From Naegleria gruberi (Eukaryota): 64,000 bases of DNA. The notes beneath the pieces were generated by a model. It was not told where the DNA came from. It was given only the letters and a program-made list of their open reading frames with translations, and ran no database searches. Made by a program: the position numbers and the translations under genes. Below, in pieces: positions 1 to 64,000 of this stretch. The stretch lies in the NCBI GenBank assembly GCA_000004985.1, contig GG738907.1; one strand, written 5' to 3'. The stretch's first letter is position 1; each line of letters starts with the position of its first letter.

Positions 1-205
1 GTAAGATCATTGGATAATACTCATTTGGTATTTTAGTTCTAGAAAATATACCAGAGCCAGAATGTGAAAATACTATAGAGTTGGTACAATTAACAGAAGG
101 TGTATCCAACGCAATGTTAATACCAGGAAAACCCGCTCCTGCGCAGTAAGAAGCTTGTATTCTGTAATTGAAACGAAATGTTGCACCAAAATTTTCACAT
201 TCTTG

Positions 206-487
206 TTATGTGCCCAAGTAATAGAGAGGTTTTGATAAGAAAGTAATTTTGTACCTATAATCTGTCATACCAACTTTACTATTAATCCATCTTCTCGACG
301 AATCAAAACCAATATTAAAAAGATTTGTTGCTTTGTTGTTTGGTATGACAATAGTGATAGGTTTATCGCCTGCAGTATAAATAACAGCGTCATTTGGCAA
401 ATTACCAGTGTTAATCAATAATTCTTCACAGTGTGTGAAAGCCAATAAAGCAAGCATAAAAAAAACAAAAATCGTGAATTTGGCCAT
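206..487 (-). CDS. small secreted protein (N-terminal signal peptide), function unknown
   Basis: 93-aa ORF with a hydrophobic N-terminus (MAKFTIFVFFMLALLAFTHC). The start context is AATAAATTAAAAAAATGGCC, an A-rich Kozak-like sequence. Confidence 0.45.
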   Translation of the reverse strand: MAKFTIFVFFMLALLAFTHCEELLINTGNLPNDAVIYTAGDKPITIVIPNNKATNLFNIGFDSSRRWINSKVGMTDYRYKITFLSKPLYYLGT

Positions 488-971
488 TTTTTTAATTTAT
501 TTTTCTGACAGCAAGTCAATTCCGTCTCCTCAACAGAATTTCAATGACGAAATTACAATAGAAAAGTGTACTATCGAAGTCCATACAATCAACTCGCACA
601 CGTTCATGCACTCACATGCTTTATCCAAGAATAAATGCAAAGCTGTATTGTTGTTGCATAGATAAACATGTTCTTGGCTTGTTATCATGTTGGCAGTTGA
701 CTTTAGGTTGTTTTTGATTTGTGTTAAGGAATTCTCTTCGGTTTAGGTGTGAACCTGGTAAAAATGGTCACTAAGAACGCGACATGGTTTTATAAACAGC
801 TCAAAACACAAGCTATTGTGCATCTATGCATTAACGATAATATGGGAAGAGTAGATTGGACCAAGATTTTCCTAATTAAAGTTAAAACGAGTATTAATTG
901 ATCATGTTCTGATCAATTCTTTTATTAAATGTACAATGTTTTTAAATGTTAGAGATATCTAGCATTGAAAA

Positions 972-2489
972 TTAATTAAACTTGGCAAGAATATTCTTCT
1001 TCAATAATTGGTATTCATCCTTATCAATGAGTCCCTTCTCAAAAAGAGCACCAACTCTCTCAAGCTCACCAATGGCACCACCACCACCACCATTTGAAGA
1101 TGTTGATGGAACTGAAACCTTATTAGCAGATTGAATTCTACTAGATTCCACACTCTTAAATTGATTATCAGGAACTTGATTTACAGAATTGTAACCCATT
1201 CTACTTGCAATTGAATTTCCAGTATTTGTTGCTCTTTCAATGGCTTCATCAGCTTCATCTTCCTGACTGTAGGTTCTTGATGGCTTATTTGGAGGTGGAG
1301 GAGTATTCATACTTGGTTTAGTTGGAATAGAAGGAGGAGGTGTTGATTTTCCAACACTGCTTCCACCATAAGGTGATGAGCTAGTAGTAGTTGTTGAATT
1401 TCCAAATGTTCTTGGACTTGGTTTAGTTGGAACGTTTGGTTGTGAAGATGGTGAAACCATTGGAACATCCAATCCAGGTGGTGGTTGCACAAGTGGTTTT
1501 GCTGTAATTGCAGGTCTAGAACCAACTTGTGGAGGAGGAGTATAACTTGATCCAAATGATGGTTGACTTCTAACAGGTGGTGGTGAATTATCAACAGATG
1601 GAGGAGATGTACTCTGTGGTTTTCCTGGAATTGGTGGAGGAACACCACGAGATGATGGAATTGGTGGAGCATTTCCTCTACTACTGTTACTATTAAATCC
1701 TGAAGATGTGGATGATGAATATGATGATGTAGATGAAGGAGGAGGTGTATCCATAGATGGTGGTGATGAATTATTATTCATTCCTCTAGATGGAATTGGT
1801 GGAGCATTTCCCTTTGGAGGTGGAACACTTGGTTTACTACCGAAAGATGGAAGTGATGGAGGTGGTTGTGGAGATTCTTCTTGTTGATCTCTTCTGGATG
1901 GAATTGGAGGAGCTGTACTGCCACCACCACCACCGAAACCACCACGAGGTTGTGGAACACTTGGTGGTTGTGGACGAGAGGAAGGTACAACTGGTGGTTG
2001 TGGTTTCGAACCGAAACCTCCACCACTACTGGTGCTGCTACCACCAAAGGATGGTTTTGGAGGAGGTGATTGAGAAGATGGAGAGGATTGTGGAGTACTG
2101 CTGCCTCCGCCTCCTCCTGCTTTCATTTGTCTCTTCTTCATCATTTCGTCCAACATTGGATTACCAGTTGGGACGAAACCACCTCCACCTCCCATACCAC
2201 CACCACCACTACTACCACCACCATATGATGATCCACCACCACCTGAAGTAGGAGGACGTGCTGATCCACCACCACCACCTCCAGAACCACCACCACCACC
2301 TCCTTTTGGAGCATCTAACAAGGCACCATCACGAATTTTCTTTTCACTTTCTGGGACTTTCTTCAATCTGGCTCCCTTGTTAATATCACTTAAAAGATTG
2401 GCTCTACCTGCAGATGGAGCTTTTACTTGAACTGTTGAGGTTGGTGGAGGAGGTGGAGAGACACCAACTGGCGGAGGAGGAACTGGCAT
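972..2489 (-). CDS. verprolin/WIP-like actin-binding protein with N-terminal WH2 motif, proline- and glycine-rich
   Basis: 505-aa ORF. A WH2 motif (LLSDINKGARLKKV) follows the N-terminal polyproline stretch, and APPIPSR-type proline motifs and long poly-Gly runs recur, as in verprolin/WIP. Confidence 0.75.
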   Translation of the reverse strand: MPVPPPPVGVSPPPPPTSTVQVKAPSAGRANLLSDINKGARLKKVPESEKKIRDGALLDAPKGGGGGGSGGGGGGSARPPTSGGGGSSYGGGSSGGGGMGGGGGFVPTGNPMLDEMMKKRQMKAGGGGGSSTPQSSPSSQSPPPKPSFGGSSTSSGGGFGSKPQPPVVPSSRPQPPSVPQPRGGFGGGGGSTAPPIPSRRDQQEESPQPPPSLPSFGSKPSVPPPKGNAPPIPSRGMNNNSSPPSMDTPPPSSTSSYSSSTSSGFNSNSSRGNAPPIPSSRGVPPPIPGKPQSTSPPSVDNSPPPVRSQPSFGSSYTPPPQVGSRPAITAKPLVQPPPGLDVPMVSPSSQPNVPTKPSPRTFGNSTTTTSSSPYGGSSVGKSTPPPSIPTKPSMNTPPPPNKPSRTYSQEDEADEAIERATNTGNSIASRMGYNSVNQVPDNQFKSVESSRIQSANKVSVPSTSSNGGGGGAIGELERVGALFEKGLIDKDEYQLLKKNILAKFN

Positions 2490-2791
2490 TGTAAAAAATT
2501 GTGTTAATTGTTAACAATTGTTATTGAAAATATTTTGCAAATGGATTTTGGATTATTATTCACTTGATTGTTGTGATCACCCTGTGTGGANNNNNNNNNN
2601 NNNNNNNNNNNNNNNNNNNNNNNNNNNNNNNNNNNNNNNNTTTAAAAGATCTAGAATTGTAAGTGCTCTTTTTTGAAACATCACATTTCATAGGAGTTTG
2701 ACGCGACGTAAAATCCAAAGTGAGATTAAATGGGTTTACAAAGACTTATTTAATTAATTTAATAAAGTGAAATCAAATTGTAAAGTTGTTT

Positions 2792-4591
2792 TTAAGGTTT
2801 TGGGTCTTCAGGTTCATCTCTTGCTTTTGTATTGTCTCTTGTTTGAAGAGTATCTTCATCTTCTTCAATGATTACAATTTCCTCCTCATTGGAAAGGATA
2901 ATTCTTTGAGAGTTATTTTCTTGTGAAATTTGCAATTCCTGCTGGGTAGCCTCTTCTTCTTGTTTAAGTACTATTCTAACTGATTCTGGTTCTGTAGATG
3001 TACTAGATTTAGGGTCTGCTGGTTCTGTTTGAACAAGTAAAAGAGGATCTGGTTTTGTGACCACATCAGGAGAGATCTTTCCCAAAATTTTTTGCCATTC
3101 ATCATGCCACGATCTATAGGATCTGATCTTTTTCAAATCGTCAACAGGTCTTTTAAAGTAGAGACTGTCTACAAGCTTCGAGTGGTCCGCCTTCTTCTTT
3201 CCCTTATCTGTTAAATGGTTAAGAACTTGAATAAATCCATCCCGATAGATTTTTGTTCTCTTCCTCCAAATCATCTTGAAAATAAAGTCTGAATTGAGTG
3301 GTAAACCTAAATCAAAATAGGTCATTTGGCAATATCTAGTTTTACCTTCATGAGTTCTAGTAAAGATGTGATAGAACAAGCCAGGAGCTTCTACATAGTT
3401 TTCTGTTTTCTTATTTTCCTCTTCTGATAGATATTTTGATGTAATAGATGGGTCCACAGATTTACCAACATTAATAAATGCATCCAAACCATCATCCCAG
3501 ACAGTACAGTAAATGTAATCATAAACTCTCTTTTTCAGCAAAGGCATAGACAAGTCAATAACTGTTCTTCCATAAGTTTTTCCAAAATAGTTACTACCAT
3601 CTTCTTGCACTTGTGGTGATGGTGGTGTATAATGTACAAAAGTATTTTCACTGAACGACAGAGGATCATAAATTTTGTGGAAATCTCCATGCCAAAACAT
3701 TGCCCAACAATCTTCAAGTGCATAAGGGAGAAGCATTACTGTCTTTGCTAATTTCATTCCCTTCATTTTCTGTGGATCGAAAGAATAAGTCTCTTTCGAA
3801 AGATAGCATTGTGTATTGTTTTCATCAAAAAAAAGTTCCCAATCAGGTGTATCCTCTGCTAGTGTGAAACCAAAGTAAATATCACTGTCTGTTACCACAT
3901 CCTTCCTCAAATCTTGAGGCTTAAATCTCAAATCTACTTTATACCCTTTAGAAATATCAAAGGCCATTTGCCTCATAAACTGTTCTCCCTTTCTCTTAAA
4001 GAAAGTTTTACAAGCGTTTGAACGAACAAATCTTGGAAATTGGTCCATCTTTAAATCCAAATGAACCTTTTCAATAACATCACGGAATAAATTAACAGGA
4101 TGTAACCTTGTTATCAAATCTGAAAGAGCTTGTAAATCTTCAACCTCCTCAGATTTTCCAATTAGATTTTCAAACTGTTTGTGAATACTCTCCCAATTCG
4201 CCAAGATTTTTGCCTTATTCCATCCCAAATTGAGTTGGTAGCTTGAGTTTGGTTTTAAAAAGTGATCATATATCGCACCTGCTGAATGTTTAAGCTTTGT
4301 CAAGTCTGAAATAACTCGGGAGAGATTAGAATGTGAATTTGAGCTAGTGGTAGGAATGGTGGTACTTGCGACACATACTACACCACCTAAGGTACCCAGA
4401 GTAGATCTAATCAGAGGAGCCAGACATCCAGTTTGATCTCTCCTAGTAGTAGTGGAGGTGTTACTGTTAGCAATATTGTTTGGAGTTGTGTTTTGTATGT
4501 TTGGCTTTGAGCTTGGTGAGGCTGGAGAAGTTACCATTTCAGCTGGGTGTTGTGTAGTGTCGCTTGTGAGAACCATTTGTGGGAGTGTCAT
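2792..4591 (-). CDS. RGS-domain protein, C-terminal ~600 aa (probably the same gene as 4633..5325)
   Basis: 599-aa ORF. Its reading frame stays open upstream to ~4714, overlapping the RGS-bearing ORF in another frame, which points to a single gene with one frameshift in the poly-N/T-coding repeat. Confidence 0.7.
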   Translation of the reverse strand: MTLPQMVLTSDTTQHPAEMVTSPASPSSKPNIQNTTPNNIANSNTSTTTRRDQTGCLAPLIRSTLGTLGGVVCVASTTIPTTSSNSHSNLSRVISDLTKLKHSAGAIYDHFLKPNSSYQLNLGWNKAKILANWESIHKQFENLIGKSEEVEDLQALSDLITRLHPVNLFRDVIEKVHLDLKMDQFPRFVRSNACKTFFKRKGEQFMRQMAFDISKGYKVDLRFKPQDLRKDVVTDSDIYFGFTLAEDTPDWELFFDENNTQCYLSKETYSFDPQKMKGMKLAKTVMLLPYALEDCWAMFWHGDFHKIYDPLSFSENTFVHYTPPSPQVQEDGSNYFGKTYGRTVIDLSMPLLKKRVYDYIYCTVWDDGLDAFINVGKSVDPSITSKYLSEEENKKTENYVEAPGLFYHIFTRTHEGKTRYCQMTYFDLGLPLNSDFIFKMIWRKRTKIYRDGFIQVLNHLTDKGKKKADHSKLVDSLYFKRPVDDLKKIRSYRSWHDEWQKILGKISPDVVTKPDPLLLVQTEPADPKSSTSTEPESVRIVLKQEEEATQQELQISQENNSQRIILSNEEEIVIIEEDEDTLQTRDNTKARDEPEDPKP

Positions 4592-4632
4592 GGTGTTATT
4601 ATCATTCGCGATAATAATACCTGTATTGGCAA

Positions 4633-5325
4633 TTATTGTTGTATTGTTATTAGTGTTAGCATTTGCAGTGATTGTAGTGGCATTATTATTATTATTGTTA
4701 TTTGTTGAATAGTGGTGCTAGCACTCGTTGCCCCACTAGTGGTGATAGATACATTGTCAGCAATAGTACCAATTTGACTGCTGGTGGTGTTAACACTGCT
4801 TGATAGGGATGATGGTTGTTGTTGATTGGTAGGTGTGGATGAATTATTATTCTGAATATTATTATTATTGCTCGTACTGCTATTGGATGAGGTAGTTGTC
4901 GTTGTTGCTGTGGAGGGATTAGTAGAGGAAGTAGAAGTAGAATTTCCAGAAGAAAAGACCGCTTGAAACTCCTTTCTACTATGCATGCTCTGATAACTGG
5001 CAACATATTCATCGGTCATCTTTAAAAACTCAAAAGGTTCTTCACTACATTCTCCTGATTGTACTTTGCGGAAAAGGCTTCTAAATTCTGGGTTTTTGAT
5101 TGCCTCTTCATAAATAATTTCATAATTATCAGGATGAAAAGCCTTTTTGTTTGAATTAGTTGGAACTGATGGAACAACAGTAACAACATCCGATTCAGTC
5201 ATGGTATCTGTGTGTGCAGTTGTATCATTTTGAACACCATCACTTTCTGATGAAGTATTGGTGCTCGAGAAGGTATTCAAACTATCATCGGACATGAATG
5301 TGTGATTAGATGTTATTGTTGACAA
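4633..5325 (-). CDS. RGS-domain protein, N-terminal part
   Basis: 230-aa ORF with an RGS-like block (EAIKNPEFRSLFRKVQSGECSEEPFEFLKMTDEY). It sits in a different frame from 2792..4591. Confidence 0.65.
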   Translation of the reverse strand: MSTITSNHTFMSDDSLNTFSSTNTSSESDGVQNDTTAHTDTMTESDVVTVVPSVPTNSNKKAFHPDNYEIIYEEAIKNPEFRSLFRKVQSGECSEEPFEFLKMTDEYVASYQSMHSRKEFQAVFSSGNSTSTSSTNPSTATTTTTSSNSSTSNNNNIQNNNSSTPTNQQQPSSLSSSVNTTSSQIGTIADNVSITTSGATSASTTIQQITIIIIMPLQSLQMLTLITIQQ

Positions 5326-6800
5326 GTATTTTTTTGTGAATTTTTAAAGAGCCATCCTGTTGAAGTGGACATGATGAACGCATTAACGAATATGAATTCT
5401 TCATCATCATGTTTTGTTATTTATACTATGTTCATTACTAGTTGATGATGATGAAAATAAGCATGTGGAAATTCAATGAGCAAATTGTGTGTAAATTCCC
5501 AACGTCCGATTATTGAATAAAAATATTTTTGCCAATTAATTTTTACATCTCCACTAATTTGTGAAAATTTTCATTTTCAACATCTTTGGTAATAGTGTTG
5601 TTGATGTGAAGACATACGCAATTTTAGTTGCACAACAATAATGTAGGGAACACATGTGAATGTTCAACAACATATGAATGTGAATGATGGATGTAAAATT
5701 ACAGGTCAATAATATGATGAAGAGTTTCAATGAATATGCACATGGCACATGCAATTTTCAATGTTTGATGTAGAAAATAGTAGATGTACATGTGCAAGTC
5801 ATCTATCTAGCATTCACAAACACTACATTGTGTATGCCCAATTCTGATTTTCAAAGATTACATGTTGCACTTGTTGATGTTTGTTGGTGGTGAGCTTTGC
5901 AATTTTTGTTTCTGTTGATTATGGAGAAGATACAACAACGTTTGACGTTGTTGATTGGTCACTAGCTGTACTGTTATTTCTTCTTGGTGTTGTTGTATTT
6001 GTTTTCTATCCAAAAAAGGTAAAGTAAGGAACCCTCGTTAAATTTCAACAAACTTGTTCATCAAACATTTGATGCAGGCTGCTGCTGTTCATGGTTGTAT
6101 ACTTCCCTTTTTTCAACCATTCCTAAAGGTAATGTTCATAATTGGATACTCCTTAATTCAGATGAATTGTAGAAAAGCTTTACACATGCTGTGGAGTTGT
6201 TGAACTTTGTTGGGAAGAGACGAAACTTTGTGTGAATTTTTTTAAGGACGACAATTTCGTTTGTTTTGATGAGGTTTACTTGTGTGTTGTGTTATTTTGT
6301 TTGGTTGTTGTTGAGGTGTGGTGCGAAATTTATGGCCCATATTACACAATGCACATTAAAAGCAACTGCTGCTTTAATAACATCACACAAATAGATTGAA
6401 GATGACAACAACACTGTACTCAACGACAAATAGGCACAATACAACTCTATCCAAACAGTTTTAATGTGATATCAAGATGCTTCCGTACACATGATGATCA
6501 AGGTTCTTGTTTGTAGAAAATGTACATTTAAAGAAAATGTATATCTCTTCAATTGTAATGTGTGGTCTCACTTTAAATAGAAGCCATATCAATATGCGAT
6601 TTCTCGATACAATTAATATACAACCATGAGGAGAGATTCATTCATATTATACAAGGGTTTTATATTATCAATCTCCTCAGCTATAGATGATTGAGGAGGA
6701 GTTTTATTATAGTGAAGAGATTGAATCACAAAGCTCTTTTAAATTGATTTGTTCCTTATCTATTAGAGAAGAATATCGCCCTTAATCCAAGCAACAGTCA

Positions 6801-8546
6801 CTATCCTTTATTGAGGTAGAATGAGCAAGGAGATGAGCTATCAAACCAACCATCGCCATTAACACAAGCTCCATCGAAATGATTGGCAGAAACTCGGTAA
6901 TTTCTCGAATGATAATCCTCAGTGAATGAATCAAAATTTAACAAGTTTCTGCATGAGAACAATGGAACGGCTCCATCGTGTGTCCACTGATTCATTATTG
7001 GACTGAGTGCAGCCAAGGCCAAATTAAGAGGAGTAAATGGGTTCAATCCAGAACTTTTAGTTCCACACATGTATCCAGTAACATATTTGGAGATTAATGG
7101 TGAAATTTCATTCTTCAAAACATCCGAAGTGGTGAGAGATTGCAAAGCACTTGTTGGTTTACCATACTCCTCACACAACCCAATATCCACAGCATAACTT
7201 GAAAATCCACCCAGTGAGCACACCCTCACTCCAAAATCAGCCAATGGTGATCCAAGTATTGGTCCCATGATATTGTACCAGCTGGTTGACTTGACATCAA
7301 TTTCAATAAGTCCTCTGCTAATTGCTGCAGCAACCATGAGATTTCCCATAGAGTGAGCAAAGATGATGGTATTTCTAACAGTGTTGGTCTTGTTGGAAAT
7401 GAAATCTGGAACTAGAATTTTGCTGACTGCTAATTGTAAATCAAAATTGTCCCAACCTCTTGAGTTGGATTCTTCTCTCATGAAAATTCTCTCTGAACAG
7501 TAGGGTGTGTAATGGTCAATTTGACCCCAATACTCGCCATTTCTGAAAGCATTTGAAGAGTAAACTGGAAGACCTGAATGTTCTCTGCTCGTTCCGTATC
7601 TGTGAGTGATTTGCATTGAGGAATAGAAATTTCGAATAGTACTTACCCATGGAGAAACACGCATCTCTTCAAAGAATTTGTATTTCGTTTTGATTGGGTA
7701 GGTTGAGTTTTTACAATTGGACCCCTTCAACCATGGTAGAATGCAAGCATGTGAATCTTGATTAAGAAAATAAGCTGTGTGATGAGAAGTTTCTTTTAGA
7801 ATTCTTGTTGCTTTTCCAACAGTTTTAGAAACCTTATTTTTTGGAAACTTGTGATATTCATCCTTGAAAGATTCCACAATGGATTCTTTCATTCTTGCTG
7901 GAGCCAATTCATCAACCTTAGCTATGAATTCTCTTCCAACAATAAATCTTAAAGAACTAATATCTCTCTTTCCCTTTTTAATACAAAGTAGATAGTGCTG
8001 TTCATGAAAAGAGGAAACAACCAAATCATTTTCATGAAAATTACACAAATCATCAACAACTCTATCATAAATCTTGGTGTGATTCTTAATTATAAAGGAT
8101 TTGTTTTCATACGAGTTCATGATTAGATGGAAAGGAATGTCCATATCGATTTCTGGTAATGCTGAACAAGATTGTGAGTCTTTAAGACATGATTCGGAAG
8201 TGAATCGTTCCTTTGATGAATCGAAATAATGAGAAATTGTCATGTTCAACTTTTGGTCTCGAACTGTTGCTTTGGAATATATTTGATAAATATTGGAATC
8301 GTTTCTGATGATAAATCCATTCATAAAAACATTCATTCTGATTCCATGATTTCTTGGTTGTATTGAAAGTCTGAAATTTGAGAATTGAGGAAAATTCAAC
8401 CAATTTCCTTTGAGAGGAATAAAATCACCATCATTTCCAAATTTGTTAATATTTGGATTGGTAAGTTTTAATTCAAGACTTGAAACTGAATAACAGAGCA
8501 ATACAAGAAGAATAGTAACAAGACTGAAGGATAGATATTGATTCAT
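6801..8546 (-). CDS. secreted alpha/beta-hydrolase (lipase/acyltransferase-like, AHSMG nucleophile elbow)
   Basis: 581-aa ORF with an N-terminal signal peptide and a GxSxG-type motif (IIFAHSMGNLMVAAAI). An AAAAAAATG start context is present. Confidence 0.7.
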   Translation of the reverse strand: MNQYLSFSLVTILLVLLCYSVSSLELKLTNPNINKFGNDGDFIPLKGNWLNFPQFSNFRLSIQPRNHGIRMNVFMNGFIIRNDSNIYQIYSKATVRDQKLNMTISHYFDSSKERFTSESCLKDSQSCSALPEIDMDIPFHLIMNSYENKSFIIKNHTKIYDRVVDDLCNFHENDLVVSSFHEQHYLLCIKKGKRDISSLRFIVGREFIAKVDELAPARMKESIVESFKDEYHKFPKNKVSKTVGKATRILKETSHHTAYFLNQDSHACILPWLKGSNCKNSTYPIKTKYKFFEEMRVSPWVSTIRNFYSSMQITHRYGTSREHSGLPVYSSNAFRNGEYWGQIDHYTPYCSERIFMREESNSRGWDNFDLQLAVSKILVPDFISNKTNTVRNTIIFAHSMGNLMVAAAISRGLIEIDVKSTSWYNIMGPILGSPLADFGVRVCSLGGFSSYAVDIGLCEEYGKPTSALQSLTTSDVLKNEISPLISKYVTGYMCGTKSSGLNPFTPLNLALAALSPIMNQWTHDGAVPLFSCRNLLNFDSFTEDYHSRNYRVSANHFDGACVNGDGWFDSSSPCSFYLNKG

Positions 8547-8781
8547 TTTTTTCTAACATCTAATGATTATGTGCTCACTCAACAAACATGATTCAGAAAA
8601 TGAAATTTCCAATTATATCAAGTTTACTTTCTTGTCCAGAAAAATAAAAATCTCCAATGCGCTTTCATCTCTCTATCACACCATCGATATGGGAAACATA
8701 CTGCGAGAGTTTAGACTAAACATGAAAGCTCAATAAAAATTGAATTGTGAAATTATTTACAATATTTTTACATCAAATGTT

Positions 8782-9834
8782 TTATTTACTTGATGGATCA
8801 TTAATACCATCATTATAAATACCAAAGTTGCATTCACCTTCGGGCAGTGATGGAGAATCATAAATCTTACAAACTCTTTCTTCACCTTTACCTTTTCTTA
8901 AGAATAAACGAGTTGTTGCCATGTGAGCCATAATGTGACCACCAATTGGTTTCATTTGAACTGCACCTGCAAAAGTAGCACCATCAACAGTAGCAACTAC
9001 TTGATTTGTAACAACTACAGCAACATGGAATTCATCAGCAAGTTTCAATAAACTCTTTAAGAAAGCAGAAAGTCTAATTTGTCTAGCATTCAATTCACCA
9101 CGTCCAGAAAATTCAGAACGATATAAACCAGTAACACTGTCAACAATAATAACTGCATAGTGACTTTCTGAAAGTAATTTTGGAGCTTCACTCAATAATT
9201 TTTCTTGGTGATCACTTGAATAAGCTCTAGCAAATGTAACATTATCTAAAACTTCGGAATATTTAAGACCAAAACGATCTGCAATTGGTTCTAAACGTTC
9301 AGGACGGAAAGTACCTTCTGTATCAATATAAAGTGCTTTACCTTCACCACCACCACTTTCAAGAGGTAATTGACAAGTTACACAAAGTGTATGACAAATT
9401 TGTGTTTTACCAGTTCTAAATTCACCAAACATTTCTGTTAATGAATTTGATTCAATACCTCCACCTAATAATTTATCTAATTCCTTTGATCCTGTTGAAA
9501 CTTTGATTACTTTCTTTCTAACTTCTTGATATTGTGTTGCTGATGAAAATCCTGATGGAAAAAGTTTTTGTGCTGCTTCTATAATTTTATCAGCTTTTTG
9601 TTCACTGATACCTTTAACATTGATAATAACTTTCTTTGGAGTCATGATGAGTGATTGAACAGTATGGAAATTACCTGCTACAAGTTTTTTAACGTCAGTA
9701 GCAGAAATACCATGGTTTTCTAATTCTTGAATAGGAATAAAAGATTCTCCTACTTCTACAGCTTCGGATGTTTCTTCAGCAACTTCTTCTTCTTCTTCAA
9801 CTTCTTCTACGACTTTAGATTTGGCTCTTGGCAT
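8782..9834 (-). CDS. rad51: DNA repair/recombination protein Rad51 (RecA family)
   Basis: 350-aa single ORF with Walker A (GEFRTGKTQ), Walker B (AVIIVDS) and C-terminal blocks typical of Rad51, plus an acidic N-terminal extension. Confidence 0.93.
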
Positions 9835-10188
9835 TTTGATGAATAAATTTGCTTAGGGTTTTTGTACAATTAGTTGTTTTGATTATTTTTTAGCTTGTTG
9901 TTTTCTGATGATGAAAAGTTCCAGCGTATTTTATTTAAAAATGCGCAGCAAGTTAATTTCTTGTGAAAATTGGAAGAGAGTAAAAACTGGAACTTGAGAA
10001 TCAAAAACCGCCAAAACAAAAAATACATGATAAAGTAGAAGAAGAAACAAATTGAATTTAATAAGAGGGATATGTGATAATATACTTTGAGATGGTTATT
10101 GGTTGGATTGAATTTAAAATGATATCAAAAAATGCAAAGACATCATCAACAGCTTGTTGATTCAGAAGTAAAATCATCAACAGCAGTG

Positions 10189-10255
10189 ATGAAGCCTTCT
10201 CTTTTATCGGAGCATGTTAGAACATCTTCTTCAACAAGAAATGATTATATTGATA
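10189..10255 (+). CDS. divergent TCP-1/CCT-like group II chaperonin paralog, exon 1
   Basis: ATG followed by a GTATGT donor at 10256. The spliced product continues RNDYIDN|IQACIDVGEKLKSLLGPKALENLIVD, which resembles the CCT N-terminus. Confidence 0.6.
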
Positions 10256-10309
10256 GTATGTTTTCAATGATGATAGAGGAATAATAGAAAATTATTATCC
10301 ATTAAATAG

Positions 10310-10446
10310 ATATTCAAGCCTGTATTGATGTTGGAGAAAAATTGAAAAGTCTTCTTGGTCCTAAAGCTTTGGAAAATTTAATTGTGGATAGGGAGAGTGG
10401 AGAAATAATTATTACTAATGATGGTGCAACAGCTATTGAATATATG
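10310..10446 (+). CDS. CCT-like chaperonin, exon 2
   Basis: Bounded by acceptor AAATAG and donor GTAAGG. It encodes LGPKALENLIVDRESGEIIITNDGATAIEYM, matching the CCT equatorial-domain motif LGPKG...TNDGATIL. Confidence 0.7.
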
Positions 10447-10492
10447 GTAAGGATTAAAGTTCGAATTGCTATTATAATTTATGGATTCATAG

Positions 10493-10596
10493 AAATTTAA
10501 TAATCCTCTTGCACAATTATTTATTGAATTGAGTCAATCAGTGGATGATCAGATAGGTGATGGTACTACATCTGTGGTTGTATTGGCGTCTTCAAT
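10493..10596 (+). CDS. CCT-like chaperonin, exon 3
   Basis: Encodes KFNNPLAQLFIELSQSVDDQIGDGTTSVVVLASS, containing the GDGTTSVV ATP-binding motif. A GTATGT donor follows. Confidence 0.7.
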
Positions 10597-10636
10597 GTAT
10601 GTTGTAAAATTGTTGATTGGATTCTAATGATAATAG

Positions 10637-10796
10637 GTTGGAGCAATCTTTGAAACTCATTAGAGAAGGTGTTCATCCAATGAAAATTGTGAAATACTAT
10701 TCGATTTTTAATGACATTATTGAAAAACATTTGACTGAATATCAAGCATTAAAATTAGAATTGAACAATGAATCCAGTAAATCATATATAACACAG
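10637..10796 (+). CDS. CCT-like chaperonin, exon 4
   Basis: Encodes LEQSLKLIREGVHPMKIV..., matching the CCT GIHP block. A GTAAAT donor follows. Confidence 0.65.
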
Positions 10797-10842
10797 GTAA
10801 ATATTTCAATAATTTTGGATATTAATATATTGGATGACAAAG

Positions 10843-12117
10843 CTGGTCAAGACTACATTAAATTCTAAATTTTCTAGCACTTCGATTCCAAATCTATCCC
10901 ATATTGCTGTGGATTCAATGTATATAACAAAGGGAGAACGAAGATTTATCAAAATTATTAAGAGTGGAAAAGCAGAAAACTCTATAACTTTCAGAGGATC
11001 AAGTACGAATGAAACAAAAATTATATCTAATGAAATAATTGTAAATACCAATTTTATACACGAGAATATGAAGGAAAATGTAAATTTAAAGAATCAAAAA
11101 TTAGCACTTGTACTATTTGAGCTTGATAAGCCAAAAGCTCACAAGTCAAGGTTGGATGACATCAACTCTATTGATAATTCCCAAATTGATAGACTTATCA
11201 AAGAGGAAGAATCATATATTAAGAAAATAGTTGTTCAACTGAAAAAGCTAGGAGTAGGCTTGATTTGTGTTCAAGAAAATCTCTCTGCAGGGTTTCATGC
11301 AGGCGTTTCGGATACAGCAAAATTTTGGCTCCAAAAATCAAAAATCAATTGTATGATACCCATCTCAAAAGATGAAATGAATTTAATTGCAGATGCATTT
11401 CAGTTACATGCCATATCATCTATTGATCAGCTCAGTAATTTGGTAGAAAGTGGAACCACAGAAGAAAAAGGTAAATTTGTTCAATCAATAGAATATGTGA
11501 AGCATCTTAGTATTGGAAGACAATCATTTATATCGTTTGGACAAACCGCAGAACAATACCAAAATTATCCATGTGCAACTATTGTACTGAGTGCTCCAAC
11601 TCAAGTGGCTGTAGATGAGGTAGAGAGAGCACTACATGATGCACTTAGAGTAGTGGAAGTTTGTTTCAAACATCCTTCACTTGTACCTGGAGGTGGTGCA
11701 TGTGAAATGTCACTCTCGGCCTACATTCATTGTAATTTTCTTAATAGTACCACAAATAGTAATAAGTGCTCTCCCTTAGAAAAACTGATAATGGCTAGTT
11801 TTTCTAATGCTATTGAGGAAGTACCTCACATACTCAGTCAAGGATGTCAAAATCATGTTCCATCAGCACTTTTGAATGAATTGAGACATATTTATACAGA
11901 GTCAATATATCACAACCAACCAAGCCCAAATGTTGGCATCTATCTAAGCAATCAACAAGAGGAAACCCTTCACCCCATCCAAGACATGAAAGAACGGAAA
12001 GTTTTCGAATTACTTCACAGCAAAATCTCACAAATGAAAATGGCTCTGCAAACAGTTCAACGAATCCTCAAGATTAGAAAAGTTTTCATTTCCACTCCTC
12101 CAACCACTAATAAATAA
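10843..12117 (+). CDS. CCT-like chaperonin, exon 5 (to stop)
   Basis: Contains the chaperonin VPGGGACE motif. Exon phases are consistent across four introns of 40-54 nt. Confidence 0.7.
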   Translation: MVKTTLNSKFSSTSIPNLSHIAVDSMYITKGERRFIKIIKSGKAENSITFRGSSTNETKIISNEIIVNTNFIHENMKENVNLKNQKLALVLFELDKPKAHKSRLDDINSIDNSQIDRLIKEEESYIKKIVVQLKKLGVGLICVQENLSAGFHAGVSDTAKFWLQKSKINCMIPISKDEMNLIADAFQLHAISSIDQLSNLVESGTTEEKGKFVQSIEYVKHLSIGRQSFISFGQTAEQYQNYPCATIVLSAPTQVAVDEVERALHDALRVVEVCFKHPSLVPGGGACEMSLSAYIHCNFLNSTTNSNKCSPLEKLIMASFSNAIEEVPHILSQGCQNHVPSALLNELRHIYTESIYHNQPSPNVGIYLSNQQEETLHPIQDMKERKVFELLHSKISQMKMALQTVQRILKIRKVFISTPPTTNK

Positions 12118-12281
12118 TAATCTTAATAATATTTTACATCATTGTACATTTAAATTCTCATACTTTTCTTGCAATTTAAACCAAGAAGAAATTGATTTTG
12201 CTATGAAGCAGCATTCAATCAAATTGTTTCAAAAAGAAAAATAAATTAAAAAATAATTGAAAAAAATATTCATCATCACAA

Positions 12282-12557
12282 ATGGGCCTCCGTCAACTTC
12301 TCAGCAAGATTCCAATCGTTAAATACTTTGTTCCATCGGATAATGTCATGGAAAAGTCATATGATTGGGTTAAATATTTTGGAAACTTTGGATTTTCTGC
12401 TCTTTCAACTTTGATGGTTATTTATATTCCATTGATGATTGCTAACGATCTTGAAAAGCAATCACTCCATAAGATAGTGAGTGCTTCTTATGGTGTTAAA
12501 TTGGAAAACAGAAATTCATACCCTCCATCCCAAAGTAGTAACGTTAATGTTCTCTAA
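12282..12557 (+). CDS. hypothetical small hydrophobic protein
   Basis: 91-aa ORF with no recognisable domain. It may be an exon of a larger gene. Confidence 0.25.
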   Translation: MGLRQLLSKIPIVKYFVPSDNVMEKSYDWVKYFGNFGFSALSTLMVIYIPLMIANDLEKQSLHKIVSASYGVKLENRNSYPPSQSSNVNVL

Positions 12558-12724
12558 AAAGCTTCCTTTTCCACAACATTACGAATTATATCGAATGATG
12601 ACTCACCTTTTAACTTTTTCCGAACAACATACCACCCCATTCTCACTTCCCGTTTCTTTTAATTAAAAACAAAAAATCCTTTAAATCCTTTTGTTATTAT
12701 TTATTATATTTATGTAATATTACA

Positions 12725-13290
12725 TTACTCAAATCGATGGTCATAAATTAAAGTTCTAATAGAGTGAGGAGGAATAACCATTTCTGCAGCATAATCAATG
12801 CCAATACTCATATCAATCAATTTGAAAATTTGGCTTGTTTGTTCTTGATTCATGACAATAACAACCATCTTATTTTCTGGTGTGATAAAGCTGGTAACAA
12901 GTAAGGTATCGAGGGTATTTTCATGAGCAATTCTTACAGAACCTTCAGTCAAATACTTTGAAAAGTGACCCATGTAGTAATACATTGGTTGCAAATAGAT
13001 GGATTGAGTCTTATTGTTGGCAACAATGGCAGCATCACACCAATTTTGCATATGAGTTGGTCCACCAATTGGATCGAGAATGCAATTCCAATCAGTCCAA
13101 CCTTGAGCATAATTTTCCAAATCATTAATAATGTCAAATCCATAACTTTCACCTCTTCCCCAATCTCCAAAAGCAACACGGGGTCCTTGAGTTGCCTCAG
13201 TGCCAAGCAGAATCTTTTCAGGAGCAATATCATGGGCCATTGTCAAGTGTTCATATTGTCCATTGACATACCAGTGGAATGCAGTTCCAG
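12725..13290 (-). CDS. GH30 glucosylceramidase, exon 3 (to stop)
   Basis: Encodes GTAFHWYV...GWTDWNCILDPIGGP (GBA: IAVHWYLD...GWTDWNLALNPEGGP). Acceptor is GAAACAG. Confidence 0.75.
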
Positions 13291-13364
13291 CTGTTTCAAT
13301 AATGAGAAAAATTGTAAAACAATTATTTATATTAAGAGAAATTGAATAGAACATAACTACATAC

Positions 13365-13567
13365 CAACATATTTAGATGCTTCCTTATCAGCATAAATAA
13401 TCTCAGCCCACAAATGAACATGATCTCTATTGTGGTCATATATTAAAATGTTAACTTCTGGATGGTCCTGCTTAATTCTTGGTCCAAGATGTCTCTTAAT
13501 AAAATCTCTTTGGAATTCCGCAGTATAAACACAACTGTTATCCATTGAGAATATATTCCAATAAAAA
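13365..13567 (-). CDS. GH30 glucosylceramidase, exon 2
   Basis: Encodes YTAEFQRDFIKRHLGP (GBA: FTPEHQRDFIARDLGP). Bounded by acceptor TTTGAAG and donor GTATGT; the phases fit. Confidence 0.7.
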
Positions 13568-13645
13568 CTTCAAATTGAAATCAAAACTTACGCTTCATAT
13601 GGGCTTTAAATTGACAATTAATAAGAAAATTATTGAAATACTTAC

Positions 13646-14505
13646 GCAGCAAATTCAGGTTCATTTTGAACAGTCAATCCCCAGAATGGAACACCTAAAT
13701 TCTTATAAGCAGTAATATATTTTGAATAGTATAAGGCCCATGAATCCAAAATTCTAGTTTCATTAATCAATCCAATTGGTGTTGAACTTCCATTCATGTC
13801 ATTATTAATTTTCATCCATGCAGGAGGACTCCAAGGAGAAAGGAATAATTTCAATGGTTTTCCATTAAAAGTTCTAGTATTATTTACCACTCTAGAAACC
13901 AATGGATATTTGAATAATTTATCTCTATTAATATTGAAATATTTCAAATCATAATCTCCATTCACATCATCACAACTATAAGTTCCCAATGAAAAATCAC
14001 ATGAATTCATAGGAATTCTTCCAACAGTATAATTTAATCCCTTTGGTGACCAATACAAATCAAGTATTTGTCTCTTTACATCTTCATTCATTGTTGAAAA
14101 GACAAATGATGAAGCCTCAGTCATGGCACAACCAAATCCAATAATCTTTTGCTTTTTATCTTTAGGATTCAACAAGACAAGATTATCATTCATATTGGGA
14201 ATAGTCTTTTTAAAGGAAATTGAATCAATTGGTGTCAAACGATCATTGGTATTTTGTGCAGTTTGAATCACTTGAATAATTGGAAGGCTTTCTTGTTGTT
14301 TTTTAAAGATGGGAGAGGAAGCATGAATCAATGCTCCTCCTCCGTTCTTCTCCATCAGAGGAAATATATTGCTGGTGATTATCATGATGACCATCAGCAG
14401 CGTCATCATCATGTATCTATTTGAATGAATGCCTCTTTGGAGTGACAACATTTTTTTCTGTTGTTTTATTTCATGAATTGGTGCTAATAATAATCGGGTT
14501 ATCAT
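13646..14505 (-). CDS. glucosylceramidase-like glycoside hydrolase family 30, exon 1
   Basis: Contains GFGCAMTEASS (GBA: GFGGAMTDAA) and VQNEPEF (GBA: AENEPSAG). A GTAAGT donor follows. The true start may be the internal AAAAAAATG at ~14452. Confidence 0.75.
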
Positions 14506-14737
14506 TGGTAACTCCTAAATGTTAAATAAGGAAATATTATGGAATACATTTTACAATGAAACCATTCTTCTTGTTTATTAAGGAGAAAATGAAGGAGCTA
14601 TTAATGAGCCTACTTGATATGAAGCAGTACTTGTCATTGAATAGTGATGCCTTATATTTCATCCATTTTCAAAGAATTTCAATAAAACACGGTTTTTGTA
14701 AACCTTCCGTAGTACTTATTTTGCTTCCAAACATGAA

Positions 14738-16441
14738 TTATCTTAAATGTTTTTGTCTCATTTCAACAAGTTCATCAAGTAAAACGTTGAATGACCACAT
14801 GAATGAAGGAATTTCAATTCTCAAATAATCACCAGAATTATTAACCTCTAGTGCTCGAAAATCCTGATTAGTCCACAAGTGATATGCATTTCCTTTCCAT
14901 CTTGTTATTTGTTCGAAACATCTCCAACTCTCTAACCTTGGAGAGTTCCATATTTCCAACAAAGCTGATGTTCCTTCAGGTAAAAAGAAAGTATGTGTCA
15001 AACCAGCTCCATGAAATCCTATCAGAAAATCTGAATTATGAACCAATTCTATTTGCTCTTTCAAACTGTAGTGTACAAAATCAACCTTTTTCACTTCAAA
15101 TTCTTTAGAACGAGAATGTTTTTTAATGGCATTGACCACATCATCTTCATTTGTGATTTGTCTGGCCATGTATTGATGATCCACTCCATCCTTCTGGTAT
15201 GGTTTTCTACTGATAAACAATATTTTGATCAAATCACCTTGTTGTGCTCTTCTCTTCTTGATATTCAATCCAGATAGAATCATATCTGCAAAAGAACGAA
15301 TCAGTTCAACTTGAGAATGACATGTATGCTGATTAATGGCAAAATCTTTGAGACTTGAAAACAATGGTGTGGCGTAACCACTTGATGCAAACAATGCATT
15401 CTCAAATCTAACTGGTCTTCCTTTGAAATGAGAAGCTTTGACCACTGGCCTAGAAACTGAGAGAGTGTGATTCCACAAAAAATCCACAAAACCCTCATAA
15501 TGTTCATCCATCAGAACAACCTGGAGTTTTTGGTTCTTGGTTTGGAACATCTCCAAGATCAAGTAACCTGCATAAAAGTCAGAAATGGCGTGGAACAAGT
15601 TGACATGTTCGTCTTGTTCCCTAAAAATGAAAAGTGTAGTTCCTGTAACTATTTCCACATCATTATGTGAGATTCTCAGTTTTTCGTTTGGTGATAAATC
15701 ATCTACAGATCGAAAACTTGAGAAAATGTCCTTACCGAAATCCTTTGAAAAGTAATCTAAATTAAACCTTGAATCGTGAAATTTACAATTGCCAATTAAT
15801 GCCCCTCTATTATAATTGTAATATGTTGGCTTTTTACAAAAGTAATTAGGTCTATATCGAAGACACTCAGCATGTACAAGTTTTGAAAAGTCTATAATCA
15901 AATTCTGAGATTTACAAACTGTATGTGGTTTGGTTCCACCTGGCAAGTGTTTGTTATTGAAATTGTAACAAACCAAGTTGGATTTATAATCCCCTTTTCC
16001 ACTCGAACGCCAAATATTCTTAAACAGTTGGAATTTCGATTTTGGTGGTTCTGTAATGGTTTCTTCCTCTCCACAAAATATGAGTGGTTTCTCTTTCCAT
16101 TTCCTTAATAATCCACAATCATATTCATCGTAACAAACTCTATCTTGACTCCTCTCAAACAGTGAGCTATTCTTCATATTCTGTTCTGAACAGATCAGTT
16201 GTGGAAGTTTCCTCCACATGGTTTGCTGCTGATTGGTTTGTGAGAGAGGAATACTACTTCTCAGAGAGACTAAAGAAGGCATCCTTAGCGAGCTAACATC
16301 CACTCTAAATCTATGACTACTATGTACAATCAGGATAAGAATCATCAACACAGAACAAATGGCAAGATAGATTTGAAATATTTTCACGAGATTCATGTGT
16401 TGTTTGCTGCTTGAGTTTATCTTCATTTTTTCATGTAACAC
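14738..16441 (-). CDS. GT61/DUF563 glycosyltransferase (EOGT-like), type II membrane protein
   Basis: 567-aa ORF with an N-terminal signal anchor and the FHGAGLTHTFFLPEGTSALLEIWN motif typical of GT61/EOGT (HGAGLTN...E). Confidence 0.75.
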   Translation of the reverse strand: MLHEKMKINSSSKQHMNLVKIFQIYLAICSVLMILILIVHSSHRFRVDVSSLRMPSLVSLRSSIPLSQTNQQQTMWRKLPQLICSEQNMKNSSLFERSQDRVCYDEYDCGLLRKWKEKPLIFCGEEETITEPPKSKFQLFKNIWRSSGKGDYKSNLVCYNFNNKHLPGGTKPHTVCKSQNLIIDFSKLVHAECLRYRPNYFCKKPTYYNYNRGALIGNCKFHDSRFNLDYFSKDFGKDIFSSFRSVDDLSPNEKLRISHNDVEIVTGTTLFIFREQDEHVNLFHAISDFYAGYLILEMFQTKNQKLQVVLMDEHYEGFVDFLWNHTLSVSRPVVKASHFKGRPVRFENALFASSGYATPLFSSLKDFAINQHTCHSQVELIRSFADMILSGLNIKKRRAQQGDLIKILFISRKPYQKDGVDHQYMARQITNEDDVVNAIKKHSRSKEFEVKKVDFVHYSLKEQIELVHNSDFLIGFHGAGLTHTFFLPEGTSALLEIWNSPRLESWRCFEQITRWKGNAYHLWTNQDFRALEVNNSGDYLRIEIPSFMWSFNVLLDELVEMRQKHLR

Positions 16442-17089
16442 AGTACGTTTAAAACATCACCACACCATATGGGATTGTTTATGAGGTCGTTTGGTGTTGT
16501 GGCGTCGGTGAGTTTCCCTAAATGATCATGTGTTTTTGTGTGCCCTTAATATTCGTGCTCTCAATCTTTTTTATATTTGCTTTAATTGGTGAACCGTATT
16601 GAATGGCAGGAGATTTGGCAACACAAAACAATCCCATTCGATTTTAAGAAGCTCCTTTTTCATTCAATGTATTGGAACCTACATTTTTAATGAGTGGCAA
16701 TGAATGTTAACTTGTATCTGTGATATTATACAAATGTTTGATTCAGGCATGAGGGAATGTTCTTAATACATTATTTTCTAATGCTAACCATCCTCTATTT
16801 CCAATGATTAGAGAGATAATCTTGTTCACTGTTCTCTTCTTTGAATTTCCTTAGTAAAAAATTGTCTACTGACAACATGACGATGATGATCTGTTTTTGT
16901 AGCGTCATTTTACAAGAAGGTAATTTGTCCACCTCTGCCTCATGTAAAGCAATTCCTCTTTCATGTCTAGTACGATTGACCGTTGCACAATCCTTTAAAT
17001 CCATAATGCCGAAAAGAAGGTTCTAACATTGTTCTGATGTTGCGAACTGTCCAAACAACCAAGAATGAAACAAAGTAATAGAAAAAAAT

Positions 17090-17657
17090 ATGCAAAGACT
17101 ACTGATTCATAGTACTTCACCTCTACCTGATGACGAGGAGTCTCAGGTGATGATGAATTCACCATCGTCAAAGATTCTATCAAATAATCTTTGTCATTCT
17201 GCAGCTCAATCACTAACTAATAATACCTCACCTATATTACTGACAGACAAACTTAAACCAACAATATCCAATGGACAGAAACAAGCCATAGAATGCTCAA
17301 CCAAGCTGCTGTTCATTCTCTCTTTAGTAAGCCTTTTAGCAATGCTCTGTTTAACCATCCTGAGTACATCATCTTCATCATCAACCTCAGTGGCCAGCAC
17401 TAAATTATCTGTAAATGTAATGCACAGTGGTGAATTTATCAGTGTGGATGAATCATTTGTTGTGAAGGCAAGAGTCTTTCCAGTCACTTATCTGGATGTA
17501 GATTTTTCCAATCCAGAAAATCTAAAACTGAATAGGGTGAGAGGTATTTGCAAAATTTATCTATCTACCTACTTTATGTTTAATTATAATGAAAGAAGAT
17601 CATCCTATAATCCTCCTACTGTTATTGGTGCCGATGGTTTGGGAGAGACTCCATACA
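17090..17657 (+). CDS. type II membrane protein, putative glycosyltransferase-like, exon 1
   Basis: Signal-anchor segment (LLFILSLVSLLAMLCLTIL) and a GTAAGT donor at 17658. Confidence 0.6.
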
Positions 17658-17707
17658 GTAAGTAATAATCTCATTATACTTTTCATCACATGTTAATAAT
17701 TTGATAG

Positions 17708-17979
17708 CACATTGGAAGAAAATAGAGAGAACACTTCAATTCCTAACAGGAGAGGAATCAAATTATATAAGTGATAACGATATCGTTGTGTTTAGTGATT
17801 CAACGGATGTGTTTTTCATTAATAATATTGAGGAAATAAGAAATGTCTATGAAAATTACTATGTGAAGGAATTAGCTAAAATTGATTTGGAAGCAGATGC
17901 AGAGAAGGATTGGCCATTAGTATTCATTGCCGAGAAGAATAAGTGGCCTCCAAATGAGTATATTCAAAACATGTTCGAG
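17708..17979 (+). CDS. putative glycosyltransferase-like protein, exon 2
   Basis: Bounded by acceptor TTGATAG and donor GTAAGT. Contains the VVFSDSTDVFFI DxD-like motif. Confidence 0.55.
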
Positions 17980-18035
17980 GTAAGTGCAATGCATTCAAAT
18001 CACATCTTAACATTCCTTAATAATTATTCATTTAG

Positions 18036-18641
18036 AAAACACAAGAGGAAACGGAAATGGTGAAAAAACACTATTACAACAAGGATGGATATCATGTTTA
18101 TAATAATTGTGATAGATCCAATCAGAGAATTTATCTGAATAGTGGTCTCTATGTAGGAAGAAAACGTGACATTAGAAAGGCCCTCACCATTGGAATTAAT
18201 ATCAAGAGAGCAGAGCCAAAGGAAAGATTGGGAGATCAAGCCGTCTATCAGTACATTTACACAACCAAAAAGTATCCAATTCTTATGGATTGCGAGTACA
18301 AAATGTTCTTCAGTCCATTCTCTGTTTGCCATACTGTTGTTAGTAATCCTGCAAGCAAGTGGTCATGTTCAATTAATGAAAATAATAAGCCAACACCAAA
18401 TACTGTTGTAGCTCTGCACTCTAATGGAGGATTTTGTCCCTCATTGTGTAATTGTTTCAGCTCGATGAAACAAAAGGGTTCCTTCAAGAAGATGCTCACT
18501 CAATACAAGGACACTATGAGTTTCAAATCCTATGATATCAACACAAAGAAGGTGACTGATGTGTTGATGGACTATGCTTGTGGACGCTTTGTTGAAGAGA
18601 ATTTCCCACAAAAATCCTGCAATGTTCAACCTGGCAAGTAA
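18036..18641 (+). CDS. putative glycosyltransferase-like protein, exon 3 (to stop)
   Basis: Acceptor TTTAG is followed by a continuous 202-codon frame, and phases are consistent with exons 1-2. Confidence 0.55.
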   Translation, partial: KTQEETEMVKKHYYNKDGYHVYNNCDRSNQRIYLNSGLYVGRKRDIRKALTIGINIKRAEPKERLGDQAVYQYIYTTKKYPILMDCEYKMFFSPFSVCHTVVSNPASKWSCSINENNKPTPNTVVALHSNGGFCPSLCNCFSSMKQKGSFKKMLTQYKDTMSFKSYDINTKKVTDVLMDYACGRFVEENFPQKSCNVQPGK

Positions 18642-18903
18642 TGAGCTCAGTAAATGGTAAATAATTCTCCTTTTGGATGCGTTGAATCCAAACCATGTTC
18701 TAATATAGAATTAAACATATTAGCACCTTCAACAGTATTATACCAACCAAATTATAATTTATTGAGATGCAAAATAAATAGTTTTAGTCATCAAGTATCG
18801 ATCCTAAAGATACAGTAATGTTACAGCGTATGGTTGTCCTCAAAACCGAGGGTGAAAGACTAATCAAGTTATCTCCAAAAAATCAACAAGCACATCCCAT
18901 AGA

Positions 18904-19293
18904 TTACTCCTTTCCTCGTAGGTCCTCATCCATAATGTCCTCATCTTCATTGATTTCATCCTCTCTGTCCTCTCTTATTTTCCTCATTCTTTCCAATGAT
19001 TGATTGTATTCGTATTGTGTTTTTGCGTGAATAGTGAGGGCATGTAAACCATCCCGAAATTCATCAGAAATAGCCTTATGAATCATTCGATGTCTCTTAA
19101 CCATTGTTTGTCCTTCAAAATTATCGGACACAATAGTGATCCGAAGATGTGACTCTCCACCAGCTTGTTTGAAAATATCATTGTGTGCTCCATCATTTTC
19201 ATAGGGTTTGGAAATGTTTTTAATTGATAATTTAATAGGAGAGAATTGATTGGTGAGTGTTTTAATAATCCGAGAGGAACGTGTGGCTGACAT
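18904..19293 (-). CDS. BolA-family protein
   Basis: 129-aa ORF with BolA blocks (ESHLRITIVSDNFEGQTMVKRHRMIHKAISDEFRDGLHALTIHAKT). Confidence 0.8.
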   Translation of the reverse strand: MSATRSSRIIKTLTNQFSPIKLSIKNISKPYENDGAHNDIFKQAGGESHLRITIVSDNFEGQTMVKRHRMIHKAISDEFRDGLHALTIHAKTQYEYNQSLERMRKIREDREDEINEDEDIMDEDLRGKE

Positions 19294-19403
19294 TTTTTAT
19301 AATTCATTTGTTATAAAAACTTCCATTTTGAAAACACTTGCCATAATATTCATATATATATATGAATGCAATTGTTATACTCAATGTTGAGTGAGCAAGA
19401 AAT

Positions 19404-19750
19404 TTATTCATCATCCTCTTCGTCTTGGTTTTCATTGTCTTCATCTTCATAATCTTTGATTGGATATTTGCTTTCCAATAAATTATTCTCATCTCTCTCA
19501 CCAAGATATACATGAATTTTAATGTACTTATTCAAATAGGTCAATGAATGTTCTGGATATCCACAAATACTGTTCGAAAGTCTTTGAATCCACATTATTA
19601 AATCCAAATCAACAAAAACTCCATTATTATTTGGTAAATGTTCAGAAACGAAGAAGCATCCTTCTGAACTATAGGCTAATGCCTTTTCATCATTTTCTAA
19701 ATGAACACTTCCATATGAATTACTACAGGGAACTTCAACAATTTTGTAAA
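19404..19750 (-). CDS. F-box-like protein, exon 2 (acidic C-terminus)
   Basis: Acceptor GAAATAG with correct phase. The exon ends with a D/E-rich tail and a stop. Confidence 0.5.
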
Positions 19751-19796
19751 CTATTTCACATATAATTACAATAAAAATATTTCAAAAATTACAAAC

Positions 19797-20379
19797 CTTG
19801 ATTTGTCAACTCATTCTTAACTCTTGTCAAGAGTAAACTTCCATATCCTGCACATTCTTCCTTAAAAAAGTAAGCATACTTATTTTCACATTCAGTTGAA
19901 TCATCTGAACCACCATCAAACCAACTACTTGCCAATTGTTTCATTTCCAAAGTTGGTTCAAAGTTTTCATCGCCATCTTTATAGGAACATTCGTCTACTT
20001 CACCAACGAATAGTTTAGAATACTTTTTGTAGATATTTTCATGTGAAAGAATGGTCAACTTGGAGAAACTTTTCTTTAGGGCAAAGTGTGCCTTGTGAAT
20101 GGATGAAAATTTACTTTTCACACTTTCGAATACTTGACCACCAACCACAGGATCTTGTTCATTAATCAGCCTATCGTAATAAACTTGTTGAAATTGTTTC
20201 TTCCATTGTGAATCATCATTTAACACATATGCAAAATCTTGGTTGACCAAAATGGCACTCAAAATATCTGGAACAGTAAGAAACTGGGCAATACAATCCA
20301 CTACTGTACTGGACCATGGAGAAGTGCAATTTGTGCGCTTATTGGGTGTTGTGGATTCTTCCAGAGATCGTTTAGACAT
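19797..20379 (-). CDS. F-box-like protein, exon 1
   Basis: F-box-like N-terminus (VDCIAQFLTVPDILSAILVNQDFAYVLNDDSQW). Donor GTTTGT at 19796. Confidence 0.55.
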
Positions 20380-20697
20380 TTTTTTTGGTTGTGACTTGAT
20401 TTCCGGCGGGAATAGGAAAGATTACAAGATTTGCACCAAGATATCTTTGTCACTTTGTAAACTACAAATGTTCTTTATATTCTAAACATTTGTCTGCTCA
20501 TCATAAATTAACATTAAATGGTCAATTGAAACTGTTGTGGTATCTACAGGTATCTATCCGTGATTTGAAATAATATTCTTAAAGTTGGTTTAACCACAAT
20601 AATCAAAACAATGAATTTCCAAGTAAAAGATAAAGGTCAGAGAGTGAAAAGTAAGTTAAATATGTAATATTCAAAATAATTAAAAAATTAATAAAAA

Positions 20698-20735
20698 ATG
20701 CCAAAAAGTGCCGAACAACAAATTGAAGAACAAAG
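20698..20735 (+). CDS. small coiled-coil protein, exon 1
   Basis: AAAAAATG start encoding MPKSAEQQIEEQR, followed by a GTAAGA donor. Confidence 0.45.
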
Positions 20736-20815
20736 GTAAGAAGAAATTTCTTGATGATGGATTTATTTATAAACATAATGAACGCGTGATGTTGGATTTA
20801 ATATCGGAACAATAG

Positions 20816-21134
20816 TCAAATTCAAGAAATTATTCAAAATATTCTTATTGACCAAGAACAAATTAATCAACTCAGAACAAAACAAAAGCAAGCTACTCTT
20901 GCTGAATCGAGCATAGATAAATTAAAGGATGATGAAAAAGTGTGGTCTTGCGGAATTGGAGGATTTTTCATTCAAGTTGACGCAAAGGAAATGAGAGAAA
21001 TGATTAGAGAGGAGAAGAAAGTTTGCAAATCGGAACAAAGTCAAATTTCAAATCAAATTGAAGAAAGTCAAAAATTATTGACGAGTATTGATCCTACTGA
21101 TGTTTATAAATTGCAACAATTATACTTGAAATAA
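20816..21134 (+). CDS. small coiled-coil protein, exon 2
   Basis: Acceptor AACAATAG, then a coiled-coil-like sequence running to the stop. Confidence 0.45.
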
Positions 21135-21365
21135 TCATCATCATCCAATGGAAAATAATTATTTGGTAACCTATCAAACAACACAATCGAAAAAAGCATT
21201 CCAAGAAATAGATGAACAAGAATGAAGTGACTTGTATAACTCTCGAAATAAACTATTCAATGCAATCTGTTTATTTGTAACGAGCCTATTTTTGATTATT
21301 TGTTGATTAATGCAATATTAGAGTAAATATTAAAATTGCATTAATTTACAAATAACTTTAAAAAA

Positions 21366-22274
21366 ATGAAGAGAAGTCACGAAGGCGAAATTCCACCACT
21401 CGATGTTTCTGCTACAACATCTGATGCAACACCAAAAACCAATGATATGACTGATGAATCACCACGATCGACAACATCCGAAGGAGGTTACAGAGAAAAT
21501 TACAATAATAGAGGAGGTGGAGGTTACAGAGGAAGAGGAAGAGGTGGAGGAGGTTATCGATCAAATCAACCTAAAAAGCCTAGACAATACAAACATGCTG
21601 TAGAAAAATTATTTGATGATTATTCAAATTCATTGGATGACTCTAATAATAGAAAGGAAAGAATTTATAAAGCTACCAGAGATGTGACAATTGAAGCAAA
21701 ACAAATAATATTTAATCTTCATAGATATGATCCAAAGCAGGGAAATAAGGAGGAAATTTTGAAGGAAGCCAAAGAAAAAATTGATTCCATTGTAAATGAA
21801 CATTTATCGATTGTAAAAAAGGAAATTGATGAAAAATTTAGTGAATACTTTTGGAAATATGCTAGATCTTATTCATTTGGATTGCAAGAATTGATTGAAG
21901 CCATTTCTTTCTATTACTATATCAAGGATGGAAGTTTAGTAACTTGTGAAAATATTGAAAAGGATACAAATTTCCCAGTTAGTAGATTGGATTATTTGCT
22001 TGGTATTTCTGATTTAACAGGTGAATTAATGAGATTTGCCACTAATCATTTTACAGTGGAAACTATTCCTCCATCAGTTAAGGATTTTATGAGTGAGCTA
22101 TTCTCCCATTTCCAAAACCTACTTGTTACCTGCAAGGGTCTTTCACCTTATGAAGAAAAAGATCTCAAAAACAAGATTGAAATTATGGAAACCTCATTGT
22201 CCAAAGTTGAAAAACTCTGTTACAATATCACTCTCCAAAAGAATGACAAATATGTGAATTATAAATTAATTTAA
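21366..22274 (+). CDS. translin-associated factor X (TRAX)/translin-family protein
   Basis: 302-aa ORF with translin-family blocks (RLDYLLGISDLTGELMRFATNHF) and an N-terminal RGG-rich region. Confidence 0.8.
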   Translation: MKRSHEGEIPPLDVSATTSDATPKTNDMTDESPRSTTSEGGYRENYNNRGGGGYRGRGRGGGGYRSNQPKKPRQYKHAVEKLFDDYSNSLDDSNNRKERIYKATRDVTIEAKQIIFNLHRYDPKQGNKEEILKEAKEKIDSIVNEHLSIVKKEIDEKFSEYFWKYARSYSFGLQELIEAISFYYYIKDGSLVTCENIEKDTNFPVSRLDYLLGISDLTGELMRFATNHFTVETIPPSVKDFMSELFSHFQNLLVTCKGLSPYEEKDLKNKIEIMETSLSKVEKLCYNITLQKNDKYVNYKLI

Positions 22275-22447
22275 TTTTAATATTAATATTCAACTATCAC
22301 TTATCATTACAAAATTGAGAAGATCCAAAGAAAAAACTCAATCATGAAATGCTTCATTTGCCATGATGATCAAGACCCCATTAAACAGTGTTCAATCCCA
22401 TCATTACATTGAATGTTTAATTTAAATATTGAATTGTCGATAAAAAA

Positions 22448-22628
22448 ATGAAATTATGGGAATTAGAGTCCTTTTTGCAGGATCACATTCAAAACTTCCA
22501 AAAACCGAAAATTAAATTGGAGCAATACATAACAACTCCACACTTGGCCTCTCATACATTGTACACTGCTCAATTTTCTTTTGATGATATTGAAGGAAAG
22601 GAAGTTTTGGATTTGGGAATCGGAACAG
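22448..22628 (+). CDS. METTL5-like rRNA N6-adenine methyltransferase, exon 1
   Basis: Encodes MKLWELESFLQDHIQNFQKPKIKLEQYITTPHLASHTLYTAQFSFDDIEGKEVLDLGIGTG, close to the METTL5 N-terminus. Donor GTAATT. Confidence 0.8.
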
Positions 22629-22676
22629 GTAATTTATCAAAATTTAAATTAATCATCAATTTGTGATGATGAAAAG

Positions 22677-23059
22677 GAATGCTTGGATTGGGAGCTTGTT
22701 TACTTGAAGCAAAACATGTGACTGGAGTTGATATTGATGAAGATGCATTGAATATTTGTCGTGAAAATGTTAAAAGTATTATTGATGATGTTGATGAAGA
22801 AATGGCTCAACATTTTACTTATCGTCTTGATCTAATTCAAAGTGATGTTTTGCAATTTGAAAGAATGATAAAGAATAGAGCTCAGAAATTAAAGGACAAG
22901 TATAAAAAAATTGAGGATGGATATAGATTATTCGATACTGTATTATTAAATCCACCTTTTGGAACAAGAATTAAGGGTGCTGATATGATGTTTTTGAAAG
23001 TGGCGTCTGAGTTGACAAGAAATGCTGTCTACAGTCTTCATAAAACAAGTACAAGAGAT
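22677..23059 (+). CDS. METTL5-like methyltransferase, exon 2
   Basis: Contains GVDIDEDAL, the NPPFGT catalytic motif and AVYSLHKTSTRD. Donor GTAAGT. Confidence 0.8.
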
Positions 23060-23126
23060 GTAAGTAATCACAAGTGAGATATTTCAATTAATTTTGATTT
23101 ATTATGTCAATGTCAATGAATAATAG

Positions 23127-23273
<147 letters not shown>

Positions 23274-23502
23274 GGTAACATTGTGTCTACCCTTCTGGAA
23301 CTATTCCAATAAACAACATTAAATTATTATCTTTTAAATTTCCTTTTAAATTAATTCCAATAATTATTTAATTATTTTACACTAAAATACAATTTATTAC
23401 ACTTAGCGGGGGTGTGTAAATGTAATATAATCAATGATGACTAGTTATGATATTGTTTTTTGTGATCTTTCATCACCATCAATCATTTTCACATTCACAA
23501 AA

Positions 23503-24402
23503 TTATTGTTGAGCACCTGTTGATTGAGTAGTAACAGTATTAGCAGTATTTCTTGGTTGTCCTCTTCCTCCTCTATTTCCACCACGTCCACCTCTTCCTC
23601 TACCTCTTCCACGAGGTCTGCTCATACCTCTTTGAGCAGCACCACCAGTTTGTGCAGCACCTGAAGTTTGAGCAGTACCACCAGTTTGTTGTTGTTGTTG
23701 AGCAGTTTCAGGATTTCTTTGACGTGGTTGACGAGTAGTAGCAGTGGTAGTAGTAGTTGCTGTTGTAGTAGTAGTTGCTTCTCCACCAGTTTGTTGTTGT
23801 TGTTGTTGTTTACGAGTAGCACCACTTCTGAATCTTCTTCTTCTCTTTCCAGCAGCAGCACCTTCACCTCCAGCACCAACAGGAACCTTCTTAGTAGAGA
23901 TGATTTGTGGAGCAGTGACTTGATCAGCTGGAATTGGTGGTTGATAACCCAAGTCAGAAGTATCCAAAGCCTTCTTTGACAATTTAATAACAATAGAACT
24001 GACAGTACGCTTCTTGGTAACAACATCCATACCTTCTTCCTTTGGTTCGTATTGATCTTCAATTTCTTGTGATTCGATGGAAGTAATTTGATGCAAGCCA
24101 GCAACTCTTCTCTTCAAAACCTCAGCAATGGTAACAGCCTTTTGAATAGCCTTGCCCATAGCCTTCAATACAACAGTATCGAATGGTTCGGATGGAGTTT
24201 GGACATCTTTTTCTTCCTTTTGCAAGAGAGTTGGATCTAACAAACCAACAGCATAGGAAATGTAATTTCTACTTCTACCTTGAGCGGTAATTCTAATTTC
24301 ATTCTTTTGAATTTCATTGTTGTTGTTATTGGAAACACCACTACCACCAGTAGCACTTGAAGCCTTGTTGCCAACCTTCTTATAGACGTTTGATGAGGAC
24401 AT
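23503..24402 (-). CDS. Alba-like nucleic-acid-binding protein with RGG/Q-rich C-terminus
   Basis: Alba fold blocks (NEIRITAQGRSRNYISYAVGLL...VVLKAMGKAIQKAVTIAEVLKRR) and a C-terminal RGRGRGRGGRGGNRGGRG tail. Confidence 0.75.
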   Translation of the reverse strand: MSSSNVYKKVGNKASSATGGSGVSNNNNNEIQKNEIRITAQGRSRNYISYAVGLLDPTLLQKEEKDVQTPSEPFDTVVLKAMGKAIQKAVTIAEVLKRRVAGLHQITSIESQEIEDQYEPKEEGMDVVTKKRTVSSIVIKLSKKALDTSDLGYQPPIPADQVTAPQIISTKKVPVGAGGEGAAAGKRRRRFRSGATRKQQQQQQTGGEATTTTTATTTTTATTRQPRQRNPETAQQQQQTGGTAQTSGAAQTGGAAQRGMSRPRGRGRGRGGRGGNRGGRGQPRNTANTVTTQSTGAQQ

Positions 24403-24751
24403 TGGTCACTTTGTATTATATTATTGATATATTTTTTTCACACACCTGTTTGTATTAAAAATAGATTGATCGGAATATTTATTACAAAGTTTCAAAAGCA
24501 CAACTGTTGTTTATTCCGATTTTATTATTTTAACAAGAAGAATTAATGTTTTATTAGAAGAAATATGTAGGTGAATGAAGAAATGAATAATTAGATGACT
24601 TTCTCTGCAATCTTGTTATTCAACTTGTCAATCTTGAATAATTTCTCTCAAGAAGGGAATTGAAAAATAAATTACAGACATACCTATTCATCTATTAAGT
24701 GATATTGAACTGTGAGAGTTAAGAGTTCAGTTGAACTTTATATAAAAAAAA

Positions 24752-25558
24752 ATGAACAACATTGTTACGAGAATCCTTCTTCTCTATCACATCATCTTCT
24801 TTTCATATCTTATCTCTCTATCAATACAACAAACAATGATATCGATTGAACCGAGACAGAATTATGCTCTTTCATCAAAGGCCTTTCGATACGGATACTT
24901 TTATATGAGTTATGAAAAATTGGCATCCTCACAGGCTGGATTTAGAGTTTCCAAGAATGTAAACAATCCCACTTCGTTGAATTTGGATTATTTACCAACA
25001 GGTGATGGATACAATTCAAATTTTGATGATAGCACGGCTGTTGTTAGCTCTATAATCAAGTTGATACAATTTTCAAATCCGATTGATTATTATTTTGTCC
25101 TGTTTAATCCATCATTGAGTGAGACTAGTAATGTGACGATTCATTCAAAAATTGTGGAGACCTATAGACCTTTTTCATTGTCGAGCATGTATTTTACGTA
25201 TTTGCAAAAAGGAGAAATTGAAAAGACATCATGTCCTTCAACTATTTCTCCGTGCATTGATATTACTAATTCAAAGTTTTATATTTCTGTTAATCCATCT
25301 GATATTTCATCAGCTCAGTACAAGAATAATTATCCAGTTAATTTGGAAATTTATGTGCAATATTCAGCAAGTGCTGTTAATTCAAATGGTGAATTGATTT
25401 TAGATGCCACTTCACCTTTTACCACTATCTCTTTGAAATCATCACAAGATTCTGCATCTATCACTGTACCAGTTCCACAAGGAGTTTTACAAGTTACAAA
25501 TGCAAAAGATGTAAAGCCGTACTTGTGGTTTAAATGTTTAGATGCTAATTATATGTAG
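24752..25558 (+). CDS. transmembrane Ser/Thr protein kinase, extracellular domain (signal peptide plus ~240 aa)
   Basis: Signal peptide plus an ectodomain ORF ending at TAG 25556-25558, immediately before a TM segment encoded in the +1 frame. Confidence 0.55.
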   Translation: MNNIVTRILLLYHIIFFSYLISLSIQQTMISIEPRQNYALSSKAFRYGYFYMSYEKLASSQAGFRVSKNVNNPTSLNLDYLPTGDGYNSNFDDSTAVVSSIIKLIQFSNPIDYYFVLFNPSLSETSNVTIHSKIVETYRPFSLSSMYFTYLQKGEIEKTSCPSTISPCIDITNSKFYISVNPSDISSAQYKNNYPVNLEIYVQYSASAVNSNGELILDATSPFTTISLKSSQDSASITVPVPQGVLQVTNAKDVKPYLWFKCLDANYM

Positions 25559-25560
25559 AG

Positions 25561-26544
25561 GCACCATGTTCTTTCGGATATACCATTACTAATACTCCTG
25601 CCACTGATTCGTCTAATTCATCAGCTGTTATTGGAATTATTGTTGGCATTGTAGCTGCCTTAATAGTATTGATTGTAATTCTCATTCTAATAGTTTTTGC
25701 TTTCTTTATGTATAGAGTTAAGAAGGCCAAGATTGGAAATAAGAAAGTTACAGATCCAAACGCAAACAATCATCAAACATTACAGCCTATTCAGCAAGTT
25801 GATCCTATAATTCAAAATAGACCTGTTATTAATATTGATTCAATTCCATCATACAAGTCAGATAATAGGTCAGATAATGGAGCACCCATTGCCTCCTATG
25901 TTCCTCTATCTAATACGGATTCGAAAACCTCAACCTTAACTGGACTCACCAATAGTTTCAATTCACCAATGGATTCAACACCAACCCCCACTCAGCCTCA
26001 AAGTGAACAAGGTGATTTATTGAATATGAGATACAAACCTATTGAAAAGATTGGAAATGGATCTTTTGGAATTTGTTTCCTTTGTCAAGACACAAAGAGA
26101 AATAATCAGCTAGTCGCTATTAAGGGGATTAATTTAGAAAGCAACGATCAAGAGAAGATTATTTCAGAACTTTCAAAATCGGCTACCATTCAACACCAAA
26201 GAATTGTGGAAGTTTATGAATTCTTTGTTTCCAAACAAATGAATGCATTCTGTCTTGTGATGAAATATTATAGTGGAGATTTGGAAAGATGTGTGTTGAA
26301 ATATGGAAAAATAATGCCAGAAATTGTTGTCATTCAGCTTTTGAAACAATTAGGAGAAGGTTTCGATTATCTTCACAGAGTAAAGCAAGTAGTTCATAGA
26401 GATGTGAAACCGAGAAATATATTTGTAAATAATTTTGATGAGCTGAATAATCAAATATCAGTTGTTATTGGAGATTTGGGTGAATCCAAAGAACTGTTTG
26501 TTCAAGAAAACACGATGAGAGGTACAGTTCTTTACATGGCTCCA
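25561..26544 (+). CDS. transmembrane Ser/Thr protein kinase, TM plus kinase domain exon
   Basis: TM segment (IIGIIVGIVAALIVLIVILILIVFAFF) followed by kinase motifs GNGSFG, VAIK, HRDVKPRNIF, DLGES and MAP. Donor GTAAGT at 26545. Confidence 0.7.
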
Positions 26545-26589
26545 GTAAGTATATTCTTAATTGATTTACATATTAAGCAATTTGTTTAG

Positions 26590-26871
26590 GAAGTATTTAT
26601 TGGAAAGTATGGATTCCCTGCTGATATTTTCTCATTGGGTGTCAGTCTTTATCATGTCATGGTTGGAATGAAAAACCTAAATGTGCCAATTGGTCAGCAA
26701 ATGCTAGCCAGCTCTGAACAGGAAATTAGTTCCAGAATGAGGGAAGAAATGCTGAAATTAGGATACAGTGATAAGCTTGTTGATTTTGTAATCTCCATGA
26801 TTCGTGTTAATCCTAATGATAGACCAACAGCAGAGCAAGTCAAAGCATTCACACCACTCGATTTGGCGTAA
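26590..26871 (+). CDS. transmembrane Ser/Thr protein kinase, last exon
   Basis: Acceptor TTTAG. Splicing restores the APE motif (MAP|EVFIGKYGFPADIFSLG) and subdomains IX-XI. Confidence 0.7.
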   Translation, partial: EVFIGKYGFPADIFSLGVSLYHVMVGMKNLNVPIGQQMLASSEQEISSRMREEMLKLGYSDKLVDFVISMIRVNPNDRPTAEQVKAFTPLDLA

Positions 26872-26946
26872 TGAAATGCAACAACAAGGATAGTTTTAAA
26901 TTATTTCAAATTTTTATTTCTGAAAAAAATTGAATCTTAGGTGATT

Positions 26947-28347
26947 TTACAAAACAGCAATCTTACCAACAAGAACTGCTGAATTGGTTGGTTCGTGGTG
27001 CAAAATAAAAGCAAATGGTCTATCCAAAACAAAATTAGAATCATCTTGTTCTCTTTCTTCAACAAGTTTGGCATTTTCTGGTGTGATTTCACCTTCAACA
27101 GTTCCTAATTCACTGAATTCAATAACAGTCTTGTGGAAAAACTCGTTTAATCTCCAGAATTCAGGGACTGTTGTTTCAGTTTGAGTTGGTGGTACTTCAA
27201 CAGGAGCAGTTTCATTGGTTTGAGTAGAGTTGACCTTCTTCTTCTTTGGTTCAACCTTTGGGAACAAGGAAGGTGCAGAAAATGTCTTGGCTCTCAATAA
27301 TCCAGAAATCTTGGACTTGGATTCAACTCTGAATTTTGGAATTGAAATCTTCTTGAAAAACTTTTCCTTAGTTGGGAATGAGCATGAAATACATCCAGAA
27401 TCCAATTGACGATTAACAAATCTATTAAATCTTTCTTCAGAATCACCATAAAGACTGAGAGCATCCTTTGGAACAATGAAAAGCATAGAATATGGAGCAT
27501 CCTTATATTTCAACTTGATCCATTGGAAGTTCTTTTGTTCTCCATGTTCAAATGATGAATTGTGTTGATTCATCATTTCAATTTCAATATATTCCACAAC
27601 ATCTTCATCAGCAGAGGAAATTACTCTGAACAATTCAATAGAAGTATCATTCAAATCGAATGGCTTTTCCCATTTTCCAACAAATAAACCAGTATCAGCA
27701 TAGATAGCTTGAGTAGCATTAGTAATAAAACCAGTTCCAATAAATGCAGTTGTTGTTTCATTATTCTTTTCAGAAATAATTCTATTCATCATCTTTCTAC
27801 TCTCATTAGCAGCTTCATCAGTTGTAAAATTACATGATTGAATAAGAAGATTCTTCATATAGAGATTATCCTTCTTAAAACCAGTCTTGGCAAGGAATTC
27901 CTCAGAGGCAAACAATGCAGGAGTCAAAATCAAACGTGCCTTTTCATCATTTAACATGTCAGTTTCATGTGAAAATTCAACAATTGATTGCATTGAATTC
28001 TTCAATTCACCCAAATTAAACTTGCTCAACAAGGTAGTCAATTCTCCTCTCTTTGGATCATCTTTTTCACATGCTTCCAAAATAACAGACAATGAATAAC
28101 CAAGTGAAATCGGAGAAAACATTACATTTTGAAAATGATCCATGATTGAATTGGTTATTAAATTACGCATAATTTTACCAGAAAGTTTAACATTTTCACT
28201 TCCAATTATTCTAGTTGGAGTTTCTAGATTTTCCACAATTGGAATGTTTGATTGTAAATTAATGTCAGCTTGAGATTTGATGCCAACAATTATACAACAA
28301 CAACATAGGAGGAAAAATGAGAGTTTGAGAGTAAATGATGTTGCCAT
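26947..28347 (-). CDS. serpin (serine protease inhibitor), secreted
   Basis: 466-aa ORF with a signal peptide and a reactive-centre-loop region, ending in the serpin signature FVLDRPFAFILHHEPTNSAVLVGKI. Confidence 0.8.
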   Translation of the reverse strand: MATSFTLKLSFFLLCCCCIIVGIKSQADINLQSNIPIVENLETPTRIIGSENVKLSGKIMRNLITNSIMDHFQNVMFSPISLGYSLSVILEACEKDDPKRGELTTLLSKFNLGELKNSMQSIVEFSHETDMLNDEKARLILTPALFASEEFLAKTGFKKDNLYMKNLLIQSCNFTTDEAANESRKMMNRIISEKNNETTTAFIGTGFITNATQAIYADTGLFVGKWEKPFDLNDTSIELFRVISSADEDVVEYIEIEMMNQHNSSFEHGEQKNFQWIKLKYKDAPYSMLFIVPKDALSLYGDSEERFNRFVNRQLDSGCISCSFPTKEKFFKKISIPKFRVESKSKISGLLRAKTFSAPSLFPKVEPKKKKVNSTQTNETAPVEVPPTQTETTVPEFWRLNEFFHKTVIEFSELGTVEGEITPENAKLVEEREQDDSNFVLDRPFAFILHHEPTNSAVLVGKIAVL

Positions 28348-28534
28348 TTTTTTTCGTAATCTTGTTAAAATTGATTCCGAATCATCATCTTTTTGATTAC
28401 ATCAAGTCACTAATCAAATTTCAATACCCATTAATTGGAAACAAAGTAAGATATTGTAGATACTTATCAACTACAATACTATATTAAACATTGACTGATA
28501 TGTTATGACAAATTTATTCAAAACATTAATGTAA

Positions 28535-28617
28535 CCGATGATAGCTCAGCTGGTAGAGCATGGGACTGTAGCAAGAAAAACTGTCATCCTGTGGCGGTTC
28601 GATTCCGTCTCATCGGA
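28535..28617 (+). tRNA. tRNA-Tyr(GUA)-like gene with ~10-14 nt intron; anticodon-arm/variable-loop geometry irregular
   Basis: Acceptor CCGATGA/TCATCGG, D-arm GCTCAGCTGGTAGAGC, anticodon loop CTGTAG followed by extra sequence, and T-arm GGCGGTTCGATTCCGTC. A downstream T-run is present. Closely resembles eukaryotic pre-tRNA-Tyr. Confidence 0.65.
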
Positions 28618-28643
28618 TCTTTTTAATGTTTTTGGTAATTTTC

Positions 28644-29135
28644 CTATTCCATTTTATTCTCTTCAGAGTTTCCAATAAGCAGAAATCCAATTCTAAAGAA
28701 CATGCAAATGAAAGTGAGTGGAATTTGCAATCCCAAACTTGTAAATAAGGCTCCCTCCGTTATTAAAACACAAGAAACATGCAAAAAGTCTCCAATCAAT
28801 AACATTCGCATAGTAACCTTAAACAAATGACAATTTGACCATTTTTTATCTTCTTGACTCTGTCTCAATTGATCACAACCACACAGGAGAAGATAATGAA
28901 TACCACCAAATGCTATCATCAACATTCCGATAAATCTCATCAGAAATGAAGTGCCAACCCGGATTGATGAATCTTTCAATACTTGCTCTAATAATTGTTG
29001 GTTGACAAAGGAATTTAATAAGAGTGGATTGGTTGGGAATAGGAAGAGTAATAGTCCGAAGAAAACTTCGAACAGGAAGGGTTCGGTCCAGATGAACATG
29101 ATAAACCACTTCATAAACAAACTATCTTTGGCCAT
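28644..29135 (-). CDS. small multi-pass membrane protein, function unknown
   Basis: 163-aa ORF with ~4 hydrophobic segments and an AAAAAAATGGCC start context. Confidence 0.5.
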   Translation of the reverse strand: MAKDSLFMKWFIMFIWTEPFLFEVFFGLLLFLFPTNPLLLNSFVNQQLLEQVLKDSSIRVGTSFLMRFIGMLMIAFGGIHYLLLCGCDQLRQSQEDKKWSNCHLFKVTMRMLLIGDFLHVSCVLITEGALFTSLGLQIPLTFICMFFRIGFLLIGNSEENKME

Positions 29136-29207
29136 TTTTTTAATTTATTAGAATAATAAAAATTAATATTATAATATTGTAATATTAAATATTTAAATTA
29201 CAAAAAA

Positions 29208-29528
29208 ATGAGTAAACGAGCAAGGCTTTATAATTTAGTAAATCATGATGATGATTTATCCACCTGCTCATCAAAAAACAATTATTATTATTCGGAGGAG
29301 AATCAATTGGATAGTAGATGTGTAAATTATTCATTAGATATTGGTAATGCATCGGAAGAGGAGTGTGATGGTAGTGCTACTGAAGATGATCACAATCCAT
29401 ATTTGGATAGTGATGATAATGAACAGGAGGAGGAGGAACAAGATTTGGAATATGACATTCCGTTAGCTTTAAGATGTGATATTCATATTTGTCAGGAAGA
29501 GGAGAAGAAACATTTGAATCATCATTGA
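29208..29528 (+). CDS. acidic N-terminal region, probably the 5' part of the Cys-rich repeat protein (joined via a frameshift) or an upstream ORF
   Basis: Strong AAAAAAATG start. The ORF overlaps the next one by 40 nt in another frame, and no GT-AG intron can join them. Confidence 0.35.
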   Translation: MSKRARLYNLVNHDDDLSTCSSKNNYYYSEENQLDSRCVNYSLDIGNASEEECDGSATEDDHNPYLDSDDNEQEEEEQDLEYDIPLALRCDIHICQEEEKKHLNHH

Positions 29529-30766
29529 AAAAACAGAAATTTAATCATAACAATTCTACTCTAAATATTTCAATTGATCATTTTAATAATAATTGCACTG
29601 ATCACTTTAGTGACAGTAGTGATAATTCAATTAATATAGAGGAGATTCAATATTCATATTTTAAGAAAACAGGAATTTATTTGAAAGAGACTAGACCTAG
29701 ACTGTATGCCATAAAACTTGGATCAATAATTGTAATGGAAAAAATTAATGGAAAACTTTATAATTGTGAGGAGAATTATATGGTGGCAAAAATTGGATCG
29801 ACAGAACAATTGAATGATAAAAGGATAGACAAATTAATTGGTGGATTAGATACTTTGGGTCTTGGCCCTGAGCTTATTGACACTAAAATTATTTTCCCAA
29901 AAGGCATATCTTTAGCAAAATGGGAAGGTGATTGGAGGAGAGAATTAGCTCTATACACATTCTCAAAAGAAGATATGTTAGAATTAGGATTGAATGATCG
30001 TCTTGGTCCTTCTGAATATATATTAACCTATAGAGATATCAATACTGATGTAACTATTCAGAAACCCAAAAGAGAATTACATTTATTCAAGTCAACTCAA
30101 CAGGGGAAAATTTTATGGAAAACTACAAAAAACAATCGACACCACAGAAGCAAATTGGTAGAACCTGAACGATCATGCTCTCAATGCAATGAACTAGTGC
30201 CCAATAGTCATTTAGTTAGATGTCACTCATGCTGCCAAACATTGTGCAATAAGTGCTGTCTTCAATGTGATTGTTGTGATAATTTTTTCTGCATTAATTC
30301 ATCATGCAGTACCAAATGCGACATATGTGATATTTTGTATTGTAGTAATTGTGTTCCAAAATGTGAAGTATGCCATGAATTTTGCTGCTCTGAACACTGT
30401 TCAAACATTCTACCATGTGAATGCGGATATATTTGCAAAGATTGTGATGTGAAAAAACCAAAATACTGTCAAGAATGTCAAATTCCACTCTGTTCCAAAT
30501 GCTCAGTAAGATGTAGTGGATGTAAGGCTCTAGGATGTAAGGATTGTATAGCTAAATGCTCAAAATGTTTGGAAAGATTCTGCCCCAACTGTGGTATTGA
30601 ATCCTGTTACATTTGTGGAAGGGAAGTTTGTAAACACAATTGTTCTGAAATGATTTCAGAATGTCATTCTTGTGGTAATGAATGTTGCCATGATTGCACA
30701 AGCAAATACATCAAAAAGACACGATCCAATAAGATGGAAAGAACATGTACTGAATGTAAAAGCTAG
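29489..30766 (+). CDS. cysteine-rich protein with ~9 tandem CxxC...CxxC repeats, function unknown
   Basis: 425-aa ORF. The C-terminal ~200 aa is a dense array of C-x2-C pairs (CSQC...CHSCC...CNKCC...CDIC...CSNC...CEVC...CKDC...CQEC...CSKC...CSGC...CKDC...CSKC...CPNC...CYIC...CHSC...CHDC...CTEC). Confidence 0.6.
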   Translation: MSGRGEETFESSLKKQKFNHNNSTLNISIDHFNNNCTDHFSDSSDNSINIEEIQYSYFKKTGIYLKETRPRLYAIKLGSIIVMEKINGKLYNCEENYMVAKIGSTEQLNDKRIDKLIGGLDTLGLGPELIDTKIIFPKGISLAKWEGDWRRELALYTFSKEDMLELGLNDRLGPSEYILTYRDINTDVTIQKPKRELHLFKSTQQGKILWKTTKNNRHHRSKLVEPERSCSQCNELVPNSHLVRCHSCCQTLCNKCCLQCDCCDNFFCINSSCSTKCDICDILYCSNCVPKCEVCHEFCCSEHCSNILPCECGYICKDCDVKKPKYCQECQIPLCSKCSVRCSGCKALGCKDCIAKCSKCLERFCPNCGIESCYICGREVCKHNCSEMISECHSCGNECCHDCTSKYIKKTRSNKMERTCTECKS

Positions 30767-31344
30767 GATCTGTATTTAACTAGAGTGAGCCTTTCGCACT
30801 CTCTGATACCAAGATATGTTTTACAACTAACTGTACATGGGAATATATTAGGGTCATTCCTCCAACCAAATAGCTCAGCTCCAAGTTACTGCTTTCAATT
30901 TGCCTACCACAGCATTGTTTTACAACAATCATATAAGGTGTTACTATTATTCATGTAAGTGCAACAATTCAGTTCATTGGATGGACCATTCACACTACCT
31001 ACCGGAGTAGATGGCATAAGAAATGCAATTGAATTTTGATTGGAGGAGGATCAGGTTGCCACTATGTTGAAACCTCATCCACCACCTAACCAAGAAGAGG
31101 TGCATACAGGGGAGAATACGTTTCCACTTTGAAAAAAACATTCAACAGGAAAATCTGCACCTGTCGCTCTATTTCATCACCATTTTTGCCTGGCAGGAGA
31201 TTTTTTAAAGCAAGGCACCATCATCCTCTATGATGAGAGTAGAGAGAATTGTCAACAAAGATAATATCAATCAATTAATAATAACATCAATACACACGAA
31301 TAACAATTACTAGTATATTCAAACAATTTTGAGAGATTTGAAAA

Positions 31345-31515
31345 ATGTTTGGAACAAAAACAAAGGAGGAGGAAGAACAAGGTAGTAGTAGCATTACGAG
31401 CAAATTGTCATCATTGGCTAAAAAGATAAAGAAGAATGCTCTGTATAGAAAGTTGGTACCCAAGATACCAATGAGAGAAGAATTAAAATTGAGTGCGTGG
31501 GATAAATTCATCAAG
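31345..31515 (+). CDS. mcln: mucolipin (TRPML) cation channel, exon 1
   Basis: Encodes MFGTK...REELKLSAWDKFIK. Donor GTTTGT. Confidence 0.75.
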
Positions 31516-31569
31516 GTTTGTACTTATTTCATAGTATTGTATTTATTGTATTTGAAATGCATTTCATAG

Positions 31570-34188
31570 TATCGTCGTTTCCCTTTCAAATTTTGTACTC
31601 ACATCATTTTGTTAGCATTGGTTACTGCCCAATTGTTCCTTTTTGCAGGTAATAGAGAAGATTACTTATCCAATGCTGGTAAAATTATTGCTAACAATTT
31701 CCTTCCTGAAGGATATCTATCAAGCAAGGATGCAAAGAATGGTTATAATACTTTTTATTTTGATAATTGTGCAGACATTGTTACACATATTGCTTGGACT
31801 GTTGGACAATATTATAGGTTGAAAGACAAGGCACCAACATATTTGGAATTAACAGGAAGAGATGGTCATGGTTCGTATTCTCTAAAACCACACGGAAATA
31901 CACCATTCATGACTGACAGAAAATCTAACAAATTCGGAGTGCAAAAATTATCAATTGGTCCAAGTGATAAACAACAATTACAGAATAGTATTAAGAAGCA
32001 ACTCTACTTGCAGGAGATTTTCGAAAAGAAGAAACTTGGAAGTGAGAGTGATGAGGACACTGCAGAAGTACCTGCAACTTTATCTCATGATGCAATTCCT
32101 AATCCTGTTGAAATGTTAATTTCACGTTATACTAATATGAGTTTACCAATTCAAAATTTCCAAAAGAAGCTTAATAAGGACACTACTAGTGATACCTTCT
32201 TTTTATCAGTCAATGATACATTTGGACCATTTACTCCATTTGTTGACCCAGACCAACCAAAGATTATTTCAGATCAAGAAGATGTCAAAATAATTGATCC
32301 AGAAGGTCTACAAAAGTACATACTCACATTCACAGAAATTACTCTCAAATTTACGTATAAGAATATTTTCACTCAAGGTACATTCCCAGAACTTTTAATT
32401 TGGGATATTGCTCTCAGTTATGATTTTTCAACAGGAGCTGGTGTCATTCCTGTAACTTTGAGATATGATGTTGGATTAGGTCTTGAAAATGAACAAGATT
32501 TTAATGCTGCTAACGTGTTATCCTCACCTCTAACTTGGATTTCAATCCTCATTATTGTCTTTGCTTTATTTTCACTTTTCTTGATATTCCGTGCCATTTA
32601 CAGATCCTTCAGATTTATTAAGAAGGCTATGAAAAAGGACAGAAGCATTTTCCAAATGATGCTTATGGAAAGCACTGACGATATGGATGAAACTGAACAA
32701 AAATCAGTCGATCTTCACAACAGTAGTGTTTTATCTGAAAGTACACCTCTTGTAGGCATTAATAATTCTTCTCCACAAACCAAACCAGTTGCAGTTAAGA
32801 ATGCTAAGAAGAGATTTGATGAAGAAATGAACGAAAGTTATGGAAGTGCTATTAGTGGTATGACTTTCACAAGTCAATACTATCAACATGTACTGGATAA
32901 GCACCAATCTGAATTACATCAATTACAAACACAAAAGGAGGAAGAAGAAGATTTTACACCATCAAAGAAAGTACATTTGCCAGGAATACCATTCAGAATT
33001 GTTACTGGAGAAATTGGAGTCCCAACCCCAGAACATATCATTGCAGCAAAGGCAGAACTCAGTCCTAACTTTACACCAAAACTCAAACACAAACTCAAAT
33101 TCTTCAATCCATGGCACGTACTTGGTATTATTTCAAATCTGTTTTGTATTGTTTCCAGTTGCATGGTTTTCACAAACGTTACCTATCAGTATTTCTCCTT
33201 GGATGCTACTAATATTTTGTTAGGTTTGAGTGCCATTTTCATGTGGGCCAATATTGTTCAATATCTCTCTCACAGTCCAAAGTTCTACGTTTTGATCAAG
33301 TCTTTGAGAAAGGGTCTTCCAAATATTGGTAGATTCATTATTGGTGCTGCACCATTGTTGATTGGTTATGCTCTTTGTGGTATGGTTTTGTTTGGTTCTT
33401 ACACTGAAAGTTTCCAAGGTTTCCAAAATTCTCTTATCACACTCTTCAGTGCTGCAAATGGTGACGCTTTGATTGATACTTTTAACTCATTATTTGGACA
33501 AAACTCAGTTATTGCCTACTTTTCAAGAATTTATCTTGTTACCTTTGTATGCCTCTTCACATACAGTGTTATTAACATCTTTATTCTTATCATGGAAGAC
33601 GCTTACTTTAGTGTTAAGGAAGCAAATATTAAGAAGGAAGCTGCAGAGGCTGCTGCTCAAGCCATCGAAGAATTCAAGAAGGGAGGAAAGGGAGGAGCAG
33701 GTTCTCAAAATCAACAAGGTGGAAATGAAAATGATACTCGTTCAGATTCTATGTTCAATGATGCTGGTTCATGGAAGAAAGGTGGTCAAAACGATGAGGA
33801 TGATGATGTTGAAAGATTACAGGATGAACGTTCCAAGATTGACGTCCTTATTAATTTACTCAGTGAATTGAGATCAGGACAATTATTAGGTGAAGGTGAA
33901 GAGCAAGATCCTCAAAATACTATCCAACAAAAGAATTTGAGTGAAAAACTTACAAGACTCTTGGTTAATAGAAACTTGAAGAAAATTAGAAGAAAGAAGA
34001 GTGACCCTTATATGAAGAGTGCTCTGAGTAGCTCTTTCAAAAAGTTTGAAGTTGGTAGCTTTGGAGAAAAGAAAAAGAAGGAAACTAAATTCAATTTGGA
34101 TCTCAATGAATCAATTGATGATGGCACTCTCATTGAAGTCTATGATGAAGATGATGAGATGGCATCTCCAACTCCTCCAAATCTCTAA
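31570..34188 (+). CDS. mcln: mucolipin (TRPML) cation channel, exon 2 (to stop)
   Basis: Acceptor TTCATAG. The exon encodes the pre-TM1 region, a large first luminal loop, and the TRPML pore/TM6 signature (FSAANGDALIDTF...IYLVTFVCLFTYSVINIFILIMEDAYF). Confidence 0.8.
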   Translation, partial: YRRFPFKFCTHIILLALVTAQLFLFAGNREDYLSNAGKIIANNFLPEGYLSSKDAKNGYNTFYFDNCADIVTHIAWTVGQYYRLKDKAPTYLELTGRDGHGSYSLKPHGNTPFMTDRKSNKFGVQKLSIGPSDKQQLQNSIKKQLYLQEIFEKKKLGSESDEDTAEVPATLSHDAIPNPVEMLISRYTNMSLPIQNFQKKLNKDTTSDTFFLSVNDTFGPFTPFVDPDQPKIISDQEDVKIIDPEGLQKYILTFTEITLKFTYKNIFTQGTFPELLIWDIALSYDFSTGAGVIPVTLRYDVGLGLENEQDFNAANVLSSPLTWISILIIVFALFSLFLIFRAIYRSFRFIKKAMKKDRSIFQMMLMESTDDMDETEQKSVDLHNSSVLSESTPLVGINNSSPQTKPVAVKNAKKRFDEEMNESYGSAISGMTFTSQYYQHVLDKHQSELHQLQTQKEEEEDFTPSKKVHLPGIPFRIVTGEIGVPTPEHIIAAKAELSPNFTPKLKHKLKFFNPWHVLGIISNLFCIVSSCMVFTNVTYQYFSLDATNILLGLSAIFMWANIVQYLSHSPKFYVLIKSLRKGLPNIGRFIIGAAPLLIGYALCGMVLFGSYTESFQGFQNSLITLFSAANGDALIDTFNSLFGQNSVIAYFSRIYLVTFVCLFTYSVINIFILIMEDAYFSVKEANIKKEAAEAAAQAIEEFKKGGKGGAGSQNQQGGNENDTRSDSMFNDAGSWKKGGQNDEDDDVERLQDERSKIDVLINLLSELRSGQLLGEGEEQDPQNTIQQKNLSEKLTRLLVNRNLKKIRRKKSDPYMKSALSSSFKKFEVGSFGEKKKKETKFNLDLNESIDDGTLIEVYDEDDEMASPTPPNL

Positions 34189-34340
34189 ATAATTTATTAT
34201 TAAAATACTTTTCTATTTACACATGTTGGAATACTTGTTTGTAGGTTTTTCCACTCAACTACTACCGAAATATTGTAGGTTGTATTTCTTGTGAAAAGTA
34301 AATCTTAAAATAAAATATAAAAAAATACACTAGATCGAAA

Positions 34341-34497
34341 ATGAGTATTACCCTTGATCGTTTGGACCAACTCCTCTCTGAAACCCCTAAGTCCTCATCT
34401 ACTACAACTAGTACCACAACCTCCACTACTCAAAAAAAGAATAACAAGAATAACAATAACGACAATGGAAAGAAGGAAAAGAAATTCGTAAAGAAGG
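34341..34497 (+). CDS. basic low-complexity (N/K/T-rich) protein, exon 1
   Basis: ATG ORF, then a GTATGT donor at 34498 with the likely acceptor GATGATAG at 34547; the alternative is a short separate ORF. Confidence 0.4.
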
Positions 34498-34547
34498 GTA
34501 TGTTAAAAAATAATAACAATTTATTCTGATCGTGCATATGATGATAG

Positions 34548-35293
34548 ATAATAATACAACACAAAAGAAGCCTTTCAACAAGCAAAACAAAAATAATAAT
34601 AATTACAAAAAGAAGAACCCAGCTCCTGAAGACTTGGTTTTCCAAATTACTGTACCAAAATCTCACGGAAAGAAGGATGATGATAAAACATCGTTCAATT
34701 ACAAACAAAACAAAGTTCAAAAGAATCAAAAGAAAACACAAAATACTAAACCTAAGAAATCAAGAAATTATTCATCCGATGAAGAGGATCACAAAAAGCC
34801 AAAGAAATCAAACAATAACAACAATAACAACAATAATAACAATAATACTGAAAATATTGCGGATATTGTAAGACAAGTCCTCAAGGAAACTCTTTCACAA
34901 CAACCTTCAACACAACAAACTCCAACATATACACCAATTTCTATACCAATCGGTAATCCAGGAGCTTATTGGCCTCAATATCCAGGCAATAATCCTACAA
35001 CAATTGTATTACAAACACCAACACCACAAGTATCAACAAATCAACAATCTGAACCATCAAGAAAGAAAAAGTCTAGACATAGCGATAGTGAGGAATCTGA
35101 TAATGATAGAAGAAATGATAGACGTCAAAATAATAAGAAAAATCCAAGAGATGAAAGACGTATCAATCAATCCAATAATAGAGAACAAAAGCAAGATAAG
35201 AAAGATGATAAGTATAACAAATTTAATGACTTCCGTATTGTGAGTGAAAGAGGAGAACGTAAGGTAACTAAGATCAATAAGACACGTAGATAA
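34548..35293 (+). CDS. basic low-complexity protein with poly-N tract, exon 2
   Basis: Continuous frame with a poly-Asn run and a K/R-rich C-terminus. No recognisable domain. Confidence 0.4.
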
Positions 35294-35461
35294 ATAAGCT
35301 TAATAAAATAACTAAGTTCACCAAGATTCCAAATTTTCTGTTGTGTTTTCTAATAGAACAAGTTTATTTTAAGATTAATCCTCATCAAACAGACAATTTA
35401 CCGCCAAAAAACTACACATTTTTGTACGAAGAAAAATAAACGGTTCCTTAGATTAAAAAAA

Positions 35462-38400
35462 ATGAGTGAAGACGGGGATGTCTTTCATCCCATAGCCGAC
35501 GATAATGGTTATTCGAGGCCTCTTTCATCGGCCAGTGATACATCCTCGGCTCGTCGAACAAAGATGAAGAAACAAAAAGTAGTAAAAAAGATGGATGAAA
35601 ATGGGGAATTAAGATACTACAACCCAAACACTGGAGAGGATGTCACGGAAAAAGTACTTAGACAAAAGAAGAAGAAGAAAACATCCACTGCTGAAAATGT
35701 GGTTGAGACTGAAATGAAGGAAGTACAAAGACCATCAATTACTCCTCCACCAACTGTCAGAAACCATTCCCCTATTCAACCTTCTGTACCAGATCAACCA
35801 ACACATCAGCTAACAACTCAACCAACACAATTAGATGAAACTGAATCGGATTATAAATCACCTGAAGAGGATGAAACAAAAACTGGTCGGAAATATTCCC
35901 CTCCTTCGCATCACTCACAACATTCACAACAGAGTGAAACAAAGGAAGTGCCGAGACACACTATTACTCCTCCACCAACTGTCAGGAACCATTCTACTAT
36001 TCAACCTTCTGTTTCAAATCAGCCAACAGATAAATCAGAAAAATTGGATGAAACTGATTTGGATTATAATCAAGAAGATGAAACCAATAGTGGTAGGAAA
36101 CATTCTCCTCCAGTTGCAGAAGAGAGCCAAGATGACTCAGGAGAGTCCTCAGTTACTGAACCATCTGAAAACGGTTTGGTCAAGGAATCTCCAATGGATG
36201 ATCTCTATAAGGAATCTAATCAACCAGCTGCAGCATTAACTAGTGGAGCAGGTGGATTATCTGCAATCAGTCATAATATTCAAAGCCAGTCAAATAACTT
36301 GTGGTCAATGAGTGGAATTTCGAAACTGTACCGAAGAGGATTGAATTTTGTGAGGACATTCTCTTTTGTTGACCCTCAACAGGTGCCAGACATTAAATCA
36401 ACTAAACATGCGCTTTTTGATTCCAGTAAGAGAAATGATACAGAGAAGATGACAAGGCCGATTTTATCTCTGCACATCAAAGGTGCTGATATGTTGACAT
36501 TGGATGAACATTTAGTTCACCCATCTGTAAAAGTCTCAGTTTGTGATATTACAACTGGTCAATACCTAAGAACAGCAACCCTAAATGATAAATCCACTGA
36601 GGTGGTACTTCCACAAATGACCCTTCCTTTCAATATGAAGAAAACCAAAAGCTTAGTTCCAGTTTGGAATGACATTATGTATTTTGACACGTTATACAAT
36701 CACTTCCTGAAAGATAATGTTGTTTTTATATTTGAGCTAATTGATTTTAGTTTTGAGAAGGGTGAGTACCAGATAGCGTGGGGGTTCCTTCGACCTGTAA
36801 GCACAAGTGGAAGATCAAACTCAGAGAAGAATCTAAGAATAAGACTTTTCAAATATCCTAGAAAGTTACAGCAAATTGACTGGTCAAAATTGTTTTCTAG
36901 ACCTAACCAACAAAACACAGCAACTCAACCAAAAGTACCTACCATTGAAGCTTTTCAACTTTATCAATCAAGAGATAAGGTTAAACTTTATCCATCAACT
37001 CTGTATATAGAAATGAAGGCAATTCAAAGACCTCCAAAGAGAAAAGTCGCCTACCCTAATCGCCCTCAGAAACCTAATGAAATTGAAATAGGACGTCTAA
37101 CATTGACCGAGCTTCTTGAAAGCAACAATGAAGAGGTTGTAAATATTGTTCAGTCTGAAGAAATTAAAGAGAAAAAGAAGGAACAATCCCTGCAAAGGTT
37201 GAAAGTTAAAAGAGAGATTAATGAACCTTGTGAAATACCAACAAAGTTGCTACATCAATTTGACTCTGGTGACAAGGGATGTCTCTGTATGGAATTTTCA
37301 AAATCAGGTCAATACTTAGCTTGTGGATGTCATTCCACTGATGGAATTGGAATTCTCAAGATATTCGATATTTATGAAGGGTCAATTATGGATGTACTCA
37401 ATGCTCACGTAGAGTTGATATACAGTATTGATTGGAACAATGATGATTCTGAATTGATCACCGCCTCATCCGATGGTACAGTGAAAGTATGGAATGTGGA
37501 GTATGACAAGAAGAAGAGCTCAGCAAGAAAGCCAAAATTACTGGCCACCTTTCAACATCCTTCATTTGTTTATTGTGCAAAATTTCATCCAACTTGCAAG
37601 AAGCTGATAATCACTGGAAGTTATGATAAGAGAATTAGAGTTTTCAACAGAGAAACTAATAAGATTGTCAAAGAATTAGAAGGTCATACCTCAAGAATTA
37701 GTAGTGTGTCCTTTGATGTAGCAGGTACAAGAATGTACTCAGCAAGTGGTGATGGTGTTATTAAAATTTGGAGTTGTAGACTTCGAGAAGACTCCTCAGT
37801 TGAGGATATAACTAACTCGTTTGCTTGTATGAGAACAATACAGGATAATGACCTTACCAAATCAGCTGTTACTTGCATTAGATCAGATCCTAAATATTCC
37901 CAGGAAAGAATATTTGTGCATTCACAAGACAACATGCTTAGACGACTTGACACTGGTCTTAAGAACGTTAGAAACAGATATCATGGTGTAAAATGTTTCA
38001 TCAATTCTCAAAAGTCCAACATTAGTCCCGATGGAAAATACCTGATATCAGGCTCAGATATTGGAAAAGTCTATCTGTGGAATGTTGAAACTGAGGAATT
38101 AATATTTAAAGAAGGAAAAGATTATGGTTTTGAAGAATCACCTGTATACGACATTGCTTGGAGCTCTAAAGAACACGTTATTGCATTGTGTTCATTTGAT
38201 GGAAACCAACCAATAAGAGTATATTGTTTTGAAAAACCAGTTGACCAATCAGCAGAAAAAGAAAATCATTCACAAGTGCCAAAAACTTCAATGCCTGGAG
38301 TAGCTATTAAAACAGACAAACCAGAACTAAACAATCCCAACCTTACTGCAACTAATACATCTAACCAAACTGTAAATAGAAATAATTCACTATTCCCTTT

Positions 38401-38512
38401 CTCATTTGGAAGGGCAAAAACTCCAGACCCATTTAAACTCAATCTTCCAACCCCTAATAATAGTTTAGCTAGACCTAAGACATCAATGATTCTTAAAAGT
38501 GCAAAACCATAG
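35462..38512 (+). CDS. WD40-repeat protein with N-terminal tandem repeats and a putative C2-like domain
   Basis: 1016-aa ORF. The C-terminal ~400 aa carries WD40 repeats (ASSDGTVKVWNV, SASGDGVIKIWS, SGSDIGKVYLWN). Two ~55-aa N-terminal repeat units are near-identical at the DNA level. Confidence 0.8.
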   Translation: MSEDGDVFHPIADDNGYSRPLSSASDTSSARRTKMKKQKVVKKMDENGELRYYNPNTGEDVTEKVLRQKKKKKTSTAENVVETEMKEVQRPSITPPPTVRNHSPIQPSVPDQPTHQLTTQPTQLDETESDYKSPEEDETKTGRKYSPPSHHSQHSQQSETKEVPRHTITPPPTVRNHSTIQPSVSNQPTDKSEKLDETDLDYNQEDETNSGRKHSPPVAEESQDDSGESSVTEPSENGLVKESPMDDLYKESNQPAAALTSGAGGLSAISHNIQSQSNNLWSMSGISKLYRRGLNFVRTFSFVDPQQVPDIKSTKHALFDSSKRNDTEKMTRPILSLHIKGADMLTLDEHLVHPSVKVSVCDITTGQYLRTATLNDKSTEVVLPQMTLPFNMKKTKSLVPVWNDIMYFDTLYNHFLKDNVVFIFELIDFSFEKGEYQIAWGFLRPVSTSGRSNSEKNLRIRLFKYPRKLQQIDWSKLFSRPNQQNTATQPKVPTIEAFQLYQSRDKVKLYPSTLYIEMKAIQRPPKRKVAYPNRPQKPNEIEIGRLTLTELLESNNEEVVNIVQSEEIKEKKKEQSLQRLKVKREINEPCEIPTKLLHQFDSGDKGCLCMEFSKSGQYLACGCHSTDGIGILKIFDIYEGSIMDVLNAHVELIYSIDWNNDDSELITASSDGTVKVWNVEYDKKKSSARKPKLLATFQHPSFVYCAKFHPTCKKLIITGSYDKRIRVFNRETNKIVKELEGHTSRISSVSFDVAGTRMYSASGDGVIKIWSCRLREDSSVEDITNSFACMRTIQDNDLTKSAVTCIRSDPKYSQERIFVHSQDNMLRRLDTGLKNVRNRYHGVKCFINSQKSNISPDGKYLISGSDIGKVYLWNVETEELIFKEGKDYGFEESPVYDIAWSSKEHVIALCSFDGNQPIRVYCFEKPVDQSAEKENHSQVPKTSMPGVAIKTDKPELNNPNLTATNTSNQTVNRNNSLFPFSFGRAKTPDPFKLNLPTPNNSLARPKTSMILKSAKP
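35738..36113 (+). repeat. intragenic tandem duplication (two units encoding ITPPPTVRNHS.IQPSV..QPT...LDET..DY..EDET..GRK.SPP)
   Basis: Directly visible DNA-level identity between ATTACTCCTCCACCAACTGTCAGAAACCATTCCCCTATTCAACCTTCTGT and ATTACTCCTCCACCAACTGTCAGGAACCATTCTACTATTCAACCTTCTGT. Confidence 0.7.
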
Positions 38513-38562
38513 TCCACAAATAAATTATTTATTCTCTAGAAATGGATTTAATACTCTCAAAA

Positions 38563-39162
38563 TTATTTAGTTCTTTTAAGGAATCCTTTTGTACAATTTT
38601 CAAAATAATTTACAAAATTATTTAATCCTTCATTTGAACTGTATTTTATCCTAACTTTGGCAGTTCTAGTTTCATTAATTGTAGTTTCTATCAAATAAGT
38701 AATATTATTGGTGCTCTCACAATAATTATAAAATGTAATAGAATTAACATTTACACCAGAAGCAAGTGTATATATATGAAAAGACTCTAATAAATTATCC
38801 AAATCAGACTTGATTTGATCGTTTTCTGCACTTTTGTCCAAAACAGAATATTCCAAAGTAACGTGCATATCTCCGAATTGTTTCCACAATGTTTTGTATT
38901 CCTCTGTAGAATATTCCTTGACATTTTGATTCATTCTAATTTGCGATATTAACTCTATCGATTTTTCTTCATCTTCCGAATGATGAAAAGATTCCCCGTG
39001 TTTTTGTTGATTTGTATAATATAAAGCCTGTGAAGATTCCATAAATTCATCAGTATCAATTTCATCCTTTGGTGATGTGTGTTTACTCCAAGATTTTTCA
39101 CCACCACCATTATTTGTGGCTGATGAATCACCACCAAAACAGCAGCACAACATTCGCTTCAT
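38563..39162 (-). CDS. hypothetical protein with N-terminal Cys cluster (MKRMLCCCFGG, possible palmitoylation)
   Basis: 199-aa ORF with an A-rich start context and no recognisable domain. Confidence 0.45.
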   Translation of the reverse strand: MKRMLCCCFGGDSSATNNGGGEKSWSKHTSPKDEIDTDEFMESSQALYYTNQQKHGESFHHSEDEEKSIELISQIRMNQNVKEYSTEEYKTLWKQFGDMHVTLEYSVLDKSAENDQIKSDLDNLLESFHIYTLASGVNVNSITFYNYCESTNNITYLIETTINETRTAKVRIKYSSNEGLNNFVNYFENCTKGFLKRTK

Positions 39163-39380
39163 TTTTTTTCAATGTATTTGTTATCCGTCACTCAATCTCG
39201 AAGAAAGGAATTAGAAGCAATTACAATGATTATCTTTGATGTAAAATAATGATATATATTGAACTTTTTACTGCATGTAATTGGAATAAGGATAAATTTT
39301 GTAAAATGATTAAGGAAAATTTTTGTAAAATTTATTCACACATGATGGAACATATTGATTCAGGTTGATTGGGTTGTGAA

Positions 39381-40235
39381 CTAGAATGTAATGACAATTA
39401 TTTTAGAATCTCTAACAAATCCATAATTCATTAACCTTTCCTTGTCATCCAACAATCGGCCGAAAGCAACCATTTTAGAGGTGTCTGGAAATGGTCGTTC
39501 AATATTTAATAAATTTCTTAATTCCCCAACCGTGTAAAGCTGGCTCACTTTGTTTGTTTTAAATCTGATTGGTGTTTTTGCTCCATTTCTACTTATTGAA
39601 TCAACTATAATTGAAAATCCACCATCAATATTAACAATTTGATCGAAAGATTGATTATTATCTTTGAGATGTTGAGAGAGGTAACTTCTTAATGAGACTT
39701 GTTCAATATCAATATGAATTTTCTCATACTTGTGAGCATGATCAAGTTCCTTCACTCTTAGACAATCCTTCAAATGGATTTCTTTCAAGTCATGCAACTG
39801 ATTTGTAATGTCCTTCAATAAATTGCTATCCATCATGAAAAATCCGTTCAAATTCAATTCTTTGACTCTCAAAAAACATTTCCCAATATTATTTCTCAAA
39901 CCCTCTCCAATTCTCCTCATCTTTTCAAAATCCAATTTAAGGCTCTCTTTCTTCATCAAATCTGCCTCCGAGGGATCATCCAATCGGAAGTAAAACCTCT
40001 TTTCCATGCCAAAACTAATAGTTCCCTCTTTCTTTATCCTCTCCAGAATTGATTTAAAAAGAGGAGACAAATCAACCACAGAGCAGCCATACATAATTCC
40101 GTGATGAATTAGAGAGGATTCACTCCTCCATTTCATCCACTGTTTTAATATTGTGAGGGTGCAGGTGCAGCCATCACCAAATGGCTCAACAAAGGACAGT
40201 ATATAGGCCCAAACCTCTCTCGGAATTTCCATCAC
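39381..40235 (-). CDS. F-box-like protein with C-terminal ubiquitin-like fold
   Basis: N-terminal F-box-like segment (IPREVWAYILSFV) and a C-terminal UBL-like segment (TVGELRNLLNIERPF...LMNYGFVRDSKIIVI). Confidence 0.5.
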   Translation of the reverse strand: MMEIPREVWAYILSFVEPFGDGCTCTLTILKQWMKWRSESSLIHHGIMYGCSVVDLSPLFKSILERIKKEGTISFGMEKRFYFRLDDPSEADLMKKESLKLDFEKMRRIGEGLRNNIGKCFLRVKELNLNGFFMMDSNLLKDITNQLHDLKEIHLKDCLRVKELDHAHKYEKIHIDIEQVSLRSYLSQHLKDNNQSFDQIVNIDGGFSIIVDSISRNGAKTPIRFKTNKVSQLYTVGELRNLLNIERPFPDTSKMVAFGRLLDDKERLMNYGFVRDSKIIVITF

Positions 40236-40239
40236 ACAA

Positions 40240-41025
40240 TTGATGATTTATTGGATATTTTTTTTTATTGTAAAATTGTTCATCGATTTGAATTATTTCA
40301 AAATCCACAAATTCGTTACAAAGTATTGTTCATTTGAAAAATTGACCAGTTTACAAAAAGAGAACTTTGGAACTAATATTCAAGATTCTTTTAAAATTCA
40401 ATCAAAAAAAATGTTTAAACAACTTGGATCTCTTCTCAGTAGGAAGAGGGTGAGGCTGAACAAATCATCAATAAATTCCCTCTTCCATTTTGATAACTGT
40501 CAACAATCAAAAGGTTTGCCAAATTATCATGATCGGAAATTTTCAACAATTTTCAACAAACAATTTAACAAGGATGAAAATAATACCGAACCTGATTTTT
40601 ATACAACACAAGTTACTAAAGAACAGCTTGTCAAAATAATTGATCTCAAAGTAGTGCTTTCTTCCCCTGCATTTGATAAAACTAGACTTGATCAACTTGA
40701 CCAGAAAATCAAAAAGAATCAAAGAGAATTCCCTGAGAAAGCTCTTCCTTCTGAAATTTTGGGCGAATTGGTGAAAGGTATCATGGACTTTTCCATATTT
40801 ATGTTTGTAAATCGTTCAATGGAACAAGATAAATACGAGCTAATTGAGAATTTAGATGAGATGAAGAGACAGGCCGTTTATTTAATGTTGAAATTCTCAA
40901 CTTTTAATTGTTTATTGATTAAGGGAGTTTATCAAGAGTGGTTTAGTTTTGAAGATTTGAAAAATATGTATCCTCCTGTTTCGCATGGAATAGATATTGA
41001 GGGAAAGGATATTGTAACAATATGA
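40240..41025 (+). CDS. hypothetical protein (possible mitochondrial presequence; real start may be the ATG at 40408)
   Basis: 261-aa ORF. The segment MFKQLGSLLSRKRVRLNKSS behind an AAAAAAAATG looks like a targeting peptide. Confidence 0.4.
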   Translation: MMIYWIFFFIVKLFIDLNYFKIHKFVTKYCSFEKLTSLQKENFGTNIQDSFKIQSKKMFKQLGSLLSRKRVRLNKSSINSLFHFDNCQQSKGLPNYHDRKFSTIFNKQFNKDENNTEPDFYTTQVTKEQLVKIIDLKVVLSSPAFDKTRLDQLDQKIKKNQREFPEKALPSEILGELVKGIMDFSIFMFVNRSMEQDKYELIENLDEMKRQAVYLMLKFSTFNCLLIKGVYQEWFSFEDLKNMYPPVSHGIDIEGKDIVTI

Positions 41026-41220
41026 TCAAGTGAATTATTATTCAGTATTGACTGAACTAATACTGATCGACTTTGTAAATGTCGAACAAGTGACAACAAG
41101 AGAAAAACTCATGTGCATGGTTAGTTTAATCTGTTTGGAAATTCAAAAGAAGGTACAATTACAATATACAACAGATGATTGATACATAGATTTATTGAAT
41201 TGTATCCAGTTGTGAAACAA

Positions 41221-42009
41221 ATGTATTCCACACCATCTGAAGGAGATATCGACAAGTCATGGACAGATATTTTAGAGAGGGTCTATTCTGAGGATGAATT
41301 TGATTGGTACCACGATTTGGAAACAGATCTTCCAATACATTTAGGTGGCATGTATAACATCTTTAAAGAGTTTATTAGAAATTCTCAAGACGGTTCAATG
41401 TTAAGGGTATTAGAAGAAGAGAGTAAGAGAGCTCCTAATAATCCATATATTCCCTATATCAAACTGATCGTCACTAATGACATCTCTTGTACTGATCAAT
41501 GTTTGAATATCTTGGCAAATGCTTACTCTCCTTCAAGAGTGGAAGATTTGAAGCGTATTGAATTGTTCGAAATTTTCAAGAATAAGAAACCACACTTAAG
41601 AATCAAGGATTTCAAATTTTTCCCTCAATTACTGCCCAGAGTTAAATATCAAAGCCGCAATGAAGCTCCTGATATATTGGATTCAACAGTGTTATTAGAT
41701 CAATTGGAGTACTATTCAAGAATACCATCTCATGTTGACCTTATTGTTGTAAAGTTTTTGGTTCATCTCAAAGCTGGACGATTTGAAGAGGCCTTACAAA
41801 ATTATCAATTTCTCTCCTATTTTGAAAAATCATTAACCAATGAATTGTTGTTCCTAACAACTAGGGCTGTTAGAGCAATGCTTATTTTGGGCTATCACAT
41901 TGAGGCTATTGAGCTAGTTGAAAAATTTAAGGATAAGTATGGGGATAAATATCCAGCTTGGGAAAAATTACTGCAAGAACAAAAGAATGTAGTAAATATA
42001 AAGAAATAA
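41221..42009 (+). CDS. hypothetical helical protein (start at the first ATG of the 41179 frame)
   Basis: The open frame 41179..42009 has its first true ATG at 41221. No clean splice to the upstream ORF could be built. Confidence 0.4.
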   Translation: MYSTPSEGDIDKSWTDILERVYSEDEFDWYHDLETDLPIHLGGMYNIFKEFIRNSQDGSMLRVLEEESKRAPNNPYIPYIKLIVTNDISCTDQCLNILANAYSPSRVEDLKRIELFEIFKNKKPHLRIKDFKFFPQLLPRVKYQSRNEAPDILDSTVLLDQLEYYSRIPSHVDLIVVKFLVHLKAGRFEEALQNYQFLSYFEKSLTNELLFLTTRAVRAMLILGYHIEAIELVEKFKDKYGDKYPAWEKLLQEQKNVVNIKK

Positions 42010-42014
42010 AAAAA

Positions 42015-42095
42015 CGTTGAGGATGGGATTCGAACCCACGCGGATTTCTCCACCAACTTAGCAGGCTGGCGCCTTAACCACTCGGCCACCTCAAC
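42015..42095 (-). tRNA. tRNA-Ser(GCU)
   Basis: Reverse complement reads GTTGAGGTGGCCGAGTGGTTAAGGCGCCAGCCTGCTAAGTTGGTGGAGAAATCCGCGTGGGTTCGAATCCCATCCTCAAC. Anticodon loop is CTGCTAA with a long variable arm; a downstream T-run is present. Confidence 0.85.
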
Positions 42096-42199
42096 TTCAC
42101 ATTATCGTGAATTCATTTTTTATGATCCTGATTTTCTTAATTTTGATTCATCAGCAATTATATGACTTGGAGAACAATGTGGAATTTTTAATTAGATAT

Positions 42200-45100
42200 T
42201 TAAAGTGGGAGTTCTTTTAACGAGTTGATAATAGTCTGGAAAGAAAACTTGTTTAAGGGAATGGAGAGCAAAATCAATTCCAAGACACGACACGACACAC
42301 AACAAGTGAATAAACCAGAATAGTGGAGATTTGGCAGATTCAAACCAAATCTGAAATAAAGGTGAAGTTTCACTAGCATATATCCAATTGAATCCATAGA
42401 AAGTGCCCAGACAAACAAGAACTGCAAAAAAGTGAAATGGTGTAACCTAACAAATTGAAACTCTAAAAAACTCTTCAAGTGCACCACAAGGAATGAGCAT
42501 GAGGTGACTAATACAACCTTAACCCAAAATCCATCATCTTTCCCATTGGTGAATAAACATGAATCAGTAGAATACATGCAAAGGAAGAAAATTATGGTCA
42601 TGTGAAGCATTCCACCACCAATCCACTTGACAAATGTGTACAGGTTAAAGATATTTTCCTTCCTCAGGAGTTTGTAGAGAATTGGTCCATGTTTTGCATC
42701 TTCCAAATACTTTTCTGAGATATCCTTCTCAAAAATTCCAAAAGACAGAGGATTCAATTGCATAAAGAATAGAGTTGAAAGAATGGTTACAAAATCCTCA
42801 TTCAATGATTGACCTGAAAATTGAACAAAGAATGCATAAATAATTTGAATGAAAACAATTCCTAAATTGATATAAATGTAATAATGAATGAAATCGGCAA
42901 TTCTTTTGTATGAATATCTTCCATGGACAACTAGTAACCTTTTAAGCATTCTAAATTTTGGAATGGCAAAGTCAGATGACATTTTGGCTTGATTACCTTC
43001 CTTTCCAATTATTCCAACTCCAACATTCGCTTGCTGAATCATTGGTACATCATTAATACCATCTCCAATAGAAAGAATTCTCTTTCCAAGTTTGATTTTT
43101 GCAAAATGTACAAGTTGTGATTTTTGCTTTGGTGTTGATCTGCAAAAAACAACTGTTTTGCACTTTGACACCAAGGATTCAAAGTTTCGGCTAGATGAAC
43201 AAAATGTAAATGCATGTCCATCTAAAACAAGTACAATCTCCTTTTGGTTTTCTGAAGAGAGACTTTGAATCAATGTTAAAATCTCACAAACTTTCACATC
43301 ACCCTCTTCGTTACTTGTTATGGAACCTAAATCTCCATCAAGAGTGAATACTTGAGAATGTTCATGTATTAAACCTGCAATACCAGCTATTTTAAATGCA
43401 GTCTCTCTTTTGTCTCCTGTCAACATCCAAACATGAATTCCTGCCTCAATTAAAAAGGATATTGTCTCTGGAACTTGATCTTGAAGTGTGTCTTCTACAG
43501 CAGTACAACCAACGATTTCCAGATCTTTTTCTAATTGGCTTTCGCAATTTTCAATAGCTTCTTTTCTAGATTTTGAAATGAATGACTGAACTGAATTGTA
43601 ATTGGTCAACCAATTGATGGCCTCATTGGAATCCACAAATTTGAAACAAAATAAGAGAGTTCTCAAACCCTCGCTTGCAAATTGTGAAGATTGCACATTA
43701 ATCTTTTCATAATTTTCCTCAAAGTTTTTGGTTGCAAGCAATGGATATAAAAATGAATCGGCACCTTTCGAAAAGCAAATAACAAGTTGACCACTTTCGT
43801 CTGGAGCTATCCCATATTTCTCAGTTGCAATATGATAATATATTGGGAAATCATTTAAAAACTCTAATGATAATTTAAAGAGTGTTGACATTCGTTTCCT
43901 CTTTGGTGAGAATGGAATTTCTGCAATTCTTTCAAAAGAATATTCCTTTCCAAAAATGGAGAGAATAGTTTTCTTTTCTGAGAAGTATTTCAACTCAAAC
44001 TGGTTGTTCATTGCCCCCAATACAAGAGCCACCTCATCAATACTCTCTCCCTCATAAAAAACCTCATCCTCATTATCTTTCCTTATCTTCCTCAATGAAA
44101 CATTGTGACACAAACTCATCGAAAGCAGAGTGTTCATTACCAAGAATAATTGATCTTGATAGCTGTTTTGTAGATTGTTTCTGACCCACTCACCAATACT
44201 TCCTCTTTCGAGCATGTCATCAAATATTAAATCTAATCCTGCACAACACTTTTTGAAAATCATTGAATTTTCAGTGAGCGTTCCTGTCTTGTCAGAGAAG
44301 ATCATGTCAATTTTTGCAAGATCACAATTCAAATCACTGGAAATGGCTACTGAAGAAACTAATTGTTTCTTTTCAGGTTCCTCAATCAGGTTTGAAAATG
44401 CAACTAGTTCATTATCCATTGAAATAAACCAAGCTTGAACCATTTTTACCAACTCGAACGAAACCAATAAAGAAACTGGAATCAAATGGGCAAACATAAT
44501 AATGTGAGATAAGAATGCCAACACAACAAAGGATCCATCCGATATTGTCCTCTCTCTATTTCCCAAATAAAATTCTGTTCGTTCCCTGAATTCATAATAA
44601 GATTTAACAGCAGTAAATGAGAGGCAACAAATCATTTGAATACCAAACATGATTCCCACCATAATGTTCAACATTTTGTTCACAAGACTGAATTTAACAC
44701 TAGTCCTATTCATATTTTTCAATGATTTTGTGTCCTTTCCAGTATAGATTACAATTCCATAGGCAATCTCTGTGGAGAGCTTACATCCTTTCAAGAGAAG
44801 ATTCTGATGAAAAAGTGGAACTTGTTCATGACCATCCACAGTAATTGATCCAATAAATTTGTTCAGAGATTCATTTGGTTCTTGACACTTAATAATGCCA
44901 CCCAACCCCTTCAAACTTGCCACATTATTAAAAAGTTTTGAGAGTGTTGGAGGAAATCTTGATTTGAGAGATGTTTCACCATCCAAATTAGAGGTCTCTA
45001 TTTTACAACATGAATCTTCCTGACTTGAACCAATGAGAATCAAGTCTGCTGGGAATATTTGTCCTTGATCAACTTGAACAATGTCACCAACTCTTACTTT

Positions 45101-45373
45101 ACCAGTTTCTATTTTAACAAATTGTTCTTCTCTCAAAACCAATGTGTTGGCTTGGTTGACCTTTCTATCATTTAAAAATCTGAGAAAATCTTCACCTCCC
45201 TCTCTCAGCATATTCACACATATAATGAAAATGACAGGGAGAACAATTAATGCAGGTGGAATTGAGGTCACTCCTGGAATTAGTGAAATAATCATTTGAA
45301 AAATAAAGTACAATGTTCCAACTCTTCTACATTGATGAAATAGGTTAAGAAATGGGAAATTCCACCACGTGTA
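42200..45373 (-). CDS. P4-type ATPase (phospholipid flippase), exon 2 (to stop)
   Basis: Carries SNLDGETSLK, DKTGTLTEN, TGDKRETAFKIA and GDGINDVPMIQQANVGVGI. The in-frame extension upstream of the listed ORF encodes YTWWNFPFLNLF. Confidence 0.85.
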   Translation of the reverse strand, partial: YTWWNFPFLNLFHQCRRVGTLYFIFQMIISLIPGVTSIPPALIVLPVIFIICVNMLREGGEDFLRFLNDRKVNQANTLVLREEQFVKIETGKVRVGDIVQVDQGQIFPADLILIGSSQEDSCCKIETSNLDGETSLKSRFPPTLSKLFNNVASLKGLGGIIKCQEPNESLNKFIGSITVDGHEQVPLFHQNLLLKGCKLSTEIAYGIVIYTGKDTKSLKNMNRTSVKFSLVNKMLNIMVGIMFGIQMICCLSFTAVKSYYEFRERTEFYLGNRERTISDGSFVVLAFLSHIIMFAHLIPVSLLVSFELVKMVQAWFISMDNELVAFSNLIEEPEKKQLVSSVAISSDLNCDLAKIDMIFSDKTGTLTENSMIFKKCCAGLDLIFDDMLERGSIGEWVRNNLQNSYQDQLFLVMNTLLSMSLCHNVSLRKIRKDNEDEVFYEGESIDEVALVLGAMNNQFELKYFSEKKTILSIFGKEYSFERIAEIPFSPKRKRMSTLFKLSLEFLNDFPIYYHIATEKYGIAPDESGQLVICFSKGADSFLYPLLATKNFEENYEKINVQSSQFASEGLRTLLFCFKFVDSNEAINWLTNYNSVQSFISKSRKEAIENCESQLEKDLEIVGCTAVEDTLQDQVPETISFLIEAGIHVWMLTGDKRETAFKIAGIAGLIHEHSQVFTLDGDLGSITSNEEGDVKVCEILTLIQSLSSENQKEIVLVLDGHAFTFCSSSRNFESLVSKCKTVVFCRSTPKQKSQLVHFAKIKLGKRILSIGDGINDVPMIQQANVGVGIIGKEGNQAKMSSDFAIPKFRMLKRLLVVHGRYSYKRIADFIHYYIYINLGIVFIQIIYAFFVQFSGQSLNEDFVTILSTLFFMQLNPLSFGIFEKDISEKYLEDAKHGPILYKLLRKENIFNLYTFVKWIGGGMLHMTIIFFLCMYSTDSCLFTNGKDDGFWVKVVLVTSCSFLVVHLKSFLEFQFVRLHHFTFLQFLFVWALSMDSIGYMLVKLHLYFRFGLNLPNLHYSGLFTCCVSCRVLELILLSIPLNKFSFQTIINSLKELPL

Positions 45374-45412
45374 CTTTGGTTCTGTTAGTGAAATTAACCT
45401 AATTTAACTTAC

Positions 45413-45706
45413 CTTTGTTGTTGAGATGTAATTGGATGGAAATCTGCTAGTTCTAATTCCACATAACCACGGTTTAGTTTGTTTTCTATTCCATTCCCAA
45501 TCATTGATCTTTACAATGTGGGTAGTATTCGAATCTTGTTCCTCTAATGCATTCCTTGTTGAAATGTTGGTCGAAATTAGCTCAATTGAAGAGGAGGTTG
45601 TCAAAGAGACATCTGAACGGTTAACAAGTGAATGATTAAATGATTGATAAAGTGGAAATGTTGCAGTTGAAATACTTGAGTTTTGTTTCTGGTTTTTTGT
45701 TGACAT
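45413..45706 (-). CDS. P4-type ATPase (flippase), exon 1
   Basis: Encodes an N-terminus ending ...GIRTSRFPSNYISTTK. A GTAAGT donor and a 39-nt intron to acceptor CCAAAG restore the conserved STTKY|TWWNF junction. Confidence 0.65.
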
Positions 45707-46055
45707 TTTTTTGTGGTTGTTTAGTTCTAGTACATGAAATTGCCAAACAGTTTACAATGAGATCATAAATCTCACACAACTGAAAAAATGAAAGGAGATA
45801 ACTTCAAATCTCCTTAGTGGAATCATTGTCAAATAAGTTAAGATAAAGGACCTTGTAACTTAACGGAAATAATATTTTTGAAATTTTTTGAGTATTTTTT
45901 AAGGATAAACACACATGTCACTAACCTGAGGCTATTTTCTCAATAGTTTCTAATTATCAGAAAGAAAAAAATGAGCATGTGTTAGATTGGATGCAATACT
46001 ACTTTGTAGTCAAACTGTAAATATGTAAAAAGAAAGGACTGAGTAAAAAATTTAT

Positions 46056-46126
46056 CTCGAGTGCCGGGAATTGAACCCGGGTCGCCAGAGTGACAGTCTG
46101 GAATGCTACCACTATACCACACCCGA
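46056..46126 (-). tRNA. tRNA-Asp(GUC)
   Basis: Reverse complement reads TCGGGTGTGGTATAGTGGTAGCATTCCAGACTGTCACTCTGGCGACCCGGGTTCAATTCCCGGCACTCGA(G). A downstream T-run is present. Confidence 0.85.
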
Positions 46127-46633
46127 TTTCACATGTTCTAAATAGGAAGTGTGATCCTAATCTAGTATTTTCCAACAGGTGGTAGCTTTTTGAAAATGTT
46201 AGTAATTAACCAATATCGAGTGAAATTGAAGGAACTTTTTGAAGTTATTTTGAATAAGTGATCTAGTGGTAGTCTTGTGATGTGTTTAATTTCTTAAAAT
46301 TTTTATTTTTGAGATTAATGCCTTGCTTAATGTATTAGAAACAAGTTCGTCCCAAATATTTAAATTTTACATGGGGAGTAGAATTTAATTCGTTCACGAA
46401 TCAATTTACTTGAGTAAAAACATGTAAATAGGAAAATTACATTAATATTGTAAATATTATTTGGATACTCATTTGGCTAAAATTGTTGTTGGATGAATTC
46501 AATCAACCACCAACAATAGTTTCAAATTAGACTTTCCTTTTTAAAAAATATCCGTAAATGGAGCGAGGAAAATAGCGCTCCAAAGTTTCCTTTTTTATCC
46601 TCATTCAATAACTCAATCACACCATTAAAAAAA

Positions 46634-47437
46634 ATGTCTCGAACAATTTCAGTGTTTTTCATTCTATTCCTTTGCTGCACCTCTTCATTCAATCAATTAG
46701 TGCACGCAAACACAATTGACCTCAACAATCTCCACAAACAATTTGACTTGGTCATGACTTCAATCATGCCAAATTCAATTATGACCTTCCACCCAAAGTT
46801 TAAACAAGTTTATACTGTTGGAAATTCGAATAGTGTTGGTCCATCCTCATTGGATTATTGTTGTTTACCTCCAAAAGTTTCGATTAAATCACGAGTTTTC
46901 CAATTGGCTGTTCTTCATAATACTAGTAGTAGCACTTATTATTCTGATTGGGTTTTGATGAATGATTTGGAAAACTTTAGAGCTCGTTCAGATGTGCTCA
47001 ATACTAATGCTGGTTCGAATACTTCAGTTTATTCCTATAGAAATGAATTGGATGGGTTGACCTATAATTATGTTCACATGTGGAATCAAGAATGTTTCTG
47101 TACCAAGACAAGTAAGGCAGATTGGAAGAAAGGTTTCTGTACTCCACCTGGTAAATTACTTGAAGAATCGAATATTGCAATGAGAATTGCTAGAAAGTAT
47201 GGGACTGAACGAAAGGAAACGAATGCAAATTATTCAGGAGCCTATGCATGGACACAATCTGTTGAGGGATTAAATAAGGAATATTGTTGGTTCATTGGTG
47301 ACTATGTTTTTGAAGTGAATATTTATGGAACTGTTTCAAAAACTACTCAATTTTATGACATGTCATTAAATGTTGACGAAAAGGCATTTGACATTCCAAT
47401 GGTTTGTCCTCCACCATCCTCATGTCGATTGGTTTAA
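46634..47437 (+). CDS. secreted Cys-containing protein, function unknown
   Basis: 267-aa ORF with a signal peptide (MSRTISVFFILFLCCTSSFNQLVHA). Confidence 0.5.
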   Translation: MSRTISVFFILFLCCTSSFNQLVHANTIDLNNLHKQFDLVMTSIMPNSIMTFHPKFKQVYTVGNSNSVGPSSLDYCCLPPKVSIKSRVFQLAVLHNTSSSTYYSDWVLMNDLENFRARSDVLNTNAGSNTSVYSYRNELDGLTYNYVHMWNQECFCTKTSKADWKKGFCTPPGKLLEESNIAMRIARKYGTERKETNANYSGAYAWTQSVEGLNKEYCWFIGDYVFEVNIYGTVSKTTQFYDMSLNVDEKAFDIPMVCPPPSSCRLV

Positions 47438-47616
47438 TATTTCTTTTATATAAATCAAATTATCTCAAGTTCTTAATTACAATTTCACCCCCCAAACCTT
47501 TCACAATTATCATCTTTCTTAATATTTTAAAACATTAGAAAGAATTTCAAGTTGTTTTACAACTATATATATGACAATAACAATTAAATTGTAATGAAGA
47601 TGATTTTTCAATTAAG

Positions 47617-48336
47617 TTGCTTTTGAAAAAACTCAAAAAAATGTTCAAACAATTAGTGACTGTTAGGAAACAATTAAATTTTCATTCAATCAAGAACCTA
47701 CAAAATTATTATTACGGAATAAAATCATTTAGTACCAATTGTGTGATAAAATCATCCTCGGAGCAAGCAAATAACAATAATGATGAAGTGAATAATAATA
47801 ATATTAATTTAAAAATTGAAGAAAATAATTCGGAACAATTCAATGATGTAAATAATAATAACAATTCAAAAAGAACAATTGGAGAAAAACAAAATAGAAA
47901 TATGAGCAAATTATTCAGAAAGAGAGACCAAACATTGGAGACTGCCAAAAAATTCAAAGATTTGAATAGAAAGTTTACTCCTTCAAATGTTGAAGAGCCA
48001 AAGAAAAAGAAAGCTTCACCTGACTTGAAAAAGGCAATTAAATTATTGAAATTTATGGATGTAATGGAAAAGGCTAGTCAAGGAATTGATTTTGATCAAG
48101 AACAGGAATTTTCAAAATATGATAATGACGATGATCCAAGAATGCCAGAAAAGAAGTCAAAAGTTGCAAAGACTAGAAGAACAATGGATATTCATTTGGA
48201 TGAAAGAAACTTTAACTTACAAAAACCTGTTCCAAAAACAATTCTGAAAGGACAATTAAAAGAAATTAAGAGAGCTAGAAAGATAATTGATGATGACGAA
48301 AAGCATTTGAAAGATAAAAAACCATTCAAGTTCTAA
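47617..48336 (+). CDS. hypothetical basic protein (N-rich, possible organellar targeting)
   Basis: 239-aa ORF with a K/R-rich N-terminus. Confidence 0.45.
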   Translation: MLLKKLKKMFKQLVTVRKQLNFHSIKNLQNYYYGIKSFSTNCVIKSSSEQANNNNDEVNNNNINLKIEENNSEQFNDVNNNNNSKRTIGEKQNRNMSKLFRKRDQTLETAKKFKDLNRKFTPSNVEEPKKKKASPDLKKAIKLLKFMDVMEKASQGIDFDQEQEFSKYDNDDDPRMPEKKSKVAKTRRTMDIHLDERNFNLQKPVPKTILKGQLKEIKRARKIIDDDEKHLKDKKPFKF

Positions 48337-48358
48337 ATCAATAATGATTTATTGTGAA

Positions 48359-50614
48359 CTAGTTGTGTGAATTAGGATCATTGAGACTTTGTAAGAATGA
48401 GCCTTGCATTATTCCAAAATCTAGTTGGGTTTCGTCCTCACTTTCTTTTTGTCTGTAATAATTATTGTAATCATTTGTTGGTTCATTAATTATGGGTATT
48501 TCATTAAGTATACCCATCATGGAGCCTGTGATTTGAGATGGATTTACTTGAGAAACTGCAGGTTGATTATTTCTATCCTCAGAAGAGTCTGAATCGTTAT
48601 CATTGTTTGCATTAGCATACGAAGATGGTTTTCTATTACTCTTAATAAGTGCTCTAACTTCCTTGATTTGTATTAATGTTTCTGCATCAACACCAAATTT
48701 TGAAAGAACTGGAGCAAGGATTTGGTTCAACTTTTTTCTCTTCTTACTTGAACATAATTGTTTAACTGGCTTGTGAATTGTTGACATTAGGACTGTATAT
48801 TGCCTTGTAGTTTCATTATAGAGTCTTAGAGAATAAACACCTTCATCATTCTCTTCTGAAAGTTTCTTAATAAGATCATCTCTAATTTCTACAAAATCAG
48901 ACTCTGAAGCACTAGCACCTTGATTAGAGCCTGCATTAGAACCTCCTCTTTTTCTCTTCTTTTGAGAATTTTGAGTTGAGCTTGTTCCTCCGGGGGAAAG
49001 AGATGGTGATCCATCTTGGAAAGATTGCCATCCTTGTTGATTTGGTGAGAGTTGTTGAGAGTAAGATGGAGAAACGTTATTGCTAAAGGATGAAGCAGAG
49101 AGGTAACTAGTTTGTGGTTGAGGCTCTATGTATGGTTGGAAAATATTACCTTGTTGTTGAGGTTGGAGAGGAGAGTTTGGATTATTAGGTATTATAATTT
49201 TGGTATATTGTTGAGGTTGTTGATTTTGTTGTTGATTTGGAGATATTGGAGCAGAAACTAGTAATGAAGGAGAAATTGCATTCATTCCTCTTGTTTGATG
49301 TGCTTGATTTGGATCCAGAACACGTCCTCCTGGAGAAGTACTTCTATTATTTGTATTTGTGATGATAATTTGTTGTTGTGATTGTTGATTAGGATTTGTA
49401 TTGAATGGATAACCAACATTTTGGGAACCCATTGGTTGCATTCCAAATGTTCCTGGGGCAATTTGTACAAGTTGTTGTTTTGGAGAAGTAGGATAGTTAT
49501 TTTGTGGACTGAGCCTATTCATAACATTGAATAATTGTTGTTGTTGAAGAGCGGAATTGTTTTGTTGAGGAATTACTATGGTAGGAATACTGTTGGAACT
49601 ATTATTACTCTTTGGTGAGAGTGGTGCTTGACTCATTGATGAAACTTGTTGTAAATTCATTCCATTGATCATATTTAACATATTGGCTGCTTGATATTGT
49701 TGAAGGAAGGAAGCATTATTGTTAGAAGGGTTTGATGCTGGATTTGGCATAATAACAAATGTTGGAGCTCCAACATTATTCGGTACGTTCATCACATTAT
49801 TATTTGGCATCATATTATTTTGATTAAACTGTGATGGATTTCCAAGGATGACGCGAGGTTTCGACTGTTGATTATTTTGTTGATTGTTGATAGTGATGGA
49901 TCCATTTGATTGAGTATCATTTCTATTTTCTTGTTTTGTGTTGTTGGAAATGGCTGCACCATCGTAGGCTAAACTCACTATTGCACCAGAGAGTGGAAGC
50001 ACATTATTGAGTCCTTGGGAAATGTTTTGTGTTTGGGCAACAGTATTAGAAGTAATATTGGTAGAAGTTGTAGATTGGGTTGTGGAGGCTCCAGAAGGTG
50101 CACACTTGTTTAAATGTCTCGTATACTTTGGTCCTGAAACTAACTTGTGACATTCATCACAATTCACATATTTTGGAGCTCTCTTATTATTCTTGTGATG
50201 ATCCAGTTCGTAACACCAAATTCCTCCTTGTGATTTATGGTTATTCTCTTCACATTCTAGACATATAGAATTTTCATATTTGATTTTTCTACCTCTTCTA
50301 ACTTTCATGTCTTGACGACTTTGTCTCAATTTTGCAAGAGCTTCATCTGACATGCCCGGATGTTCTTCCATTTCATAACTGTCATCAGAGGCATTGTCAT
50401 GAACATGTGTACCACTATTATTATTATCTTCTTCAAAAGTCTGTTGATCAAAAACTTGATATCTGGATGAATCTTCTTGTTGTTGATGAGATGATTGGTT
50501 TCCTACTACATATTCGTCATTTTGAAAATCGTTAAAAGTGCCAGGTGAAGTTAAACCGTTAATAATATTTGTAAAGTTATTGAAGTCATTTGAGTTATGA
50601 TTATTAGAACTCAT
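48359..50614 (-). CDS. Q/N-rich nuclear protein with Sgf11/ataxin-7-type C2HC zinc finger
   Basis: 751-aa low-complexity ORF. N-terminal CLECEENNH...WCYELDHH and VNCDECHKLVSGPKYTRHLNKC segments match the Sgf11-type pattern C-x2-C-x11-H-x3-C. Confidence 0.6.
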   Translation of the reverse strand: MSSNNHNSNDFNNFTNIINGLTSPGTFNDFQNDEYVVGNQSSHQQQEDSSRYQVFDQQTFEEDNNNSGTHVHDNASDDSYEMEEHPGMSDEALAKLRQSRQDMKVRRGRKIKYENSICLECEENNHKSQGGIWCYELDHHKNNKRAPKYVNCDECHKLVSGPKYTRHLNKCAPSGASTTQSTTSTNITSNTVAQTQNISQGLNNVLPLSGAIVSLAYDGAAISNNTKQENRNDTQSNGSITINNQQNNQQSKPRVILGNPSQFNQNNMMPNNNVMNVPNNVGAPTFVIMPNPASNPSNNNASFLQQYQAANMLNMINGMNLQQVSSMSQAPLSPKSNNSSNSIPTIVIPQQNNSALQQQQLFNVMNRLSPQNNYPTSPKQQLVQIAPGTFGMQPMGSQNVGYPFNTNPNQQSQQQIIITNTNNRSTSPGGRVLDPNQAHQTRGMNAISPSLLVSAPISPNQQQNQQPQQYTKIIIPNNPNSPLQPQQQGNIFQPYIEPQPQTSYLSASSFSNNVSPSYSQQLSPNQQGWQSFQDGSPSLSPGGTSSTQNSQKKRKRGGSNAGSNQGASASESDFVEIRDDLIKKLSEENDEGVYSLRLYNETTRQYTVLMSTIHKPVKQLCSSKKRKKLNQILAPVLSKFGVDAETLIQIKEVRALIKSNRKPSSYANANNDNDSDSSEDRNNQPAVSQVNPSQITGSMMGILNEIPIINEPTNDYNNYYRQKESEDETQLDFGIMQGSFLQSLNDPNSHN

Positions 50615-51674
50615 ATTTATCTTGTTTATATTTGAAATACTGTATCTTGTGTAAATTTACAACTAGTTGATGATAAAGGGATGAAGATTGACAAGAAGGA
50701 GTGAAAAAGATCTACCGGAATATAAAGGAATAAGAGAAAGGATGATAAATTGATGAGAAATGATGATGGTTTGTTGTTAATAATTATTCAAACGACAACA
50801 ACAGGTTTTCGTACGAAGGCTTTTCAAATTCTTGTTGCGGAAGAATAACTTATTCTCGAGTGGGTAATTAATTAATTTTTTTTTGATGAAGTTTTTTTAA
50901 CCAGAGTTTGATGGACCACAAGCAAAGCCTCTCCCATGGAGAGCCTTTTGTGCTATTCACCAAATCTTATTGGAAAAAAACGAGCAAAACGAACAAGAGC
51001 ACTGTTTCCCTAATCTGACCTTAATTACAGTGAAGAAAAAGAGCGATGGTTGTTTTTACAGAAGAGTCAGGCAACTTGGCCACCCTTTTTTCATTAAGCA
51101 ATCTGAGAGGCTGTTATTGGGTTGATTTCTTCTGTGGGAAATTGTTTGGACCTTATTAAATAATAGTAGTACAATTTTCAATATTGGTATGCCCCTTCCG
51201 TGTGTGGTTGGATACAACCAGATGGAATTGTTCATTTTCTTGTTTCATTTTGGAATCGCTTATTTTGAGATTCTAATGGCTCAGGATAACCAACAGTTCT
51301 GGCTGGCTGATTTCTACAATTCAGCCTTCCAACTTGGGATGAGTTTATGACCAAATTGAATCAAGTGTTATAAGGTGTACAATAATAATTCGCGGAATTT
51401 TAAAATAGAGGGACTTGTATATTTATTAAGGCGTTGAAGATTGTAATTCTGTTGACAATTATGATCTTGTCCACTTGGAAATATATTTCTCACTGTATTC
51501 ATCCACACTTAAAGAGCGAAGATTCCCCATATTTTTTAAAGAAGCAAGATATGATTCAAGATACCCTTTAACAAAGAAGATGAAGGACCAAATTCTCTTT
51601 TACTTCATCCTGAGGAAGCTTGCTTAAAAATGCGATTTTTCTTGTCATTGTAAATTGCACAAAAATTTAAAAAA

Positions 51675-51803
51675 ATGGGCGCAAAGGAAATTATTAGTAG
51701 TTTGAGCAAGGTTGTTGCTGCTTCTCCTGTTGGAAAATATGCTAAATATTTGAATCCATACACTCCAGCTAAGATCTGGGCTGAAAACGGAAAGAAGGAA
51801 TAT
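51675..51803 (+). CDS. small single-TM protein (possibly a respiratory-chain/ATP-synthase accessory subunit), exon 1
   Basis: AAAAAATG start encoding MGAKEIISSLSKVVAASPVGKYAKYLNPYTPAKIWAENGKKEY, followed by a GTACGT donor. Confidence 0.45.
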
Positions 51804-51914
51804 GTACGTACTCATAAAATTACCAAAAAATTAATTTTTATCATCATCCGATGACCATCACGAATTTTTAATTATTACTATTTTATTATTTTAATGGAAA
51901 TTATCATCAAATAG

Positions 51915-51998
51915 GCTATCATTTACTTCTTCTCTTGGTACGTCCTTGCCGGTCTCTACTTTGCCAACAAGCCAAAGAAGGTCGAACAACAAAACTAA
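51915..51998 (+). CDS. small single-TM protein, exon 2
   Basis: Acceptor CAAATAG after a 111-nt AT-rich intron. Encodes AIIYFFSWYVLAGLYFANKPKKVEQQN. Confidence 0.45.
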   Translation, partial: AIIYFFSWYVLAGLYFANKPKKVEQQN

Positions 51999-52577
51999 AT
52001 TATTTTTGGAGAATTAAAGATTGAATTTTATCATTACACAATAACATTCTTTTGAAAGAATCCCTACTAGATATTAAAGGGTTTTAAATAAACGTCCAAG
52101 TGGGACCTTTAGTAATAATAATAATAATTATTAATATAATCTACAGTACAACATTATTGATGTGGAGCGATTTGATGAGACTTGATTTTTGTAGAGTGAT
52201 GATGAAGGGTAGTTGATTAATGTTATTACACTACATTTCAGGGGAATAATATTAATCTGGAATATTGATGATAATCCGAGTTGTATTCAAAACAAACATG
52301 AATAAGGATACAACCGAGCCATTCCAAGTATCTCTCATGATAACACATGATGACAAGACGTGACTTTTCTACAAAAGAAGAACAATTATGAAATTAGTAG
52401 CTACTCTCTCCCAAGTGAAACAACTTCCTAAAAACAAACGAATAATCAAATACATCAAGCAACTTCCAAAATCAAAGCATGCCAAGTTGTATGTTGATTG
52501 TATCATTGAGCATCATATCTCAATAATTGATTCATTCATATAATTGATTCGTAAATGAGAATTTGGAATGAAAATAT

Positions 52578-53903
52578 TTAATTGTCAACTTGTTGACTTT
52601 TAACAAAATTGTAAAACTCGATAGTAAATATGGAAACTCTCCAAGCATGTTTCTTCTCTGAATTTGATCGATTGAAATTTTCTTTAAAGAGAGCTTTGTA
52701 ATCTTCATTACAGAGAACCAATTTACAACTCTTTTCTGGATACTTGTTCTGGAAGAGTGGCACGAAATAATTCAAAATCTGAGTTCGATTCTTGAATGCA
52801 TCAATCAAGACATAAGTTTTACCTTTCCACTTGACAGAGAAATCGTCCAAATCACCAACTGGTTTCTGAGACTTGGTATGATCTTTTTCTGATTCATCCA
52901 CAATGGAGAATGAAGTACCATTTGAGGAAGAAACACTTGTTTGTTTGCTGCTAAGTTTTGAAGACTTGCTTGGTTTCTCATAGGATGAGCCATTCGAAAC
53001 TGGAGATGAAACATTGTATTCATGTGTTGGTGATTCTCTTCTCTTCTTTACAACATTATTTCTTGCTCTGGTTTTGATTGGTTCTGGATTTGGTGGAAGA
53101 TCAGCACATGCATTCGAATGCAAAACATGACTATTAGAAACTGCACTGTTTAACCTCTTTTCAGATTCATTAATTTGATACCTCAGTGAATTATTTTCTC
53201 TTTCCAAATCGATTATCATTACAGATTGCCTTTCCAGCTGTTTCTCCAACTGAGAAATTCTTTCGAATAGAGGGGAAAGATTTTGATCTGCTACTATTGT
53301 TGGTGTATGTGGAGCATGTTGATATTGTGGACGTGAGTTATTTCTAGAGTTTGTGGATGATTGTAAACATGCAAAGAATCCATTTGGTGAATCTACTGCA
53401 GTTCTACATGGATATGATACAGTATTCGAATAAGTTTCGTACTTTCGTTGAGACGAAATGTGAGAAACATTATCATCAGAAACTTGTCTTTGATTTGAAT
53501 GCATTGATACATGTGGAGTTGCTGTGTTGTTCTGGGTATTAGTATGAGATGGATATGAAGAATAAGTTTCCTGTAAAAATTCTTTCAAATTTGGCAAAAC
53601 AGAAACTGGAGAAGCAGAAAGCAGTTTTCTATTATTGGAAAACATGTTAGAATCCTGACTAAACCCATCCATTTGATGTGCTGCTCTATTCATCATCATA
53701 TCTGAATTAGTAGTAGCCAACAGTTGGTTTGAAGTATTTGAATTAAAATATTTAAAACTTGCTGGTGGTGGCAGTTGACTTGTAGTGGACATGGGTGATG
53801 TTGAGGATGTTAGAGCCGGAAGAGTCATGTTACTGGAGTTGTATCTTTCAGGTATAGTGGTGGTATTACTAGAAGTAGTTGTTGAGGAAGTTGTTAGTGA
53901 CAT
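52578..53903 (-). CDS. hypothetical S/T/N-rich protein with coiled-coil segment
   Basis: 441-aa ORF with a coiled-coil stretch (ISQLEKQLERQSVMIIDLERENNSLRYQ). No recognisable catalytic domain. Confidence 0.5.
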   Translation of the reverse strand: MSLTTSSTTTSSNTTTIPERYNSSNMTLPALTSSTSPMSTTSQLPPPASFKYFNSNTSNQLLATTNSDMMMNRAAHQMDGFSQDSNMFSNNRKLLSASPVSVLPNLKEFLQETYSSYPSHTNTQNNTATPHVSMHSNQRQVSDDNVSHISSQRKYETYSNTVSYPCRTAVDSPNGFFACLQSSTNSRNNSRPQYQHAPHTPTIVADQNLSPLFERISQLEKQLERQSVMIIDLERENNSLRYQINESEKRLNSAVSNSHVLHSNACADLPPNPEPIKTRARNNVVKKRRESPTHEYNVSSPVSNGSSYEKPSKSSKLSSKQTSVSSSNGTSFSIVDESEKDHTKSQKPVGDLDDFSVKWKGKTYVLIDAFKNRTQILNYFVPLFQNKYPEKSCKLVLCNEDYKALFKENFNRSNSEKKHAWRVSIFTIEFYNFVKSQQVDN

Positions 53904-56073
53904 TTTGTTTTGTTTGTGTTGCTGTGTTGGAAACTATCTGAAAGTCTGTCATAAAGGTTTTTATGTGTCGGCCTGTGTGTTGTCGCAATGTTGTTGCTGT
54001 GTTGGATGTTACTTGATAAACAATCGTCGTAATCTTTGTTTAAATGGTCTATGAAATGTCAAACTGCAATACCAATCAAGGAGTGCAAATGTCATGATAG
54101 GTTGCGCAATAGGATATAATCGCATAATGAATAACGTTATCAGAGCATGCAGTTAAAGACAAGTGGAACCTTGTTTTTGGCTAATTGTCATGTTTGTAGA
54201 AAGTTAGTCCATCTTTGTTGGAAACTAATTTAACGAAGGTTCCAAACTGAATGCTCGCATTGCATAAAAAGTTGTAACTCTCTTGAGGGACAGTGTTGTT
54301 TTAGTAGATAATGTGCACATCTGACACAATTATTACATCCTCATTGGATTTTTATCTTTTGTTATGTTGGTTGGACATTGTCCACGTGGTAATTGTTTCG
54401 GTTAAAGTTATTGGAAAGGTTGGTTTCAAGATGAATTTAAAGAATAAACATAAAATAAACATGAAATAACATAATGAACAGAAGAATAGATGTGAAACTG
54501 TGTTGTATTATGTTGGAGGTGGTCAAATTGACTGGTTGTGATAAAACATGCTCTTCCAGTAACTGTATGCGTGATACTTGTCATCTCTGTTTGATAAATA
54601 AAAAGCAACTTTCATAGGTCCCATCGCATATAATCTTGCGCAAGGTTTGAATTTCTTAATTGTTGTGCGATTTGAAGGGTTCACTTGGTCAATTTGGGAT
54701 GTTGTTTACTTTGATAGAACTGATCCGAATTAAAGTATTTCCTTTTGAAAATCTTATTGTTGTTTTGTAACCTCAAGCTAATTCCAGTACAGAAAGATCT
54801 CATCCAATACATGTAATAATTGTTACATGTTTAATATCAAGTCAATGTGAAATTCCAATGAAATAGTTTGGCACTTGACAGTAAGAAGATAAGATATGCA
54901 GTTGGTTGTGCTAACAGTTCACGCGTTTGCAGTTATTCTTCCTATCGGCTTTTTAACAAACATTTACAATTAGGGATGGAACGAAATTGGATTTAAAATG
55001 ATTAGTTTCGTCTTGGTTACTGTAGTTGAGGATATAGGAAGATGATTGAGATTACAATCTAGATGATTTGCCGTGGATATTTATTAGAAACCTTATCTGA
55101 AAACTTTAAAGTACTTGCCGAAAGGAAAGACTGTGAGAAGCAATGTTACATTTTAGGCAAGAAATTCTTGAATGTTTTTTACAATTAAATTGGATTTACA
55201 GTTAATACAACATTTATCTTGAAAAAACAGTAAATGATTGTAAAGCGAATGGTCCAATTGACTTGACCAAACTAATGATGAGCTACCAAGTCAGCTCAAA
55301 AATGGATACGCACAAATAATAAGTTAACACTTATTACCTAGTAGAATACTCTGAAAAATCCGAAAGATGTTTAGGAGCTTGTTATCCAAACAAAGTTGCC
55401 TCACCAAAGCACGCAACTCATCTTACAAGATGATAATAGAAAGTATTACAATAGGATTCGTTGTCGACGACTTACTATTGTATAAGAACTGCATTATCTA
55501 CAGAGAGAGGTAGGTAGGTAGGTAACTGCAAGGTTGTTGAAAATTAACTGTAAATTGATAAAGGGTTGGTGAATTTTGTTAGTGGCAGTTATTAGAAATG
55601 ATAAAGTTCAGAAATGATGAAAGAATCTGGGCATTCTTGCATTTTGGCATCTTGCTTAACAGAAGTTGTACTACTGGATTCTGAACTTTGTTCAATTGAA
55701 AAGTAAGCTTGGCAAAATTCTTACTGAATCTTTTCATGACCGAAAGGAGCTCTTTTCTCCCCTCATTATAACAATGTGGAATATTCAATTCCATACCAAG
55801 AACTTGTGTGAATCTCCAATTTGGTCCCAAGATTACGATACCAATGAGAGGATGACTGGTTGAAGACCAACTTGTAATTTTTTCAAGGCAAAAGTTCATC
55901 TATGCTGCTGTAGATTGAATCTCCACACACAAGTATGTGAAAAAAACAAGTAAATAAAAACGAGACAAACAAACGAACACTCAAGTGCAGACGTTTTCAT
56001 TGCAAACTTTTCATCATTAAAATCATTAAAATCATTTAATTATTTACTTATTAAATTCGCCAAGTTACAAATC

Positions 56074-56964
56074 ATGTGTTGGTCTCAAAGTACATCCGGA
56101 TGGTTTGCACTCATTGGAGCCTTGATGAGTGCCGATCAGTTTAGAAGATTCTACAAATTGTATTCTACTAATCAAGTTGGATCCACAAGAATGTTCTCTC
56201 AATTTCTCTTATATTTCACATATACATTGATGGAACTTTTGCAACATATTCAATATAGAGTTGGATTGGAAAATATGGAGGGAACTGAGGGTAGATGTGT
56301 ACAGTCCTTGTTGGAAAGCCCAAATGTTTTCTTCTCTTTAGTTGCCCATTTTCTTGTGTGGCTTCAACCTGTTGTTCACAATTACTGGATTTTGCATAAT
56401 TCTAAAAAAGGGAAATTGGCTTTCAAGTTGAGTTTGACATTGGCTTGGATCACTTTGATTGTTGCTACCATTTCTTTGGTTATGGGGTATAATAACATGT
56501 TTGGATTTGGTAAACCAGAGATAGCTCACAATCATACGCCTGTAGATCCTGCCATTATTTTCGGAGTTCATGTCCACAATGTTGATTCCAAATTGTGTAG
56601 TTATCAAGGTCCAAATCATTTATTTTGGATGTTCCCTTATCATCCAATGTGGAATTATTCCTCTGCCAATTGGTTCGTTTGGTTGGCCATTACAATTATT
56701 CCACATTTCTTTAGAAGATCAATTGGTTTTCGTGATTTCTTGGGAAATAACATTGTGGTTGGTTGTGGAGTTTTCTCAGGTTGGATTGCTTCGGTTGTGG
56801 TAACCTTAACTGTAGGAAATGGTTATCAACATGAAATTCCATCATATTGGTGTTTAATATCAATGCCATTCCTCATTCTTCCATATTTAGTGGCATTGAT
56901 TTTCAAACCAAAGAGATTTAATTTTGATGAAACATTATATCTGAAGAATAAGAAGGTTGACTAA
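56074..56964 (+). CDS. polytopic (approx. 7-TM) membrane protein, function unknown
   Basis: 296-aa ORF with about seven hydrophobic helices. Confidence 0.55.
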   Translation: MCWSQSTSGWFALIGALMSADQFRRFYKLYSTNQVGSTRMFSQFLLYFTYTLMELLQHIQYRVGLENMEGTEGRCVQSLLESPNVFFSLVAHFLVWLQPVVHNYWILHNSKKGKLAFKLSLTLAWITLIVATISLVMGYNNMFGFGKPEIAHNHTPVDPAIIFGVHVHNVDSKLCSYQGPNHLFWMFPYHPMWNYSSANWFVWLAITIIPHFFRRSIGFRDFLGNNIVVGCGVFSGWIASVVVTLTVGNGYQHEIPSYWCLISMPFLILPYLVALIFKPKRFNFDETLYLKNKKVD

Positions 56965-57049
56965 GGAATTAGTATTTCGCATCATTAAGACATCTACATA
57001 TGTGTTAAATTAGATTTTATTAAACTCTTCAAAATTGAAATATTTACAA

Positions 57050-58059
57050 TTATTGCAAAACTTCCATGGTAGCTTCGACATCTCCATGTTCATTGGAGAA
57101 CAACATTTGTCTTTCGGCCAAATTCTTATAGATACCATGTTCAATGGCCATCAATTCAGCATGGGTACCAGTTTCTTTCAAAATACCCTTAGCCAAGACG
57201 CAAATCTTGTCAGAATTTCTAACAGTGGACAATCTGTGAGCAATACAAATAGTTGTTCTTCCCTTCATCAACAAGTCCAAAGCAGCTTGAACGAGAGCTT
57301 CAGATTCAGTATCCAATGCAGATGTGGCTTCATCCAACAAGAGAAGCTTTGGATCTTGCAACAAGGCACGAGCAATACAGACACGTTGCTTTTGACCACC
57401 TGAGAGTGAGACACCACGTTCACCCAATAAAGTATTGTATCCATCTGGCAAGTCCATAATGAAACTGTGACAGTTGGCAGATTTGGCAGCTTCAATAACC
57501 TTTTCCATTGTAGTATTTTCTTCACCAATAGCATATGCAATATTCTTGTAAATGCTGGTAGCAAACAATACAGGTTCTTGAGTGACAATACCAATATTCT
57601 TGTGGAGCCACATTGGATCGATTTCGGCAATATCAACACCATCAAGATAAACCTTACCCTTAGCTGGATCGTAGAATCTTTCCAATAAACCAACAATTGT
57701 TGATTTACCTGAACCAGATGGACCAACCAAAGCAACAGCTTGACCGGCCTTAATATCCAAACTGAATTCCTTCAAGACAGTAACATTTGGACGTGATGGA
57801 TAAATAAAGTCAACATTTTCAAATCTGACATTACCAATGATACTATCAAGAGTTTTACCTCCCTTGAAAATAATAGCTGGCTTTCTCTTCAACAACTTCA
57901 AGACAGTCTTTTGAGAAACCATGGCCTTACCATAATCAGGGAAGAATGAACCAGCTTGTGAAATACCAATAATAGCAAACAAGGTTAAACCGAAAACCTT
58001 GAGCATAGATCCGATATTCATGGTTCCTTCAACAACAAGACCTCCACCATACCAGAAAG
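57050..58059 (-). CDS. ABCB-type half transporter, exon 3 (NBD, to stop)
   Basis: Walker A (GPSGSGKST), ABC signature (LSGGQKQR), Walker B (LLLLDEATSALD) and H-loop. Confidence 0.85.
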
Positions 58060-58105
58060 CTAAAATAAAATTATTGAGCTAATTTGAAATAATTAAAAAA
58101 CATAC

Positions 58106-58803
58106 CCAAAGCAGTAGTACCCCACAAGATACCAACCAAAATACCAAAAGTAGAACCTTGAGCAACAGCTTTACCAATACCAGCCAAATACATCTTGGTC
58201 AAGTCCTTCTTGTATCTGACTCTTTCCTTTTCTTCTCCGGCCATTGATCTTACAGTTCTCATAGCTCCCATCACTTCAGTAGCAATGGAGGCACTATGAT
58301 CGTTGGCCTTATTAATTGCCAAAGTTAACTTTCTGATAATACCCCCGAGGAACACTACACCTAGAATCATCAATGGTGTAGTACTCATCATGACAAGGGC
58401 CATTTGCCATCCTGATGTCAAGGCAAGAATGACACCAATCAAAAATTGTGCCAAGTTTTGAAGTAAAGTAGCCATTTTGACAGAATAAATTTCTTGAATA
58501 CGAGTGATATCTTCTGAAAGTGTAATGGTCAATGCACCAACCTTCTTAATATCAAAGAAGCCCATCTCTTGAACTGTCAATGAATCAAAGTAAGCACTTC
58601 TAATAGCAACACCAATTCTTTCACTGGCCCAGTTCAAGAAGAATTGAGACATGAAATTGGCAATGCAAGCAGCAGCTGCAATAATGGCAAAGTATGAAGC
58701 ATAGACTCCAATTTCGGCCTTTTGTTGCTCTGGAGTAACAGTTGATCCATCTGCACGTGTTGGTGAAAAGACATTGATTAAATCTCCCATAACAAATTGG
58801 AAA
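58106..58803 (-). CDS. ABCB-type half transporter, exon 2 (TMD)
   Basis: Bounded by acceptor CTAATAG and donor GTATGT. Encodes TM helices ending ...LWGTTAL|AFWYGG, a conserved ABCB junction. Confidence 0.8.
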
Positions 58804-58853
58804 CTATTAGATTCAACAATATTAACAATCGGAATGTTAGTATAATTACATAC

Positions 58854-59143
58854 CTAATTGGAATCACACCAGTACCCATAGCTCCGATGCTTCCCAAGAA
58901 TACTAATATCCAATTCCATCCTATAATTTTATAAATTGTAAAACCGTCTTTAAATGTAAGATTTGGTTCTCTTTCATCAGGAATTTCCTCGGAATCTTTC
59001 TTTTCTTCTTCTTGTTTCTTCTTTCTCTTGAAAGGATTTCTTGATTTTCTTTCCGTTTGTGGTTGTTTCTTATCTTCCTTAATTTCTTGTTGTTGTGCTT
59101 TAACTTCCACCACATCAACAACTAATTCATTGTTTGCCGACAT
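58854..59143 (-). CDS. ABCB-type half transporter, exon 1
   Basis: True ATG at 59143 (the ORF tool used an upstream GTG). Basic/acidic N-terminus, then the start of TM1 (GWNWILVFLGSIGAMGTGVIP). Donor GTATGT. Confidence 0.7.
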
Positions 59144-59608
59144 GTTGTGTTCTATATACAAAGATGATTGTGTATTATCCACTATTATTATTCAAATTTC
59201 AAATTGATAGGAAGACCTAAAAGTTGAGTGGATAACAATTCGCTTGTTTTTTTCTGTTGTGTTTTTAATTTTAGTGGAGAGAATCTCAAGCACGTACAAT
59301 TTTCTTCCATCTAGAAGAGATTCAATTGCGACTGCAAGTCATTTGATGTTGTGACTATCATTGAAATGGTGGCGCACTTGTGGGTGTTGGTATTCAATAG
59401 TGCGGTAGGCACGCTTATAGCGAAATTGTTCAACGCTTATAGCGCCAATGTGTCTAACGGTAAGAAAAAACCCGCTCTTTAGTTGAGACTTTAGAGAGGG
59501 AGCATGAGATTTTTGAGTGAGGATAAATCCTATACTATTAATACAATACAATTACACAGTGTTAAGATTATCAATATTCTTTAGATTCATTGTTTTAGGG
59601 TTATGAAT

Positions 59609-59727
59609 GGCTACGGCCATATCACGATGAATGCACCTCATCCCGTCCGATTTGAGAAGTTAAGCATCGTCGAGCCACATCAGTACTGAGGTTGGAGACA
59701 ACTTGGGAACCTGTGGTGCTGTAGTCT
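59609..59727 (+). rRNA. 5S ribosomal RNA gene
   Basis: GGCTACGGCCATATCACGATGAATGCACCTCATCCCGTCCGATTTGAGAAGTTAAGCATCGTCGAGCCACATCAGTACTGAGGTTGGAGACAACTTGGGAACCTGTGGTGCTGTAGTC aligns block-by-block to eukaryotic 5S. A terminal T6 run is present. Confidence 0.8.
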
Positions 59728-59733
59728 TTTTTG
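59727..59733 (+). terminator. Pol III terminator (T-run) of the 5S gene
   Basis: TCTTTTTTGC immediately 3' of the 5S end. Confidence 0.6.
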
Positions 59734-60062
59734 CTTTTACCACACATTTTCTATTTAGAGACATTTTCATTACAAGATTCAAAGGTTGAGGTGGAAATCA
59801 AGGACGTTCTTTCCAGTCACTGGAAGACAGTGTCTATTATCCTCAATCTAAATCTCACAAGCTCATCAAATCTACAGAGATCTAAAGAGAAAAAGTCCTA
59901 AATATTCAACACTGGATTTTTAAGAAGCAATTAGTGGTAGTTGTCACCATTGCTAATTATCTTTTTAAATAGAAGAAATGAGAGAGGGATTTTTTCGTAT
60001 CGTAAACTTAACATATGAGGTAAAATATTTCAGTTGAAAAATAAGGTAATGGCAGTAAGGGA

Positions 60063-60132
60063 AAAGAAAAAGAAGTAAAATCTGCAGAAGGTGGGATTTG
60101 AACCCACGAAGCTTGCGCAGTAGAACTTGAGT
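60063..60132 (-). tRNA. 5'-truncated tRNA-Leu(CAA)-like sequence (D-loop through 3' acceptor strand), possible pseudogene or tRNA-derived element
   Basis: Reverse complement reads AAAGTGGTCAAAGGGGGTAGACTCAAGTTCTACTGCGCAAGCTTCGTGGGTTCAAATCCCACCTTCTGCA, with an intact anticodon stem-loop (CAA), long variable arm, T-arm and 3' acceptor strand. No matching 5' acceptor/D-stem was found. Confidence 0.5.
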
Positions 60133-60207
60133 CTACCCCCTTTGACCACTTTCAATGTGGCAAACACTAACATACCTACTGCGCAACCCCTGCTTCACAT
60201 TAAGGTA
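60133..60207. repeat. perfect 25-bp inverted repeat with 25-nt loop (75-bp hairpin) abutting the truncated tRNA-Leu-like sequence
   Basis: CAATGTGGCAAACACTAACATACCT ... AGGTATGTTAGTGTTTGCCACATTG, exact reverse complements. Confidence 0.85.
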
Positions 60208-60577
60208 TGTTAGTGTTTGCCACATTGAAAAATGCGACATTCCCCTTTTTGTTGGTTGAGTAGTATCTTATAGTAGATCAACAATGTTTCTAGAGCAGTG
60301 TTAGAGTGCAAATGTACTATCGTACTGACAAAAACTATTAGTGGTTCATTTGGATCATAAACTTTAACCTCATAAGAGTAGTATCGTACCTTCTCTAGAA
60401 GACTGATAAAAATGATTGATGGAGTGAACATGCGGATTTGTACCTTAATTTTTATGAATAAATGAAAAAACGAAAGTAATTCAAACTTTACCCCGTATAT
60501 TTAAACATTGAGGGAGGGTCATATGACCTTAATTAAATGAAGTCAAACCAAAAGTTTTGTCACAATATAAAACAGAA

Positions 60578-60649
60578 GGGGACCAGTGGGAATCGAACCC
60601 ACGGCCTCTCGCACCCAAAGCTATAATCATACCACTAGACCATGGTCCC
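60578..60649 (-). tRNA. tRNA-Pro(UGG)-like (anticodon stem has two A-G mismatches; possibly a pseudogene)
   Basis: Reverse complement reads GGGACCATGGTCTAGTGGTATGATTATAGCTTTGGGTGCGAGAGGCCGTGGGTTCGATTCCCACTGGTCCCC. It is near-identical to eukaryotic tRNA-Pro(UGG) except that 27-31 is ATAGC where the human tRNA-Pro(UGG) sequence, recalled from memory, has CUCGC. Confidence 0.6.
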
Positions 60650-61020
60650 TTACATGAAATATGAAGAATTTATTTCTCAATGTAGTATTATATCCTTATT
60701 TTTGATACCTTATCTCTTTAGATATTTATTGCAAGTCTTGTTGTCAACCCAAATATTCAACTTGTTTGTCATTGAGGATGAGACGATTGCAGCATTTCTG
60801 CTCTCATTCCTTAATTGATTAATTAGTGTGAAAAATCGAATGGACAAAGAAGCTATATTTTGAACATGACTAATCAAAAGTAAGTGTCGGTTTGACTAGC
60901 ACCGTACTTTCGTATTCACTACAGAACTTAATCATCAAAACTCGTGAACCTCAAGAAATTAAACCTGATATTATTGCGCATCAATCTATTGCATATTTAA
61001 TACTATTTTATTTTACAATT

Positions 61021-62148
61021 TTAATCGTCGAAGACTATTGATACATCAACTAGCTTTGAATTTCTGGCACTTTCGATTAATTTCTCCTTTGTTCTTGAAT
61101 GTTTGGTCATTGTCTTGTGCGAATTGTGGAAAAAACAGCATTGCCATCCACTGTTCAAAACATCATTAAATTTCAATGGGCCAACTCCAGCAAGTGAGCT
61201 CAATTCATCTAAATTAAACTTCTGTACGAATGGAAATTTTGGAAATGGTTTTTCAGGAAAATCAGCAAACATTTCACCAATACAAAATACATCATTCTTA
61301 CTATTGAGAAAATACTCTCCTCTTGAAAATCCTCCTATTTCAATAACTTCTCCTAAATCTAGAGGGCATTCAGTTAAATTATTATGATCTGAACTATCCT
61401 CCTTCAATCCAAATGTTGCTTGATGCATATTGTCATAACCACAACAAAATATCTTGTTCTCTTTGGTTCTAAGTATAACATGATAGTAACCTCCTTTAAC
61501 TTTGTCTATTGTGTGTTTTTTTTCTAGGAAAGTTGATAAATGGTTCAAATTGGAGTCATAATCTGAATAACCTAATCCTGATCTAATGTGATTGCCCAGA
61601 TCTTGAGCGTAAATCTTATTCTCTCTATCAACAATTAAAAATCCACCATTCCAACAACCTCCACATCTAATAACAGTATCATTTGGTATCTCAATTTTCA
61701 CAGGAGTTTCTTTTTTGCTCAATTCCCACAATTCGTTCCTGTCGTTGATAATTAAAAATTGATTTGCCAGAGGTCCACTCATTACTTCCTTAATCCTAAT
61801 GTTTAATTGATACATATGGCCCTCTGGATTCTCGGCAGAATCAATTCTCAAAACTCTTGTTCCATTTACATCAACTATATAAATTGAATCAACATTTCTA
61901 TAATATTCATTTGGTATAAAATCTGGATGGTGCTTTTTGAAATTAATTTTCAAAAGTTTCAAGGACACGGTTTTTTCAGCAATCAATTGATTATTGCCAG
62001 TCAATCGTGATAATTCCAATTTACAACAATCACCTTCGCCATGCCCAAAATAAACAATATCATTATTCTGATCTACAAAATAAATATACCTCTCTCCTCC
62101 GAACATTGTTTTAAATTGAAAATTAGTAAATTGGCAATAAAACAACAT
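61021..62148 (-). CDS. RCC1-repeat (beta-propeller) protein
   Basis: 375-aa ORF with RCC1-like blades (VKGGYYHVILRTKENKIFCCGYDNMHQATFG, IRCGGCWNGGFLIVDRENKIYAQDLG). A possible short 5' exon lies at ~62270-62291 (MLLALIL, donor GTGTATGT, acceptor TTATTGCAG). Confidence 0.6.
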   Translation of the reverse strand: MLFYCQFTNFQFKTMFGGERYIYFVDQNNDIVYFGHGEGDCCKLELSRLTGNNQLIAEKTVSLKLLKINFKKHHPDFIPNEYYRNVDSIYIVDVNGTRVLRIDSAENPEGHMYQLNIRIKEVMSGPLANQFLIINDRNELWELSKKETPVKIEIPNDTVIRCGGCWNGGFLIVDRENKIYAQDLGNHIRSGLGYSDYDSNLNHLSTFLEKKHTIDKVKGGYYHVILRTKENKIFCCGYDNMHQATFGLKEDSSDHNNLTECPLDLGEVIEIGGFSRGEYFLNSKNDVFCIGEMFADFPEKPFPKFPFVQKFNLDELSSLAGVGPLKFNDVLNSGWQCCFFHNSHKTMTKHSRTKEKLIESARNSKLVDVSIVFDD

Positions 62149-62421
62149 AGTACCAGAGGAATTGAGTGGTAAATCTGCAATAATAATTTTAGTATTTTGA
62201 TGAAGAATATTTCATGATGATGATTATGATGATTGCGATCAAATATTTTGATCACGAAAATACATACACTCAGAATCAAAGCTAGCAGCATGGAAAAAGC
62301 TGTTTGATAGTTCAGTGTTCATTTTTTTTTTGATTTTTTTGAAAAGTTCATTATTGTTGTAATCGGAATAATTATTAAATGTTTAATAATTTAATATTAT
62401 TTAATATAATCCAATTAAAGG

Positions 62422-63036
62422 TTAAAGGTTTAATTTAATGACCAGAAAGATAGGTGAATCTTTCAGAAATGAATATTCTGATAATCGTTTATCATTTTCC
62501 AAATGCATTCCAACATAAATTAGCATTTGCTGCTCAATTCGATAACCCTCCTTCTCGAAAATTATTTCCTTTACTCTTCTAATCGATTCATCCCGATCCA
62601 TTTCAATACTAATCGCTTTTCCAGTCAAAGTTCTTACAAAAAATTGAATAATGCATTTATGTTGGCAACTTAATAAGGAATTTGGTTCGATATTGTAATC
62701 GGTTATAGTTTTTGTATTTTCCAACAATCGACCATCATGAAATAATTTAATTTGATCGGAGGAGGAAATATTTGGTTTCAGCTGCTGATGAACAATTTTT
62801 TCCTTAATACTTTGAATGGAATCTTGCATCTCAACTTGAAGAGTAATTAAATAGTTAGATATTTGAACATTGAGTGGTTGCATTTGATAGGGAGTTGAAT
62901 TGAAATTGTTGGAAATATATAGGGAGATGACGATTAGGAAGAATTTGAATTGTTTTCTATTTTTTTGAGTAAGAAATGAACTTCTTGGAGATATTTCATA
63001 TTTTTTGAAACTTAATAAACAAGGAAATATTAACAT
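62422..63036 (-). CDS. protein with two tandem ubiquitin-like domains
   Basis: The C-terminal domain IIQFFVRTLTGKAISIEMDRDESIRRVKEIIFEKEGYRIEQQMLIYVGMHLENDKRLSEYSF closely follows the ubiquitin fold (MQIFVKTLTGK...). A more divergent upstream copy is present. Confidence 0.6.
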   Translation of the reverse strand: MLIFPCLLSFKKYEISPRSSFLTQKNRKQFKFFLIVISLYISNNFNSTPYQMQPLNVQISNYLITLQVEMQDSIQSIKEKIVHQQLKPNISSSDQIKLFHDGRLLENTKTITDYNIEPNSLLSCQHKCIIQFFVRTLTGKAISIEMDRDESIRRVKEIIFEKEGYRIEQQMLIYVGMHLENDKRLSEYSFLKDSPIFLVIKLNL

Positions 63037-63427
63037 GATTTAATGTAGTTGGAGATAAAAGATAATATTCAATATTTTGTAATGTTCATCTTGCAGTGTT
63101 TGTTGAATGTGAAAAATGGCTTTCCATAAAGCAATGGTGTTGAATACACATTCAATGAATTTCCCTTTCAAACAACTACTTTATCACCACCTCTAAACTC
63201 TGACTTAACAATTACTCAACAAGACATCTCCATGAAGTCCAATTAGATATGAAACACTTGAAAATAATTCACTTTGTTTTCTTCCACTGCAACCCTTATT
63301 CAACAGAAAATTAGAAACTAATCAGAAAGCATATTTAAAAAACAGGGTAAAAGTTCAAACTTCCTTCTTTAATTATCCGTGTTGATGGCTATTGGCCACA
63401 TTGTTTCGAATAACAATAAACTTAAAA

Positions 63428-64000
63428 AATGATAGCAAATCAACCAACCACAACTACATCCTCCTCTTTAGAAGACACCAACTCAACAATTGATATTGTT
63501 GTTGTTGGTGCTGGTCCAGTCGGATTGTGGACTAGTTGTCAAATTAAACTTTTAAATCCCAAGTTAAATATTCGAATCTTGGAGAAACATGAAGAATATA
63601 AAAGAAGTCATGTGGTTGTTTTGCATCATAAATCTTTGGAAGGACATGTTGCTCATCCTACTTTAAACAATTTCAGAAAAGAAGTTACTGAAAATACGAA
63701 AATTAGGACGAATAGAATTGAGCAAACTTTGTCGAATCTTTGTAAAGAATTGAATATTGAAATTTTTAAAAATTTCAATGTGAATGACATGAAATCTATT
63801 GAAAGCATGTTTCCTAATGCAAGATTTATTATTGGGGCTGATGGTTCTCATAGTACAGTGAGAGGGGCTGTTTGTGGAGGCGAATTGGAGTATACGAAAC
63901 ATTTCCACACTCTCGTTGAGGTGAAATATGAAGCCATTGGGCAAACCAAATCTCTAAATACAGTCATGTTCGGCTACCCAACCATGAAACTGATTGGATT
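63428..64000 (+). CDS. FAD-dependent monooxygenase (partial; continues beyond window end)
   Basis: Encodes MIANQ...DIVVVGAGPVGLW (Rossmann dinucleotide-binding motif) and IIGADGSHSTVR (flavin-monooxygenase GADGxxSxVR motif). The frame is open to the last base of the window. Confidence 0.7.

Follow-up and report, generated by a model that had tools for sequence, protein, structure and literature searches.

Template-switch mutations, as described by the four-point model of Loytynoja & Goldman, by quasi-palindrome correction and by MMBIR/FoSTeS, turn a short segment into the reverse complement of nearby sequence with junction overlaps of 1-2 nt, and they are documented to produce perfect hairpins in a single event (PMC5453318, PMC8794818, PMC10710096). 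Eukaryotic nuclear tRNA pseudogenes have one arm destroyed while T arm, anticodon arm, B box and terminator are still recognisable; they score below the thresholds of tRNA detectors and have intact Pol III genes around them. Ectopic introns with bulge-helix-bulge (BHB) boundaries and permuted tRNA genes, known from Cyanidioschyzon merolae, nucleomorphs and Archaea, likewise combine extra sequence in the D region with genes that standard tools miss (PMC3728597, PMC3978253, PMC4090602). The locus considered here, in a 64-kb stretch of Naegleria gruberi DNA (the whole of which is referred to as the window), has likenesses to all three. It differs from the template-switch mutations in that two source segments were used, that it lies in a tRNA gene and that the first position of the gene (+1) is trapped in the hairpin loop. 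It differs from the tRNA pseudogenes in that the lesion is a precise 36-nt replacement by inverted copies instead of point decay or truncation, with the remainder undecayed, and from the ectopic introns and permuted genes in that removal of the extra sequence restores no cloverleaf and no BHB is found at its boundaries. Unlike in those latter systems, the window holds no 5' piece elsewhere, and its other tRNA genes are conventional.

We consider it fairly probable that the locus is a nuclear tRNA-Leu(CAA) gene (60193-60083, minus strand), the D arm of which was hit by a young and local rearrangement of the template-switch type, and that it is now a pseudogene. The original prediction had recognised the body of a tRNA-Leu(CAA) whose D region is broken and passes into a perfect hairpin, and it had counted insertion or deletion among the options; our reading agrees with this. 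The feature itself is real and spans 60083-60230 on the minus strand, while the coordinates first proposed for it (60063-60207) were about 20 nt too low. Its parts and the neighbouring genes are listed in Table 1.

Table 1. Features of the disrupted tRNA-Leu(CAA) locus, of its surroundings in the window and of the metagenomic comparison contigs. Index denotes the position in the 111-nt gene counted from +1.
Feature	Position	Strand	Basis or remark
Arm A TTTCAATGTGGCAAACACTAACATACCT (gene strand), 5' flank, -10 to -37 from +1	60203-60230	-	putative source of arm B
AATGTGAA, promoter-proximal/initiator-like motif	60194-60201	-	abuts +1; in hairpin loop
5' acceptor strand GCAGGGG, index 1-7	60187-60193	-	Rfam tRNA alignment; pairs with 60090-60084
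TTGCGCAGTAG, 11-nt copy, index 8-18	60176-60186	-	perfect reverse complement of 60113-60123, 11/11
Arm B AGGTATGTTAGTGTTTGCCACATTGAAA, index 17-44, D region	60150-60177	-	perfect reverse complement of arm A
Remnant D loop and D-stem 3' strand, GTGGTCAAA-GGG-G, canonical positions 15-26	60137-60149	-	invariant columns
Anticodon arm GTAGA-CTCAAGT-TCTAC, CAA at 60129-60127, no 37/38 intron	60120-60136	-	
Short class-II variable region TGC-GCAA-GCTTC	60108-60119	-	
T arm GTGGG-TTCAAAT-CCCAC, with B box GGTTCAAATCC	60091-60107	-	
3' acceptor strand CTTCTGC and discriminator A73 (60083)	60083-60090	-	
Pol III terminator-like T runs: TTTT 60081-60078, TTTTT 60071-60067	60067-60081	-	
Pre-+1 motif sites	42096-42103, 46127-46134, 60650-60655, 60194-60201	-	
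Pre-+1 motif site	28529-28534	+	
Pre-+1 motif site, 5S rRNA gene	59603-59608	+	
5S rRNA gene	59609-59727	+	105 bits
tRNA-Pro(TGG)	60578-60649	-	ordinary tRNA gene
tRNA-Tyr(GTA), short canonical 37/38 anticodon-loop intron	28535-28617	+	Rfam 43.9 bits, ARAGORN -i
ABC-B (MDR/TAP-type) transporter gene	57050-59182	-	
ORF	61021-62148	-	100% identical to N. gruberi predicted protein
Tandem tRNA arrays, metagenomic contigs	L022 887-1337; L046 1831-2173; L057 7605-7812; L043 3856-4668		

The identity of the gene rests on its 3' portion. As a comparison set we used 72 metagenomic loci with the same anticodon arm and T arm, which represent 38 distinct canonical tRNA-Leu(CAA) genes. All 38 share the layout N7-T-N-CCC-GAGYGGTCNAA-GGG-G-GTAGA-CTCAAGT-TCTAC-variable-GTGGGTTCRAATCCCAC-N7-A. 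From GTGGTCAAAGGGGG onwards, approximately from A14/G15 to A73 (60149-60083), all columns that are invariant in 28 aligned relatives are retained in the window gene, which bears out the earlier view that its anticodon arm, variable region, T arm and 3' acceptor (CTTCTGC-A) are canonical. Its variable region (TGCGCAAGCTTC) is a single nucleotide away from that of the metagenomic Leu(CAA) gene on contig L043 (TGCGTAAGCTTC). In comparison to the canonical genes with a short variable arm (L043, L071, L020 and L022) it is identical from G15 to the T arm except for the variable tetraloop, GGTCAAAGGGGGTAGACTCAAGTTCTACTGC....GCTTCGTGGGTTCAAATCCCAC. By contrast, these genes are 81 nt long and carry T8-G/T9-CCC-GAG, where the window gene, with 111 nt, has TTGCGCAGTAG and the 28-nt arm. 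The 38 canonical relatives measure 81-85 nt, so that the window gene exceeds the 81-nt forms by 30 nt. T runs similar to those downstream of the disrupted gene are also seen at the other tRNA genes and the 5S gene of the window.

The 5' acceptor strand had been thought absent, but it is found within the loop of the hairpin. GCAGGGG (60193-60187) pairs at seven of seven positions with CTTCTGC, including the wobble pairs G5-U68 and G6-U67, with predicted pair probabilities of 0.53-1.0, and the Rfam tRNA model (RF00005) aligns end to end over 60193-60083. On the gene strand the loop reads TAATGTGAA directly followed by GCAGGGG, with the motif AATGTGAA abutting the first nucleotide of the heptamer. 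The same position, immediately 5' of +1, is occupied by AATGTGAA before the G of tRNA-Ser, by ATGTGAAa before the T of tRNA-Asp, by ATGTAA before the G of tRNA-Pro and by AATGTAA before the C of tRNA-Tyr. AATGTGAA occurs 13 times in 128 kb (both strands), and its exact abutment by chance has a probability of about 1e-4; for AATGTGAA abutting a heptamer able, in addition, to form all seven pairs with the 3' acceptor, we estimate by hand about 1e-5 for a 150-nt upstream region. The Rfam alignment, the acceptor pairing and the abutting motif together place the start of the gene inside the hairpin loop and consequently define a gene of 111 nt. ATGTGAA or ATGTAA thus stands directly before +1 of every tRNA gene in the window (followed by an additional A at tRNA-Asp), and ATGAAT takes this place at the 5S gene. 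From these sites we regard ATGTGAA/ATGTAA as a candidate promoter-proximal or initiator motif of Naegleria Pol III genes.

The hairpin was originally described as a perfect 25-bp inverted repeat with a 25-nt loop. Repeat and loop are both real, and the repeat is perfect over 28 bp: 60150-60177 and 60203-60230 are complementary at 28 of 28 positions, and 25 nt separate the arms. No other long perfect inverted repeat exists in the 64-kb window, and the 25-mer first noted (CAATGTGGCAAACACTAACATACCT) occurs exactly twice, at 60153-60177 on the plus and 60203-60227 on the minus strand, with zero occurrences expected from shuffles. The complementarity between GCGCAGTAG and CTACTGCGC is likewise genuine and extends further than assumed, to 11 of 11 positions (60176-60186 against 60113-60123), for which the chance expectation is 0.18 in the whole window. 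The partner of this 11-nt segment is the gene's own anticodon-stem 3' strand together with the start of the variable region. Both segments overlap by 2 nt (AG), and together these two perfect local reverse-complement copies, 11/11 and 28/28, account for all 37 nt of index 8-44. As in template switching, the additional sequence reproduces nearby sequence exactly in reverse-complement form, the sources lying at distances of 25 nt and 52 nt. What is missing from the gene is the 5' strand of the D stem (CCC) and the normal spacing of the D region. TTGCGCAGTAG stands where T8-G9-CCC-G is expected, and its sequence mimics an A box or D-arm 5' side. There are no mismatches in the 39 bp of duplicated sequence and there is no decay at invariant tRNA positions.

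Some further resemblances in this region were noted. The segment 60186-60173 (minus strand), TTGCGCAGTAGGTA, fits the class-I tRNA positions T8, G10, Y11, A14, R15, Y16, G18, G19 and A21, with a chance probability of about 3e-5 according to a rough hand estimate. To judge from the sequence, this is either a coincidence left unexplained or a hint of an A box that may have been retained in the allele. Where arm B meets the remnant D loop (60161-60145, minus strand), the sequence can form an anticodon-like hairpin, GCCAC-ATTGAAA-GTGGT, with U33, an 'anticodon' UGA and A37, which is also present in the constrained fold; we judged its reading as a second anticodon hairpin (TGA) to be a matter of chance. 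An interpretation of the locus as tRNA-Sec, assessed by eye, was rejected as stems and loops do not fit the Sec architecture.

A covariance model that was derived from 28 tRNA-Leu(CAA) genes assigns 56 bits to the window gene and flags its acceptor and D-stem pairs as broken, as compared to 95-102 bits in intact genes, and the end-to-end alignment with RF00005 reaches 26.7 bits, below the gathering score of 29. ARAGORN at default settings makes no call at the disrupted locus, and its intron mode with lowered thresholds returned implausible calls only. When the insert is exchanged for GCCCGA, the resulting 81-nt gene is called as tRNA-Leu(CAA) by ARAGORN at default settings. In the D stem (positions 10-12 paired with 23-25), the GGG of the 3' strand is left without a partner, and the D-stem pairs are flagged as non-pairing by the covariance model. 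The predicted fold of the 111-nt RNA is not a cloverleaf, instead it shows a continuous 19-bp rod, composed of the acceptor and a new helix of 11-12 bp, and the T arm. Its minimum free energy is -44.4 kcal/mol versus -35.0 kcal/mol with the cloverleaf stems forced, and predicted pair probabilities are 0.81-1.0 in the new helix and 0.0 in the anticodon stem. The folding energy of the hairpin corresponds to a z-score of -7.5.

Ancestral sequence, direction of copying, mutational mechanism and loss of function are what we infer from the sequence of the locus and its relatives. With the ancestor modelled on unrelated Leu(CAA) genes (the 81-nt form with GCCCGA), about 6 nt of the ancestral gene (G9-CCC-GA) would have been replaced by 36 nt. 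A first copy would have taken 11 nt from the anticodon-stem 3' strand and variable region of the gene, and a second copy 28 nt from its 5' flank, joined to the first through the 2-nt AG/CT overlap, with all sources within 70 bp. Template switching during replication or repair (a template-switch mutation, or an MMBIR-like process) could have generated this in one complex event or in two successive ones. The source of the 11-nt copy forms part of the conserved tRNA body, and the copy in the D region must therefore be the derived one. Arm B directly adjoins this derived copy, and hence it is simplest to assume that arm B is derived too and that arm A represents the original flank. The second copy would then face its source across the start of the gene, which explains the perfect 28-bp hairpin with its 25-nt loop as well as the presence of promoter-proximal motif and 5' acceptor strand in this loop. 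We interpret the absence of mismatches in the 39 bp and the lack of decay at invariant positions as an indication of a young event. With the D-stem 5' strand lost and no cloverleaf fold, the locus is most likely a tRNA pseudogene, and from the modelled structure the disrupted gene is unlikely to give a working tRNA. It may still be transcribed, as to its sequence the +1 motif, the B box and the downstream T runs are intact. The hairpin is most likely a by-product without a function of its own. Several points stand against the template-switch interpretation. Two non-contiguous sources imply two switches or events, which is less parsimonious than one simple switch; the likeness of TTGCGCAGTAGGTA to a class-I D arm at nine positions is left as a coincidence; and selection on a functional structure would also result in perfect repeats and an intact 3' body.

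One alternative is a functional non-canonical pre-tRNA, in which the extra 30-36 nt would constitute an ectopic D-arm intron like those of Cyanidioschyzon, nucleomorphs or Archaea, or an RNA that works as an unusual tRNA or tRNA-like molecule. In its favour are the intact +1 motif, acceptor pairing, B box and terminator, the flawless 3' body and the resemblance of the new 5' segment to an A box or D-arm 5' side. In addition, when all 2,613 single deletions of 8-74 nt were enumerated and scored with ARAGORN, nearly any deletion of 27-38 nt in the D region resulted in a tRNA-Leu(CAA) call. These calls are, however, permissive and essentially lack a D stem; ARAGORN tolerates its absence to an extent that makes the enumeration unsuitable for locating an intron, and a real D stem arises in none of the variants. 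No excision can provide the D-stem 5' strand, as the gene strand between 60260 and 60108 contains neither CCC nor any other adequate partner of GGG, the best being TTT (three G-U pairs) or GCC (2 bp). A scan for BHB motifs (3-4-3) recovered 18 loose motifs, versus a mean of 8.7 and a maximum of 24 in shuffles, none of which brackets and excises index 9-44. The other four tRNA genes of the window (Ser, Asp, Pro and Tyr) are ordinary, the intron of tRNA-Tyr being at the canonical 37/38 position, and our literature search recovered no report of unusual nuclear tRNA genes or ectopic tRNA introns in Naegleria. We therefore regard a functional pre-tRNA as quite unlikely. The non-canonical intron of the original prediction finds no excision that restores the D stem and no BHB that would remove the insert, and its tRNA-half precursor fares no better: a correctly oriented 5' half of the type GCAGAAG-TN-CC is lacking in the vicinity, the four near-matches to GCAGAAGTNNCC in the window are all on the other strand and outside any tRNA context, and a pairing 5' acceptor is present in cis. 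A chimera of two tRNA genes is rated as improbable. Here deletion or recombination would have linked the 5' third of a class-I tRNA (GCAGGGG-TT-GCGC-AGTAGGTA, similar to the D arm of elongator Met) to the 3' five-sixths of tRNA-Leu(CAA), arm A would be a later copy made from the junction, and the parent tRNA gene would begin with GCAGGGGTTGCGCAGTAGGTA. Index 1-21 indeed displays all conserved features of a class-I acceptor and D-arm 5' side, and the Rfam tRNA model aligns positions 1-17 to the new 5' segment. Such a fusion leaves as coincidences the 11/11 complementarity to the Leu variable region (about 1e-3 for this gene), the 7/7 pairing of a foreign 5' acceptor with the Leu 3' acceptor (about 1e-3) and, as a third, the atypical T9. 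Moreover, index 22-44 is not tRNA-like, and the 18-mer GGGGTTGCGCAGTAGGTA occurs in prokaryote genomes at the chance rate, with 16 matches where about 17 are expected, not one of them within a tRNA gene. The 5' segment had no match in viral contigs.

The remaining alternatives concern the origin or the fate of the hairpin. Transfer RNA genes are known insertion targets in several protists, and the perfect inverted repeats would suit a foldback or MITE-like element, or a tRNA-derived SINE, inserted at the tRNA gene, as the original prediction had considered. Target-site duplications, by which such an insertion was to be recognised, are lacking: the flanks, CGCATT on the one side and GTGGTC on the other, share no direct repeat, and only two short, unrelated direct repeats are present. 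The space between the 'terminal repeats' consists of the promoter-proximal motif and the first 16 nt of the host gene itself, so that the loop is the gene's own +1 and motif, and these an inserted element would not have carried with it. The 81-bp unit is far below the size of known MITEs, and no further copy of the arm exists in the 64-kb window or in viral contigs. A mobile element is consequently highly improbable. With no excision that restores the cloverleaf, no usable BHB and no target-site duplication, mobile element, non-canonical intron and split tRNA are all unsupported. In E. coli, quasi-palindromes are well known to drive template switching, and the zero divergence of the perfect repeats would equally be expected from template switching in E. 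coli clones, or from a misassembly, that is absent from the amoeba. A consensus of multiple independent clones would, however, not normally fix an error of a single clone, and the flanks are colinear and the junctions show short overlaps as in events in vivo, which leaves an assembly or cloning artefact hardly probable. The hairpin has the dimensions of a pre-miRNA, a folding-energy z-score of -7.5 and intact Pol III elements, and new miRNA hairpins are documented to arise through template-switch mutations (PMC10710096). It is nevertheless most improbable that it represents a newborn Pol III-driven structured RNA, with a hairpin or rod giving rise to small RNAs in the manner of a tRNA-linked pre-miRNA-like unit, in particular as the conserved motif puts +1 in the loop and arm A is thus probably not co-transcribed with arm B. 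Matches of the hairpin to the Rfam miRNA families mir-633 and mir-2011 reflect shape only and lie far below threshold. Very unlikely, too, is the related case that the rearranged gene is alive and yields a Pol III-driven tRNA-like RNA of 111 nt (the 19-bp rod and T arm), or the 28-bp hairpin if transcription starts further upstream, from which RNase P/Z or Dicer would release a lineage-specific small RNA.

Together with a dispersed 5S rRNA gene and tRNA-Pro, the disrupted tRNA-Leu gene forms a small Pol III cluster within about 1 kb (59609-60649). The tRNA-Tyr(GTA) gene elsewhere in the window was missed by ARAGORN at default settings and recovered by Rfam and ARAGORN -i. The nearby ABC-B transporter gene consists of at least three ORF blocks interrupted by short spliceosomal introns (58021/58071 and about 58778-58790); N. 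gruberi paralogues display 64-68% and a metagenomic ortholog 80% identity to it. Upstream of this closest ortholog (P0002, on ENA contig L073) neither a tRNA nor a 5S gene was found, and the ORF upstream of it is unrelated to the RCC1-like gene. Judged by this comparison, the Pol III cluster is not syntenically conserved with respect to the related heterolobosean metagenome contig. In several of the metagenomic comparison contigs two to five tRNA genes, multiple copies of the Leu type among them, are arranged in tandem.

Under the preferred template-switch interpretation the locus is a new case of phenomena that are already known, and it does not represent a new kind of tRNA. On this reading it is a clean and very young illustration of how template switching can create a perfect hairpin and, at the same stroke, destroy or remodel a Pol III gene, in a protist for which there is no catalogue of template-switch events. 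The ATGTGAA/ATGTAA motif, by which the true 5' end of the disrupted gene was located, could also aid the annotation of Pol III genes in Naegleria. Before an 'odd tRNA plus hairpin' pattern is attributed to a non-canonical intron or a mobile element, it should be checked for inverted copies of local sequence. The biology of tRNA is left unchanged unless RNA from the locus proves to be expressed and processed; if the rearranged gene does yield a processed RNA, a tRNA gene would have been caught turning into a new non-coding RNA gene via template switching.
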